Shown in pieces: positions 1 to 64,000 of a stretch of DNA of 64,000 nt (the stretch's first letter is position 1; each line of letters begins with the position of its first letter). The notes beneath the pieces are model-generated. The model did not search any database. It was not told where the DNA came from and saw nothing but the letters and a program-made list of their open reading frames with translations. Both the position numbers and the translations under genes were made by a program. The stretch comes from an uncultured Clostridia bacterium (GTDB taxonomy: Bacteria; Bacillota; Clostridia; TANB77; CAG-508): contig CAMKBC010000001.1 of NCBI GenBank assembly GCA_946410665.1, forward strand, positions 13,028-77,027, in the 5' to 3' direction.

Positions 1-644
1 ATTAATTTAATATCTTCAATTTGTTTAACTGCAGATGAAATTGTTTTATTAAGATTTGCTGTTTCAAAATTAACAATTCTATTTACATTATTTCCTACTT
101 CTTTTAAAACTCTTGTTTCTTCGAAGTTTAGCATTGATTTGTTTGCACCTATAAATGCTAAGAAACGTGATATTTCATCTCCACTTGAGATATAAATTAC
201 TGATTTATAATTTCTCTCAACCATACTAAATTCAAAAGAATACTTTTGTAATAGATTTAATACTAATTGAGCATTGCTTGGGTTTGAGAAAATAATTTCT
301 AAATGGTATGAAGTCTTTGGATTTGTAATTGATCCTTTGGCTAAAAATGAACCTCTCATTAATGCTTGAAATTGTTCTTCTGTTTCAATCTCTTCGCTTA
401 CTTCAATTTTTCTTTTTGGTTTGATAGTAAACTTATTTCCTTTTACTACAATTGAGTAGTCATTTTCGCCAACATTATTTAAAAGTTTTCCATAACGATT
501 AATATTATATTGGCTTTCAGTTGTAAATTCGTTTCTCTCAGAAGTAATTAAATAACCAAGTAATTCAGATCTTACAAGGCTTTTATCTTTTAAATTATTA
601 ATTTCACTAAGTTCTTGCTTAACTTGTGATGCAAAAGAATTCAT
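1..644 (-). CDS. whiA: DNA-binding protein WhiA, N-terminal part (gene continues past the left window edge)
   Basis: Absent from the ORF track because it is truncated. My reverse-strand translation from ATG 644-642 gives MNSFASQVKQELSEINNLKDKSLVRSELLGYL...SYHLEIIFSNPSNAQ...NRIVNFETANLNKT, which is typical of WhiA. The start overlaps the prmC stop (TAATG). Confidence 0.8.
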   Translation of the reverse strand, partial: MNSFASQVKQELSEINNLKDKSLVRSELLGYLITSERNEFTTESQYNINRYGKLLNNVGENDYSIVVKGNKFTIKPKRKIEVSEEIETEEQFQALMRGSFLAKGSITNPKTSYHLEIIFSNPSNAQLVLNLLQKYSFEFSMVERNYKSVIYISSGDEISRFLAFIGANKSMLNFEETRVLKEVGNNVNRIVNFETANLNKTISSAVKQIEDIKL

Positions 645-1519
645 TACTCCTCCTTCTTGATAACTGCTACTCTGTCATTTCCTCCATAGTCTTTATAAAT
701 CTTAGCGTTACTAAATATTTTTTTAATATCTTCAGCTTGGTCATAACCAATTTCTAATACTAAATAACCATTAGTTTTTAATCTGTCTAGATTTGCTTTT
801 ATTGTTCTATAAAACATCAATCCATCTTCGCCACCATCCAGTGCTATATGTGGTTCACATTGAACATTTTTATCAAGCGTTTCAATAACATCTGTTCTTA
901 TATATGGTGGATTTGAAACAATGATGTCGTATTGATCATCTATTTCATGGAACATATTTGATTCAATTAGCTTGATATTTACATTGTTATTTATTGCATT
1001 TTCTCTAGCAACTTCTAATGCTTTTAACGAGATATCACTTGCTGTAATATCAACATGAAAATTAATATTATTTGCGAACTTTTTTGCAATTGAAACAGCA
1101 ATAGCTCCACTTCCGGTGCACAAATCTAAAACTCTTATAACTTTTTGATCACTATCCACTACACTATTAAATACATGTATGTCTTTATCATTGTCATTTT
1201 CAAAATCGTAAATATTAATTGTTTCTATCGCTTTCTCTACAACTACTTCTGTGTCAGGTTGTGGAATTAAAACATTCTCATTAACCTTAAAAGTCATACC
1301 CATAAATTCTTGTTTTCCAGTAATATATTGCACTGGATAGCCATCTTTAAGTGCATCAAAGCAATTTAAAATAATATCTGATATGTTTTCGTTTAGTTCG
1401 TCATCTAAACTAATTATAATTTGTTCTTTTGTTTTTCCTAATACTTTTTCTAAAACTAAAAAGACTTCATTTGTTGAAATGTTTTTTGAATATGAATTTA
1501 CTAGTTCTTTAATTGTCAA
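644..1519 (-). CDS. prmC: Release-factor glutamine N5-methyltransferase PrmC/HemK
   Basis: SAM motif LDLCTGSGAIA and catalytic NPPY (VSNPPYI). TTG start sits 7 nt after GGAGG. Confidence 0.9.
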   Translation of the reverse strand: MTIKELVNSYSKNISTNEVFLVLEKVLGKTKEQIIISLDDELNENISDIILNCFDALKDGYPVQYITGKQEFMGMTFKVNENVLIPQPDTEVVVEKAIETINIYDFENDNDKDIHVFNSVVDSDQKVIRVLDLCTGSGAIAVSIAKKFANNINFHVDITASDISLKALEVARENAINNNVNIKLIESNMFHEIDDQYDIIVSNPPYIRTDVIETLDKNVQCEPHIALDGGEDGLMFYRTIKANLDRLKTNGYLVLEIGYDQAEDIKKIFSNAKIYKDYGGNDRVAVIKKEE

Positions 1520-1531
1520 AATGAAGCCTCC

Positions 1532-2401
1532 TTACTTAATTCTATAAAACTTGATTAATCCTTCTCCTGATAAGCTATTAACGTATTTTCCATCATAAAT
1601 TGTTTCGCCTGTAATACTATCCTGCAATGGAATATCTAGATTTATTGTTGTTCTATAAACATGACCTAGATAGTTTTCAATCTCTATTGTAAATGAAATG
1701 TATCCTGCTAAATCATTTAAATTTACATTTGCGTTTCTAAGCAAACTTCCATTGTAATTTATTTTATCGTTAATATTAGAGAAGATTTCATTATCTTTAA
1801 CATTGTTATTAACGTATTCTAAGCAAATTGGAATTGAAGCATCTTCAAACATTGTTGGTTTATCATAATCTATTTCTTCATTTCCTAAGACTGTATATGA
1901 TAGTTCTCCATTTATTTTATCTTTTTCAATAGTTTCGCTATCATTTGTAATGCTTGATAATTTACTCTTTCCAAAATTGTTGATATTTTTATAATATAAA
2001 CTTTGCTTTCCGATTTTCATACCACTAAAGTTGATATTTGAAATCTTTAGAGATTTTATTGCATTTTCTTTATTTAAATCTTCTGAAGATCTGTTGTTTA
2101 TATATAATGCAATATCTGTGAATTGGAATATATTCAAATTCCACTCTGGCTTAGGATCAATATTGGTTGTTGCTCCAGCACTACTAAACATATAAATTCC
2201 GTCAATACTAAAAACAGTAGATTTATTGTAATTAGCAAATTGTTCTATTTGTTTTGCAAATTCATCATTTGTAACCTTAATTCTAATTTTGAAGAATATC
2301 ATTAGAATTAAAACAACAATTAGAACAGCTGTTAATAAATACTTCCATTTAGAAACGAAATTATTTCTACTATTAACATAAACAGTCTTATGTTCAGCCA
2401 T
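1532..2401 (-). CDS. Hypothetical membrane-anchored protein (one N-terminal TM helix, beta-rich extracytoplasmic part)
   Basis: Long ORF. I moved the start to MAEHKTVY (ATG 2401), which is preceded by AGGAGAGAAT. TM segment is WKYLLTAVLIVVLILMIFF. No recognisable motif. Confidence 0.6.
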   Translation of the reverse strand: MAEHKTVYVNSRNNFVSKWKYLLTAVLIVVLILMIFFKIRIKVTNDEFAKQIEQFANYNKSTVFSIDGIYMFSSAGATTNIDPKPEWNLNIFQFTDIALYINNRSSEDLNKENAIKSLKISNINFSGMKIGKQSLYYKNINNFGKSKLSSITNDSETIEKDKINGELSYTVLGNEEIDYDKPTMFEDASIPICLEYVNNNVKDNEIFSNINDKINYNGSLLRNANVNLNDLAGYISFTIEIENYLGHVYRTTINLDIPLQDSITGETIYDGKYVNSLSGEGLIKFYRIK

Positions 2402-2504
2402 ATTCTCTCCTAACACTAGATTTCTTTTGTAAAAAAAATGATAAAAATCGTCTAAAAGCACATATCTCCAATGATTTTATCATATTATAACTACTAATTC
2501 AATG

Positions 2505-2533
2505 TTGCAAAATATTTAATTTAATGATATATA
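2505..2533 (+). promoter_or_regulatory. Sigma-A-like promoter candidate for the plus-strand structured RNA
   Basis: TTGCAA (2505-2510), 17-nt spacer, TATATA (2528-2533). An alternative TATAAT lies at 2530-2535. Confidence 0.35.
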
Positions 2534-2540
2534 ATTAATA

Positions 2541-2738
2541 ACAAATTAATTCCTGCCCTGTGCGTGAATGTCATTTTTTAGAACCTACAATTAGATTAAA
2601 GGGATTCTGTCTTTGATTATGGCGTGCATGCTAGCATTTATGTTAGAAGCCCAGTAGTAATCAACAAGTAACCCACCTGTGAGAGCAGGCTCTATAAAAC
2701 TTGATAGTACGGCTACGGCGGGGTTTTTTATTTAAAAT
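2541..2738 (+). ncRNA. Candidate 6S-like RNA (rod-shaped structured RNA of about 195 nt); ends are approximate
   Basis: GC-rich island in a 290-nt AT-rich gap. Nested long-range helices: 2552-2557/2717-2723, 2579-2586/2687-2694 and 2613-2619/2658-2664. A large internal loop (26 nt / 22 nt) lies between the last two helices. A G-U pair favours the plus strand. A T-run and a hairpin terminator follow. Confidence 0.45.
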
Positions 2739-2741
2739 AAT

Positions 2742-2765
2742 AAGGAGAGGTTTATTCCTCTCCTT
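2742..2765. terminator. Bidirectional intrinsic terminator hairpin (truB on minus, candidate RNA on plus)
   Basis: AAGGAGAGG-TTTATT-CCTCTCCTT, a 9-bp stem with T-runs on both sides. It overlaps the truB stop codon. Confidence 0.5.
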
Positions 2766-3624
2766 TTTCATTTTCTTTTAAAATAAATCTTTGAATCTTA
2801 TTATTCTTTTCTATTTTCGCTACACCCACAAATTCTTTATTATGATATAGCTTCACAAAACAACTCAAATTGCTTTCTACTGTATTGTCTTTATTGCCAA
2901 AATCTACCATAATTCCATTTGATAGTTTTCTATATTCATTATCATCTAATTCTCTTGAAGAATTTTTTGATAATAGTTCTTCTAACGAAATTACTTTTCC
3001 TTCATCTTCGATATTAAACTCTCCAACTCTAGTTCTTGTTAGTTCTATCATATAACCAATTGTTCCTAACTTTTTAGCTATATCTTCGCATAGAGTTCTA
3101 ATATATGTTCCTTTTGAGCAAGTAACTTTAAATTTAATTTCTTTTTCTTGTTTACCAATATTTAGCAATTCTATATTTGATATATAAATTTTTCTTGGCT
3201 TTCTGTCTACCGTTTGACCCGCTCTAGCAAGTTCATATAATTTCTTTCCATTAATTTTAATAGCAGAATACATTGGCGGAATTTGTTCTGATTCACCTAA
3301 AAATGAATTTAAAACTTCTTCTACTTTTGTTTCTTCTAAAAGTTTTTCATCAACTTCTTGTTCTTCTATTATCTCGCCTTCTTGGTCTCCAGTATTAGTT
3401 GTTTTTCCAAGTTTAATAATTGCAACATAATCTTTATCGTGATCCATTAAGTAATCAGAAAGTTTTGTGCAACTACCTATTAAAATTGGAAGTACGCCTG
3501 ATGCCATTGGATCAAGCGTACCTATATGTCCAACTTTTTTTGTATGAAATTCTCTTCTTGTTTGAGCCACCATATCGAAAGATGTCTTTCCAAGTGGCTT
3601 ATTAACAACTAAAATTCCGTCCAT
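2752..3624 (-). CDS. truB: tRNA pseudouridine(55) synthase TruB
   Basis: N-terminal GILVVNKPLGKTSFD and the catalytic-Asp motif HIGTLDPMASGVLPI. Confidence 0.95.
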   Translation of the reverse strand: MDGILVVNKPLGKTSFDMVAQTRREFHTKKVGHIGTLDPMASGVLPILIGSCTKLSDYLMDHDKDYVAIIKLGKTTNTGDQEGEIIEEQEVDEKLLEETKVEEVLNSFLGESEQIPPMYSAIKINGKKLYELARAGQTVDRKPRKIYISNIELLNIGKQEKEIKFKVTCSKGTYIRTLCEDIAKKLGTIGYMIELTRTRVGEFNIEDEGKVISLEELLSKNSSRELDDNEYRKLSNGIMVDFGNKDNTVESNLSCFVKLYHNKEFVGVAKIEKNNKIQRFILKENEKGEE

Positions 3625-3634
3625 CTAAAAGTCC

Positions 3635-4588
3635 TTATTTTAAATATTTTTTAATCTCTTCAACTAATTGTTCTTTAATTTGTTTTGGTGTTCCTTCTGT
3701 GAATGTTACTCCAGCAGCTCTAACGTGTCCGCCACCACCAAATTTTCCACAAATCTCACTAACATTTACATAGCTGTTTGATCTTAATGAAGCTTTATAT
3801 CCTTTTTCAGTTTGATGTAAGAATATTGATACTTCTACTCCTTCAAGATTTCTTCCTTCATTAACAATTCCTTCGTAGTCTCCAATTTCAGCATTAACCT
3901 TTTCTTCATCTTTTTTATCAATATAAGTAAATGTTATTTTGCCATCTTCAAAGAATTCTAATCTATCATATGCTATTCTTTTTAACTTAAAACTTGTAAT
4001 TGTGTGTGTAGCAAGAGTATCTTTATAAATTTGTGGGATATCAACTCCTAATTCTCTCATCTCTGCTGCAATTTCAAATGTTTCTTTAGATACTTGTTGA
4101 TATTGGAACCCACCAGTATCAGTGATAATACCAGTCATTAAATCTGCACCGATTTCTTCTGTTATTTCCCAGTTGTAAGCTTTAAAAATACCATATAGTA
4201 CTTGTGCTGCAGCTGGTGAAAAAGGATCAACAAAATTTATATCTCCCATCATATTATTTGAACTATGATGATCTATACAAATTGTTTTCTTAGCGTTTTC
4301 AAAATATTTTACACAATCACCTAGTTGACTTAAAGAAGCAAGATCAACTGCAATTGCTAACTCATATTCATCTTTTCCTTCTTTTAAAACATCTTTAATT
4401 CCTGGAACATTATTGAAACATCTTGAATATTCAGGAATAATTACGTCTGCACTTTTTCCATGCATTTTTAATGCATTAGCTAATGCTAGGGCTGTTCCAA
4501 TTGCATCTCCGTCTGGATGTTCATGAGTTAAGATTACAATTGATTCAGCAATATTTATTTCTTCATAAATATCATCTAAAGTACTCAT
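3635..4588 (-). CDS. nrnA: DHH/DHHA1 phosphoesterase, NrnA-type oligoribonuclease / pAp phosphatase
   Basis: Motifs HEHPDGDAIG, IDHHSSN and GGGGHVRAAG. Confidence 0.85.
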   Translation of the reverse strand: MSTLDDIYEEINIAESIVILTHEHPDGDAIGTALALANALKMHGKSADVIIPEYSRCFNNVPGIKDVLKEGKDEYELAIAVDLASLSQLGDCVKYFENAKKTICIDHHSSNNMMGDINFVDPFSPAAAQVLYGIFKAYNWEITEEIGADLMTGIITDTGGFQYQQVSKETFEIAAEMRELGVDIPQIYKDTLATHTITSFKLKRIAYDRLEFFEDGKITFTYIDKKDEEKVNAEIGDYEGIVNEGRNLEGVEVSIFLHQTEKGYKASLRSNSYVNVSEICGKFGGGGHVRAAGVTFTEGTPKQIKEQLVEEIKKYLK

Positions 4589-4645
4589 ATATTATTCTCC
4601 ATCTTCTATATTTTCTTATGTTTAATTTAGTTCATTAATTGCTAA

Positions 4646-5086
4646 TTATTCTTCATCTTCGTTTTCAGATTCTTCATTTTCATCTTGCATCATATTAGGA
4701 TGAGTTTTTCTAAATTCTTCATCATCTTTTTTAATCTTGTCGATGATTCTATCTATTTTCTCACCTTGTTCTGCTGAATCATCAATTTTAAAAACAAGTT
4801 CAGGTGTAATTCTCATATTGATTTCACTTGCAACTCTGCTTCTAAGGAAAGGCTCGCTTTCATTCAAGCCTTCCACTGTTTCAGCATTATTTTTACAATT
4901 AAATAAACTAATATAAATTCTAGAATATCTTAAATCTGGTGTAGTGTTAACTCTTGTAACAGTTACCATTCCAGTAACTTTTTTATTTGTTAATTCATAA
5001 TTGATAGCTTGGCTAACAACTTTTTTAATTTGTTCGTTAACTCTACCCATTCTATTTGACTTAGACTGTTGTTGTCTTCTAGCCAT
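4646..5086 (-). CDS. rbfA: Ribosome-binding factor A with an acidic C-terminal tail
   Basis: RMGRVNEQIKKVVSQAI...VTVTRVNTTPDLRYSRIYIS is typical of RbfA. It sits directly after infB. Confidence 0.9.
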   Translation of the reverse strand: MARRQQQSKSNRMGRVNEQIKKVVSQAINYELTNKKVTGMVTVTRVNTTPDLRYSRIYISLFNCKNNAETVEGLNESEPFLRSRVASEINMRITPELVFKIDDSAEQGEKIDRIIDKIKKDDEEFRKTHPNMMQDENEESENEDEE

Positions 5087-5100
5087 TGTTTGTTTCCTTT

Positions 5101-8043
5101 CTATCTTTGAACTTCTTGCTTAATATAAGCTTCAATTGTATCGCCTAAGATAATATCGTTGAAGTTCTCAATTTGAATACCACATTCAAATCCTGCAGAA
5201 ACTTCTTTAGCGTCATCTTTAAATCTCTTTAATGAAACAAGTTTTCCTTCATGGATAACAACACCTTCTCTAATTACTCTAACTCCTGCATTTCTTGCTA
5301 CTTTACCATCTGTTACATAGCATCCTGCAATTGTTCCAACATTAGAAACTTTGAATACTTGTCTAACTTCAGCATTACCAATTGTAATTTCTTGATAAAC
5401 TGGTGCAAGCATTCCCTTCATAGCATTTTGAACATCTTCTAATGCTTGGTAAATGATTGAGTATTGTTTAATTTCAACGCCTTCTTTTTCTGCTAATTGT
5501 TTTGTAGCTCCAACAGGTCTTACGTTGAATGCAATAATGATAGCATTTGCAGCTTTTGCAAGTTCAACGTCTGATTCTGTAACAGCTCCAGCGCTTGAGT
5601 GTAATACTTTAACTAAAACTTCTTCGTTTGATAATTTTTCAAGTGATGACTTGAATGCTTCTGCAGTTCCTTGAACGTCAGTCTTAACGATAATGTTAAA
5701 TTGTTTTAAGTCATCATTCTTCATCTTATCGAATAGGTTATCAATTGTAACCATATTATCGTTGCTAATCTTCTTTTCTCTATGTTCAATCTTTCTTTGT
5801 TCGATTAAGTGTTTAGCAACTTTTTCATTTTTAACTTCGTAAAGAATATCTCCTGCAGCAGGAACGTCTTTTAAACCTGTGATTTCAACTGGTGTAGAAG
5901 GTCCAGCTTCTTTAATATTCTTACCTTTATCATTTTTCATTATTCTGATCTTACCAATAGCTTCACCAACGATGATTGTATCACCTGCGTTAAGTGTTCC
6001 TCTTTGTACTAAGATTGATGCGATAGGGCCTTGTGCCTTATCAAGTCTAGCTTCAATAACAACACCTTTTGCTTGTCTATTTGGATTAGCTCTTAAGTTA
6101 GCCATATCAGAAACAAGTAATACCATTTCTAATAAGTTATCAATGTTGATGTTTTTCTTTGCAGAGATTGGAACATAGATTGTTGATCCACCCCATTCTT
6201 CTGGAACTAATTCATATTTCATTAATTCTTGTTTTACTTTATCAACATTTGCACCTGGTAAGTCGATCTTGTTTACTGCAACAATAATTGGAATGTTAGC
6301 AGCTTTAGCATGGTTGATAGCTTCAACTGTTTGAGGCATAACACCATCATCAGCAGCAACAACTAATATTGCAACGTCAGTAATTTGAGCACCTCTAGCA
6401 CGCATACTTGTGAATGCTTCGTGTCCTGGTGTATCTAAGAATGTAATTTCTCTATCATTAATTTTAACTTTGTAAGCACCTATATGTTGAGTAATACCTC
6501 CGGCTTCGCCTTCGATAACATTTGTTTTTCTAATAGCATCAAGTAAAGAAGTTTTACCATGGTCAACGTGACCCATAACTACAACAACTGGTGGTCTAGC
6601 TACTAAATCTTCTTCCTTATCTTCACTATCATCAAATAAGATATCTTCGTCTTTTACTTCAACTTTCTTGTTTGCTTTAACTCCGAAACTATCAGCTACT
6701 AAATATGCTGTATCAAAATCTAACTCTTGGTTAATTGTAGCCATGATTCCTAAATCAAATAATTTCTTTACAACTTCTGCTGATGTTTTCTTTAACTCTG
6801 TTGCTAAATTCTTAACAGAAATAATTTCACCAATATCAATTTCTTTAAGTTCGAATATTTTTTGTTTAGAAACAGTTTCTTCTTTCTTAACTTTTCTTCT
6901 CTTACCATGTCTTGAAGATAAATCATAGTAATCAAGCATTCCGCCGTCTTCTGATTCATACATGTTAGATAATTTGTCAGTAGATTTAAGGTCTCTTAGT
7001 TTGTATTCATCAAACTCGTCTCCGCCTTCCATTCTTCTTGATTTTCTAACATTCTTTTTCTTTTCTTCAAATACTCTATTAGCTTTTTGCTTATCAATCA
7101 TTCTGTTAGAATAATTTCTGCTTCCAGCTTGATCTTCAAATGTTTCAGGAGCGCTTACTTCTTCTTTTCTAGGCATTGGTTTTCTGAAATTATCAGAACC
7201 TTGATTTGTATTTCTTGGTTTAAATTCACCTTGTTGTCTATTATTTCTGAAGTTTCCTTCTCCTTGATTTCTAGTGAATCCAGGTCTAAAGTTATTGTTT
7301 CTATCTTGTCTGAAACCTTCGCCTCTATTATTTTTGAATTCGTTATTTCCTGCATTTGGTCTATTAAAGTTAGCATTACTATTTAAAGCTCTATCAGCTC
7401 TTTCAGTTCTTCCTGATAATTTAGAACTTCTCTTTTCAGCTGGTCTTGGAGCAGATTCCTTTGCAGGTGTTTCTGTTCTAATAACTGGCTTTTCTGCTTT
7501 GGCTGCTTCTTCAGCTGCTTTGGCTTCCTTAGCCTTTGCTTCTTCAGCTGCCTTTGCCTCTGCTGCTTTCTTTGCTTTTTCAGCTGCTTCCTTCTTAGCT
7601 TTTTCTTCAGCTTCTTTCTTTGGATCTTTTAATCCAAATAATTCTGCAACAGACATAGGTTTTTGTTGTTTTTCTCTATAAACAATATTATAGTTTTGAT
7701 TTGTACGTTGTTTAGTAAAACCAATATCATTTCTATTTACAGTTGGTGCTTTCTTAACTGGTTTTTGATCTTCTTCAACGATAACTTCTCTTCTAATAAT
7801 TACATTACCTGTTGTCTTCTTTGTTGCTTTTTCATTATTTTCTTCTTTACTCTTATTTTCACTTTTAGGTGCTTCTTTTTTGCCTGATTTTTTTACACTA
7901 GCTCTAATTTTCTTAGCATCTTCATCTTCAACTGAACTCAAGTGGCTCTTTACATCTAAACCTAGGTCTTTTGCAATTGCTACAAGGTCTTTGTTGTTCA
8001 TATCTAATTCTTTTGCTAGTTCAAATATTTTAATTTTCCCCAA
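5101..8043 (-). CDS. infB: Translation initiation factor IF-2
   Basis: G-domain motifs [20 protein letters not shown] and NKID. Long A/E/K/N-rich N-terminal region. TTG start sits 8 nt after GGAGG. Confidence 0.97.
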
Positions 8044-8068
8044 TATTTATACCTCCTAAGTTTAAACC

Positions 8069-9337
8069 TTATTCTTCCCCTTCTTCAGATTTTTTTGTTT
8101 TTCTTTTTCTTGTTTTCTTTTCAGTTACTTCTTCAGCAACTTCTTCAACAACTTCCTCAACTGGAGCTTCAACTTCTTCAGCAACAACTTCTGCTACTTC
8201 TTCAGTTTCTTCTACTGATTCTTCAGCAGTTTCTCCATTTTGAGCATTTTGTAACATTTCTCTAAATTGAGATTCTGATTTAATATCAATTTTCCAATTT
8301 GTTAATTTATGTGCTAATCTAGCATTTTGTCCTGATTTACCAATTGCTAATGATAATTGATCATCTGGAACAATAACTTGTGCAAAGTTTTCTTCAGCGT
8401 TGCAATCAACAGCTAATACTTGTGCTGGTAATAATGCTGCAGAGATGAATGTTTCTGGTTGTTCATTCCATTCAATAACGTCAATCTTTTCACCATTTAA
8501 TTCGTTGATGATGTTTTGAATTCTTATACCTTTTTGTCCAACGCATGATCCAACTGGGTCAATATTAGGATTTGGTGAATAAACTGCAATTTTACTTCTT
8601 AATCCTGGATCTCTTGAAATACTCTTGATTTCGATAACTCCTTCATAAATTTCAGGAATTTCAATTTCAAATAATTTTCTTACAAATTCAGGGCTTGTTC
8701 TTGATAAAACAATCTTTGTACTTCCTTTGATTCCTTTTTCAACCTTTACGATAACAGCTTTAATCTTGTCGTTAACGTGATATTCTTCAGTTGAAACTTC
8801 TTGAATCTTAGGCATAATACCTTCAACTTTTCCTAAGTCCATGATAACTGCAGATGAAGTAACTTTTTGTACTAAACCAGTTACGATTTCACCTTCTCTA
8901 GCTGAGAATTCGTTGAATACTAATTCTCTTGAAGCTTCTCTAATTTTTTGTTTGATAACTTGTCCAGCTGTTTGTGCTGCAATTCTTCCGAAATTCTTTG
9001 GGAATAATTCGATTCTAATTACATCTCCAGCTTTGTATTCTTTATTAAGAACATGTGCTTCTTTTAATGAAATCTCTTTTGATTCATCTTCTGGAGTTCT
9101 AACAACTGTCTTTTCTTGATAAATATGCATGCTACCATCTTTTTTATCAAATTCGATTACTACGTTTGTTTCATCACTTCCGAAATCTTTCTTGTATGCT
9201 GAAACTAATGCATTTTGGATAGATTCTAGAAGCATTCTCTTATCTAGTCCTTCTGATGCTTCTAATTCATCTAATGCTGCTAACATTTCAGTTGTATCAA
9301 TTCCTTTGTATTCTGCCTTCTTTACTCTTTTTTTCAT
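8069..9337 (-). CDS. nusA: Transcription termination/antitermination factor NusA with an acidic tail
   Basis: S1 and KH regions (GEIVTGLVQKV..., CVGQKGIRIQNI, AIGKSGQNARLA). I prefer ATG 9337 (MKKRVKK), just after the rimP stop and downstream of GGGAGG. The track start at 9361 lacks an RBS. Confidence 0.93.
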   Translation of the reverse strand: MKKRVKKAEYKGIDTTEMLAALDELEASEGLDKRMLLESIQNALVSAYKKDFGSDETNVVIEFDKKDGSMHIYQEKTVVRTPEDESKEISLKEAHVLNKEYKAGDVIRIELFPKNFGRIAAQTAGQVIKQKIREASRELVFNEFSAREGEIVTGLVQKVTSSAVIMDLGKVEGIMPKIQEVSTEEYHVNDKIKAVIVKVEKGIKGSTKIVLSRTSPEFVRKLFEIEIPEIYEGVIEIKSISRDPGLRSKIAVYSPNPNIDPVGSCVGQKGIRIQNIINELNGEKIDVIEWNEQPETFISAALLPAQVLAVDCNAEENFAQVIVPDDQLSLAIGKSGQNARLAHKLTNWKIDIKSESQFREMLQNAQNGETAEESVEETEEVAEVVAEEVEAPVEEVVEEVAEEVTEKKTRKRKTKKSEEGEE

Positions 9338-9344
9338 TTTTTTA

Positions 9345-9806
9345 TTAATCCTCCCACTCATAAACTGTTTTCATAGTTGAGATATTATTTCTGTCAATTT
9401 CTATATTTTCATTGTTTATGTCTAATATAATGTTGCTTTCTGAAAAGCTTATTAAATTTCCTATTAAGACTTTATCCTCATTTACTTTCTTATAAGTATG
9501 TACCTCAATCTTAGAATTGATTGCTCTCTCAAGCTGAGCATCATCTCTGATTCTTCTTTCAAGTCCAGGTGAAGATACTTCAAGTAAATATGAACCTTTT
9601 ATAAAATCATTTTCATCAAGAATTGGATCGATTGTTTGGCTAACCAATGCACAATCATCACTACTAATTACTTCATCTTTTTCAATAAATACTCTTAAAT
9701 AGTAGTCTTGGGCCTCTTTTTCATAAATAATGTCATAGACCTTGAATCCTAAGTCATTGATGACTGGTTCAAGAACTTCTTTAATTTTTGTTTCTAAACT
9801 AGTCAA
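9345..9806 (-). CDS. rimP: Ribosome maturation factor RimP
   Basis: YLRVFIEK...LEVSSPGLERRI is typical of RimP. The likely start is TTG 9806, 5 nt after AAGGAG. The track ATG at 9821 has no RBS. Confidence 0.88.
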   Translation of the reverse strand: MTSLETKIKEVLEPVINDLGFKVYDIIYEKEAQDYYLRVFIEKDEVISSDDCALVSQTIDPILDENDFIKGSYLLEVSSPGLERRIRDDAQLERAINSKIEVHTYKKVNEDKVLIGNLISFSESNIILDINNENIEIDRNNISTMKTVYEWED

Positions 9807-9847
9807 TTTAACTCCTTCCATCTTTTACCAATTTTAAAGCAACAATT

Positions 9848-9871
9848 AAGAGAGGAATTTCTTCCTCTCTT
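9848..9871 (-). promoter_or_regulatory. 5' UTR hairpin upstream of rimP (rimP-leader-like element)
   Basis: Perfect 10-bp stem AAGAGAGGAA/TTCCTCTCTT with a 4-nt loop, located between a promoter-like site and the rimP RBS. Confidence 0.4.
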
Positions 9872-9895
9872 GCGCTCTTTTTTATGTACATACTC

Positions 9896-9925
9896 ATTAT
9901 ACTCCTAAAAATGGCCATAAGTCAA
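9896..9925 (-). promoter_or_regulatory. Sigma-A-like promoter candidate (P2) for rimP-nusA-infB
   Basis: On the minus strand: TTGACT (9925-9920), 18-nt spacer, TATAAT (9901-9896). Confidence 0.45.
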
Positions 9926-9945
9926 GTAAATTCAGTATTTTCTTA

Positions 9946-9985
9946 TAAAAAAACAGAGCCTAGATATATTATAATCTAGGCTCTG
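9946..9985 (-). terminator. Strong intrinsic terminator or attenuator upstream of rimP
   Basis: 10-bp stem CAGAGCCTAG/CTAGGCTCTG with a 12-nt AT loop, followed on the minus strand by TTTTTTTA. Confidence 0.7.
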
Positions 9986-10133
9986 GAATATCATTAGGAA
10001 CCATCATTTAAGGGGGATCTCTGGGTGTATGGAAAACGAATAATGAACTAGCTTTGCTGGGCTAAATTTCCTAATGATATTCACGAAATATACAGGATTT
10101 CTCCTGTAGAAAAATATCTAATCGATATAAAGT
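9986..10133 (-). ncRNA. Candidate small RNA or leader transcript: 5' hairpin plus a 15-bp stem enclosing a C-rich 67-nt loop, ending at the 9946-9985 terminator
   Basis: Perfect inverted repeat GAATATCATTAGGAA (9986-10000 / 10068-10082). Hairpin TACAGGA-TTTC-TCCTGTA at 10091-10108. Flanked by its own promoter and terminator. The loop on the minus strand carries CCCAG, CACCC and CCCCC runs. Confidence 0.4.
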
Positions 10134-10140
10134 AATTTCT

Positions 10141-10169
10141 ATTCTAGCACCTTTGCCAAAATTTGTCAA
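10141..10169 (-). promoter_or_regulatory. Near-consensus sigma-A promoter (P1) with an extended -10
   Basis: On the minus strand: TTGACA (10169-10164), 17-nt spacer ending in TGC, then TAGAAT (10146-10141). Confidence 0.55.
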
Positions 10170-10177
10170 TACATTAC

Positions 10178-10861
10178 CTAATTTTTAGGAACAATATTAT
10201 CTTTTGCTTTGTAAATGTGCTTTTCTGGAACTACTCCTCTTACCATAGAAAGTGGATAAACGTTTGAATATCTACCAACTACAGTTCCCGGATTTAGTAC
10301 GCATTGGCATCCAATTTCAACGCTATCGCCTAGCATTGCGCCAATTTTTCTCATACCTGTTTCTATACTCTCAACTACATTTCCGTCATTATCATATTTT
10401 TTGATAGTAACAGCTTGGTTATCTGCTTTAAGGTTTGATGCAATTGCTCCTGCTCCCATATGTGAATGGAAACCTATAATTGAATCTCCTACATAGCTAT
10501 AATGTGGAACTTTTACTACATTAAATAGAATGCAGTTCTTAAATTCACATGAATTACCAATAACGCATTCATTTCCTATAATAACTTTTCCTCTAATGTA
10601 AGCTCCTGGTCTTACTTCAGTATCTGATCCAATAATTGTTGGACCTTTTATTGTAGCACTTTTATCAATGCTTGCTGTTTTGTGAACCCAAACGTTTTCA
10701 GCAATTTCTTTATATTCATCTGTTGGAAGATTTGGTCCAATTTCAAGAATATAGTCTGAAATATGTGGTAAAACCTCCCATGGATATTCATATTTACTAA
10801 TTAAATCTTTAGCTATAGTTTCATTTAAGTCATATAAATTAACAATTTTAGCGTCTTCCAT
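10178..10861 (-). CDS. Left-handed beta-helix (hexapeptide repeat) acetyltransferase, GlmU C-terminal-domain-like
   Basis: Hexapeptide repeats. PHYSYVGDSIIG and GAGAIASNLKAD resemble the GlmU motifs GHLTYLGD and NYDG. Start moved to MEDAKIV (ATG 10861), after AAAGGAGAAATT. Confidence 0.7.
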   Translation of the reverse strand: MEDAKIVNLYDLNETIAKDLISKYEYPWEVLPHISDYILEIGPNLPTDEYKEIAENVWVHKTASIDKSATIKGPTIIGSDTEVRPGAYIRGKVIIGNECVIGNSCEFKNCILFNVVKVPHYSYVGDSIIGFHSHMGAGAIASNLKADNQAVTIKKYDNDGNVVESIETGMRKIGAMLGDSVEIGCQCVLNPGTVVGRYSNVYPLSMVRGVVPEKHIYKAKDNIVPKN

Positions 10862-10939
10862 AATTTCTCCTTTTACCAAAACAATTACCAAAATTTGTTA
10901 TTTTGGTAATTGCTCTTAGTGTTTATTTTTATTTACTAA

Positions 10940-12190
10940 TTATAGTTTCCAATAATTATTATATAACTCTACTGCTGTTGCTGGGCTATCTTTTCCCTCT
11001 GCATTTTTTACAGGTGCAAACTCATTTTCTCTAACACCTCTTACTAAAGTCATATTATTGAAGAATTTAAATCCATCAAAAATGAATGCTTCATATTTAT
11101 ATGCATTTGGCTCTGTAGCTTTTATTACTGTTCCGTCAACCATAGTCATATCTGCTTTTTTGTGAGCACTATGATAAGGTAATTCTTCCTTTGAAATCTT
11201 TTCGATAGCATTAAGTGTATATACGTGGTTCATAATATTTGCTTCTCCGTATAATAATTCGCCATCTTCATCCACTTCTTCTGTCATTTCTTCAGGAATT
11301 TCAGAATACTCTATTACTGCTGGATGTCCGTTCTTCTTGCAGAAAACTCCAACTCTTTCTTGTGGATAAGCTTTTGCAATTGATTTTGAACCAATTTCAT
11401 TTCCTTCAATTTTTGTTAAACCAATTAGGATTGGATCTACATTTTTTACTAATGCATTATCTACGCTTCCTACAAATACCCATTCAATGCCTTTAGCCTT
11501 CATATCATCAATAATGCCTTCATCAGCCATTGATTTGTAGATACAACCATTTCCGTCTGAAGCAACTTTAATTTCATAATCTTTGTTAACAATTAGTTTT
11601 CCTTGCTCATCTAATAATGGTAAATCACCTTGAACAAATATTTTTACATGATCTGTTGGATATCCAAAATAGTTGTGTTCTTCAAGAAAATCTGTTGTCA
11701 TTTTATTATTTTCATTTGAAGTCATAATGTACCAGTTTAGATATACTCCATATTCTTCTTTTGCATGAAGTAAGTCTTCAACTATAATTTGGAATAAGTA
11801 CTTTGGCTCTGGTTTTACATCTAATAAAAATGTTCCCTTAGGACCATTGTGTCCAAGTCTTGTTCCTTGTCCACCAGCCATTGTTACTATTGCTAACTGG
11901 TTATTTGTAATGATTTCTTTTCCTACAGCAAAGATTTTCTTGTATTCAGCTTTTGTTAATTTTGCTCTATTTGTAAATGGTAAATGTTCAACAAATGCTG
12001 CTTCTAATGCCTTCTCAGGATTCATCATTTCCAATGTTGTAGCATATAGTTTGTTCATTTGCTCATAATTTATATTTTCAATTTGCTTAATAAGTGTCTC
12101 TTTTTTTGCTTGGTCTTTTTCATCAAGATATTTTATATAATCTAATAAATGCTCTTGCTTGTTTTGAATTAATAGTTCTTCATAATTCAT
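10940..12190 (-). CDS. UDPGP-family (eukaryote-type UAP/AGX-like) UDP-sugar or UDP-N-acetylhexosamine pyrophosphorylase
   Basis: MAGGQGTRLGHNGPKGTF nucleotide-binding loop. SDGNG and GSVDN motifs are typical of the PF01704-type family. Confidence 0.8.
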   Translation of the reverse strand: MNYEELLIQNKQEHLLDYIKYLDEKDQAKKETLIKQIENINYEQMNKLYATTLEMMNPEKALEAAFVEHLPFTNRAKLTKAEYKKIFAVGKEIITNNQLAIVTMAGGQGTRLGHNGPKGTFLLDVKPEPKYLFQIIVEDLLHAKEEYGVYLNWYIMTSNENNKMTTDFLEEHNYFGYPTDHVKIFVQGDLPLLDEQGKLIVNKDYEIKVASDGNGCIYKSMADEGIIDDMKAKGIEWVFVGSVDNALVKNVDPILIGLTKIEGNEIGSKSIAKAYPQERVGVFCKKNGHPAVIEYSEIPEEMTEEVDEDGELLYGEANIMNHVYTLNAIEKISKEELPYHSAHKKADMTMVDGTVIKATEPNAYKYEAFIFDGFKFFNNMTLVRGVRENEFAPVKNAEGKDSPATAVELYNNYWKL

Positions 12191-12254
12191 TGTTGTAATT
12201 CTCCTTTTCGGTTGCTATTTAATAAAGCTTCGAGTATTATACCACATTTTTCGC

Positions 12255-14441
12255 TTATTGTCTCTTTGCTTCCTCAATTAATGTAACTTTTCTAATATCT
12301 ACATTAAATAGGTCTTTTTCCACAATTATATTAATTTTTTCCTTATTTACCTCTTTTATATCCCCAACTTTCAATAAAACTTCGTTTGTTTCGTCCATGC
12401 CAACCGGCAAAGTTTTGCTTACGTTGTTGTACATTATGATATTGCTGAAGAACAGCATATGATTCTCAGCAGTTGTTTTTGCTTTGTAAATTTTCTCTGT
12501 TTCATCATTTTCAACTAATTCATAAGGATTAATTGTGGCTGTTATAAAGCCTTTATTTCTTTTATCATAGTAAATTTCCATGTCATATTTACAAGAAATT
12601 TTGTTATATGCTTCATTTAGTAATCTACCATAATTTCTACATGTTTCTTTAAAATCTTCTAATGTTGTATCATTAGTAAATTTTAAAATTGAGTACAATT
12701 CACGTGGATTTTCTCTATGTTGTTTGAATTTTAACTTCTTAATATTATCTGATTCATCACCAATTCCACCAAATAGTGATTTATATTGGTCTTGATTCTT
12801 TAGATTTTCTTTTAACGAATCATAACATTCATCTATTAAATATGTATCGCTTTTTGTAACTATAGCATTAAGTGCTGGTAATATGTACTTAGATAAGAAT
12901 ACAGCATTGCACTCTTCGTCACTTAATTTTTGTCTTTGTAGTGAATCAACATCCAATCCAAGATCATCTCTGTCTTCATCATAATTGAAAACAGGGCGTT
13001 TTTTGATGTTCTCACCTTGTGCTTGACCTTCTGCCAACTCATTTGCATTGTCTTTATTAGTAAATCTCCAGAAATCAAATAAGTTTTTCTTATGTTTTTG
13101 AATTTCATCAAGATATTTTTGTGCATTATCAGTTTTTCTAGTCATATTCTCTTGTTTTAATAACAACACTTTAATATCCGCTTCTAATCCCTTTGCTTCA
13201 GATGAAATCTTTTTAACTTCTACTGAATTCTTTACTAAATCAGCAACTGTGAATATGTCAGCAAATTTTGAATAGTCTTGCTTATCCACACTTACCTCTT
13301 TTTCTTTAATTTGCTTTACTGAAATACTCTTCTCTTCGTTTAGTCTTGCAAGTAAGTTCTTATTCTCTGTAATAACCTTCTTGTTATTTCTAAAGAAATA
13401 CTTAACTCTCTTGAAAACACTCTTCTTACAATTCATGAATTCAAAGATTTGTTTTTCTTGTTTAACATAGATTAAACTTTGTTTCTTAAGAATTTCGTGA
13501 ATCTTTTCAATTTTTTCTTTATTTATTTCTATTTCATTCTTTAAAGAGTATTTTAATCCTTGTTGTCTTCCTGTTTCATTTGAAATAAACTCTTGAATAT
13601 TCTTAATTGTAATTACTTGCTTATCATATGAAAGTGTAAAGTTTCCTTTTTCATCTATTCCAGGATCAAATTTATACAAGTAATTTGTTTCTGTTGCTAA
13701 AACATATAAAGCTTTTAAAACTGTATAAAAGTTTTTAGCATCAACTATATCTTTAATAACGGTTCTGTACTTAGTTGAGAAGTTGTCTTTAAGCTTTGTT
13801 TCACCCATGATGTATAATGTGTTTTCTTTTTCGCCTTGAACCTCAACTATTTCTGGCCATTGATTTGTAAATAGTTTGATGTAAGTTACAATATCTTCTA
13901 TTTCTCTACCTGTAAAATATGTTTCACTAATTTCTTCTTTGCATATTGGAACAAATATATCTGTTTTATCATCTTCTAGTTTTTTCTTGATAACATAAGC
14001 TAAAGCTTGGTTTTCTGTTTCTCTAGCTGGTGTTAGCATGAAATATTTATCATCTTCTTTAGAATAGTATATTTGCCATAAATAGTTTTTATCATATTTA
14101 ATGAAATATGGAATCTGCTTTTCAAATTGCTCTTGTTGCTTTTCGATATCTTTAATGTCTTTTTGTGTTACTCCATTTATCCATTTTTCAAAAGCTTCTT
14201 TGTCTTGCTTTATATAGTCTTGTAATGGTAAAGCTTCCATGAATCTTTCTGTAATATCAGTTGTTCTGTCAGTATCACTAACTAGTACTTGTAACTTCTT
14301 GATATTTACTCTTTTATATACTTTATATTTACCAACATTATCCCCAGAATTAAATGGTTTATAGTCTGGTTTTACGCTTTTTAGCTTCGTAGATAATCTT
14401 GTTAATTTTAATCCAATGTAATCTAAAATTGTTTTAGACAA
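12255..14441 (-). CDS. Hypothetical 728-aa protein with a K/E-rich central coiled-coil-like segment
   Basis: Long uninterrupted ORF. TTG start sits 8 nt after AGGAGG, and 18 nt downstream of the ThrRS-like stop. I recognise no catalytic motif. Confidence 0.7.
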   Translation of the reverse strand: MSKTILDYIGLKLTRLSTKLKSVKPDYKPFNSGDNVGKYKVYKRVNIKKLQVLVSDTDRTTDITERFMEALPLQDYIKQDKEAFEKWINGVTQKDIKDIEKQQEQFEKQIPYFIKYDKNYLWQIYYSKEDDKYFMLTPARETENQALAYVIKKKLEDDKTDIFVPICKEEISETYFTGREIEDIVTYIKLFTNQWPEIVEVQGEKENTLYIMGETKLKDNFSTKYRTVIKDIVDAKNFYTVLKALYVLATETNYLYKFDPGIDEKGNFTLSYDKQVITIKNIQEFISNETGRQQGLKYSLKNEIEINKEKIEKIHEILKKQSLIYVKQEKQIFEFMNCKKSVFKRVKYFFRNNKKVITENKNLLARLNEEKSISVKQIKEKEVSVDKQDYSKFADIFTVADLVKNSVEVKKISSEAKGLEADIKVLLLKQENMTRKTDNAQKYLDEIQKHKKNLFDFWRFTNKDNANELAEGQAQGENIKKRPVFNYDEDRDDLGLDVDSLQRQKLSDEECNAVFLSKYILPALNAIVTKSDTYLIDECYDSLKENLKNQDQYKSLFGGIGDESDNIKKLKFKQHRENPRELYSILKFTNDTTLEDFKETCRNYGRLLNEAYNKISCKYDMEIYYDKRNKGFITATINPYELVENDETEKIYKAKTTAENHMLFFSNIIMYNNVSKTLPVGMDETNEVLLKVGDIKEVNKEKINIIVEKDLFNVDIRKVTLIEEAKRQ

Positions 14442-14459
14442 TTTATTATCCTCCTGTTT

Positions 14460-15683
14460 TTATTCAGTATCTCTTACGTATCCTTCAGCTGCTAATCTAT
14501 CGTTAATCTTGTTTATCAATTCTTTAACATCTACTGGAATTTGTTTTCCTTCGCTGCATAAATATAATTGATCTCTATTTAATCCATCTTTCTTTGCTAC
14601 TAAAACATAAGGTATTTTAATCTCATTATTATGGTCAATTCTCTTTTGAACACTTATGTTTACGTCATCTACTTCAACTCTGATTGAGTTTGCTACGAAC
14701 TCTCTTCTTGATTGTTCTGCAAATTTCTTAGTATTTGGCCCATCTGTGATAATAACAACTTGGTGAGGCTCAATCCAAAGAGGTATGTTACCATTGTATT
14801 TGCTAATTAATATCCCTAATAAGTTTTCATAACTACCTATTAAAGTATTATGGATGTATATAGGTGTCTTTTCTTCATTATCAATATTTGTATAAGCCAA
14901 GTTAAATCTATGAGTAATTTCGAAATCGACTTGAATTTTTGAAAAGTTTACACCATCTTGTTTTGCTCTAATTATTGGTCCAAATATTTTCGCCTTGTTG
15001 TTCACTGTGTACTCTAGTCCTAAATCTTCCAAAGCCTTTTTCATTGCAGTAGTAACATGATCCCATTCTGCTATTGTTCCGATGTAGTCTTCTTTCTTTG
15101 CCTCATTCCATGTGCATATCTCATATGTGATGTTATCTAATTGCATCTTTTCGATTAATGCTTTTTGGAATTTCAATCCATTGTATATTTCTTGCTCTAC
15201 ATTTTCTGGCTCACAGAAAACGCTTGCATCAGACATTGTAAACTGTCTTACTACGTTTAAACCTTTTAAGTCTTTTTCATTTCTATATACAGTAGAAGTT
15301 TCACATAATTTAACTGGAAGCTCCCTGTAACTGTGTTTCTTTATACCAAAAACAGCACAATGAAATGGCTCAACTTTAGGTCTTAAAACAAAGTCATTCT
15401 CATCATCGCCAAGATTTTCAGTGTCTGTATCAATAATAAACATTTCTTCTTTAAGCGTATCGTCGTATCTGTCTTCTATCTTGTAAATGGATGAACTAGA
15501 AACATTCGGTGTTCTAACAATTTTATATCCGTATCTTTCTTCCAAATACTCTATGTAGTTACGTAGATTCTTAATTAAACGAGCGCCTCTTGGAAGCATA
15601 ATAGGAAATCCTTTTCCTATATAATCAACTGAAGTAAAAAGTTCTAATTCAGCGCCTAATTTATTAATTTCTGCTGATCTCAT
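14460..15683 (-). CDS. Threonyl-tRNA-synthetase-like class II paralog: catalytic core plus anticodon-binding domain only, zinc site not conserved
   Basis: HSYRELP, YRNE (motif 2), IHNTLIGSYENLLGIL (motif 3 region) and PHQVVIIT align to ThrRS. No TGS or editing domains. Cys->Glu and His->Ser at Zn ligands. Start set at MRSAEINK (ATG 15683) because a promoter lies inside the upstream ORF extension. Confidence 0.8.
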   Translation of the reverse strand: MRSAEINKLGAELELFTSVDYIGKGFPIMLPRGARLIKNLRNYIEYLEERYGYKIVRTPNVSSSSIYKIEDRYDDTLKEEMFIIDTDTENLGDDENDFVLRPKVEPFHCAVFGIKKHSYRELPVKLCETSTVYRNEKDLKGLNVVRQFTMSDASVFCEPENVEQEIYNGLKFQKALIEKMQLDNITYEICTWNEAKKEDYIGTIAEWDHVTTAMKKALEDLGLEYTVNNKAKIFGPIIRAKQDGVNFSKIQVDFEITHRFNLAYTNIDNEEKTPIYIHNTLIGSYENLLGILISKYNGNIPLWIEPHQVVIITDGPNTKKFAEQSRREFVANSIRVEVDDVNISVQKRIDHNNEIKIPYVLVAKKDGLNRDQLYLCSEGKQIPVDVKELINKINDRLAAEGYVRDTE

Positions 15684-15717
15684 ATTAATCCTTTCAATTA
15701 AATAGATAATCAACGAA

Positions 15718-15746
15718 ATTATATCATTACGAATTTTAAATAACAA
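15718..15746 (-). promoter_or_regulatory. Sigma-A-like promoter for the ThrRS-like operon
   Basis: On the minus strand: TTGTTA (15746-15741), 17-nt spacer, TATAAT (15723-15718). This leaves only about 30 nt of 5' UTR, with no room for a T-box. Confidence 0.45.
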
Positions 15747-15761
15747 TAGAAATTACACTTA

Positions 15762-15799
15762 CAAAAAGAAAAAAGTAGCCAATAAAAATTAGCTACTTT
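15762..15799 (-). terminator. Intrinsic terminator after the Xer recombinase gene
   Basis: Stem AAAGTAGC/GCTACTTT with a 12-nt loop, then a T-run on the minus strand. Confidence 0.55.
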
Positions 15800-15818
15800 T
15801 TGTTGATTTTATATTAAA

Positions 15819-16700
15819 TTACGCTCTTGGGAAAGTATGTTTATATACATCTCTCAATTCTGCATTTTCGAAACTAGCATAAACTTTTGTTGATGAAATA
15901 TCTGAGTGCCCTAGCATTGTTTGAATAGATTTCATATCTGCTCCATTTTGTAATAAGTGTGATGCAAATGAATGACGTAATACGTGTGGAGTAATATCTT
16001 TTTCAATATGAGCTTTTTCTTTATAATATTTTACGATTTTCCAGAATCCTTGTCTTGTTAATCTTGAGCCGTTCATATTGATGAATAATGCTCTATTGTT
16101 TTCATCTTTTAACAAGATTGGTCTTGCATCATTTATATATTCTGTTAAAGCAGCAATTGCCATTCCTCCTAATGGAACATCTCTTGTGCTCTTTCTACTC
16201 TTAATTGAGATAATACCTTGCTCTTCTTTAAAATCTTCAATGTTTAAATCGATGATTTCAGTAACTTTCATTCCTGTAGCATAAGCAACTTCTAGCATTG
16301 CCTTGTCACGAGTTCCTTTTAAATCAACATCTTTTGGTTGCTCTAATAGTAAGTTAACTTCATCTGATGTTAAAACACTTGGAGTTTTCTTCTCTACTCT
16401 TGGTGCTTGTACATTGAATGTTGGATCGTCTTTTATTTTCTTTGTTCTCATAAGGAAGCTATAGAATGATCTTAGTGTTGCTAAGTTTCTTGATACTGTT
16501 GCAGGTTTCTTTCCAAACTCTTTTAAACCATCAATATATTCTTGTACTTCATCATTCTCAATTTTTAAATAGTTAAGTCTATTCATCTCTAAGAATAATT
16601 TGTATTGTTGAATGTCACGATTATAAGATTGTAAAGTGTTGTCAGATAATCGTTTCTCATTTTTTAAGAATTCTAAAAATAGTTTAATTTGTTTGTCCAT
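15819..16700 (-). CDS. XerC/XerD-family tyrosine recombinase
   Basis: C-terminal HVLRHSFASHLLQNGADMKSIQTMLGHSDISSTKVYA (R-H-R-Y catalytic set) and an N-terminal SAM-like core-binding domain. Confidence 0.85.
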   Translation of the reverse strand: MDKQIKLFLEFLKNEKRLSDNTLQSYNRDIQQYKLFLEMNRLNYLKIENDEVQEYIDGLKEFGKKPATVSRNLATLRSFYSFLMRTKKIKDDPTFNVQAPRVEKKTPSVLTSDEVNLLLEQPKDVDLKGTRDKAMLEVAYATGMKVTEIIDLNIEDFKEEQGIISIKSRKSTRDVPLGGMAIAALTEYINDARPILLKDENNRALFINMNGSRLTRQGFWKIVKYYKEKAHIEKDITPHVLRHSFASHLLQNGADMKSIQTMLGHSDISSTKVYASFENAELRDVYKHTFPRA

Positions 16701-17027
16701 TTTACATCTCCTTATAAAGTTATATTTGATTGATAGAATTTATGTAATAAAATTATGTCAAAAAAATCAAAGTCATTTTATCATATTTTTGATATTTTGC
16801 AAGTCTTCTTTCGCTTATTTTACAAGCGATTGGCGAATATTGGAAATTACAGTTTCCATAAAATAGTATCCATAATTACTATATCTTTCCATTATTTTTT
16901 TATCATTCATCTCTCTAAAAGCACATAAATAGAGAAGGTTTTCGCCTTCCCTATTTTTATATTTCTCAAAATTCAATTACCAATTTTACATAAGTCAATT
17001 AAATATATAATTTAAAAAAATTTTTAA

Positions 17028-17528
17028 TTATAAACTTTCTCTCTTAAAACCATCTAACATTGGATTTTGGTAAGTGTATTGATTTAGTTCTGTTTCAGAA
17101 AAACTTACTTGGAATGGATTTAAATTTAAAACATTGCTTGCTTCAACTTTGTATAAATTAGAATGATCTACTTCTTGTAATCTAAAAGCAGGTATTCCAT
17201 TATTTATATTTGCAAAATCAATTTCTTTATCATCTTTTGATCTATTAGAAGTTCTTTTTGTTCCTATTCCAATATCATTTAAGTCGGTTACAACTGTACT
17301 TGTTCCAAAAATATTTATGCTTGATTGTGTTGTTTCTTTCTTTGGCTCTTCTTTAATATCAACTTTAAACACCTTTGGCTTAGCACTTCTTTTCTTCTCT
17401 TCTGCTTTTGCTAAAGCTGGTTTCATTTTTTCGTATGCTTCTATAGCTTTTTTTACACTTGCTTTAGAATCTTTTACTTCTTTTCCATCGTTATTAAAAT
17501 CATCGATTTTTTCACTTAATATACTCAT
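17028..17528 (-). CDS. Hypothetical 166-aa protein
   Basis: ORF with ATG 17528 after AGGAGGTTATT. It lies 8 nt downstream of the preceding gene's stop. No motif recognised. Confidence 0.55.
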   Translation of the reverse strand: MSILSEKIDDFNNDGKEVKDSKASVKKAIEAYEKMKPALAKAEEKKRSAKPKVFKVDIKEEPKKETTQSSINIFGTSTVVTDLNDIGIGTKRTSNRSKDDKEIDFANINNGIPAFRLQEVDHSNLYKVEASNVLNLNPFQVSFSETELNQYTYQNPMLDGFKRESL

Positions 17529-17538
17529 AATAACCTCC

Positions 17539-18099
17539 TTACGCTTCAACACTATCCAACAACTTAACAAATTCAGAGAATTGATTAATTACCTTATTAT
17601 CAACATCTTTTAAATTATTGTTTTTAATAGTATCAATTGCTTCTTCAGGACTATAACCTTTTCTTTCTGGTCTGTCTAAAACTAGGCCACCAAATTGATC
17701 AGCTAATTCAATAATGTCACTTTCAATAGGTCTATTATCTTTTAATGTGTAGCGGTTAACACCCTCACAAATTTGGCAGAAATGCTCATCAAATCCAAGA
17801 GTTGCTAAATACTCAGCACCTTTTTTAGCATAATTTTGAATTATATTTTGATCAGTTGTATCTTCTTCCTTGCAACAATCACATAATAATCTCGCAGTAA
17901 TGATAAGATTTGTATCTAAATTCATTTCTGGATTCTTATCGTTTAAATACTCTGTAAACATTTTGCTTATTAATGTTTTAAAAATAACTGCATTGTTGTA
18001 ATAGATATTTGTTTTCTTTTTAAGATAAAACATAATTTCTAATTTTTTACCCCAATCAGTTTGAGACAAAATGTAACTAGCAAAACTCTCTTCTTCCAT
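17539..18099 (-). CDS. Degenerate HD-GYP-like domain protein (metal ligands substituted)
   Basis: LIITARLLCDCCK versus the HD motif LLHDIGK. YAKKGAEYLATLGFDEHF versus H..GA..L. IIELADQFGGLVLDRPERKGYSPEEAIDTI versus the HD-GYP tail D..DALtsdRpYr..ls.eeA. The HHE...GYP segment is missing. Confidence 0.5.
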   Translation of the reverse strand: MEEESFASYILSQTDWGKKLEIMFYLKKKTNIYYNNAVIFKTLISKMFTEYLNDKNPEMNLDTNLIITARLLCDCCKEEDTTDQNIIQNYAKKGAEYLATLGFDEHFCQICEGVNRYTLKDNRPIESDIIELADQFGGLVLDRPERKGYSPEEAIDTIKNNNLKDVDNKVINQFSEFVKLLDSVEA

Positions 18100-18214
18100 T
18101 TCTCCTCCTAAGTATACACCTTAAGTTTATATAAAAAATCCTAACAATTCCAGCCTTTTCGGGTAAACTTAATATTATTGTAATATTGGAAATAACTGGC
18201 AACCGTTAATGATC

Positions 18215-18246
18215 ATAATAAAAAAGACAGATATTTTATCTGTCTT
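18215..18246 (-). terminator. Intrinsic terminator after tmcAL
   Basis: Stem AAGACAGAT/ATCTGTCTT (18224-18246) with a 5-nt loop and a T-run on the minus strand. Confidence 0.65.
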
Positions 18247-28112: not shown

Positions 28113-28523
28113 TTAGTATTCATAGATTCTAATACGAACCTTTTCTTCTTCGCCATATCTTTTTTCAATAGATATTTTGCTTACTTGATTATCATCATGA
28201 ATAATAAATTTATTCATAGCATCTAATATTGATTTTGCTATATTATCAATATCTGGTTTCTTTGTAGGACTAACTTTGTTATCTAACATATCTAGAATAT
28301 TTTTCTTTGGAGTAGATTTTGGAATGCTTAAATAGGCAACAATATCAATTCCTACTCTTCCTGTTAATTCAGTAAAACTAGGATACTTAATTTTAAAATA
28401 TTGTTGTACAAGAGTTTCGTAGTCTTTTGTTTTAGTTGGTGTATACACCATTCCAGAATACATATTAACTCTTGGACGTTCTTTTCCTACTATCTTTCCA
28501 ATTACTTCAAATTCATATTCCAT
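28113..28523 (-). CDS. rusA: RusA-family Holliday junction resolvase
   Basis: GKERPRV...PDIDNIAKSILDAMN is characteristic of RusA. 136 aa. Confidence 0.8.
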   Translation of the reverse strand: MEYEFEVIGKIVGKERPRVNMYSGMVYTPTKTKDYETLVQQYFKIKYPSFTELTGRVGIDIVAYLSIPKSTPKKNILDMLDNKVSPTKKPDIDNIAKSILDAMNKFIIHDDNQVSKISIEKRYGEEEKVRIRIYEY

Positions 28524-28534
28524 ATTAATAGTCC

Positions 28535-30301
28535 TTAGTCCTCAAAAGAAATATTGTATTTTTCTTCTTTTTTATAATGTGTATGTAAGTATTTATGAGA
28601 AAGTTCTCCACCTGGTTTTCCTAGGTATTCATCATAAATAGCTTTAACATTTGGATTTAAGTGAGATTTTCTAATTGTACTCTTTTCATCAAGTTCATAT
28701 AATGAGTTGGCTCTTAGAGCTCTAACATCAACTGTTGCTCTTGTTTTGCTATCTTTGATTGGTTGTCCACCACCCATTACACATCCACCAGGGCAAGCCA
28801 TGATTTCAATGAAGTGATATGGTGATTTACCATCTCTAATATCATTAAGAAGTTTTCTTGCATTTCCTAAACCTGAAGCAACACAAATCTTATATTCTTT
28901 TCCACCAAGTGTTACGCTTGTTTCTTTTATTCCTTTTTCTCCTCTAACATCATGGTATTCGAATTGATCTAAATCTTTTCCTTCAACCCAATCTGCAGCT
29001 GTTCTTAAAGCTGCTTCCATAACACCACCTGTTGTTCCGAAGATTGCGCCGGCTCCACTTGCTTCTCCCATAGGGTCATCAAATAGTGAATCTTCAAGAT
29101 TTGCAAAATCTAAATCTCTTTGTTTGATCATTCTTGCAAGTTCTCTTGTTGTGATAACTGCATCAACATCTCTTAATCCGTCAACTTCCATTTCTTCTCT
29201 TTGAGCCTCGAACTTCTTAGCAATACAAGGCATTACAGAAACAGTAAATATCTTTGATGGATCAATCTTAAAGAATTTAGCATAGAATGATTTTACAAGT
29301 GCACCAAACATTGTGTGTGGTGACTTGCAACTTGATAAATGTCCTAATTGATCTGGGAAGTTCTTCTCTGCAAATCTTACCCATCCTGGAGAACATGATG
29401 TAATCATTGGAAGTAGGCCACCATTTGTAGCTCTATCAATGAATTCAGTTGCTTCTTCAAGAATTGTTATATCAGCTCCTGTATTTGTATCAAATACTTT
29501 ATCAAATCCTAATCTCTTTAATGCTGTTACCATTTTTCCTTTAGCGTTTGTTCCAATTGGCATTCCAAATTCTTCACCAATTGCAACTCTTACTGCTGGT
29601 GCTGTTTGAACAACAACATATTTATCTGGATCACTTAGTGCTTTCCAAACTCTTTCTGTATCATCTTTTTCACGAAGTGCACCTGTTGGACAAGCTTCAA
29701 TACATTGTCCACAGAATGTACAATCAACATCATCAATACTTAAATCTTCAGCAGTTCCGATGTATGAATCAAAACCACGTCCAGTATTATTTATAGCTCC
29801 GATGTTTTGAATCTTTGTACAAGTTGCAACGCATCTTCCACAAAGAATACATTTACCAAAATCTCTGACGATTGATGGTGATTTATCATCAAGTCCTGTT
29901 TTTGAACGAGATCCTTGATATTTAATTTTATCTATATGATATCTATTAGCTAAGTTTTGTAATTCACAATGTCCTGATCTAACACAAGTTAAGCAGTCAT
30001 GATCATGGTTAGAAAGTAATAGATTTAAAACTGTTCTTCTAGCAGAAACAACTTTATCAGTATTTGTATGAACTATCATTCCTTCTTCTGCTTTAGTTAC
30101 GCATGAAGTTGTAAGACCTCTTCTTCCATCTACTTCAACTACGCACATTCTACAAGCACCAATTTCATTTACACCTTTTAAGAAACAAAGTGTTGGAATA
30201 TCAATATTGGCTGATCTTGCAGCTTCTAGAATTGTCATTCCTTCTTTAACTTGAATGTTAACTCCGTCAATTGTTAAATTAATCATTTTTTCTTCTTCCA
30301 T
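28535..30301 (-). CDS. hydA: [FeFe] hydrogenase catalytic subunit HydA (M3-type, trimeric HydABC context)
   Basis: N-terminal 2Fe-2S and 4Fe-4S Cys motifs. H-cluster motifs MPCIAKKFE and EIMACPGGCVMGGGQP. The L1 motif reads TSCSPGW instead of TSCCPxW. Confidence 0.92.
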   Translation of the reverse strand: MEEEKMINLTIDGVNIQVKEGMTILEAARSANIDIPTLCFLKGVNEIGACRMCVVEVDGRRGLTTSCVTKAEEGMIVHTNTDKVVSARRTVLNLLLSNHDHDCLTCVRSGHCELQNLANRYHIDKIKYQGSRSKTGLDDKSPSIVRDFGKCILCGRCVATCTKIQNIGAINNTGRGFDSYIGTAEDLSIDDVDCTFCGQCIEACPTGALREKDDTERVWKALSDPDKYVVVQTAPAVRVAIGEEFGMPIGTNAKGKMVTALKRLGFDKVFDTNTGADITILEEATEFIDRATNGGLLPMITSCSPGWVRFAEKNFPDQLGHLSSCKSPHTMFGALVKSFYAKFFKIDPSKIFTVSVMPCIAKKFEAQREEMEVDGLRDVDAVITTRELARMIKQRDLDFANLEDSLFDDPMGEASGAGAIFGTTGGVMEAALRTAADWVEGKDLDQFEYHDVRGEKGIKETSVTLGGKEYKICVASGLGNARKLLNDIRDGKSPYHFIEIMACPGGCVMGGGQPIKDSKTRATVDVRALRANSLYELDEKSTIRKSHLNPNVKAIYDEYLGKPGGELSHKYLHTHYKKEEKYNISFED

Positions 30302-30336
30302 AGTTTTCCTCTCACAAAATTTTCATTTGAGTTTTA

Positions 30337-32196
30337 TTATTCATCGTAGATTGCTTTAAATGGACAAGTTGCCATACAAGTTCTACACTTAATACACTTT
30401 GATTGATCAATTTTATGTTTTTGTCCTGGTTCGCCAATAATTGCATTAACTGGACAAGCTTTCTTACATAAATCGCATCCTTTACAAGCTTCTTCATTAA
30501 TAAGAATTTGTGTAAGTTTCTTACATTCTTTAGCTCTACATTTTTTCTCTTTGATATGCTCTTCATATTCTTCTCTAAAATATTTTAATGTAGCTAAAAC
30601 TGGATTTGGAGCTGTTTGTCCTAATCCACATACTGAAGCAGCTGCAACATTGTTTGCAAGTTCTTCTAGATCTTCAATATCGCCTTCTTTTCCTAGACCA
30701 TTGCAAATCTTAGTTAATAACTCAAGTAATCTCTTTGTACCAATTCTACATGGAGTACATTTTCCACAGCTTTCATCAACTGTAAACTCTAAATAGAATC
30801 TAGCTAAGTTAACCATACACTTGCTATCATCCATAACAATTAATCCACCTGAACCCATCATAGATCCGATTTCTTTTAATGAATCATAATCTATTGGTGT
30901 ATCAAGATGTTGTTCTGGAATACATCCGCCTGAAGGTCCACCAGTTTGTGCAGCTTTAAATTTTCTGCCGTTTGGAATTCCTCCACCGATATCATAAATA
31001 ATTTCTCTTAATGTTGTTCCCATTGGTACTTCAACAAGTCCAACGTTGTTAACATTTCCACCTAAAGCAAAAACTTTAGTTCCTTTTGATCCTTCTGTTC
31101 CAATTGAAGCATACCATTCAGCTCCATTTAGAATAATCTTTGTAATGTTAGCCCATGTTTCAACATTATTTATTAATGTAGGTTTTCCCCATAATCCAGA
31201 ATGAGCTGGGAATGGTGGTTTTAATCTTGGTTGTCCTCTCTTACCTTCGATTGATTCTAATAATGCTGTTTCTTCTCCACAAACAAAAGCTCCAGCACCA
31301 AGTCTAATTTCAATATCAAAGTTGAAACCTTTTCCAAAAATGTTTTCACCTAATAATCCGCGTTCTTTTGCTTGCTTAATTGCAATCTCTAATCTATTAA
31401 CTGCAATTGGATATTCAGCTCTTACATATATAAATCCTTTGCAAGCTCCAACTGCATATCCTGCAATTGCCATAGCTTCAAGTACACCATGTGGATCACC
31501 TTCAAGAATTGATCTGTCCATGAATGCACCTGGATCACCTTCATCAGCGTTACAAACAATGTATTTTATATCGCCTTCTTCTGCTTTAACAAATTCCCAT
31601 TTTTTACCAGAAGGGAATCCTGCTCCACCTCTACCTCTTAGGCCAGAGTCTGAAACAACTTTTATAACATCATCTTGAGACATTTCTGTTAAAACTTTTG
31701 CTAGAGCTTTATATCCATCAAAAGCAATATATTCATCAATGTCTTCAGGATTAATTACACCACAGTTTTGTAATGCAATTCTTTTTTGTTTTTTATAGAA
31801 ATTTAATTCATCTAATCTATGTACTAAAGTTCCGTCTACATCTTGGCAAAGTAATCTATCAACTGTTTCTCCATTGCAAATATGTTTTTCAATAATCTCT
31901 TCGCAATCAGCTGGTGTTACTTGTGAATAAAATGTATCGTCAGGTCTGATAATTACGATTGGTCCTTTTGAACAAAGTCCGAAACAACCAGTCATAATAA
32001 CTCTTACGTTTTCAATATTTCTTTCTTTAATTATTCTATTAAATTCTTCAAGGATTTGAGGTGATTTAGATGATGTACATCCAGTACCATGACATACTAA
32101 GATATGTCTTTCAACTCCTGGAGCATTTGAATTAACTCTTAAATCAAGTTCTTGTCTCTTGCTATTTCTAATAGATTCTAATTCTTCTATTGTCAT
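30337..32196 (-). CDS. hydB: HydB, NuoF-like NAD(P)H/FMN-binding flavoprotein subunit
   Basis: GLRGRGGAGFPSGKKWEF, an N-terminal thioredoxin-like 2Fe-2S domain, and a C-terminal 2x[4Fe-4S] domain (CKGCDLCKKACP, CIKCRTCMATCP). Confidence 0.92.
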   Translation of the reverse strand: MTIEELESIRNSKRQELDLRVNSNAPGVERHILVCHGTGCTSSKSPQILEEFNRIIKERNIENVRVIMTGCFGLCSKGPIVIIRPDDTFYSQVTPADCEEIIEKHICNGETVDRLLCQDVDGTLVHRLDELNFYKKQKRIALQNCGVINPEDIDEYIAFDGYKALAKVLTEMSQDDVIKVVSDSGLRGRGGAGFPSGKKWEFVKAEEGDIKYIVCNADEGDPGAFMDRSILEGDPHGVLEAMAIAGYAVGACKGFIYVRAEYPIAVNRLEIAIKQAKERGLLGENIFGKGFNFDIEIRLGAGAFVCGEETALLESIEGKRGQPRLKPPFPAHSGLWGKPTLINNVETWANITKIILNGAEWYASIGTEGSKGTKVFALGGNVNNVGLVEVPMGTTLREIIYDIGGGIPNGRKFKAAQTGGPSGGCIPEQHLDTPIDYDSLKEIGSMMGSGGLIVMDDSKCMVNLARFYLEFTVDESCGKCTPCRIGTKRLLELLTKICNGLGKEGDIEDLEELANNVAAASVCGLGQTAPNPVLATLKYFREEYEEHIKEKKCRAKECKKLTQILINEEACKGCDLCKKACPVNAIIGEPGQKHKIDQSKCIKCRTCMATCPFKAIYDE

Positions 32197-32210
32197 TTGT
32201 TTTCCTCCAA

Positions 32211-32705
32211 TTAATCTTTCTTCATGTATTCATCTAAAACTTCATCAAATTGCTTTACTGTTGCTCTACCATAAACTTCACCATTTATAATAAATACAGG
32301 AGCTAATCCGCAAGCACCAACACATCTTACAGTGTCGATTGAGAATTTTCCATCAGGTGTCATTTCACCTTCTTCAACTCCAAGTCTTGCTTTTGCTCTA
32401 TCAAGAATTTGTTGTGATCCTTTAACAAAACATGCAGTTCCAAGACAAATAGAAATATTATATTTTCCTTTTGGTTTTGTTGTGAAACGTGAGTAGAATG
32501 TAATTACTCCGTACACTTCAGCAAGTGGTAAATTAAGATAATCAGCAATTGTAATTTGAGCCATCTTTGGAAGATAACCAAACTTTTCTTGAGCTTCATT
32601 TAATATTGCCATTAAATGTCCTCTGTCTGCTTCATATTTTTTACAAATTTCTAATGTTTCATCTTTGCATCTTTGATCTGCACAATTCAAATTTTCTTCA
32701 GCCAT
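32211..32705 (-). CDS. hydC: HydC, NuoE-like 2Fe-2S subunit
   Basis: CLGTACFVKG...CVGACGLAP thioredoxin-like ferredoxin pattern. Confidence 0.9.
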   Translation of the reverse strand: MAEENLNCADQRCKDETLEICKKYEADRGHLMAILNEAQEKFGYLPKMAQITIADYLNLPLAEVYGVITFYSRFTTKPKGKYNISICLGTACFVKGSQQILDRAKARLGVEEGEMTPDGKFSIDTVRCVGACGLAPVFIINGEVYGRATVKQFDEVLDEYMKKD

Positions 32706-32802
32706 AATTTTTCCTTTCGTACATAAAATTTAACACAATTTTACACTTAAAATTATAGCAAAACTGGGTGTACAATACCATTACAGATACATTACATTTA
32801 AG

Positions 32803-32848
32803 CAAAAAAGAAGCCCTGAAAGTTAGGTGTTTCTAACTTTTCAGAGCT
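32803..32848 (-). terminator. Intrinsic terminator after ppaC
   Basis: Long imperfect stem CTGAAAGTTAG/CTAACTTTTCAG, followed by a T-run on the minus strand. Confidence 0.65.
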
Positions 32849-32879
32849 TTAATTTTAAAATTGCTTATAGTTCAATCTA

Positions 32880-33809
32880 TTATAAATTTGCTAAGATTGG
32901 AGGTGCGATTTGTTTCTTTCTTGAAACAACCCCTTCTAATAGCATAGAATCGTCTTCATCAAGTTTTTTATCAAATGCTTTTTCAACTACTTCTTTGTCA
33001 TTTCCTAAAACCATAACTTTAGAATTTGTGTTGATAATGTCTGTGATAACAAACATATATAAATCTAATCCTTTATCTGAAATTTCTTTTTCTATTGCAA
33101 ATGAAATTTCATCTTTTCTAGAGAAAACATCATCGATGTCTGCTGTGTTAACTTGTGCAACAACGATTTTCTTTCCTTTTTCTTCGAATAGTTTAGCGTC
33201 TAAATTAATTACTTCTTGAGCTGATAATGTGCTAATATCTGTTCCTGCTTTAAGCATATCTAATCCGTATGTAGCTGCATCAATTCCAGCGATTTCTTCT
33301 AATGCTTTGAATGCATCAATATCTTTTTGTGTACATGTTGGTGATTTTAATAATAATGTATCAGAAATGATAGCACTTAACATTAATGTAGCCATTTCTT
33401 TACTTATTTCAACTTTGTTTTGGTTGTATAATTCAAAAAGAATTGTAGCTGTACAACCATAAGGTTTTGCAATGTAGTATAATGGTGTGATTGTTTCGAA
33501 ATCTTTAATTCTGTGGTGATCAATAACACCTACTACAGTAGCTTTTTCTCTTCCTTCTACGCTTTGTCCTGCTTCATTATGATCAACTAACCATAATAAA
33601 TCGTCTTCTCCTACTGAAGAAATCTCTCTTTGAGCTTCCATGTTTAAGTAATTTAAAACATATTCTGTTTCTTTGTTAACTTTACCTAATCTAACTGGTT
33701 CAGCTTCGTATCCTAAGTCTAATTTGTTAATTAAATCAGCTGCTACGATACTTGAACAAATTGTATCTGTATCAGGATTTAAATGTCCGAAAACTAATAA
33801 TTTACTCAT
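32880..33809 (-). CDS. ppaC: Family II (DHH, Mn-dependent) inorganic pyrophosphatase
   Basis: LVFGHLNPDTDTICS, VIDHHRI and SAIISDTLLLKSPT. Start set at MSKLLVFG (ATG 33809). Confidence 0.9.
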   Translation of the reverse strand: MSKLLVFGHLNPDTDTICSSIVAADLINKLDLGYEAEPVRLGKVNKETEYVLNYLNMEAQREISSVGEDDLLWLVDHNEAGQSVEGREKATVVGVIDHHRIKDFETITPLYYIAKPYGCTATILFELYNQNKVEISKEMATLMLSAIISDTLLLKSPTCTQKDIDAFKALEEIAGIDAATYGLDMLKAGTDISTLSAQEVINLDAKLFEEKGKKIVVAQVNTADIDDVFSRKDEISFAIEKEISDKGLDLYMFVITDIINTNSKVMVLGNDKEVVEKAFDKKLDEDDSMLLEGVVSRKKQIAPPILANL

Positions 33810-33841
33810 TTTATTTTCTCCCTTTTCCAATTTTTTCCAAA

Positions 33842-35278
33842 TTAAATCTTTATAACTCCACCAACTGTGTAGCTGTCTTTTTCCATAGGAAGAATCTTAC
33901 TTCCACTGCAAATTGTGATAACATCACCTGTTTCGAAGATTCCTTCTTTTTCTAACATTTTAATACCTGTTTCAATTGTTTCATTGATTGATGATTGTGG
34001 TTCGATGAATACAGGATATACGTTTTGTACTAATCCTAATTTATAGAATGTTTTCTTATCGTCTGTAACAGCAACGATTGGGCATCCTGGACGTAATGAT
34101 GAAATGTAGTTTAATGATACACCTGTATGTGTGTATGATAAAATTCCATCTGCTGCAACTTCTTTAGCAATTATACATGAAGCATAAGCTGAAATTGCTT
34201 TGAAGTTACTCTTTGAATGTCTGTAATCTTTTGCTGAGAATCTTGACCAATAATGTAATGAACTTTCGCAAGATACTGCGATTTTATCCATATCCTTAAC
34301 ACATTCTACTGGATATTTACCTTGAGCAACTTCTCCAGAAAGCATGATACAACTTGTTAAGTCGTAAACAGCGTTAGCAACGTCTGAAACTTCTGCTCTT
34401 GTTGGTCTTGGGTTTTCTTGCATTGACTCTAACATTTGAGTAGCAATGATAACTGGTTTTCCAGCATCATTACATTTTCTAATCATTTTCTTTTGAACAA
34501 CTGGTACTTGTTCTAGTGGAATTTCAACACCTAAGTCTCCACGTGCAACCATGATACCATTTGAAAGTTTAAGAATTTCATCAAAGTTTGAAATACCTTC
34601 CATACTTTCAATTTTAGAAATGATTTCAACGTTTTCTCCACCATTATCATCTAATAATTTTCTAATTTGTAAAACATCGTCTGGTCTTCTTACAAATGAA
34701 GCAAATATGTAATCAAATCCAGCTTTAATTCCGTCTGTGATGTCCTTTGTATCTTTTTCAGATAGTGCAGGTAAATCAATTTCAACTCCAGGAACATTAA
34801 CTGTTTTTCTTTGTCCTAATTCTCCACCGTTGATAACTTTTGTAACAATGTTTGTTCCTTCAACAGCTGTAACCTCGAATTCGATTTTTCCATCGTCAAC
34901 TAAAATTGTGTTTCCTGGTTGAACGTTTTTATAAAGATCACCAAAGCTAATAGTAGTTTTAGTGTTGTCTCCTTCGATTTCCTCTTTTACGAATGTGAAT
35001 GTATCACCCTCGTGTAATTGTTGTTTTTCTCCGCCGATGAATTTTCCTGTTCTGATTTCTGGACCTTTTGTATCAAGTGCTAACGCAATTGGTAATCCTA
35101 ATTCTTCTCTTAATCTTTTGATTAAATTGATTTTTTGTTCGTTTTCTTCATATCCACCATGTGAGAAGTTAATTCTTGCACAGTTTAATCCAGCTTTCAT
35201 AAGTTCTCTAAGTGTTTCTTCATTATCACTTGCTGGTCCGATTGTTCCAATAATTTTTGTCTTTCTAAAGTTTTTCAT
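33842..35278 (-). CDS. pyk: Pyruvate kinase
   Basis: KIIGTIGPAS, NFSHG, MVARGDLGVEIP and IIATQMLESM. Confidence 0.95.
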   Translation of the reverse strand: MKNFRKTKIIGTIGPASDNEETLRELMKAGLNCARINFSHGGYEENEQKINLIKRLREELGLPIALALDTKGPEIRTGKFIGGEKQQLHEGDTFTFVKEEIEGDNTKTTISFGDLYKNVQPGNTILVDDGKIEFEVTAVEGTNIVTKVINGGELGQRKTVNVPGVEIDLPALSEKDTKDITDGIKAGFDYIFASFVRRPDDVLQIRKLLDDNGGENVEIISKIESMEGISNFDEILKLSNGIMVARGDLGVEIPLEQVPVVQKKMIRKCNDAGKPVIIATQMLESMQENPRPTRAEVSDVANAVYDLTSCIMLSGEVAQGKYPVECVKDMDKIAVSCESSLHYWSRFSAKDYRHSKSNFKAISAYASCIIAKEVAADGILSYTHTGVSLNYISSLRPGCPIVAVTDDKKTFYKLGLVQNVYPVFIEPQSSINETIETGIKMLEKEGIFETGDVITICSGSKILPMEKDSYTVGGVIKI

Positions 35279-35357
35279 AAAGTAATTTAAGTCTCCTTTT
35301 TTTGTTTAAATATTTTAGTCTTAATTTTAATTTATTTTTCATTTGTTAATTAATGAA

Positions 35358-37934
35358 CTACTCTGCTTCTTCAGTAATCCATTTAATTTCATTTAATGTC
35401 ATAGGATCTAGAATCATGTCATTATGAGGTACAACTCTAAATGTGTATCCATAATCACCACCAGTTTTTAAATCGATCTTAGCAGTGTACTTGTAAACAT
35501 TTTCTTCTTGTCCTACTAAATTCATATTAACTATCTTAATGTCATCTACAATTCCTTTTTCAGAAATTTTTCCATAGAATACTTGTGGTGTAACACTATT
35601 AACATCAATAGTTACTGGAATCTTAATCTCACATCCAACTTCCATTTGATTGCCTGCATCAACAGTCATGTTATTGAAGTTTTGCTCACTTTGTTTAATT
35701 TCAATTTCACCAAAGTGCTCGTGAAGATTGAATCTCCATTCATTGTAGTTAACAATGTTTTCAAGAACTGAATATGTTGGTTTTAAATCCATTAAAGGAA
35801 CATATAATTGGTTTGTATAGTCTTGAAGCATTCTTGCTGTAGAATAAACTCCAGAGTTTGAAGCTATAGAATTCTTCATAACTTGCATCCATTCTGGTGA
35901 ATATCCCTCTTCATTCTTTCTGTAGTACATTGGCATAATCTTGTTCTCCAATGTGTCATACATACTCTTTGAATCAGCATTATCTTGTACTTCATATGAA
36001 GTGAATTCTTCATCTGAACCAATTGTCCAACCATTCTTTTGATTGTATCCTTCAGCCCACCATCCATCTAGAACACTAAAGTTAATTGCTCCATTAACAG
36101 CTGCTTTTTGTCCAGATGTTCCTGAAGCTTCTAATGGTCTACGTGGATTGTTTAACCAAACATCAACACCAGATACTAAGTATCTACTTGTTCCAATGTT
36201 ATAGTTTTCTAATAAGAATAATTTTCCTCTGAATTGTGGCTTTAATGATAGTTCATGAATATACTTAATTAATCCTGCGCCCTCTTTATCATAAGGATGA
36301 GCCTTACCTGCAAAAACAAGTTGTATTGGCATTCCTGCATCATTAAAGATTTTTGTTATTCTTTCAAGATCTCTAAAGATTAATGTAGCTCTCTTGTATG
36401 TTGCAAATCTTCTTGCAAATCCAATTGTTAAAACATTTGGATCAAGTGTTCCTACTATTGAATCGATATCTTCATATGAATAATCATATCTTCTTAATCT
36501 TTCGGTTGTTGACTTCTTAATCATGTCAAGAAGCTTTTGTTTACATTCTTGATGTTTTGCCCATAGTTCATTATCAGGAATATTATATATTCCCTTCCAT
36601 GTTTCATCATCTGGAATGTTGTCCTGCCAATAAGGACGTAGGTATTGATTATACAACTTTTTCATCGTTGGTGCAAGCCATGTGCATGTATGAACCCCAT
36701 TTGTAACATATCCAATAGGTGATTCTTGAGGTGGTACATCTGGCCAAATATCTGTGAAAAGCTCTCTAGATACGGCTCCGTGAAGCTTACTAACACCATT
36801 TTTCTTACCTGCCATCTTTAAAGCAAGTATTCCCATATTGAAGCCATTAGCCATAGAATCGTTAACTTTCATGCCTAATCTTAGGAATCTTTCCTTTGGA
36901 ATACCAAATTTATCCCAATAGCCATCAAAGTACTTTTCAATTAATTCAACTGGGAAAATATCATTTCCTGCTGGAACTGGTGTATGGGTTGTAAATACTG
37001 TTTTTGAATAAACCATTGTTCTAGCCATAGCAAATGAAACTTCTTTTTCTTGCATTAAGTTAGAAATTAATTCAAATAATAAGAAAGATGAATGTCCTTC
37101 GTTCATATGATAAACACTAGGATCTAATCCAAGCTTCTTAACTAATCTAACTCCGGCAATACCTAAAACGATTTCTTGTTGAACTCTGTATTCTTGGTCT
37201 CCACCATATAACTTAGTTGTGATATCTCTATATGGAGAATCAGCATTTTCGTCAATGTCAGAATCCATCAAATATAACTTAATTCTACCAACATCAATTC
37301 TATATACCTTTAAGAAAACTTCTCTTTCAGGTAGATTTACAGAAACCATTAATGGTTTTCCTTCTTCATCTTTAACTTCATGAATTGGTAAAAAGTCAAA
37401 ATCTAAATCTTTATAAACAGTTTGTTGTTCACCAAAGCCATTGATTTCTTGAGTGAAATATCCATGCTTATAAAGCAAGCCAATACCTGTTAGTGGTATA
37501 CCTAAATCACTTGCAGCTTTTAGATGGTCTCCAGATAAAATTCCTAAACCACCTGCATAAATTCCTACTGTTTGATCTAAGCCATACTCAGCAGAAAAAT
37601 ACGCAATTGAATCATCCTTGTGATCTGCGTGATTTTTTGAATACCATGTATTCTTGCTATTCATATAATTATTAAATTCTTCTACTACTGTATCGTAGGC
37701 GCTTAAAAATTCTACGTCTTCGATAACAGCTTCTAACTTTTCTTGAGAAACAAGTCTTAAAAATTTAACAGGATTCTTTTGACATTTTTCCCATAAATCA
37801 ACATCGATATTCTTAAACAATCTTAGAAAATCTGTATTCCAAGACCACCATAAGTTATATGCGATTTCTCCCAATTTATCTATTCTCTTTGGTAACTGTG
37901 GCCTTACAGTTATTTTGTTAAAAACATAAGGCAT
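35358..37934 (-). CDS. glgP: Alpha-glucan (glycogen/maltodextrin) phosphorylase, GT35 long form
   Basis: EASGTSGQKAAVNGA pyridoxal-phosphate Lys motif and YFSAEYGL N-terminal region. 858 aa. Confidence 0.88.
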   Translation of the reverse strand: MPYVFNKITVRPQLPKRIDKLGEIAYNLWWSWNTDFLRLFKNIDVDLWEKCQKNPVKFLRLVSQEKLEAVIEDVEFLSAYDTVVEEFNNYMNSKNTWYSKNHADHKDDSIAYFSAEYGLDQTVGIYAGGLGILSGDHLKAASDLGIPLTGIGLLYKHGYFTQEINGFGEQQTVYKDLDFDFLPIHEVKDEEGKPLMVSVNLPEREVFLKVYRIDVGRIKLYLMDSDIDENADSPYRDITTKLYGGDQEYRVQQEIVLGIAGVRLVKKLGLDPSVYHMNEGHSSFLLFELISNLMQEKEVSFAMARTMVYSKTVFTTHTPVPAGNDIFPVELIEKYFDGYWDKFGIPKERFLRLGMKVNDSMANGFNMGILALKMAGKKNGVSKLHGAVSRELFTDIWPDVPPQESPIGYVTNGVHTCTWLAPTMKKLYNQYLRPYWQDNIPDDETWKGIYNIPDNELWAKHQECKQKLLDMIKKSTTERLRRYDYSYEDIDSIVGTLDPNVLTIGFARRFATYKRATLIFRDLERITKIFNDAGMPIQLVFAGKAHPYDKEGAGLIKYIHELSLKPQFRGKLFLLENYNIGTSRYLVSGVDVWLNNPRRPLEASGTSGQKAAVNGAINFSVLDGWWAEGYNQKNGWTIGSDEEFTSYEVQDNADSKSMYDTLENKIMPMYYRKNEEGYSPEWMQVMKNSIASNSGVYSTARMLQDYTNQLYVPLMDLKPTYSVLENIVNYNEWRFNLHEHFGEIEIKQSEQNFNNMTVDAGNQMEVGCEIKIPVTIDVNSVTPQVFYGKISEKGIVDDIKIVNMNLVGQEENVYKYTAKIDLKTGGDYGYTFRVVPHNDMILDPMTLNEIKWITEEAE

Positions 37935-38143
37935 TTAAATTCCTCCTTGGTAACTAAAAAAATAATCATTTGTGTACTATTTTATTATCTTATAACAAGT
38001 TATTAAAGTCAATTAAAATCATATTAAATTTGTGTTATTTAGTAACAAAAAGTACATATTTATTAAATTGATTTTATATGTTTTTTTGTATATAATTTTT
38101 AGAGGTAAAAATAGATTACTTTTCTATTTTTAAGGAGGTTAAA

Positions 38144-40609
38144 TTGGTAGAACTTCTCGCTCCTGTTGGAGACTTTGAATGTTTAAAAGCTGCAGTTCAA
38201 AATGGTGCTGACGCCGTTTATTTCGGTGGCGGCAATTTTAATGCTAGGGCTTCTGCTCACAACTTTGATAACGACGAATTAAAAGAAGCAATTAGATACG
38301 CAAAGTTAAGAAATGTAAAAATTAATTTTACACTAAATACTTTGCTAAAAAATGAAGAATTTGATGCAGCCATAGAATTAGCAAAACGCATATACGAACT
38401 TGGATGTGATGCAGTAATAGTGCAAGATTTAGGTCTTGCCAAATATATTATAAAGAATTTACCAGGTATGGATGTTCATGCTTCTACTCAAATGACTATT
38501 CATAACTTGCATGGTGTTAATGAACTTGAAAGACTTGGTTTTAAAAGAGTTGTTCTTTCTCGTGAATTGCCTATGCATGAGATTGAATATATTTGTTCAC
38601 ACACAAAATTAGAAGTTGAAACATTTATACATGGTGCACTTTGCATTTCATATTCTGGCCAATGCTTGTTCTCAAGCTCAGTTGGTGCTCGTTCTGGAAA
38701 TCGTGGTAAATGTGCTCAACCTTGTAGATTACCTTATGACTTGCTTGAGTATAAGAATTCAACATATAACAATAATGCATTAAATGACAAACAATTTTAT
38801 GATGCTAAAAATTATAAAAAAGTTGATAGCGGCTATATACTTAGTCCTAGAGATTTATGTGGATTAAATTACATTCCTCAATTAATTAGAGCTGGTGTTA
38901 AATGCTTTAAAATTGAAGGACGTATGAAACCACCAGAATACGTTGCAACAGTTACTAGAATTTATAGAAAATACATAGACCTTGCTCTATCTGGTAAAGA
39001 ATACGTTGTTGATAAAGAAGATATTAAAGCATTAATGCAAGTATTCAATCGTGGAAATTTTTCAGACGGAAACTTTAGCGATGATCCAAATAGAAATTAT
39101 ATTTATAAAGATAAACCTAATAATCAAGGTTTAATGCTTGGTGTTATTTCTTCTGTTAATGCTAAGCGAGGCTTAATAACATTAAAATTAAAAGAAAACA
39201 TTTCAATTGGTGATAAACTTTCAACTGAGAAAGAAGATTCCACAAAATACACAGTTTCAGAGTTGATGATCAATAAAGAAAATCTTAAAACTGCTGAAAA
39301 AGGCTCAATTGTTACTATTGGAAGATTAAAAGGAAATATAAAACCTGGAGATGCTGTTTATAAAATTTCAGACAATGCCTTATCTGAAAAAATAGAAAAC
39401 TCATTAAAGATTGAAAACAAAAAGATTTACTTATATGGTGAAGCTACAATTAAAATTGGTCAGCCTATTTCATTTGAGGTTACAACTAAAGATGAATATG
39501 GTACTTTCTTCTCTATGTCTTCAAAGAAAACATTAGACGATATTATTCCTGATGAAGCTCTAAATAGACCTTTAACTATAGATAGAGTTAGAGAACAATT
39601 ATCAAAAACAAAAGATACTCAATTCGAGTTTAAATTTATAAAAGTTATTTTAGATGATAATGTACATTTACCTAAATTAGCTGCTTTGAACGAATTAAGA
39701 CGTCAATGTATTAAAGATATTGAAGAACAAGCAATTAAAAGATTTGAAAGAGAATTACCTAAACAAGACAACTTAGGTTTGTTACCAAAAAATGGTATTC
39801 AAAGCACGCAAACTTCGGTTATGTTTCATCAATTAAATCCAACTTTTGATTATAGTTCTCTTGAAAATTTTGACTACGCATATGTTCCTTTCTATTATAT
39901 GAAAGACTCTAAATATGAAGAAGCCATTAAACAAATTTCTTCTAAAGCTAAGCTTATAGCTGCAATGCCAGTAGTCTTAAAAGATAACTACAGAAATGTT
40001 TTATTCTTAAATCTACCTGATATTTTAAAGAAATTCAAAGTTAAAGGATTACTTGTAACTAATTTAAGTTGTATCGATTTCTTTAAAGACTATCAAAATA
40101 AATTGGAAATAATTGCCAATTATAATTTAAACATTTATAACGATCATACTATAAACATTTTAAAGAATGCTGGAGTAACTAGAGTCACTCTATCTCCAGA
40201 ATTAGATGAACAAACTCTTAAAGATTTATCAGACCATTCTCCTCTACCTACTGAATTAATGGTATATGGAAGATTGCCTTTGATGAACTCAGGATATTGT
40301 TTACTTGGAAAATCAAATAGATGTTATCCAGAATGTGATATGAAATGTAGAAATGGAAATAAATATTTTATTAAAGATCGATTAGGATTCTACTTTAGAA
40401 TTATTCCTGATAATTTACAAACAATCACAACAATATATAATAGTAAAATTACTTCTATTGGATATTCAGGTATTAAGCCAAATGTGGCACGCGTTTCAAT
40501 AATAGATGAAACAATTGATCAGATTAATGATATTATAAGACATGTAAAATCAGATGAAATCTTTGCAGGACCAGAATTCACAAAAGGCAACTTAGATAAG
40601 TTTGTATAA
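38144..40609 (+). CDS. Peptidase U32 family protein (long, collagenase-like / RNA-hydroxylation family)
   Basis: ELLAPVGD and ETFIHGALCISYSGQCLFSS signatures. TTG start sits 5 nt after AAGGAGG. Confidence 0.85.
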   Translation: MVELLAPVGDFECLKAAVQNGADAVYFGGGNFNARASAHNFDNDELKEAIRYAKLRNVKINFTLNTLLKNEEFDAAIELAKRIYELGCDAVIVQDLGLAKYIIKNLPGMDVHASTQMTIHNLHGVNELERLGFKRVVLSRELPMHEIEYICSHTKLEVETFIHGALCISYSGQCLFSSSVGARSGNRGKCAQPCRLPYDLLEYKNSTYNNNALNDKQFYDAKNYKKVDSGYILSPRDLCGLNYIPQLIRAGVKCFKIEGRMKPPEYVATVTRIYRKYIDLALSGKEYVVDKEDIKALMQVFNRGNFSDGNFSDDPNRNYIYKDKPNNQGLMLGVISSVNAKRGLITLKLKENISIGDKLSTEKEDSTKYTVSELMINKENLKTAEKGSIVTIGRLKGNIKPGDAVYKISDNALSEKIENSLKIENKKIYLYGEATIKIGQPISFEVTTKDEYGTFFSMSSKKTLDDIIPDEALNRPLTIDRVREQLSKTKDTQFEFKFIKVILDDNVHLPKLAALNELRRQCIKDIEEQAIKRFERELPKQDNLGLLPKNGIQSTQTSVMFHQLNPTFDYSSLENFDYAYVPFYYMKDSKYEEAIKQISSKAKLIAAMPVVLKDNYRNVLFLNLPDILKKFKVKGLLVTNLSCIDFFKDYQNKLEIIANYNLNIYNDHTINILKNAGVTRVTLSPELDEQTLKDLSDHSPLPTELMVYGRLPLMNSGYCLLGKSNRCYPECDMKCRNGNKYFIKDRLGFYFRIIPDNLQTITTIYNSKITSIGYSGIKPNVARVSIIDETIDQINDIIRHVKSDEIFAGPEFTKGNLDKFV

Positions 40610-40627
40610 AACTAAATAGCAAAACAA

Positions 40628-40653
40628 AAGACGAGGAATTAATTCCTCGTCTT
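40628..40653. terminator. Bidirectional terminator between the U32 gene and rpmA
   Basis: Perfect palindrome AAGACGAGGAATT/AATTCCTCGTCTT. Confidence 0.7.
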
Positions 40654-40669
40654 TATAATTTTAATTTAA

Positions 40670-40996
40670 TTAAGCTTCAACTTTTTCAGCTTTTTTAGCT
40701 GTTGTTTTCTTTGCAGCAGTTTTCTTTGCTGGTTTAGCTTCCTCTACAGGATATACACTAATTTTCTTTTTATCTCTTCCAAGTCTTTCAACTTTCATTG
40801 TTCCTGTAATTAATGCATATAATGTGTCATCGCTTCCGATTCCAACATTTGTTCCAGGATGCATTTTTGTTCCTCTTTGTCTAAAAAGAATATTTCCAGC
40901 TTGAACTAATTGTCCATCTGCTCTTTTCATACCAAGTCTCTTGCTCTCACTATCACGTCCGTTATCGGTACTACCTTGACCTTTATGATGTGCCAT
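40670..40996 (-). CDS. rpmA: 50S ribosomal protein L27 (no N-terminal propeptide; K/A-rich C-terminal extension)
   Basis: [22 protein letters not shown]...[11 protein letters not shown]. Confidence 0.95.
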
Positions 40997-41070
40997 AAGT
41001 TCTCACTCTCCTTTACAATTTAATTTAATTCAATTTGAATTATAGATTTTAAAATTTTAGTTTCTACAGA

Positions 41071-41382
41071 TTAACCAACGATTGATTTGATTTCAACCTT
41101 TGTATATGGTTGTCTGTGTCCTTGAGTTCTTCTGTAGTTTTTCTTTGCTTTATATTTGTAAACTAAAATCTTGTTTCCTTTTCCGTGAGCAACTACAGTA
41201 CCTTCAACCTTTGCACCTTTTACATAAGGTGTTCCAATTTTAACATCTTTTCCGTCTGAAACTAATACAACATTATCAAATGATACTGATTTTCCTTCTT
41301 CAGCGTCTAATTTTTCAAAGAAAACTACGTCGCCTTCAGAAACTTTGTATTGTTTTCCACAACTATCGATGATTGCGTACAT
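41071..41382 (-). CDS. rplU: 50S ribosomal protein L21
   Basis: [18 protein letters not shown]...[15 protein letters not shown]. Confidence 0.95.
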
Positions 41383-41516
41383 GGGGTATGATCCTCCTTT
41401 TTCTAATACTCGCTAAGCTTGAAATACAAGGCATCTAGTATAAAACTAGAATTTAGTGGCCCGACCTAGGCGGTTTACACTCGACTATTATACAACAATT
41501 TTGCCTATCAAGTCAA
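41383..41516 (-). promoter_or_regulatory. rplU promoter plus structured 5' leader (L21-leader-like)
   Basis: On the minus strand: TTGACT (41516-41511), 18-nt spacer, TATAAT (41492-41487). A leader of about 95 nt follows, containing a GC-rich segment CCGCCTAGGTCGGGCC and the hairpin CTAGTTTTATACTAG. Confidence 0.45.
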
Positions 41517-41542
41517 CATTTTTCCGTAATTTTCTTACTTGC

Positions 41543-41573
41543 ATAAAAAGAGCGAGGGATATTCATCCCCCGC
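41543..41573 (-). terminator. GC-rich intrinsic terminator of the island gene
   Basis: On the minus strand: GCGGGGGAT-GAAT-ATCCCTCGC (one G-U pair), then TCTTTTTA. Confidence 0.7.
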
Positions 41574-41589
41574 CCCAAACATCATGAAA

Positions 41590-42084
41590 CTATTCTTCCA
41601 CAGGTCCATCATAAATTCCATACTGTCTCTCAAGGTCTTTAACAATCGCCTTCAAAAACATTTCTCTGGTGCCTCTAGACTGATCAGGCATTTCCGTCAA
41701 CATGTAACCTAGTGCCATTTTCTCAGCAGAGTTTGTTATAATACCCGCATTTTTGAGTTTATTTTGCACCATTCTTACATTATGAATAAACTGCCATGAA
41801 CTAGAATCTGCAGGATTATAATACTCCTTTGCATACCGTGCTAGAAGATATATAAAAGAGTTATAGTTCTCCTTATTCAGTGCTTGTCTAGCTCTCCATG
41901 ATAATCCTTCATGGTTTCCTGGAAAATACCAGACAAAATCATACTCATCTGACTCTCCATCCATTTGTTCTTTGACCTCGTTCACCTTTGGAATTTGCAT
42001 GTTTAGCGGATGTGAACATGGTCGCATATACAACTGTTCTTTTCCACCTTTTTTCCGTTTCATCATAATAGCTTCTGTACCCAT
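41590..42084 (-). CDS. Hypothetical 164-aa protein in a GC-richer, stand-alone transcription unit
   Basis: ORF with AAGGAGG RBS, its own promoter (42140-42168) and terminator. About 42% G+C in a 120-nt sample versus about 29% in adjacent ftsH. It contains two CGG codons. Confidence 0.65.
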   Translation of the reverse strand: MGTEAIMMKRKKGGKEQLYMRPCSHPLNMQIPKVNEVKEQMDGESDEYDFVWYFPGNHEGLSWRARQALNKENYNSFIYLLARYAKEYYNPADSSSWQFIHNVRMVQNKLKNAGIITNSAEKMALGYMLTEMPDQSRGTREMFLKAIVKDLERQYGIYDGPVEE

Positions 42085-42139
42085 TGTTGCTTTCCTCCTT
42101 GTTGTAATGATGTTTTAAATTTGTTCAAAGACATATTCT

Positions 42140-42168
42140 ATTTTAACATATTTTTCCATTTTTATCAA
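42140..42168 (-). promoter_or_regulatory. Sigma-A-like promoter of the island gene
   Basis: On the minus strand: TTGATA (42168-42163), 17-nt spacer ending in TGT, then TAAAAT (42145-42140). Confidence 0.45.
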
Positions 42169-42172
42169 GGCG

Positions 42173-42214
42173 TTAAAAAAATCGCATCTCACAGACTAAC
42201 TGTGCAATGCGACT
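42173..42214 (-). terminator. Intrinsic terminator after ftsH
   Basis: Stem TCGCATTGCACA/TGTGAGATGCGA (two internal mismatches), followed by TTTTTTT on the minus strand. Confidence 0.6.
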
Positions 42215-42230
42215 TGTATGGTTTTATTAT

Positions 42231-44168
42231 TTAGATTTCTTCAAATATCGAATTAAATTCTTCTTCGCTTATCTTCTCTTTTTCTAATAATAAAGAAGCA
42301 ACTATATCAAGTTTATCTCTGTGCTCATTTAAGATTGATTGAGCTTGAGCATAAGCAGTATCAAGAAGTTTTCTAATTTCATTTCCAATTTCATTTTCGA
42401 TGTTTTCACCTAATAGTTGTAAATGTTCATATGGCTTGTCATCTAAGTTTAATGACATAGGACCAACATTTTCATTCATACCATATTTAGTAATCATATC
42501 TCTAGCTATTCCCATTGCTACTTCTAGGTCATTGCTTGCACCTGTTGAAATATCATTCATGGCAATCTTTTCGCCAGCTCTTCCACCCATTAATGAAATA
42601 AGTTTCTCTAGCATTTCTGTCTTAGAAATATACCACTTATCTTCATTTTGTCTGTACATTGTGTATCCGCCAGCAACTCCACGAGGAATAATTGAAACTT
42701 CCTTAACATTGTTTTGTGTTGGTAAATATCTACTAACTACAGCATGTCCTGCTTCGTGATAAGCTGTTAATTTCTTATCATTTTCAGAAACAACTCTATC
42801 TTTCTTTTCTAGACCAACTGTAACTTTCTTTACAGCATCATCTATATCTTGGTTATCAATTCCTTTATGATTTCTGTTAGCAGCTAAAATTGCAGCTTCA
42901 TTTAAGATATTAGCAAGTTCTGCTCCGCTAAATCCTGCTGTATCTTCAGCAATTGATTTAAAGTTAACATCTTTTGCGACTTTCTTATTCTTAGCATGTA
43001 ATTTTAATATTGCTTCCCTATCAGTTACATCAGGTAATCCGATTGTGATTGTTCTATCAAATCTTCCTGGTCTTAATAATGCTTCATCAAGCATTTCAGG
43101 TCTGTTTGTTGCAGCAATAACAATGATTGATTGATCAGTATCAAAACCATCCATCTTAACAAGTAATTGATTTAATGTTTGGTTATTTTCTGTATCAGCT
43201 CCATTTGTACTTGCCCTTCTTGCACCAATAGCATCAATCTCATCTATAAAAATGATACATGGTGAAATCTTTTCAGCTTTTTCAAATAGTTTTCTAACTC
43301 TTGATGCACCAAGTCCTGCAAACATTTCAACAAATTCTGATCCATTCATGTTTATAAAAGGAACATTTGCTTCACCTGCAATTGCTTTAGCAATTAATGT
43401 TTTACCTGTTCCTGGTTTTCCACAAAGTAGAACTCCCTTTGGAACTCTTGCACCCATTGAAGAATATTTCTTAGGATTCTTTAAGAAATCAATAATTTCT
43501 TTCATCTCTCCTTTTTCTTCTTTAAGTCCTGCTACATCATCAAGTGATAATTTATCATGATCGATATCTGGATCATATACTTTTCCTTTTTCACCTAATC
43601 CTTGCATTTGGAATAATAGTACTACCATAGCAATTAAAACAAGTGTTGGTAAGTATCTTAAAACTGTTTCCATGATGCTCATTACAACTGGCTCTTTATT
43701 TTGAATCAAGTATATATCATTATCTTTGTTATCATCTTGAATTTTTTCTTGAATTAACTCAACAAATGCTTGATTGCTTGGAACCATTGCTGTCTTAACA
43801 TATTTCTCTTTTTCTTCCTCTGTTAATTCTGGTTCTTTTTCTCCTTCTGGTAATTCTTTAACACCATTTGCTAGTTCATCTTCATTTTTATATGTTACTT
43901 TGACTGTTTTTGATTCTTCAGTCATTTCAATCTTTTTAACTTTTCCAGCATCAATATCTTCGATTAATTTTGTATATGCTATTGTTGCCTTCTCTGCTTT
44001 TTCATTCTTATTGCTAAAGAACTTATATCCAAAGAATCCACCAACTCCAAGACATGCTAACAAAACAATTGTAATTATAATTTTCTTGATTTGTTTCTTT
44101 TTTCTTTTATTGTTCTTTTTCTTCTTATCTTGAGAATTATTTTTGTTTAATTCTTCATTTTCAGACAT
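42231..44168 (-). CDS. ftsH: ATP-dependent zinc metalloprotease FtsH
   Basis: Walker A GKPGTGKT, Walker B IIFIDEIDA, SRH region, and Zn motif HEAGHAV. Confidence 0.96.
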   Translation of the reverse strand: MSENEELNKNNSQDKKKKNNKRKKKQIKKIIITIVLLACLGVGGFFGYKFFSNKNEKAEKATIAYTKLIEDIDAGKVKKIEMTEESKTVKVTYKNEDELANGVKELPEGEKEPELTEEEKEKYVKTAMVPSNQAFVELIQEKIQDDNKDNDIYLIQNKEPVVMSIMETVLRYLPTLVLIAMVVLLFQMQGLGEKGKVYDPDIDHDKLSLDDVAGLKEEKGEMKEIIDFLKNPKKYSSMGARVPKGVLLCGKPGTGKTLIAKAIAGEANVPFINMNGSEFVEMFAGLGASRVRKLFEKAEKISPCIIFIDEIDAIGARRASTNGADTENNQTLNQLLVKMDGFDTDQSIIVIAATNRPEMLDEALLRPGRFDRTITIGLPDVTDREAILKLHAKNKKVAKDVNFKSIAEDTAGFSGAELANILNEAAILAANRNHKGIDNQDIDDAVKKVTVGLEKKDRVVSENDKKLTAYHEAGHAVVSRYLPTQNNVKEVSIIPRGVAGGYTMYRQNEDKWYISKTEMLEKLISLMGGRAGEKIAMNDISTGASNDLEVAMGIARDMITKYGMNENVGPMSLNLDDKPYEHLQLLGENIENEIGNEIRKLLDTAYAQAQSILNEHRDKLDIVASLLLEKEKISEEEFNSIFEEI

Positions 44169-44196
44169 GATGTAACTCCTTTAATTTATGCTCTCT

Positions 44197-45279
44197 TTAT
44201 TTTTCTTCTTCTGAATCTTTTTCGTCTTCTTCATCTTCATCAGAATCATCTTCTGAACTGTCTACTGTTACTTCAACATTACTGCTACCTGTTTCAGCAG
44301 CTACTTTTTCTTCTTTCTTTGTTTTTGTTTTAATGTAATTTGATCTTAGTATTAAGATTGCAGCTCCTAAATAGATGTATGTTAATATTGCATATAACAC
44401 ATCAAATTTTGCAATTACAAATCCTGTAAAGATGTTTATAATCATATATGCGCATAATAAAATTGTTGGTAACGCTGATGATGCAATTGCCATATTAAAT
44501 ACTGAGCCAAACTTAAATGGTAATCTAAGTATCTTTGCAAAAATATATCCTAATAATGATAGTGCCAAAATATTAATTATTGAAATTAATACTAATGATA
44601 AGAACAATAATAAGAATAAGTATAATGCTAAGTTTCCAATTGTTTTTCTCATTGTTTCTTCATTAAACATTTTTAAAATATATTCTTTATCAACTTTTTG
44701 TTCTTCTTTATTCTCAGTAGTAGCATTGTCTGCAACATTTTCTGCTACATTCTCTGTAGCATTTTCTACTGCATTTACTGTTTCATTAGTTGTTGTATTT
44801 GTTGTTTTGTTTTCCTTAAACATATCAGCAAATTTATATTCTGTTGTTACTGTTCCTGGTATTTTGAATACTAATGAATTTTTTGTGAATATCATGTAAA
44901 CAGCACTATTTTGATTTGCTTCTTCTATGTATTTCTTATTTTCAGTATTGTTATCAAAAATAACTACTGTATTAAAATATTCTGTATTCTTATAAATTAA
45001 TGGCTCTTCAATTTCCATGCAGAAGCCTTCTTTTGATATGGTAAAATTTGGTAGGTTTTCTTTAGCAAATTTGTACGCATAATCATATGCATTGTTTAAT
45101 CTTAGTATTACTGCTCCTGTTAAAATAAGAGCTACTAAAACTATTATTTCAAATAAAAACAATAACATCTTTCTTGTTTTTTGTTGCATAATTTCATAAT
45201 ACTTATCAAATTGAAAGATTGAAACTTTTAAAGTATTAAAAAAACTATAACTTGTCACTACTTTTTCTTCACTTTTCAC
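44197..45279 (-). CDS. Polytopic membrane protein with an acidic tail (possibly DUF1189-like)
   Basis: GTG start after AAGGGG. The N-terminal FFNTLKVSIFQFDKYYEI followed by TM helices resembles DUF1189-type proteins; the family call is weak. Confidence 0.55.
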   Translation of the reverse strand: MKSEEKVVTSYSFFNTLKVSIFQFDKYYEIMQQKTRKMLLFLFEIIVLVALILTGAVILRLNNAYDYAYKFAKENLPNFTISKEGFCMEIEEPLIYKNTEYFNTVVIFDNNTENKKYIEEANQNSAVYMIFTKNSLVFKIPGTVTTEYKFADMFKENKTTNTTTNETVNAVENATENVAENVADNATTENKEEQKVDKEYILKMFNEETMRKTIGNLALYLFLLLFLSLVLISIINILALSLLGYIFAKILRLPFKFGSVFNMAIASSALPTILLCAYMIINIFTGFVIAKFDVLYAILTYIYLGAAILILRSNYIKTKTKKEEKVAAETGSSNVEVTVDSSEDDSDEDEEDEKDSEEEK

Positions 45280-45298
45280 TTTTAATTACCCCTTATAT

Positions 45299-46699
45299 TT
45301 ATATTTTTTCGATTTGTACTTCTCCGCCTGCGCTATCCTTAATTGAGTATCCTTTAGAATTAATTAAATCTCTTAATTCGTCTGCTTTGGCATAATCTTT
45401 ATTTGCTTTAGCATTTTTTCTTTCTTCTACTAAGTCAAGAATTTCTTGTGGAACTTCTAGCTTTTCATTTAAATAATTCTCACTATTTTCTAAATCTAAT
45501 CCAAGTACTTGATCAAACTTTAATATTAGATCAGCTAATTGTTTTGATTTCTTTTCATTCTTGATGATTTCCCATACAACACTCATTGCTGCTGGCATAT
45601 TTAGATCATCATTAATTGCTTTATTAAATCTTAGTTCATAATCTTTGATTGTATCTTCATCAATTAATTCGTTTGCATCTCTATGTGCAAGATATCCTCT
45701 TCTTAATCTATTTAAAGCAGTCTTTGCAGCTTGTAATCCGTCAAACGTAAAGTTTAATTGAATTCTATAACTTGAAGTGTAATTAAATAATTTGAATGCA
45801 AGTGGTTCATATCCTTTTTCTGCTAATTCAGAAATTGTATAAATGTTTCCTAATGATTTAGACATCTTTCCGCCATCTACTAGTAAGAATTCAACATGCA
45901 TCCAGAAGTTGGCTGGGTTATGTCCGAACGAACCAATATCTTGTGCAATTTCATTCTCATGATGGATTGGAATATGATCAACTCCACCTGTGTGAATATC
46001 AAATTTCTCGCCAAGGAATCTTCTACCCATTACAGAACATTCTAGATGCCATCCTGGATATGAAACTCCCCAAGGCGAATCCCATTTCATAATATGATTT
46101 TCTGGAGCTTTAATCCAAATTGCAAAATCTTGTGGATTTCTCTTTTCTGGATCAACTTCAATTCTTGCTCCCGCTTCCTGTCCTTCAATAACATTGTTTG
46201 ATAAAACAGGATATTGTTTTAATTTAGAAACGTCGAAATATATTCCTTTGCTTGTTTCATATGCATAGCCGTTATCTATAATTTCTTTAACCATTTCAAT
46301 CATTTGTGGAATATTGTCTGTTGCTTTTGTTATGGTTGTTGGTCTTTGTAAATTTAATCTGTCATAATCAACTAAGAATGCATCTGTATAAAACTTCGCA
46401 ATTTCATATGGATCTTTGCCTTCTTTACGAGCGGCCTTTTCCATTTTATCTTCGCCTGTATCGGCATCAGATGTTAAGTGTCCAACATCGGTAAGATTCA
46501 TAACGCTATTAACTTTATATCCGTTATATTTTAGAACTCTTCTTAGTGTGTCGCTAAAAATGTAAGCTCTAAAATTTCCGATGTGTGCATAGCTGTAGAC
46601 TGTTGGTCCACAGCTATACATTTTTACTTCATCTTTATCTACAGGAATAAATTTTTCAACTTTTCTACCAAGTGTGTTGTATAAAAATAAGTCTTCCAA
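45299..46699 (-). CDS. cysS: Cysteinyl-tRNA synthetase
   Basis: CGPTVYSYAHIGN (HIGH) and GKMSKSLGN (KMSKS). TTG start sits 7 nt after AAGGAG. No T-box in the 62-nt upstream gap. Confidence 0.95.
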   Translation of the reverse strand: MEDLFLYNTLGRKVEKFIPVDKDEVKMYSCGPTVYSYAHIGNFRAYIFSDTLRRVLKYNGYKVNSVMNLTDVGHLTSDADTGEDKMEKAARKEGKDPYEIAKFYTDAFLVDYDRLNLQRPTTITKATDNIPQMIEMVKEIIDNGYAYETSKGIYFDVSKLKQYPVLSNNVIEGQEAGARIEVDPEKRNPQDFAIWIKAPENHIMKWDSPWGVSYPGWHLECSVMGRRFLGEKFDIHTGGVDHIPIHHENEIAQDIGSFGHNPANFWMHVEFLLVDGGKMSKSLGNIYTISELAEKGYEPLAFKLFNYTSSYRIQLNFTFDGLQAAKTALNRLRRGYLAHRDANELIDEDTIKDYELRFNKAINDDLNMPAAMSVVWEIIKNEKKSKQLADLILKFDQVLGLDLENSENYLNEKLEVPQEILDLVEERKNAKANKDYAKADELRDLINSKGYSIKDSAGGEVQIEKI

Positions 46700-46761
46700 T
46701 TTATTTCTCCTTTATTCTATTTTCAACTTTGTGAAAAACATCTGAGATGTCTTCCAACACC

Positions 46762-49700
46762 TTAATTACTGGGTTTAGTATCTGGTGTCTTTTTGTCAGG
46801 TGTTGTTGTGTTTGTTGTTGTATTTGTCGTCGTGTTTGTTGTTGTATTAGTTGTTGTGTTTGTCGTTGTATTAGTTGTTGTATTTGTTGAAGGTGTTTCG
46901 CCACCGCTTTGTGATACAACAATTACAATCTTTGCACCTTGTGTTGCTTTTGTTTTTCCATTTGGATCTTGTTTATAAACTTTTCCTTTTGGAGTCTTGC
47001 CTGTTTCATCAATACCTTTTTTAGTTTCTACAATAAATCCTGCTGCTTTAATTTTTTCTTCAGCATCTTTTTGTGTTAATCCAATTACGTTTGGAACTTC
47101 AACTTCTACAACTGGGTGAACATCACATGTTTCTTCAGGTGCTTTTGTAGATTTTAAGTTTGGAGACCAGTTAGCATTTCTTTCTGTATCTAGTGCATCT
47201 CCAAATGTTTTTTCTTCAACATCTTTACAGTTAGGTGTTGCAATTTTTCCTGATTCTTTACAGATTGTTACTTTTGTTAAACTTCCATGTCCTTCGCATA
47301 CTTTTGGTAATTGATTTCCATTGAAGATTTCTGAATATGTATCTGTACATCCTGATCCTGCTAATCTACCTGTTGCTCTACATACGCTTCTTGTAACAAT
47401 TCCTTCAGGTCTTTCAAAATCTTTATTCTCTAATCCACAACATTCAATAATCTTCTTCATTGAGTGGAACCAAACTTTTGCTGCTGGGTTTGTTCCTCTG
47501 AACTCACCATTGTTATTATCATTTCCATACCAACATGATGCTGCATAGTAAGGTGTCATACCACAGAACCATCTATCTTGTGCTGTTTGTGTTGTACCTG
47601 TCTTTCCTGCTACGCCCATGTTTCCTAAGTAGTATGCAAATGAACTTGCAGTACCACTCTTAACAGGTCCTGTTAACATTGAAATTTCAAGATAAGCATT
47701 TTCTGGAGACATTACTCTCTTTCTTTCTTGAGTTGTTTCAATAACAGTTTCGCCTGCTTGATTTGTAACTTTTGTATAGAATGTTGGTTCAATATATTCT
47801 CCGCCATTTAAAATCATTGCATAACCTGCTGCCATTTCAAGTGGTGAAACATCAACAGATCCTAATGCTGCAGATAAACCATAATTTGCTGCATCAGCTT
47901 GAATGCCTATGCTGTTTAAGAATTCTGATGATTTTTCTGGAGTTAATATGCTAATTAATTTTACTTCTGGTACGTTACATGAATGAGTTAATATACCTCT
48001 CATGTTTTCAATATTGTGATAACTATTTGAATCGTTGTTAACTGTGTAGTTACGTCCGAATGTTGTTCTAACATCATAGAACAATGTTGCTGGTGTAATT
48101 ATTCCTGCTTCAAGTCCAGGAGCTACAGTAACTAATGGTTTGAATGCAGATCCACCTTGTCTATGTGATAAACCTCTGTTTAATCCTAATGTGTTTTGGT
48201 TTGAACCAAGTCCACCATCTTCTGCTACAACATAGCCTGTCTTTGGATCAATAACAACCATTGCAGATTGACCTCTACGATCAGCATCCCAATTCTTTGG
48301 TCTTGTTCCATTAACAACATAATCATCGTTATAAAATACCTTATCTAATCCTTCTTGTGCTTGTTTCTTAACTGTTGTGTAAATGTTGTAACCACTGTTT
48401 ACAAGCATATCTCTTGCTTCTGAATACTCTAAGTCATCTCTGTTTGCAATTTCTCTTGCTATTTCATCGATTGCTGCAGCTGCATGATATGATAATTCGC
48501 TCTTACCATTTGAAACTTCACCTTTAGTAAATCCACATCCGTTATTTGCTTCTTCCTTAGCTGCTTCGTATTCTTCGTCTGTGATTTTTCCTAATTCATG
48601 CATTTTTCCAATAACAGTTAATGCTCTCTTTTTACATTTTTCAATTTCTTTTTCGTCTGTACTGAAAGGACTATATGATCCTGGAGCATGGTTAATACCA
48701 GCGATATATGCTGCTTGAGCTATAGAAATATCTTTAGCTGATTTATTGAAGTAGTATTGTGATGCAGCTTCTACACCTCTTAACTCTAAACTTCCACTAT
48801 TACCTAAATAAATTCTGTTTAAGTATCTTTGTAGAATTTCTTCTTTGCTTAGCATTTCTTCAACATGTACAGCTCTTGACCATTCTCTTATCTTTCTTTG
48901 AACACCAGCGATACCTGATCTGTCATCATCTTTCATTGTGATCTTTACTAACTGTTGAGTAATTGTACTACCACCGAAGTCTGTTTTACCACCTGAGAAG
49001 ATGAAACTGAAAATAGCTGATCCAGTTCTCTTTATATCTACACCATTGTGCTCATAGAATCTTTCGTCTTCAATTGCTATGAATGCATCTGGAATCTTAC
49101 CCATTTCGTCAAGTTTAACTTTTTTATTAATTTCATCACCAGTTAATTCTAGAATTAACTCGCCATCTGCATCGTAAATCTTTGCACCTGCATCACTTAA
49201 AAGTTGTTCTCTAGTGATTGACCACTTGTCTGAATTAAATGTTGCAAAGATAAATGCTGCTATAGCAACGATTCCAATTAAAATTAGTGATAGAGTAATT
49301 TTTATAACTCTTCTTAAAATTTTATGTTTTTTCTTTTTCTTTCCATTTTTAATTTTTTCTTTAGCGATTAAAGCTTTAGCATTCTTAGGCTTTCTATATG
49401 TCTTGTCGTCTAATTCTTCTTCGCTTTTTTCTTTGCTCTTTGTTTTTTTATTCTTACTCATTCTACGATTCTTCTCTTTAAATCTATTTTCTGCACTTCT
49501 TTTGCTCACGCTAAAAGGAACGTCGATATCATCATCTTCTTCAGATTTTTTATCTACGTCATCTTCTTTTTCATCATCTGATTCCTTAGATTTAACAACA
49601 TCTATATCGTCTGAATCAGAATCGTTTTCTTTCTCTTCTTTGATACTTTCTTTTCTAGCGTTTTCTATATCACTGATTTTCATAGAAATAGTATCATCAG

Positions 49701-49896
49701 TTGCTTTTGATTCTGCTAATTCTTTATCTAGATCGTCAGTATCATAGAATCTTGTTTCATCTATATCAGAATTATCCACTTTTTCTACTTTTTCTTCGCT
49801 CTCTTCTAATAACTCTTTAATTTTATTTCTTGAATCATGAATTTTCTTATTTTTATGATGATTATGCTTATTACGCGCACCATTAAATTTCTTCAT
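46762..49896 (-). CDS. Class A penicillin-binding protein (PBP1A type) with a charged N-terminal extension, a PASTA domain and a Thr/Asn repeat tail
   Basis: GT51 motifs IEDERFYEHNGVD and GGSTITQQL. Transpeptidase motifs SAFK, SCN and KTGT. PASTA-like VPNVIGLTQKDAEEKIKAAGF. Confidence 0.92.
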   Translation of the reverse strand: MKKFNGARNKHNHHKNKKIHDSRNKIKELLEESEEKVEKVDNSDIDETRFYDTDDLDKELAESKATDDTISMKISDIENARKESIKEEKENDSDSDDIDVVKSKESDDEKEDDVDKKSEEDDDIDVPFSVSKRSAENRFKEKNRRMSKNKKTKSKEKSEEELDDKTYRKPKNAKALIAKEKIKNGKKKKKHKILRRVIKITLSLILIGIVAIAAFIFATFNSDKWSITREQLLSDAGAKIYDADGELILELTGDEINKKVKLDEMGKIPDAFIAIEDERFYEHNGVDIKRTGSAIFSFIFSGGKTDFGGSTITQQLVKITMKDDDRSGIAGVQRKIREWSRAVHVEEMLSKEEILQRYLNRIYLGNSGSLELRGVEAASQYYFNKSAKDISIAQAAYIAGINHAPGSYSPFSTDEKEIEKCKKRALTVIGKMHELGKITDEEYEAAKEEANNGCGFTKGEVSNGKSELSYHAAAAIDEIAREIANRDDLEYSEARDMLVNSGYNIYTTVKKQAQEGLDKVFYNDDYVVNGTRPKNWDADRRGQSAMVVIDPKTGYVVAEDGGLGSNQNTLGLNRGLSHRQGGSAFKPLVTVAPGLEAGIITPATLFYDVRTTFGRNYTVNNDSNSYHNIENMRGILTHSCNVPEVKLISILTPEKSSEFLNSIGIQADAANYGLSAALGSVDVSPLEMAAGYAMILNGGEYIEPTFYTKVTNQAGETVIETTQERKRVMSPENAYLEISMLTGPVKSGTASSFAYYLGNMGVAGKTGTTQTAQDRWFCGMTPYYAASCWYGNDNNNGEFRGTNPAAKVWFHSMKKIIECCGLENKDFERPEGIVTRSVCRATGRLAGSGCTDTYSEIFNGNQLPKVCEGHGSLTKVTICKESGKIATPNCKDVEEKTFGDALDTERNANWSPNLKSTKAPEETCDVHPVVEVEVPNVIGLTQKDAEEKIKAAGFIVETKKGIDETGKTPKGKVYKQDPNGKTKATQGAKIVIVVSQSGGETPSTNTTTNTTTNTTTNTTTNTTTNTTTNTTTPDKKTPDTKPSN
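46799..46890 (-). repeat. In-frame 12-bp tandem repeat (about 7.5 units) encoding (TTTN)n at the PBP1A C-terminus
   Basis: Plus strand reads GTTGTTGTGTTT / GTTGTTGTATTT / GTCGTCGTGTTT and so on. Protein reads TNTTTNTTTNTTTNTTTNTTTNTTTNTTT. Confidence 0.9.
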
Positions 49897-49997
49897 TATT
49901 CCTCCTTTAGATATTATTTTACAATATCGTGTCTATTATATTACAAACAACTTAGTAATACAACAAAATTGAGCAATAATTTTGCTTTTTTAATAGT

Positions 49998-50621
49998 TTA
50001 GAAAAGTGCCGAAATTATAGGCTTAGCACCTTGTTTTATCAGAAAATTTGTACCCATTTTTTTGATTGATTTTAAACTACCAACTACCGCATAAATTTCT
50101 CGATTTTCTTCTAATGCATATTTAGCTGTAATCATTGTCCCACTTGTCATTCCAGCTTCGATTATAATTAAACTCTTAGACAATCCACATAAAATCCTAT
50201 TTTGTTCTAAATAATTCTGCGGTAAAACTGTTTTGAAACAATTATATTCAGTAATTATATTTCCATTATTTTCCAAAATATATTTAATTTTATTTAAATA
50301 CTTTTTGCTTTCAATTCTTTCTATGCTTCCAGGGATAGTCACAATTACTTTGCCATTATTTTCCAGTGCTGTTGTGTATACTGTTTCATCAATTCCTTGT
50401 GTAATAGTGGTTACAATTGTGTATCCTCGCTTTACTAATTGTTTTACTATTTTAATTGTTTCTATTTTTCCATTTAAATCAGGATTGCTCGTGCCAATAA
50501 TAGTTACCAATTTCTGGTTAAGATTAATTTTCTTTCCATACACATATATTTCTTTAGGCGGGTTGTTTATCTGTCGCAATAAAAATGGGTATTCCTTATC
50601 GTCTAACTTTATTCTTCTCAT
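49998..50621 (-). CDS. dprA: Minimal DprA/Smf-like protein (Rossmann-fold domain only)
   Basis: KLDDKEYPFLLRQINNPPKEIYVYG...IIGTSNP...GIDETVYTTAL...NRILCGLSKSLIIIEAGMTSGTMITAKYALEENREIYAV. ATG 50621 follows TGGAG. Confidence 0.75.
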   Translation of the reverse strand: MRRIKLDDKEYPFLLRQINNPPKEIYVYGKKINLNQKLVTIIGTSNPDLNGKIETIKIVKQLVKRGYTIVTTITQGIDETVYTTALENNGKVIVTIPGSIERIESKKYLNKIKYILENNGNIITEYNCFKTVLPQNYLEQNRILCGLSKSLIIIEAGMTSGTMITAKYALEENREIYAVVGSLKSIKKMGTNFLIKQGAKPIISALF

Positions 50622-50630
50622 TTTTCTCCA

Positions 50631-50656
50631 CAAAAAAAGATGGGCTTTCGCCCACC
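50631..50656 (-). terminator. Intrinsic terminator after the cmk-like gene, abutting the dprA RBS
   Basis: On the minus strand: GGTGGGC-GAAA-GCCCATC, then TTTTTTT. Confidence 0.65.
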
Positions 50657-50676
50657 TTGAATTTCTTATTTTTTTA

Positions 50677-51234
50677 TTAATCTTCTAACCATAGATTATA
50701 TTTTTCTATGATTCTTTCGCAAATAACTTGTGGTGTGTATTCTGTAGTATCAATAACACAATCATAGTTATTCATATCAGTTAATTCTACACCATAAATT
50801 CTTTTATATCTTTCTCTTTCAAGTTTTGATCTCTTATGAAGACTTTCTTTTTGTTCTTGAATTGTTTTATAGTTTTCTGTGCTCTTTCTTCTTTCATCCC
50901 AATAAGCTCTTTCAGCAGCAACATCAGGATCAACCTTTAAGTATACTTTGAAAGAATTTGGAATTGCATACCAACCAAGTCTTGCATCAATAACAAAATT
51001 ATCATGTGTTTCTGCAAACTCTGTTGCTTTTGCTTCAATTTGTTTATCAATCTCTGGATGTTGATCAACATACTCATTAAACTCAATTACGTCCATTCCA
51101 TGTTCTTTAGCCATGTTTCTAAAAGCTTCACCATTACGATAAACAGTGTAGTTTAATCTACTAATCAATAGTGATGATACTGTTCCTTTTCCACTTGCTA
51201 AATCTCCTGTAATAGAAATAATGTGTTTTTTCAT
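50677..51234 (-). CDS. Cytidylate-kinase-family P-loop kinase
   Basis: ISITGDLASGKGTV P-loop variant, and VIDARLGWYAIP...KVYLKVDPDVAAERA, typical of the Cmk-like family. Confidence 0.65.
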   Translation of the reverse strand: MKKHIISITGDLASGKGTVSSLLISRLNYTVYRNGEAFRNMAKEHGMDVIEFNEYVDQHPEIDKQIEAKATEFAETHDNFVIDARLGWYAIPNSFKVYLKVDPDVAAERAYWDERRKSTENYKTIQEQKESLHKRSKLERERYKRIYGVELTDMNNYDCVIDTTEYTPQVICERIIEKYNLWLED

Positions 51235-51280
51235 ATTTTCCCCTCCAATTTGATAAACTTTACTTGGTTTTTGCAGAATA

Positions 51281-51580
51281 TTAAGCGTCTTGAGTGTCTG
51301 TTGAATTCTCTGAACCCATAATTGCTGATGTTCTAGAAATTAACTTGATGTTTGTTTCGTAATCTTTTCTTCTTTGATCCCATTCATCTTCGTTATAAAT
51401 CTTTAAAGCATCTGCCATTATTTCGTCAGCAGCTATTGTTACAGGTGCTGTATCATCAGTATCAACTAATGGTTGGCTTCCTGCGAAAATTTGTCTTGCT
51501 CTCTTTGCTGAAGCAATAACTAATCTATATCTATTTTCACCCTTTGTAAGAAGTTGTGGAACTGTTGGTTTAAATAACAT
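51281..51580 (-). CDS. rpoZ: DNA-directed RNA polymerase omega subunit
   Basis: NRYRLVIASAKRARQI core motif. Confidence 0.8.
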   Translation of the reverse strand: MLFKPTVPQLLTKGENRYRLVIASAKRARQIFAGSQPLVDTDDTAPVTIAADEIMADALKIYNEDEWDQRRKDYETNIKLISRTSAIMGSENSTDTQDA

Positions 51581-51619
51581 TTTATTTATCTTCCTTTCAA
51601 AAAAACTACAATAAGTTTA

Positions 51620-52318
51620 CTACTTTTTTTCCGTATCGTCAACATTTTTATAAGTAATATTAATGACAAAAGCCCTAATTATATAATATATTGCGACACT
51701 TGCAGCTATTATAATAAATAGGTTATATACATCTGTAATTCCACTATTTTTGAATACATTTATAACTAACAAATCTAAAGTTGTCGCAACAAAAGTTTCA
51801 ACTCCATATACGAGGTATAATGTTTTCTTTTTTACATAGCCTAATTCTAATAATGTTAAGGCTCCTATTGTCGCTAAAACAGATCTTATAATATGCACTA
51901 TAATTCTATATTCTTCTGGAACCCACATCATTGTGGCTAAGCATCCAAATACAAATAGTTCCATAAGAGCACCAACAATAAAGTTGATAAAGACTAGTTT
52001 TCTCTTTCTACTCTTTGAGTTTTTCTTCTTTTTATCTTTAAGTTCTGTTTTTATCTTTTCTAAAACTTCGCTCTTATAAAAGTTTTCCTCAACAAGCTCA
52101 TTATTATCAGCTTCTTCTTGTTCAACAATAATACTCTCTTCAGGTTCTTTGATGTCCTCAATTTTACTTGCAATATTTTTTTGAATTACTTCATCAATAT
52201 CTGTCTTTTTTGCATCATCTTCTAATGCTTCTTTAACATCTTTAATGTTGTTTTCATTCATTTTCTTTGTTGAAGAAATATTATTAACTTTCTTTGATTT
52301 ATTCTTTTTCTTACTCAT
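51620..52318 (-). CDS. Hypothetical membrane protein (charged N-terminal half, 4 TM C-terminal half)
   Basis: ORF only; no motif recognised. Confidence 0.55.
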   Translation of the reverse strand: MSKKKNKSKKVNNISSTKKMNENNIKDVKEALEDDAKKTDIDEVIQKNIASKIEDIKEPEESIIVEQEEADNNELVEENFYKSEVLEKIKTELKDKKKKNSKSRKRKLVFINFIVGALMELFVFGCLATMMWVPEEYRIIVHIIRSVLATIGALTLLELGYVKKKTLYLVYGVETFVATTLDLLVINVFKNSGITDVYNLFIIIAASVAIYYIIRAFVINITYKNVDDTEKK

Positions 52319-52333
52319 ATTATCCTCATTTGT

Positions 52334-53059
52334 TTATAAATCATATTGGTACATAATCATGCTAAGCATTGAAATCGAAGCAGTTTCAGTTCTTAATATT
52401 CTCTTACCCAAACTTACTTCTTTTGTACCATTTTGTACTAAGCTTTCAACTTCTTCCTTGCTAATTCCACCTTCAGGTCCAATGATAATAGCTATTTTCT
52501 TAGCATCTGGATTTTGTTGAAGTATCTCTTTTATATTTGTTTTTTCTTCATTTTCATATGCAACAAGTGCTAAATCATATTCTTTAAGTACTTCATTCAT
52601 TTCTTTAAAGCTTATTGGATTCTCGATTGTAGGAATAATGTTTCTCTTACTTTGTTTTGCAGCAGCTTCAGCAATAGTTTGCCATCTTATTATCTTCTTA
52701 TTATCCTTGATTTTACCTATACAAAACTTCATTTCAACCGGATAAATCTTATTGATTCCAATCTCCACGTTTTTTTGGATAATCAATTCCATTTTGTCAG
52801 ATTTTGGTATTCCCTGAAACAATGAAACCTCTACTGTAGGCTCTGTTGATTCTCTTTCTTCTACGATGTTGCATACTATTTTATTCTCGCCAATTTCGCT
52901 AATCTTGCATAAAAAACTGTTTCCTTTTTCTTTATTAGAAACAATCAACTCATCATCTATCTTCATTCTTAAAACATTCTTGATATGGTTGAAGTTTTCA
53001 TCTTTTATGTCAACTGAATTATTATAAAATTGGTCGTTTTCCACAAAAAAATTATACAT
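52334..53059 (-). CDS. rsmE: 16S rRNA (uracil1498-N3)-methyltransferase RsmE
   Basis: PUA-like N-terminus, LFQGIPKSDKME, and IIIGPEGGISKEEVE SPOUT motif. Confidence 0.88.
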   Translation of the reverse strand: MYNFFVENDQFYNNSVDIKDENFNHIKNVLRMKIDDELIVSNKEKGNSFLCKISEIGENKIVCNIVEERESTEPTVEVSLFQGIPKSDKMELIIQKNVEIGINKIYPVEMKFCIGKIKDNKKIIRWQTIAEAAAKQSKRNIIPTIENPISFKEMNEVLKEYDLALVAYENEEKTNIKEILQQNPDAKKIAIIIGPEGGISKEEVESLVQNGTKEVSLGKRILRTETASISMLSMIMYQYDL

Positions 53060-53189
53060 AGTTTTAACCTCAATTTGAATGATACCATTTACAACCTAAG
53101 TTTTCAATAAAAAATTGATTTTTACTAATCTTATGATATAATTCAAGCGTAGTTATCATTAAGGCTTTGCCTTATTAAAGGAGAGTTAT

Positions 53190-53828
53190 ATGAAGAGATT
53201 TTTTAAATGTATTTTTGTATTATTATTTTTAGCAGTTTGTGCTTTGGGTATATTTTTTATAATTGATTATAGTAGAGCTTCTGAAGGAAAAGCTCCTATC
53301 TTCTGCTTACAAGACGAAGCTGTTAATGATGGTGGTACAGTTATCTATAAAGGTGCATTCTACAAAGTAATTGATTATCACAAAACAATCAACTATAGTA
53401 AAAACATTTTCTACGATGATGTTAAAATTGGAAACTATGGTATGAAATATGAAGACTACGAATCTGAATGGAATAAACTAATCGAAAAATATAAAGAAAA
53501 TGAATACACTCCAGTAACAACAGAAACTCTTTCTTCTATTAAAGATATTAAAACTGGAGCTACTATCGAAGTAACAGAAAGTTCTGCTGAATTTGATGCA
53601 TTGATAAACAAAATCGAATTCAAAAGCGATGCTGTTGTAGATGGTATGTTCCAATACGAACTATTTGTTTCTTCAAAAAATTCAACTTATGCATTTGGCT
53701 ATGTTGAAGACGCTGAAGGAATTAAGGGTGGATTAATTAAGAATATTTCTGATTTAAGTTATTCTGAATTAGATGCAGAAACAACTAACACTTTAGTTCA
53801 AATAATCAAAGCAAATTTAAAAGAGTAA
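53190..53828 (+). CDS. Hypothetical signal-anchored protein
   Basis: ORF with AAGGAGAG RBS and an N-terminal hydrophobic segment. Confidence 0.55.
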   Translation: MKRFFKCIFVLLFLAVCALGIFFIIDYSRASEGKAPIFCLQDEAVNDGGTVIYKGAFYKVIDYHKTINYSKNIFYDDVKIGNYGMKYEDYESEWNKLIEKYKENEYTPVTTETLSSIKDIKTGATIEVTESSAEFDALINKIEFKSDAVVDGMFQYELFVSSKNSTYAFGYVEDAEGIKGGLIKNISDLSYSELDAETTNTLVQIIKANLKE

Positions 53829-53836
53829 TAAATAAA

Positions 53837-53863
53837 AAAGGAAACTATTTAATAGTTTCCTTT
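53837..53863. terminator. Bidirectional terminator between convergent hypothetical genes
   Basis: Palindrome AAAGGAAACTATT/AATAGTTTCCTTT, flanked by A- and T-runs. Confidence 0.6.
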
Positions 53864-53888
53864 TTCTTTGTTATAAAACAGACTTAAA

Positions 53889-54821
53889 TTATCTGTCATC
53901 TCTATCTTCTGGATGTATATCAGTTAGTACTACTGAAGTTCTTCCAAATTTATCTTCACTAATTTTGTAATCTCCTTCTTGTATTTCAGCAATTAAATGT
54001 TCTTGCGCTTTATCTACATCTTCTTCATGTATGTTTCTTTTTTCATCTAACCAATACATTCTGTCTGTAGCCTCATTTATAATTGGCATTGCTTTAGTTA
54101 AATATTTTCTTAAAGCATTTAAATCTTTTGAATCCATTGCATCCATAACATGGACATAGCTGTCTACCAAATCATATAATTCTGTACGTGAATTTATAAA
54201 ATATTTATCTGAAACTTGTAAGTTGGTTGCAAAATTATTGTCAGAACGATCATATTGATCAAGCGCTAAACAATATCCTGAAAAGCCATCTACGCTATTC
54301 ATTTCTTGATAGAAACACATTCTATTTCTTTCATCTTCACTATAACAATATTGTCCTACATTATTCCACGCAAACTCTTTTACAAAAGCTTTGTATTGAT
54401 CAGCAATTGCTGCATAATCTTCATAAGAAACAGCATTAGAGTTTTGATCATACAATCCATTCAAACCTGCTATATCTCTAATTAAATCATTTCCTTCACT
54501 TCTTTGATTTTCATATAAATCACTTATTACTTCGTCTACTGCAGGAGAATATCCAGAAGCAATCATGTTTAATTCATTTCTGCTCATAGTATTAGCATAT
54601 ACTTCAGCTGCATGATCTAATGCTTCTTCTTTATTATGTGCACTCATTGCTACTGTTGCTCCAATCATTGAAAGTACAAGCAAAGCAGTAACACCAGAAA
54701 CTCTGAATTCTTTTGATTTTAAGAATCCTTTAATCTTTCTTTTATCAATCTTAATTTGAGGTTGTGCTTTATTATTATTGTTTCTTTCTACTCTACCTGT
54801 ATAATTAATGTTTCTTTCTCC
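53889..54821 (-). CDS. Hypothetical membrane-anchored protein
   Basis: Start set at MGERNINY (ATG 54821), after AGGAGTAAGAAT. One TM helix (VTALLVLSMIGATVAM). Confidence 0.55.
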   Translation of the reverse strand, partial: GERNINYTGRVERNNNNKAQPQIKIDKRKIKGFLKSKEFRVSGVTALLVLSMIGATVAMSAHNKEEALDHAAEVYANTMSRNELNMIASGYSPAVDEVISDLYENQRSEGNDLIRDIAGLNGLYDQNSNAVSYEDYAAIADQYKAFVKEFAWNNVGQYCYSEDERNRMCFYQEMNSVDGFSGYCLALDQYDRSDNNFATNLQVSDKYFINSRTELYDLVDSYVHVMDAMDSKDLNALRKYLTKAMPIINEATDRMYWLDEKRNIHEEDVDKAQEHLIAEIQEGDYKISEDKFGRTSVVLTDIHPEDRDDR

Positions 54822-54849
54822 CATATTCTTACTCCTTGCAATAAAAATA

Positions 54850-55323
54850 TTACTTTTCATTTTGACTTTTTAAATTTGGTATTATCATTGCTCTGACAGC
54901 ATAATTTCTATCAGATTTTCTCTTCTCCAATTCAGGTTCAAGAATATTATCTACAATTTCTCTTTGAACTTTACCAGAAATTATCATTCTATTTGTTTCT
55001 TCATCTTTTCTGCCGATATAATGACAAATTTTCTTTTTATTAAAATCTCTATGTAAAATTGTTCTAACAAATTCAACTACATAATCTTGCAAATCCTCAG
55101 GAGTGACTTCAGTTCTGTACGGATGCTCTACTACAACACTATATGTTGGTTCTATTTTAATTGTGCCACCCTTTTCCGCATAATTAGATGTAGAAATAGA
55201 TTTAATCGCATATTTCTTTTCACCATGCGTAACTATGTACTTTTCATTTGTAAGACTAAATGCAATTATTGCACTACCATCTTCAAATCTAGTAGTTTTT
55301 GGGAACAATTCCTCTTCGCTCAT
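54850..55323 (-). CDS. Hypothetical cytoplasmic protein
   Basis: Start set at MSEEELF (ATG 55323), after GGAGAGGAAA. Close upstream partner of the 53889-54821 gene. Confidence 0.5.
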   Translation of the reverse strand: MSEEELFPKTTRFEDGSAIIAFSLTNEKYIVTHGEKKYAIKSISTSNYAEKGGTIKIEPTYSVVVEHPYRTEVTPEDLQDYVVEFVRTILHRDFNKKKICHYIGRKDEETNRMIISGKVQREIVDNILEPELEKRKSDRNYAVRAMIIPNLKSQNEK

Positions 55324-55471
55324 TTTCCTCTCCATAGATATACTTATTCAAAATTATTATATCTAAAAAAACTCTAAAATACTTGTAAATTACATAGATT
55401 TAATATTTGTAAACAAAACTAAAAATTACCAAAACTTTACAATTTCTGTGCCTCTCTTTTTTATGCTTGCA

Positions 55472-55504
55472 ACAAAAAAAGAGTAACTATTTCTAGTTAC
55501 TCTT
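55472..55504 (-). terminator. Intrinsic terminator of the tRNA operon
   Basis: Stem AAGAGTAACT/AGTTACTCTT with a 6-nt loop and a T-run on the minus strand. Confidence 0.7.
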
Positions 55505-55511
55505 ACTTGTA

Positions 55512-55587
<76 letters not shown>

Positions 55588-55607
55588 ATTATTAGACATA
55601 AAAAAAA

Positions 55608-55685
55608 TGGCGACCCGGATCGGGCTCGAACCGACGACCTCCGCCGTGACAGGGCGGCGTTCTAAACCAACTGAACTACCGGGCC
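55608..55685 (-). tRNA. tRNA-Asp (GTC)
   Basis: GGCCCGGTAGTTCAGTTGGTTTAGAACGCCGCCCTGTCACGGCGGAGGTCGTCGGTTCGAGCCCGATCCGGGTCGCCA. Anticodon loop is CTGTCAC. Confidence 0.93.
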
Positions 55686-55695
55686 GTAAGTAAAA

Positions 55696-55771
55696 TGGTG
55701 GTCGCTATAGGGCTCGAACCTATGACCCCCTGCTTGTAAGGCAGGTGCTCTCCCAGCTGAGCTAAGCGACC
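55696..55771 (-). tRNA. tRNA-Val (TAC)
   Basis: GGTCGCTTAGCTCAGCTGGGAGAGCACCTGCCTTACAAGCAGGGGGTCATAGGTTCGAGCCCTATAGCGACCACCA. Anticodon loop is CTTACAA. Confidence 0.95.
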
Positions 55772-55790
55772 ATATTTACTGACAAGCATT

Positions 55791-55819
55791 AGTATACTAA
55801 ATATTAAGTTGCTTGTCAA
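55791..55819 (-). promoter_or_regulatory. Consensus-like sigma-A promoter of the tRNA Val-Asp-Phe operon
   Basis: On the minus strand: TTGACA (55819-55814), 17-nt spacer, TATACT (55796-55791), about 20 nt upstream of tRNA-Val. Confidence 0.6.
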
Positions 55820-55902
55820 CAATTTTATTGAATTTTTTTAATAAAAAATGACTGTATTTTTGATACAGCCATTTTCTACTAATTTCTCTCTATTTGCTGT
55901 CT

Positions 55903-64000: not shown

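Follow-up and report, generated by a model that had tools for sequence, protein, structure and literature searches.

The locus lies on the minus strand of a 64-kb stretch of DNA (the window). It consists of a gene derived from threonyl-tRNA synthetase (ThrRS), which we refer to as the paralog, followed by the gene of a second protein, the partner. Their coordinates and those of the associated features are listed in Table 1. The open frame of the paralog spans 14460..15746 and its start was assigned to the ATG at 15683; in a genome that is 97% identical, gene calling likewise gives 407 residues. A terminator-like hairpin divides the upstream xerD-like gene from the paralog operon, and equivalent terminators are present upstream of the paralog in relatives. 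The initial annotation described a TTGTTA-17-TATAAT promoter with a short leader, an 18-nt gap with a Shine-Dalgarno sequence and a TTG start for the downstream gene, and the absence of a T-box, all of which were confirmed. The promoter-like site is the best local match and is located ~34 nt upstream of the paralog ATG. In most other lineages, an extended -10 element (a-TG-a-TATAAT) precedes the paralog at an equal distance. Paralog and partner share one reading frame, and the partner starts with a TTG at 14441 preceded by GGAGG; in relatives, a stop-start overlap of 10–19 nt between the two genes is common, which together with the promoter and the preceding terminator speaks for coupled expression. 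No T-box was detected anywhere in the 64-kb window or upstream of the canonical thrS in eight relatives. No phage or plasmid matches and no PADLOC hits were obtained for the locus, which is not mobile.

Table 1 Features of the paralog-partner locus. Positions are those of the window.
Feature	Position	Strand	Basis or remarks
Intrinsic-terminator-like hairpin and T-run after the upstream xerD-like gene	15770..15801	-	14-bp stem, T tail
Promoter-like TTGTTA-17-TATAAT with TG extension	15718..15746	-	best in region, 10/12
ThrRS-derived paralog	14460..15683	-	407 aa; Pfam, TIGR00418, alignment, dN/dS
His108-Cys109 (PFHC) codons, beside the former zinc site	15357..15362	-	H in 114/114, C in 113/114 homologues
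Glu105 codon, position of zinc ligand Cys334 (E. coli numbering)	15369..15371	-	alignment; family-variable, never Cys
Ser154 codon, position of zinc ligand His385	15222..15224	-	alignment; Ser in 113/114 homologues
Asn287 codon, position of class II motif-3 Arg520	14823..14825	-	Asn in 90/114, Arg in 7/114 homologues
18-nt spacer with GGAGG ribosome-binding site, paralog stop to partner TTG	14442..14459	-	ORF reading
Whole partner CDS, 728 aa and stop	12255..14441	-	ORF, dN/dS
Partner residues 1-281, N-terminal alpha/beta domain	13599..14441	-	most conserved part; predicted model
Partner residues 282-450, putative coiled-coil hairpin of long helices	13092..13598	-	predicted model
Partner residues 483-728, ADP-ribosyltransferase-like domain	12258..12995	-	predicted model, Foldseek

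The paralog had been read as a ThrRS catalytic core and anticodon-binding domain that begins where the catalytic domain begins and lacks the TGS and editing domains. Pfam and alignment to a ThrRS structure bear this out. The matches to tRNA-synt_2b (PF00587, 2.8e-24) and HGTP_anticodon (PF03129, 3.4e-9) place the protein in the class IIa aminoacyl-tRNA synthetase (aaRS) superfamily at the level of the fold, and no Pfam match to the TGS or tRNA_SAD (editing) domains was found in it. Against the TIGR00418 thrS model the paralog scores 274.6 bits, below the NCBI whole-protein cut-off of 383.65 bits, and covers profile positions 175–562 only. Its best ThrRS match in the PDB has an E-value of 1.4e-48. 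The register was set by aligning the paralog with S. aureus ThrRS (1nyq) in HMMER; in this alignment, residue 1 of the paralog corresponds to residue 243 of the S. aureus and residue 245 of the E. coli enzyme, the start of the catalytic domain.

The catalytic zinc of ThrRS is held by Cys334, His385 and His511 (E. coli numbering). In the alignment, RPMNCPHH of 1nyq becomes RPKVEPFH in the paralog, with Glu105 in place of the first ligand, and NDSHIF becomes SDASVF, with Ser154 in place of the second. The segment IHRGVVSTMER corresponds to IHNTLIGSYEN, in which the third ligand is retained as His278 and the motif-3 Arg is replaced by Asn287. R134 and E136 of motif 2 are retained. The loss of two zinc ligands and of the motif-3 Arg had been proposed from the sequence by eye; the 1nyq alignment and the comparison of 114 homologues uphold both, and the register with them. 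Among these 114 (about 130 in all), the first zinc position is occupied by Q, S, R, E, M or A and never by Cys, the third is His in 102, and 94% have Asn, Ser, Lys or Gln at the motif-3 position. No member retains K465 (replaced by Ser, Ala or Ile), and R375 is retained in 50%. Residues H309, W310 and Y313 of the acceptor-end motif HWDHY, as well as the anticodon-contact residues, are gone across the about 130 homologues. In the canonical thrS of the same clade, every one of the residues lost from the paralog family is conserved at 100%. It was initially suggested that the protein had either changed substrate or lost aminoacylation. Because more catalytic and tRNA-contact residues are gone than first listed, lost aminoacylation is favoured, and a changed substrate less so.

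Parts of the paralog pocket are highly conserved (SDAS[IV]F, QIDFEITHRF, GSYEN and PFHC), and the contacts to the amino-acid backbone, R363, D383, Y462 and Q484, are retained. The conserved pocket and the motif-2 Arg and Glu would also fit an active enzyme with new chemistry. The His-Cys pair of PFHC is specific to the paralog, as the Cys109 position is Met or Val in the canonical ThrRS of the clade. Since the invariant Cys109 lies four residues past the lost zinc Cys, we keep in view that the zinc site may be remodelled rather than empty.

The window contains no canonical thrS, although its genome probably carries one. In 15 loci and in 6/6 look-ups, the paralog is preceded by a full-length thrS (TGS, SAD, core and anticodon-binding domain, with Cys/His/His/Arg intact), and the gene order in these 21 related genomes is thrS, paralog, homologue of the 728-residue protein. 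The pairing of paralog and partner is strict: the two genes adjoin each other in every case examined. They also stay together where thrS is not adjacent, which is the case in the window and at loci L001, L002, L034 and L025/L026; in L025/L026, an insertion parts thrS from the pair. The alignment, the coexisting thrS in relatives and the gene pairing, the three points on which the initial annotation could have been refuted, all support its core claim, namely that the protein is aaRS-derived, is not the housekeeping ThrRS and is paired with an uncharacterised protein.

The partner lies next to the canonical thrS in at least 14 loci that have no paralog, often directly after it, and the partner family is older than the paralog. 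Since the ancestral place of the partner is just after the canonical thrS, the paralog seems to stem from a partial tandem duplication of thrS, the copy having been drawn into the transcription unit of the partner. Its family is narrow and belongs to one branch of uncultured Clostridia of the gut with low GC content; only ~4 of the best 150 matches among 1.84 billion cluster representatives are of the paralog type. Both genes are under strong purifying selection, with dN/dS values against L001 and L081 of 0.054 and 0.012 for the paralog and of 0.057 and 0.028 for the partner. Averaged over the catalytic domain, conservation is 0.72 for the paralog and 0.70 for the canonical thrS; over the anticodon-binding domain, the averages are 0.59 and 0.74. 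The motif-1 dimer region is the best-conserved part of the paralog and resembles that of canonical ThrRS. Across the family, ~45 positions are invariant.

The partner was originally labelled an orphan with a coiled-coil-like centre and no nameable motif. The first label does not hold, as at least 530 species carry the family, at a conserved chromosomal position beside housekeeping genes. At the sequence level the lack of a motif stands, with no match in Pfam, NCBIfam, PHROGs, PADLOC or PDB sequences, but AlphaFold and Foldseek point to a C-terminal fold similar to ADP-ribosyltransferases (ARTs). The N-terminal domain contains the conserved motifs DRTTD, NYLWQIYYSKE and TETNY, and its predicted structure has no recognisable fold relative in Foldseek. 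The centre agrees with its first description in that long helices are modelled there (residues 282–338, 354–379 and 399–450); matches to SMC/Rad50-type coiled coils appear only at E > 0.09.

The model of the C-terminal domain (pLDDT 86.9, pTM 0.84) resembles the ART fold, with weak Foldseek scores. The best 50 PDB matches are all ARTs of the R-S-E clade, with probabilities of mostly 0.9–1.0, E-values of 4e-4 to 3e-2 and TM-scores of 0.3–0.47 (TMq ≤ 0.46, TMt ≤ 0.47), which is under the usual same-fold line of 0.5. H575-R576-E577, [ST]666-N667 and T677-L-P-x-G-M-D683 are invariant in the domain. Judged from secondary structure rather than superposition, R576, which directly follows the strand 573–575, would correspond to the catalytic ART Arg after strand 1, and [ST]666-N667, following a short strand, would take the place of the S-T-S motif. 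A conserved catalytic Glu (ExE/QxE), which in ARTs opens the strand after the ARTT loop, is absent: of 58 sequences, 26 have Lys, 14 have Glu and 18 have another residue at position 687, which precedes a V-[VIL]-[IL]-K strand, and only D683 is conserved in the preceding loop. Lacking a conserved ExE glutamate, the partner may have no transferase activity.

We favour, with moderate confidence, the explanation that the paralog is a HisZ-like pseudo-synthetase that arose from a single tandem duplication and serves the partner as a non-charging ligand-binding or scaffolding subunit. A tandem partial duplication of thrS would have occurred once, in that branch of the gut Clostridia, and strong purifying selection would since have maintained the copy at the head of a two-gene operon, ahead of the partner. 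The ability to charge tRNA-Thr would have been lost along with the threonine-selecting zinc and the three positive residues for the ATP triphosphate (R375, K465 and R520); the HWDHY motif, the N-terminal tRNA-clamping and editing domains, and the anticodon contacts are missing as well. The class II fold, the motif-1 dimer region and a conserved but probably remodelled pocket with its backbone contacts would have been retained and put to use in a subunit of the partner, as HisZ acts for HisG and POLG2 for Pol gamma. In the partner, the novel N-terminal domain and the ART-like domain would be located at opposite ends of the putative coiled-coil hairpin.

By inference, paralog and partner would form a physical complex and the paralog would sense a ligand, and the partner may have an ADP-ribosyl-transfer or translation-related activity. 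The 7 of 114 paralog members that still have the motif-3 Arg count against a pseudo-synthetase. Many partner homologues occur without the paralog, which must therefore be dispensable for the basic function of the partner. The conserved paralog and its constant partner suggest that a synthetase-derived protein has taken on a new role outside translation.

It is conceivable, but unlikely, that the paralog is instead a zinc-free, ATP-dependent ligase with a new substrate, which would transfer an amino acid or carboxylate to the partner, a small molecule or tRNA. The SerRS-like amino-acid:carrier-protein ligases, AsnA and EpmA are precedents for such a function. R134, E136, D152, Y/F234, Q251, H278 and the motif-3 G-S-Y-E are highly conserved in the paralog, and S151, S154, E255, H258 and C109 form a set of paralog-specific invariant pocket residues, both of which would speak for this reading. 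However, the motif-3 Arg, which to our knowledge is present in every known active class II-type enzyme, is replaced in nearly the entire family, K465 is lost throughout and R375 in half. The first zinc position is unconstrained, unlike a redesigned specificity site.

We also consider it doubtful that the target of the paralog is ThrRS or thrS, with the partner as a mere neighbour; the paralog would enter inactive or regulatory heterodimers with canonical ThrRS, or bind thrS mRNA or tRNA-Thr as a decoy, thereby replacing T-box control. The canonical-like motif-1 dimer region and the lack of T-boxes would agree with this, and duplicated ThrRS subunits of Anabaena are reported to trans-oligomerise (PMC4787780). 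The anticodon-contact residues are not conserved, however, and binding by operator or tRNA mimicry is therefore unlikely. Moreover, after rearrangements the paralog is found with the partner and not with thrS, and the stop and start codons of paralog and partner overlap. Another improbable possibility is an endogenous regulatory system of housekeeping type, in which a ThrRS-derived sensor subunit binds threonine or a related ligand in the remodelled pocket, possibly at the His-Cys site, and controls or targets a new, atypical ART-fold enzyme that modifies ThrRS or tRNA-Thr. If so, no earlier bacterial pseudo-synthetase derived from ThrRS, and no earlier synthetase-like subunit of an ART-fold protein, would be known.

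There is little to recommend a toxin-immunity or defence module, in which the pseudo-ThrRS would serve as decoy or antidote to an ART-like partner directed against ThrRS or tRNA-Thr. The structural matches of the partner are ART toxins, the gene order is tightly coupled, and charged tRNA-Thr(GGU) is the known target of TreThr, a type VI secretion (T6SS) toxin of the ART kind that ADP-ribosylates it (PMC13617354). Yet the family keeps its chromosomal position beside housekeeping genes across its many species, PADLOC, phage and plasmid searches gave no match, and the catalytic Glu is not conserved. Most partner homologues lack the paralog and hence would lack the antidote, and the low dN/dS and vertical inheritance are more typical of housekeeping genes than of conflict systems.

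Very unlikely, too, is a zinc-independent back-up ThrRS for zinc starvation, comparable to other zinc-sparing paralogs. The loss of the zinc ligands would fit, L086 has znuABC directly upstream of thrS, paralog and partner, and low zinc induces the second ThrRS of Anabaena (PMC9437257). However, the znu adjacency was seen only once, the editing domain is absent, and the ATP-binding, acceptor-motif and anticodon-contact residues are lost along with the zinc ligands. The second Anabaena enzyme, T2, retains its zinc site. A decaying, functionless duplicate with a purely historical adjacency to the partner would be in line with the tandem-duplication origin, the split of the paralog into two ORFs in L018 and its truncation in L005, but is effectively refuted by the selection data (dN/dS 0.01–0.05), the ~45 family-wide invariant positions and the retention of the gene in lineages whose paralogs are only ~45% identical.

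Parts of the locus resemble known systems. The R-S-E ARTs (C3 exoenzyme, C2-I, iota Ia, CDTa and Certhrax) appear to share with the modelled C-terminal domain of the partner a helical N-terminal bundle followed by a split beta core, at an identity of only 10–14% and with no Pfam ART match. Unlike these toxins, the partner has no signal peptide or toxin-delivery domain, its putative coiled coil joins the ART-like domain to a large novel N-terminal domain, and it is chromosomal and vertically inherited. TreThr ties the ART fold to the threonine branch of translation (PMC13617354); in contrast to the partner, this Rhs toxin is secreted, comes with an immunity protein of its own and has the canonical Arg/Glu active site. 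No sequence or context relationship to the locus was found, and TreThr is no more than a lead. A second ThrRS-family gene is also present in Anabaena (T1/T2), B. subtilis (ThrS/ThrZ) and vertebrates (ThrRS-L) (PMC9437257), but these duplicates are full-length and aminoacylating, and none is known to be paired with such a partner protein. The crenarchaeal ThrRS-cat and the yeast mitochondrial MST1 (PDB 3ugq, which matches the paralog at E 7e-40) are active ThrRSs that, like the paralog, lack the editing domain and consist only of catalytic core and anticodon-binding domain. Both retain Cys/His/His and the motif-3 Arg and are the working ThrRS of the cell, whereas the paralog has lost zinc and motif-3 residues and coexists with a full-length thrS in relatives.

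The closest functional models for the pseudo-synthetase that we propose are accessory subunits. POLG2 joins a class IIa core to an anticodon-binding-like domain, its active site is dead, and it has been reused as an accessory subunit for an enzyme to which it is unrelated. Although this eukaryotic, mitochondrial protein serves a DNA polymerase, it resembles the paralog in architecture and proposed reuse, with homology at the fold level only. HisZ differs from the paralog in being derived from HisRS, in having no anticodon-binding domain and in that the function of its partner HisG is known; the paralog scores 18.4 bits against the hisZ model (cut-off 271.65) and so does not match it. Like the paralog, HisZ descends from a class IIa synthetase, has kept a ligand pocket and is encoded together with a non-synthetase protein; it no longer aminoacylates, as we propose for the paralog. 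It works as a subunit of HisG, and the gene pairing, the stop-start overlap in relatives and the conserved pocket would be compatible with an analogous role for the paralog.

The 407-aa paralog starts at an ATG preceded by GAAAGGA, and this start agrees with that of all homologues and with the one called in a genome of 97% identity. In Pfam, the protein matches the class II core (PF00587, 2.8e-24), the HGTP anticodon-binding domain (PF03129, 3.4e-9) and nothing else. The NCBI thrS equivalog model, covered at positions 175-562 of 565, gives 274.6 bits, under its cut-off of 383.65. The initial annotation, aligned by eye, had described a ThrRS derivative without TGS and editing domains, with two of the three zinc ligands and the motif-3 arginine replaced. 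An alignment by HMMER with S. aureus ThrRS (1nyq, 1.4e-48) sets the register and bears out each of these points. The N-terminus falls at the start of the catalytic domain, the first zinc ligand is Glu (RPMNCPHH in 1nyq versus RPKVEPFH) and the second is Ser (NDSHIF versus SDASVF). The third zinc His is retained and the motif-3 Arg is Asn (IHRGVVSTMER versus IHNTLIGSYEN), while the R..E of motif 2 is unchanged.

Close homologues of the paralog, 390-450 aa long, number more than 300. TGS and SAD domains are absent in 120 of 120 homologues among the matches listed. Across 114 homologues, Q, S, R, E, M or A occupies the first zinc position, and Cys in none; Ser is found at the second in 113 and His at the third in 102. 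At the motif-3 position 90 have Asn and 7 have Arg. We compared 133 paralogs with 33 canonical ThrRSs from this clade, numbered on an E. coli ThrRS sequence that reproduces the published numbering. Residues C334, H385, R375, Q381, K465, T482 and R520, as well as H309, W310, Y313, K577, R583 and R609, are invariant in the canonical enzymes and replaced in the paralog, as is E584 (97% invariant). Several of these positions are unconstrained within the paralog family. R363, E365, D383, Y462, Q484, H511, S517 and E519 are kept. The motif-2 loop is shorter by two residues, and new invariant residues specific to the paralog form PFHC, SDAS[IV]F, DFEITHRF and GSYEN. Judged by these residues, the paralog has lost most of what a ThrRS needs for threonine selection, for holding the ATP triphosphate and for reading tRNA-Thr. 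The label 'threonyl-tRNA synthetase', which these genes presently carry in at least one source, is almost certainly wrong. Cys109 of the PFHC motif corresponds to E. coli position 338, where the clade's canonical ThrRS has Met or Val; His108-Cys109 may belong to a remodelled site for metal or ligand.

In the paralog, conservation of the catalytic domain equals that in canonical ThrRS (0.72 versus 0.70), and conservation of the anticodon-binding domain is lower (0.59 versus 0.74). Between the window and two relatives, dN/dS ranges over 0.012-0.054 in the paralog and 0.028-0.057 in the partner, the 728-aa protein encoded directly 3' of it. These low values indicate that both genes are functional. 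The paralog is split in one relative (L018) and truncated in another (L005), defects that may stem from a frameshift, an assembly error or local pseudogenisation.

When the paralog profile was searched against 1.84 billion cluster representatives, about four of the best 150 were paralog-type entries, two of them fragments. Scores then drop from 599/460 to at most 369 bits, and 131 of the 150 carry the full canonical signature C-H-H-R-E-K-R. By this sequence search, the paralog family is confined to the clade. Two unrelated, full-length ThrRS-like representatives from elsewhere, P0323 (634 aa) and P0329 (638 aa), also lack the zinc ligands, their three positions reading M-Y-R and Y-T-H; there may be further degenerate ThrRS paralogs outside this clade.

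The partner had been described as having a coiled-coil-like centre and no nameable motif, and both statements agree with the sequence searches and the model. It is unmatched in Pfam (as a single sequence and with 58 family members), NCBIfam, PHROGs, PADLOC and the PDB (by sequence and profile). Weak matches to DFP, SOAR, WXG100 and XhlA, mostly helical or coiled-coil families, are scattered and were taken as noise. The AlphaFold2 model, built from a 58-sequence alignment (pLDDT 82, pTM 0.68), consists of an alpha/beta N-domain (residues 1-281), long helices (282-450), which we read as a predicted coiled-coil hairpin, and a C-domain (483-728). In a Foldseek search of the PDB with the whole model, all top 20 matches are ADP-ribosyltransferase (ART) toxins (E 3e-3 to 3e-2). 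The C-domain modelled alone (pLDDT 86.9, pTM 0.84) matches exclusively R-S-E-clade ARTs in its top 50, a striking agreement, though at borderline scores (E from 4e-4, TM up to 0.46-0.47). The matches include Certhrax, C2-I, C3, CDTa, iota Ia, Plx2A, ExoS/T, ART2.2, VIP2, SpvB and SdeA.

Three features stand out in the conservation of the partner family. An invariant H-R576-E lies right after a strand, an invariant [ST]666-N667 is where, judged from secondary structure, an S-T-S motif would be expected, and a T-L-P-x-G-M-D683 loop is also invariant. The position of the catalytic Glu (ExE), before the next strand, holds Lys, Glu or other residues. Because this position is not conserved, we describe the C-domain as ART-like without assigning it to the ARTs. 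No credible structural relative emerged for the N-domain, and the viral structure library yields nothing solid for the partner. We compared profiles of the partner N- and C-domains with the clade's ThrRS N-terminal and catalytic profiles by hhalign. A displaced ThrRS TGS/editing domain was rejected for the N-domain (probability below 1%, and no ThrRS N-domain among the Foldseek matches). An internal duplication as in binary toxins is not supported (N- versus C-domain, below 1%). Specific ADP-ribosylation of charged tRNA-Thr by an ART toxin was described recently (PMC13617354). An ART fold tied to the threonine branch of translation is conceivable on this basis, as a lead only.

The partner alignment was scanned against one genome per species, and the best 80 of at least 530 relatives were fetched (L001-L080). 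All homologues are from MAGs of uncultured gut Clostridia, such as Clostridium sp. CAG:793. The gene pairing first noted in the window recurs in related genomes. In L001-L029 and L034, whose partners are closest to that of the window, the paralog lies directly 5' of the partner wherever upstream sequence suffices; L010 is without the paralog, and L014 and L024 are without upstream sequence. In 15 of the paralog-bearing loci a full-length thrS (637-657 aa) with intact Cys/His/His and motif-3 Arg lies just upstream, and the order thrS (TGS, SAD, core and anticodon-binding domain) - paralog - partner was found in six of six look-ups from diverse paralogs. There is no thrS within the 64-kb window, and we infer one in the window's own genome from these 21 relatives. 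In one look-up locus, the metagenomic contig L086, a zinc-uptake cluster directly precedes the three genes.

In at least 14 more distant loci without the paralog, the partner directly follows canonical thrS (for example pgi - thrS - partner in L036), and about 30 of the most distant loci have no ThrRS gene 5' of the partner in up to 10 kb of upstream sequence. Since paralog-less distant loci carry the partner, often after thrS, the partner is older than the paralog, and over much of the clade the place behind thrS is its ancestral one. The best explanation for the paralog is one tandem partial duplication of thrS that came to lie between thrS and the partner. Tandem position and synteny are the main evidence for a local origin; scores against the paralog profile do not settle descent from the clade's own thrS (258-304 bits), with two outside ThrRSs scoring higher (357-369 bits). 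After rearrangement (the window, L001, L002 and L034), the paralog keeps company with the partner, not with thrS. In L026, an insertion of about 4 kb parts thrS from the pair, and L025 has the same upstream genes. The slot of thrS is taken by a xerD-like gene in the window's lineage, L001 and GCA_016648615.1, an arrangement that suggests an old rearrangement breakpoint.

The other neighbours of the partner give no functional hints beyond thrS. Synteny is lineage-specific only, with pgi, spoIVA, UDPGP, a hexapeptide transferase, metG and polysaccharide deacetylase, deoB and fructose PTS genes. metG (methionyl-tRNA synthetase), assigned by eye on the HIGH and KMSKS motifs, puts another synthetase gene besides thrS close to the partner in eight distant relatives (L060, L062, L066, L067, L071, L077, L079 and L080). 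A mobile element or defence island was ruled out, with no phage, plasmid or PADLOC match, and the partner gene was not found in phage and plasmid collections. Almost every protein gene in the window lies on the minus strand; the window also has a 6S RNA gene, on the plus strand, and four tRNA genes, none for tRNA-Thr.

Coordinates of features in the window and in related loci
Feature	Sequence	Position	Strand	Remark
Paralog ORF	window	14460..15746, start ATG 15683	(-)	407 aa
Partner gene	window	12255-14441	(-)	728 aa
Paralog and partner, same frame	window	12255-15683	(-)	apart by one TAA stop and six codons
Invariant PFHC, His108-Cys109	window	15357-15362	(-)	Cys four residues past the lost zinc Cys
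xerD-like tyrosine recombinase gene	window	15819-16700	(-)	slot held by canonical thrS in relatives
6S RNA gene	window	2547-2728	(+)	Rfam RF00013, 96 bits
tRNA-Arg(CCG), lone	window	25825-25898	(-)	
tRNA-Val(TAC) - tRNA-Asp(GTC) - tRNA-Phe(GAA)	window	55512-55771	(-)	cluster
Intergenic region 5' of canonical thrS	L003	5813-5953		only ~140 nt
Region 5' of canonical thrS	L036	7669-7985		
Split paralog	L018	8806-9982		two ORFs
Truncated paralog	L005	4622-5518		298 aa
metG and membrane-anchored polysaccharide deacetylase	eight distant relatives	~7300-9950		precede partner; positions in loci with full 10-kb flank
znuA / ABC ATPase / ABC-3 permease / DUF1980	L086	1-2523		directly 5' of thrS - paralog - partner; single case

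The operon layout of the initial annotation was recovered throughout: an 18-nt spacer with GGAGG, followed by the TTG start of the 728-aa ORF, and a promoter-like TTGTTA-17-TATAAT 5' of the paralog, which the scan extends by a TG and supplements with a terminator further upstream. The window is free of T-boxes and other Rfam leaders, as had been stated for the paralog, and no known RNA leader or T-box precedes canonical thrS in eight relatives (coordinates for L003 and L036 above). A thrS without a detectable T-box leader is unusual for Firmicutes. In relatives, the paralog and partner genes usually overlap by 10-19 nt. As most of these overlaps are in different frames, a read-through fusion, which the shared frame in the window would allow, is not a conserved feature. 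The pair's own terminator and promoter, with an extended -10 (a-TG-a-TATAAT) and a short leader, are conserved across lineages. Paralog-less partner genes are often preceded by their own terminator and a conserved extended -10, TGTGATATACT, about 30-130 nt 5' of the partner start (L033, L035, L037, L040, L043, L047, L053, L058 and L076). This element resembles the one before the paralog; the paralog may have entered downstream of the promoter that originally served the partner.

The determinants for zinc, the ATP triphosphate, the acceptor and the anticodon are gone from the paralog, its remodelled pocket and dimer region are under strong selection, and its pairing with the partner is strict and often translationally coupled. 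We slightly favour a role as a non-aminoacylating subunit of the partner, comparable to that of HisZ for HisG or of POLG2 for Pol gamma, in which the paralog would act as a ligand sensor or scaffold. Ligand sensing is plausible, since the residues that contact the backbone of the amino acid are retained. A still-active ligase with new chemistry is unlikely. A regulator directed at ThrRS or thrS and unrelated to the partner is a little less likely again. A toxin-antidote pair, with an ART-like partner of variable ExE position, is improbable, and a zinc-independent back-up ThrRS slightly more so. A functionless remnant is hardly credible given the low dN/dS of the paralog.

The initial annotation knew of no bacterial ThrRS-derived accessory system of this kind. 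None is listed in a 2022 review of aaRS duplication (PMC9437257), and no bacterial ThrRS-derived pseudo-enzyme was found in the further literature searched. Here, one sub-clade within a large group of uncultured gut Clostridia has fixed a ThrRS derivative that is under strong selection, paired with an unannotated family of at least 530 species with a predicted ART-like fold. The function of the pair, once worked out, would define a new class of pseudo-synthetase and could expose new NAD-linked or translation-linked regulation in abundant gut bacteria. Synthetase-derived proteins outside translation include HisZ, POLG2, AsnA, EpmA and the amino-acid:carrier-protein ligases, each of which gave unexpected biochemistry. 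The synthetase-derived accessory protein is a known concept. No ThrRS-derived one that is coupled to a coiled-coil protein with an ART-like fold is known. Crenarchaeal ThrRS-cat and yeast MST1 are also editing-less, and Anabaena T2, ThrZ and ThrRS-L are duplicated ThrRSs, yet all of these are active enzymes with intact zinc sites.
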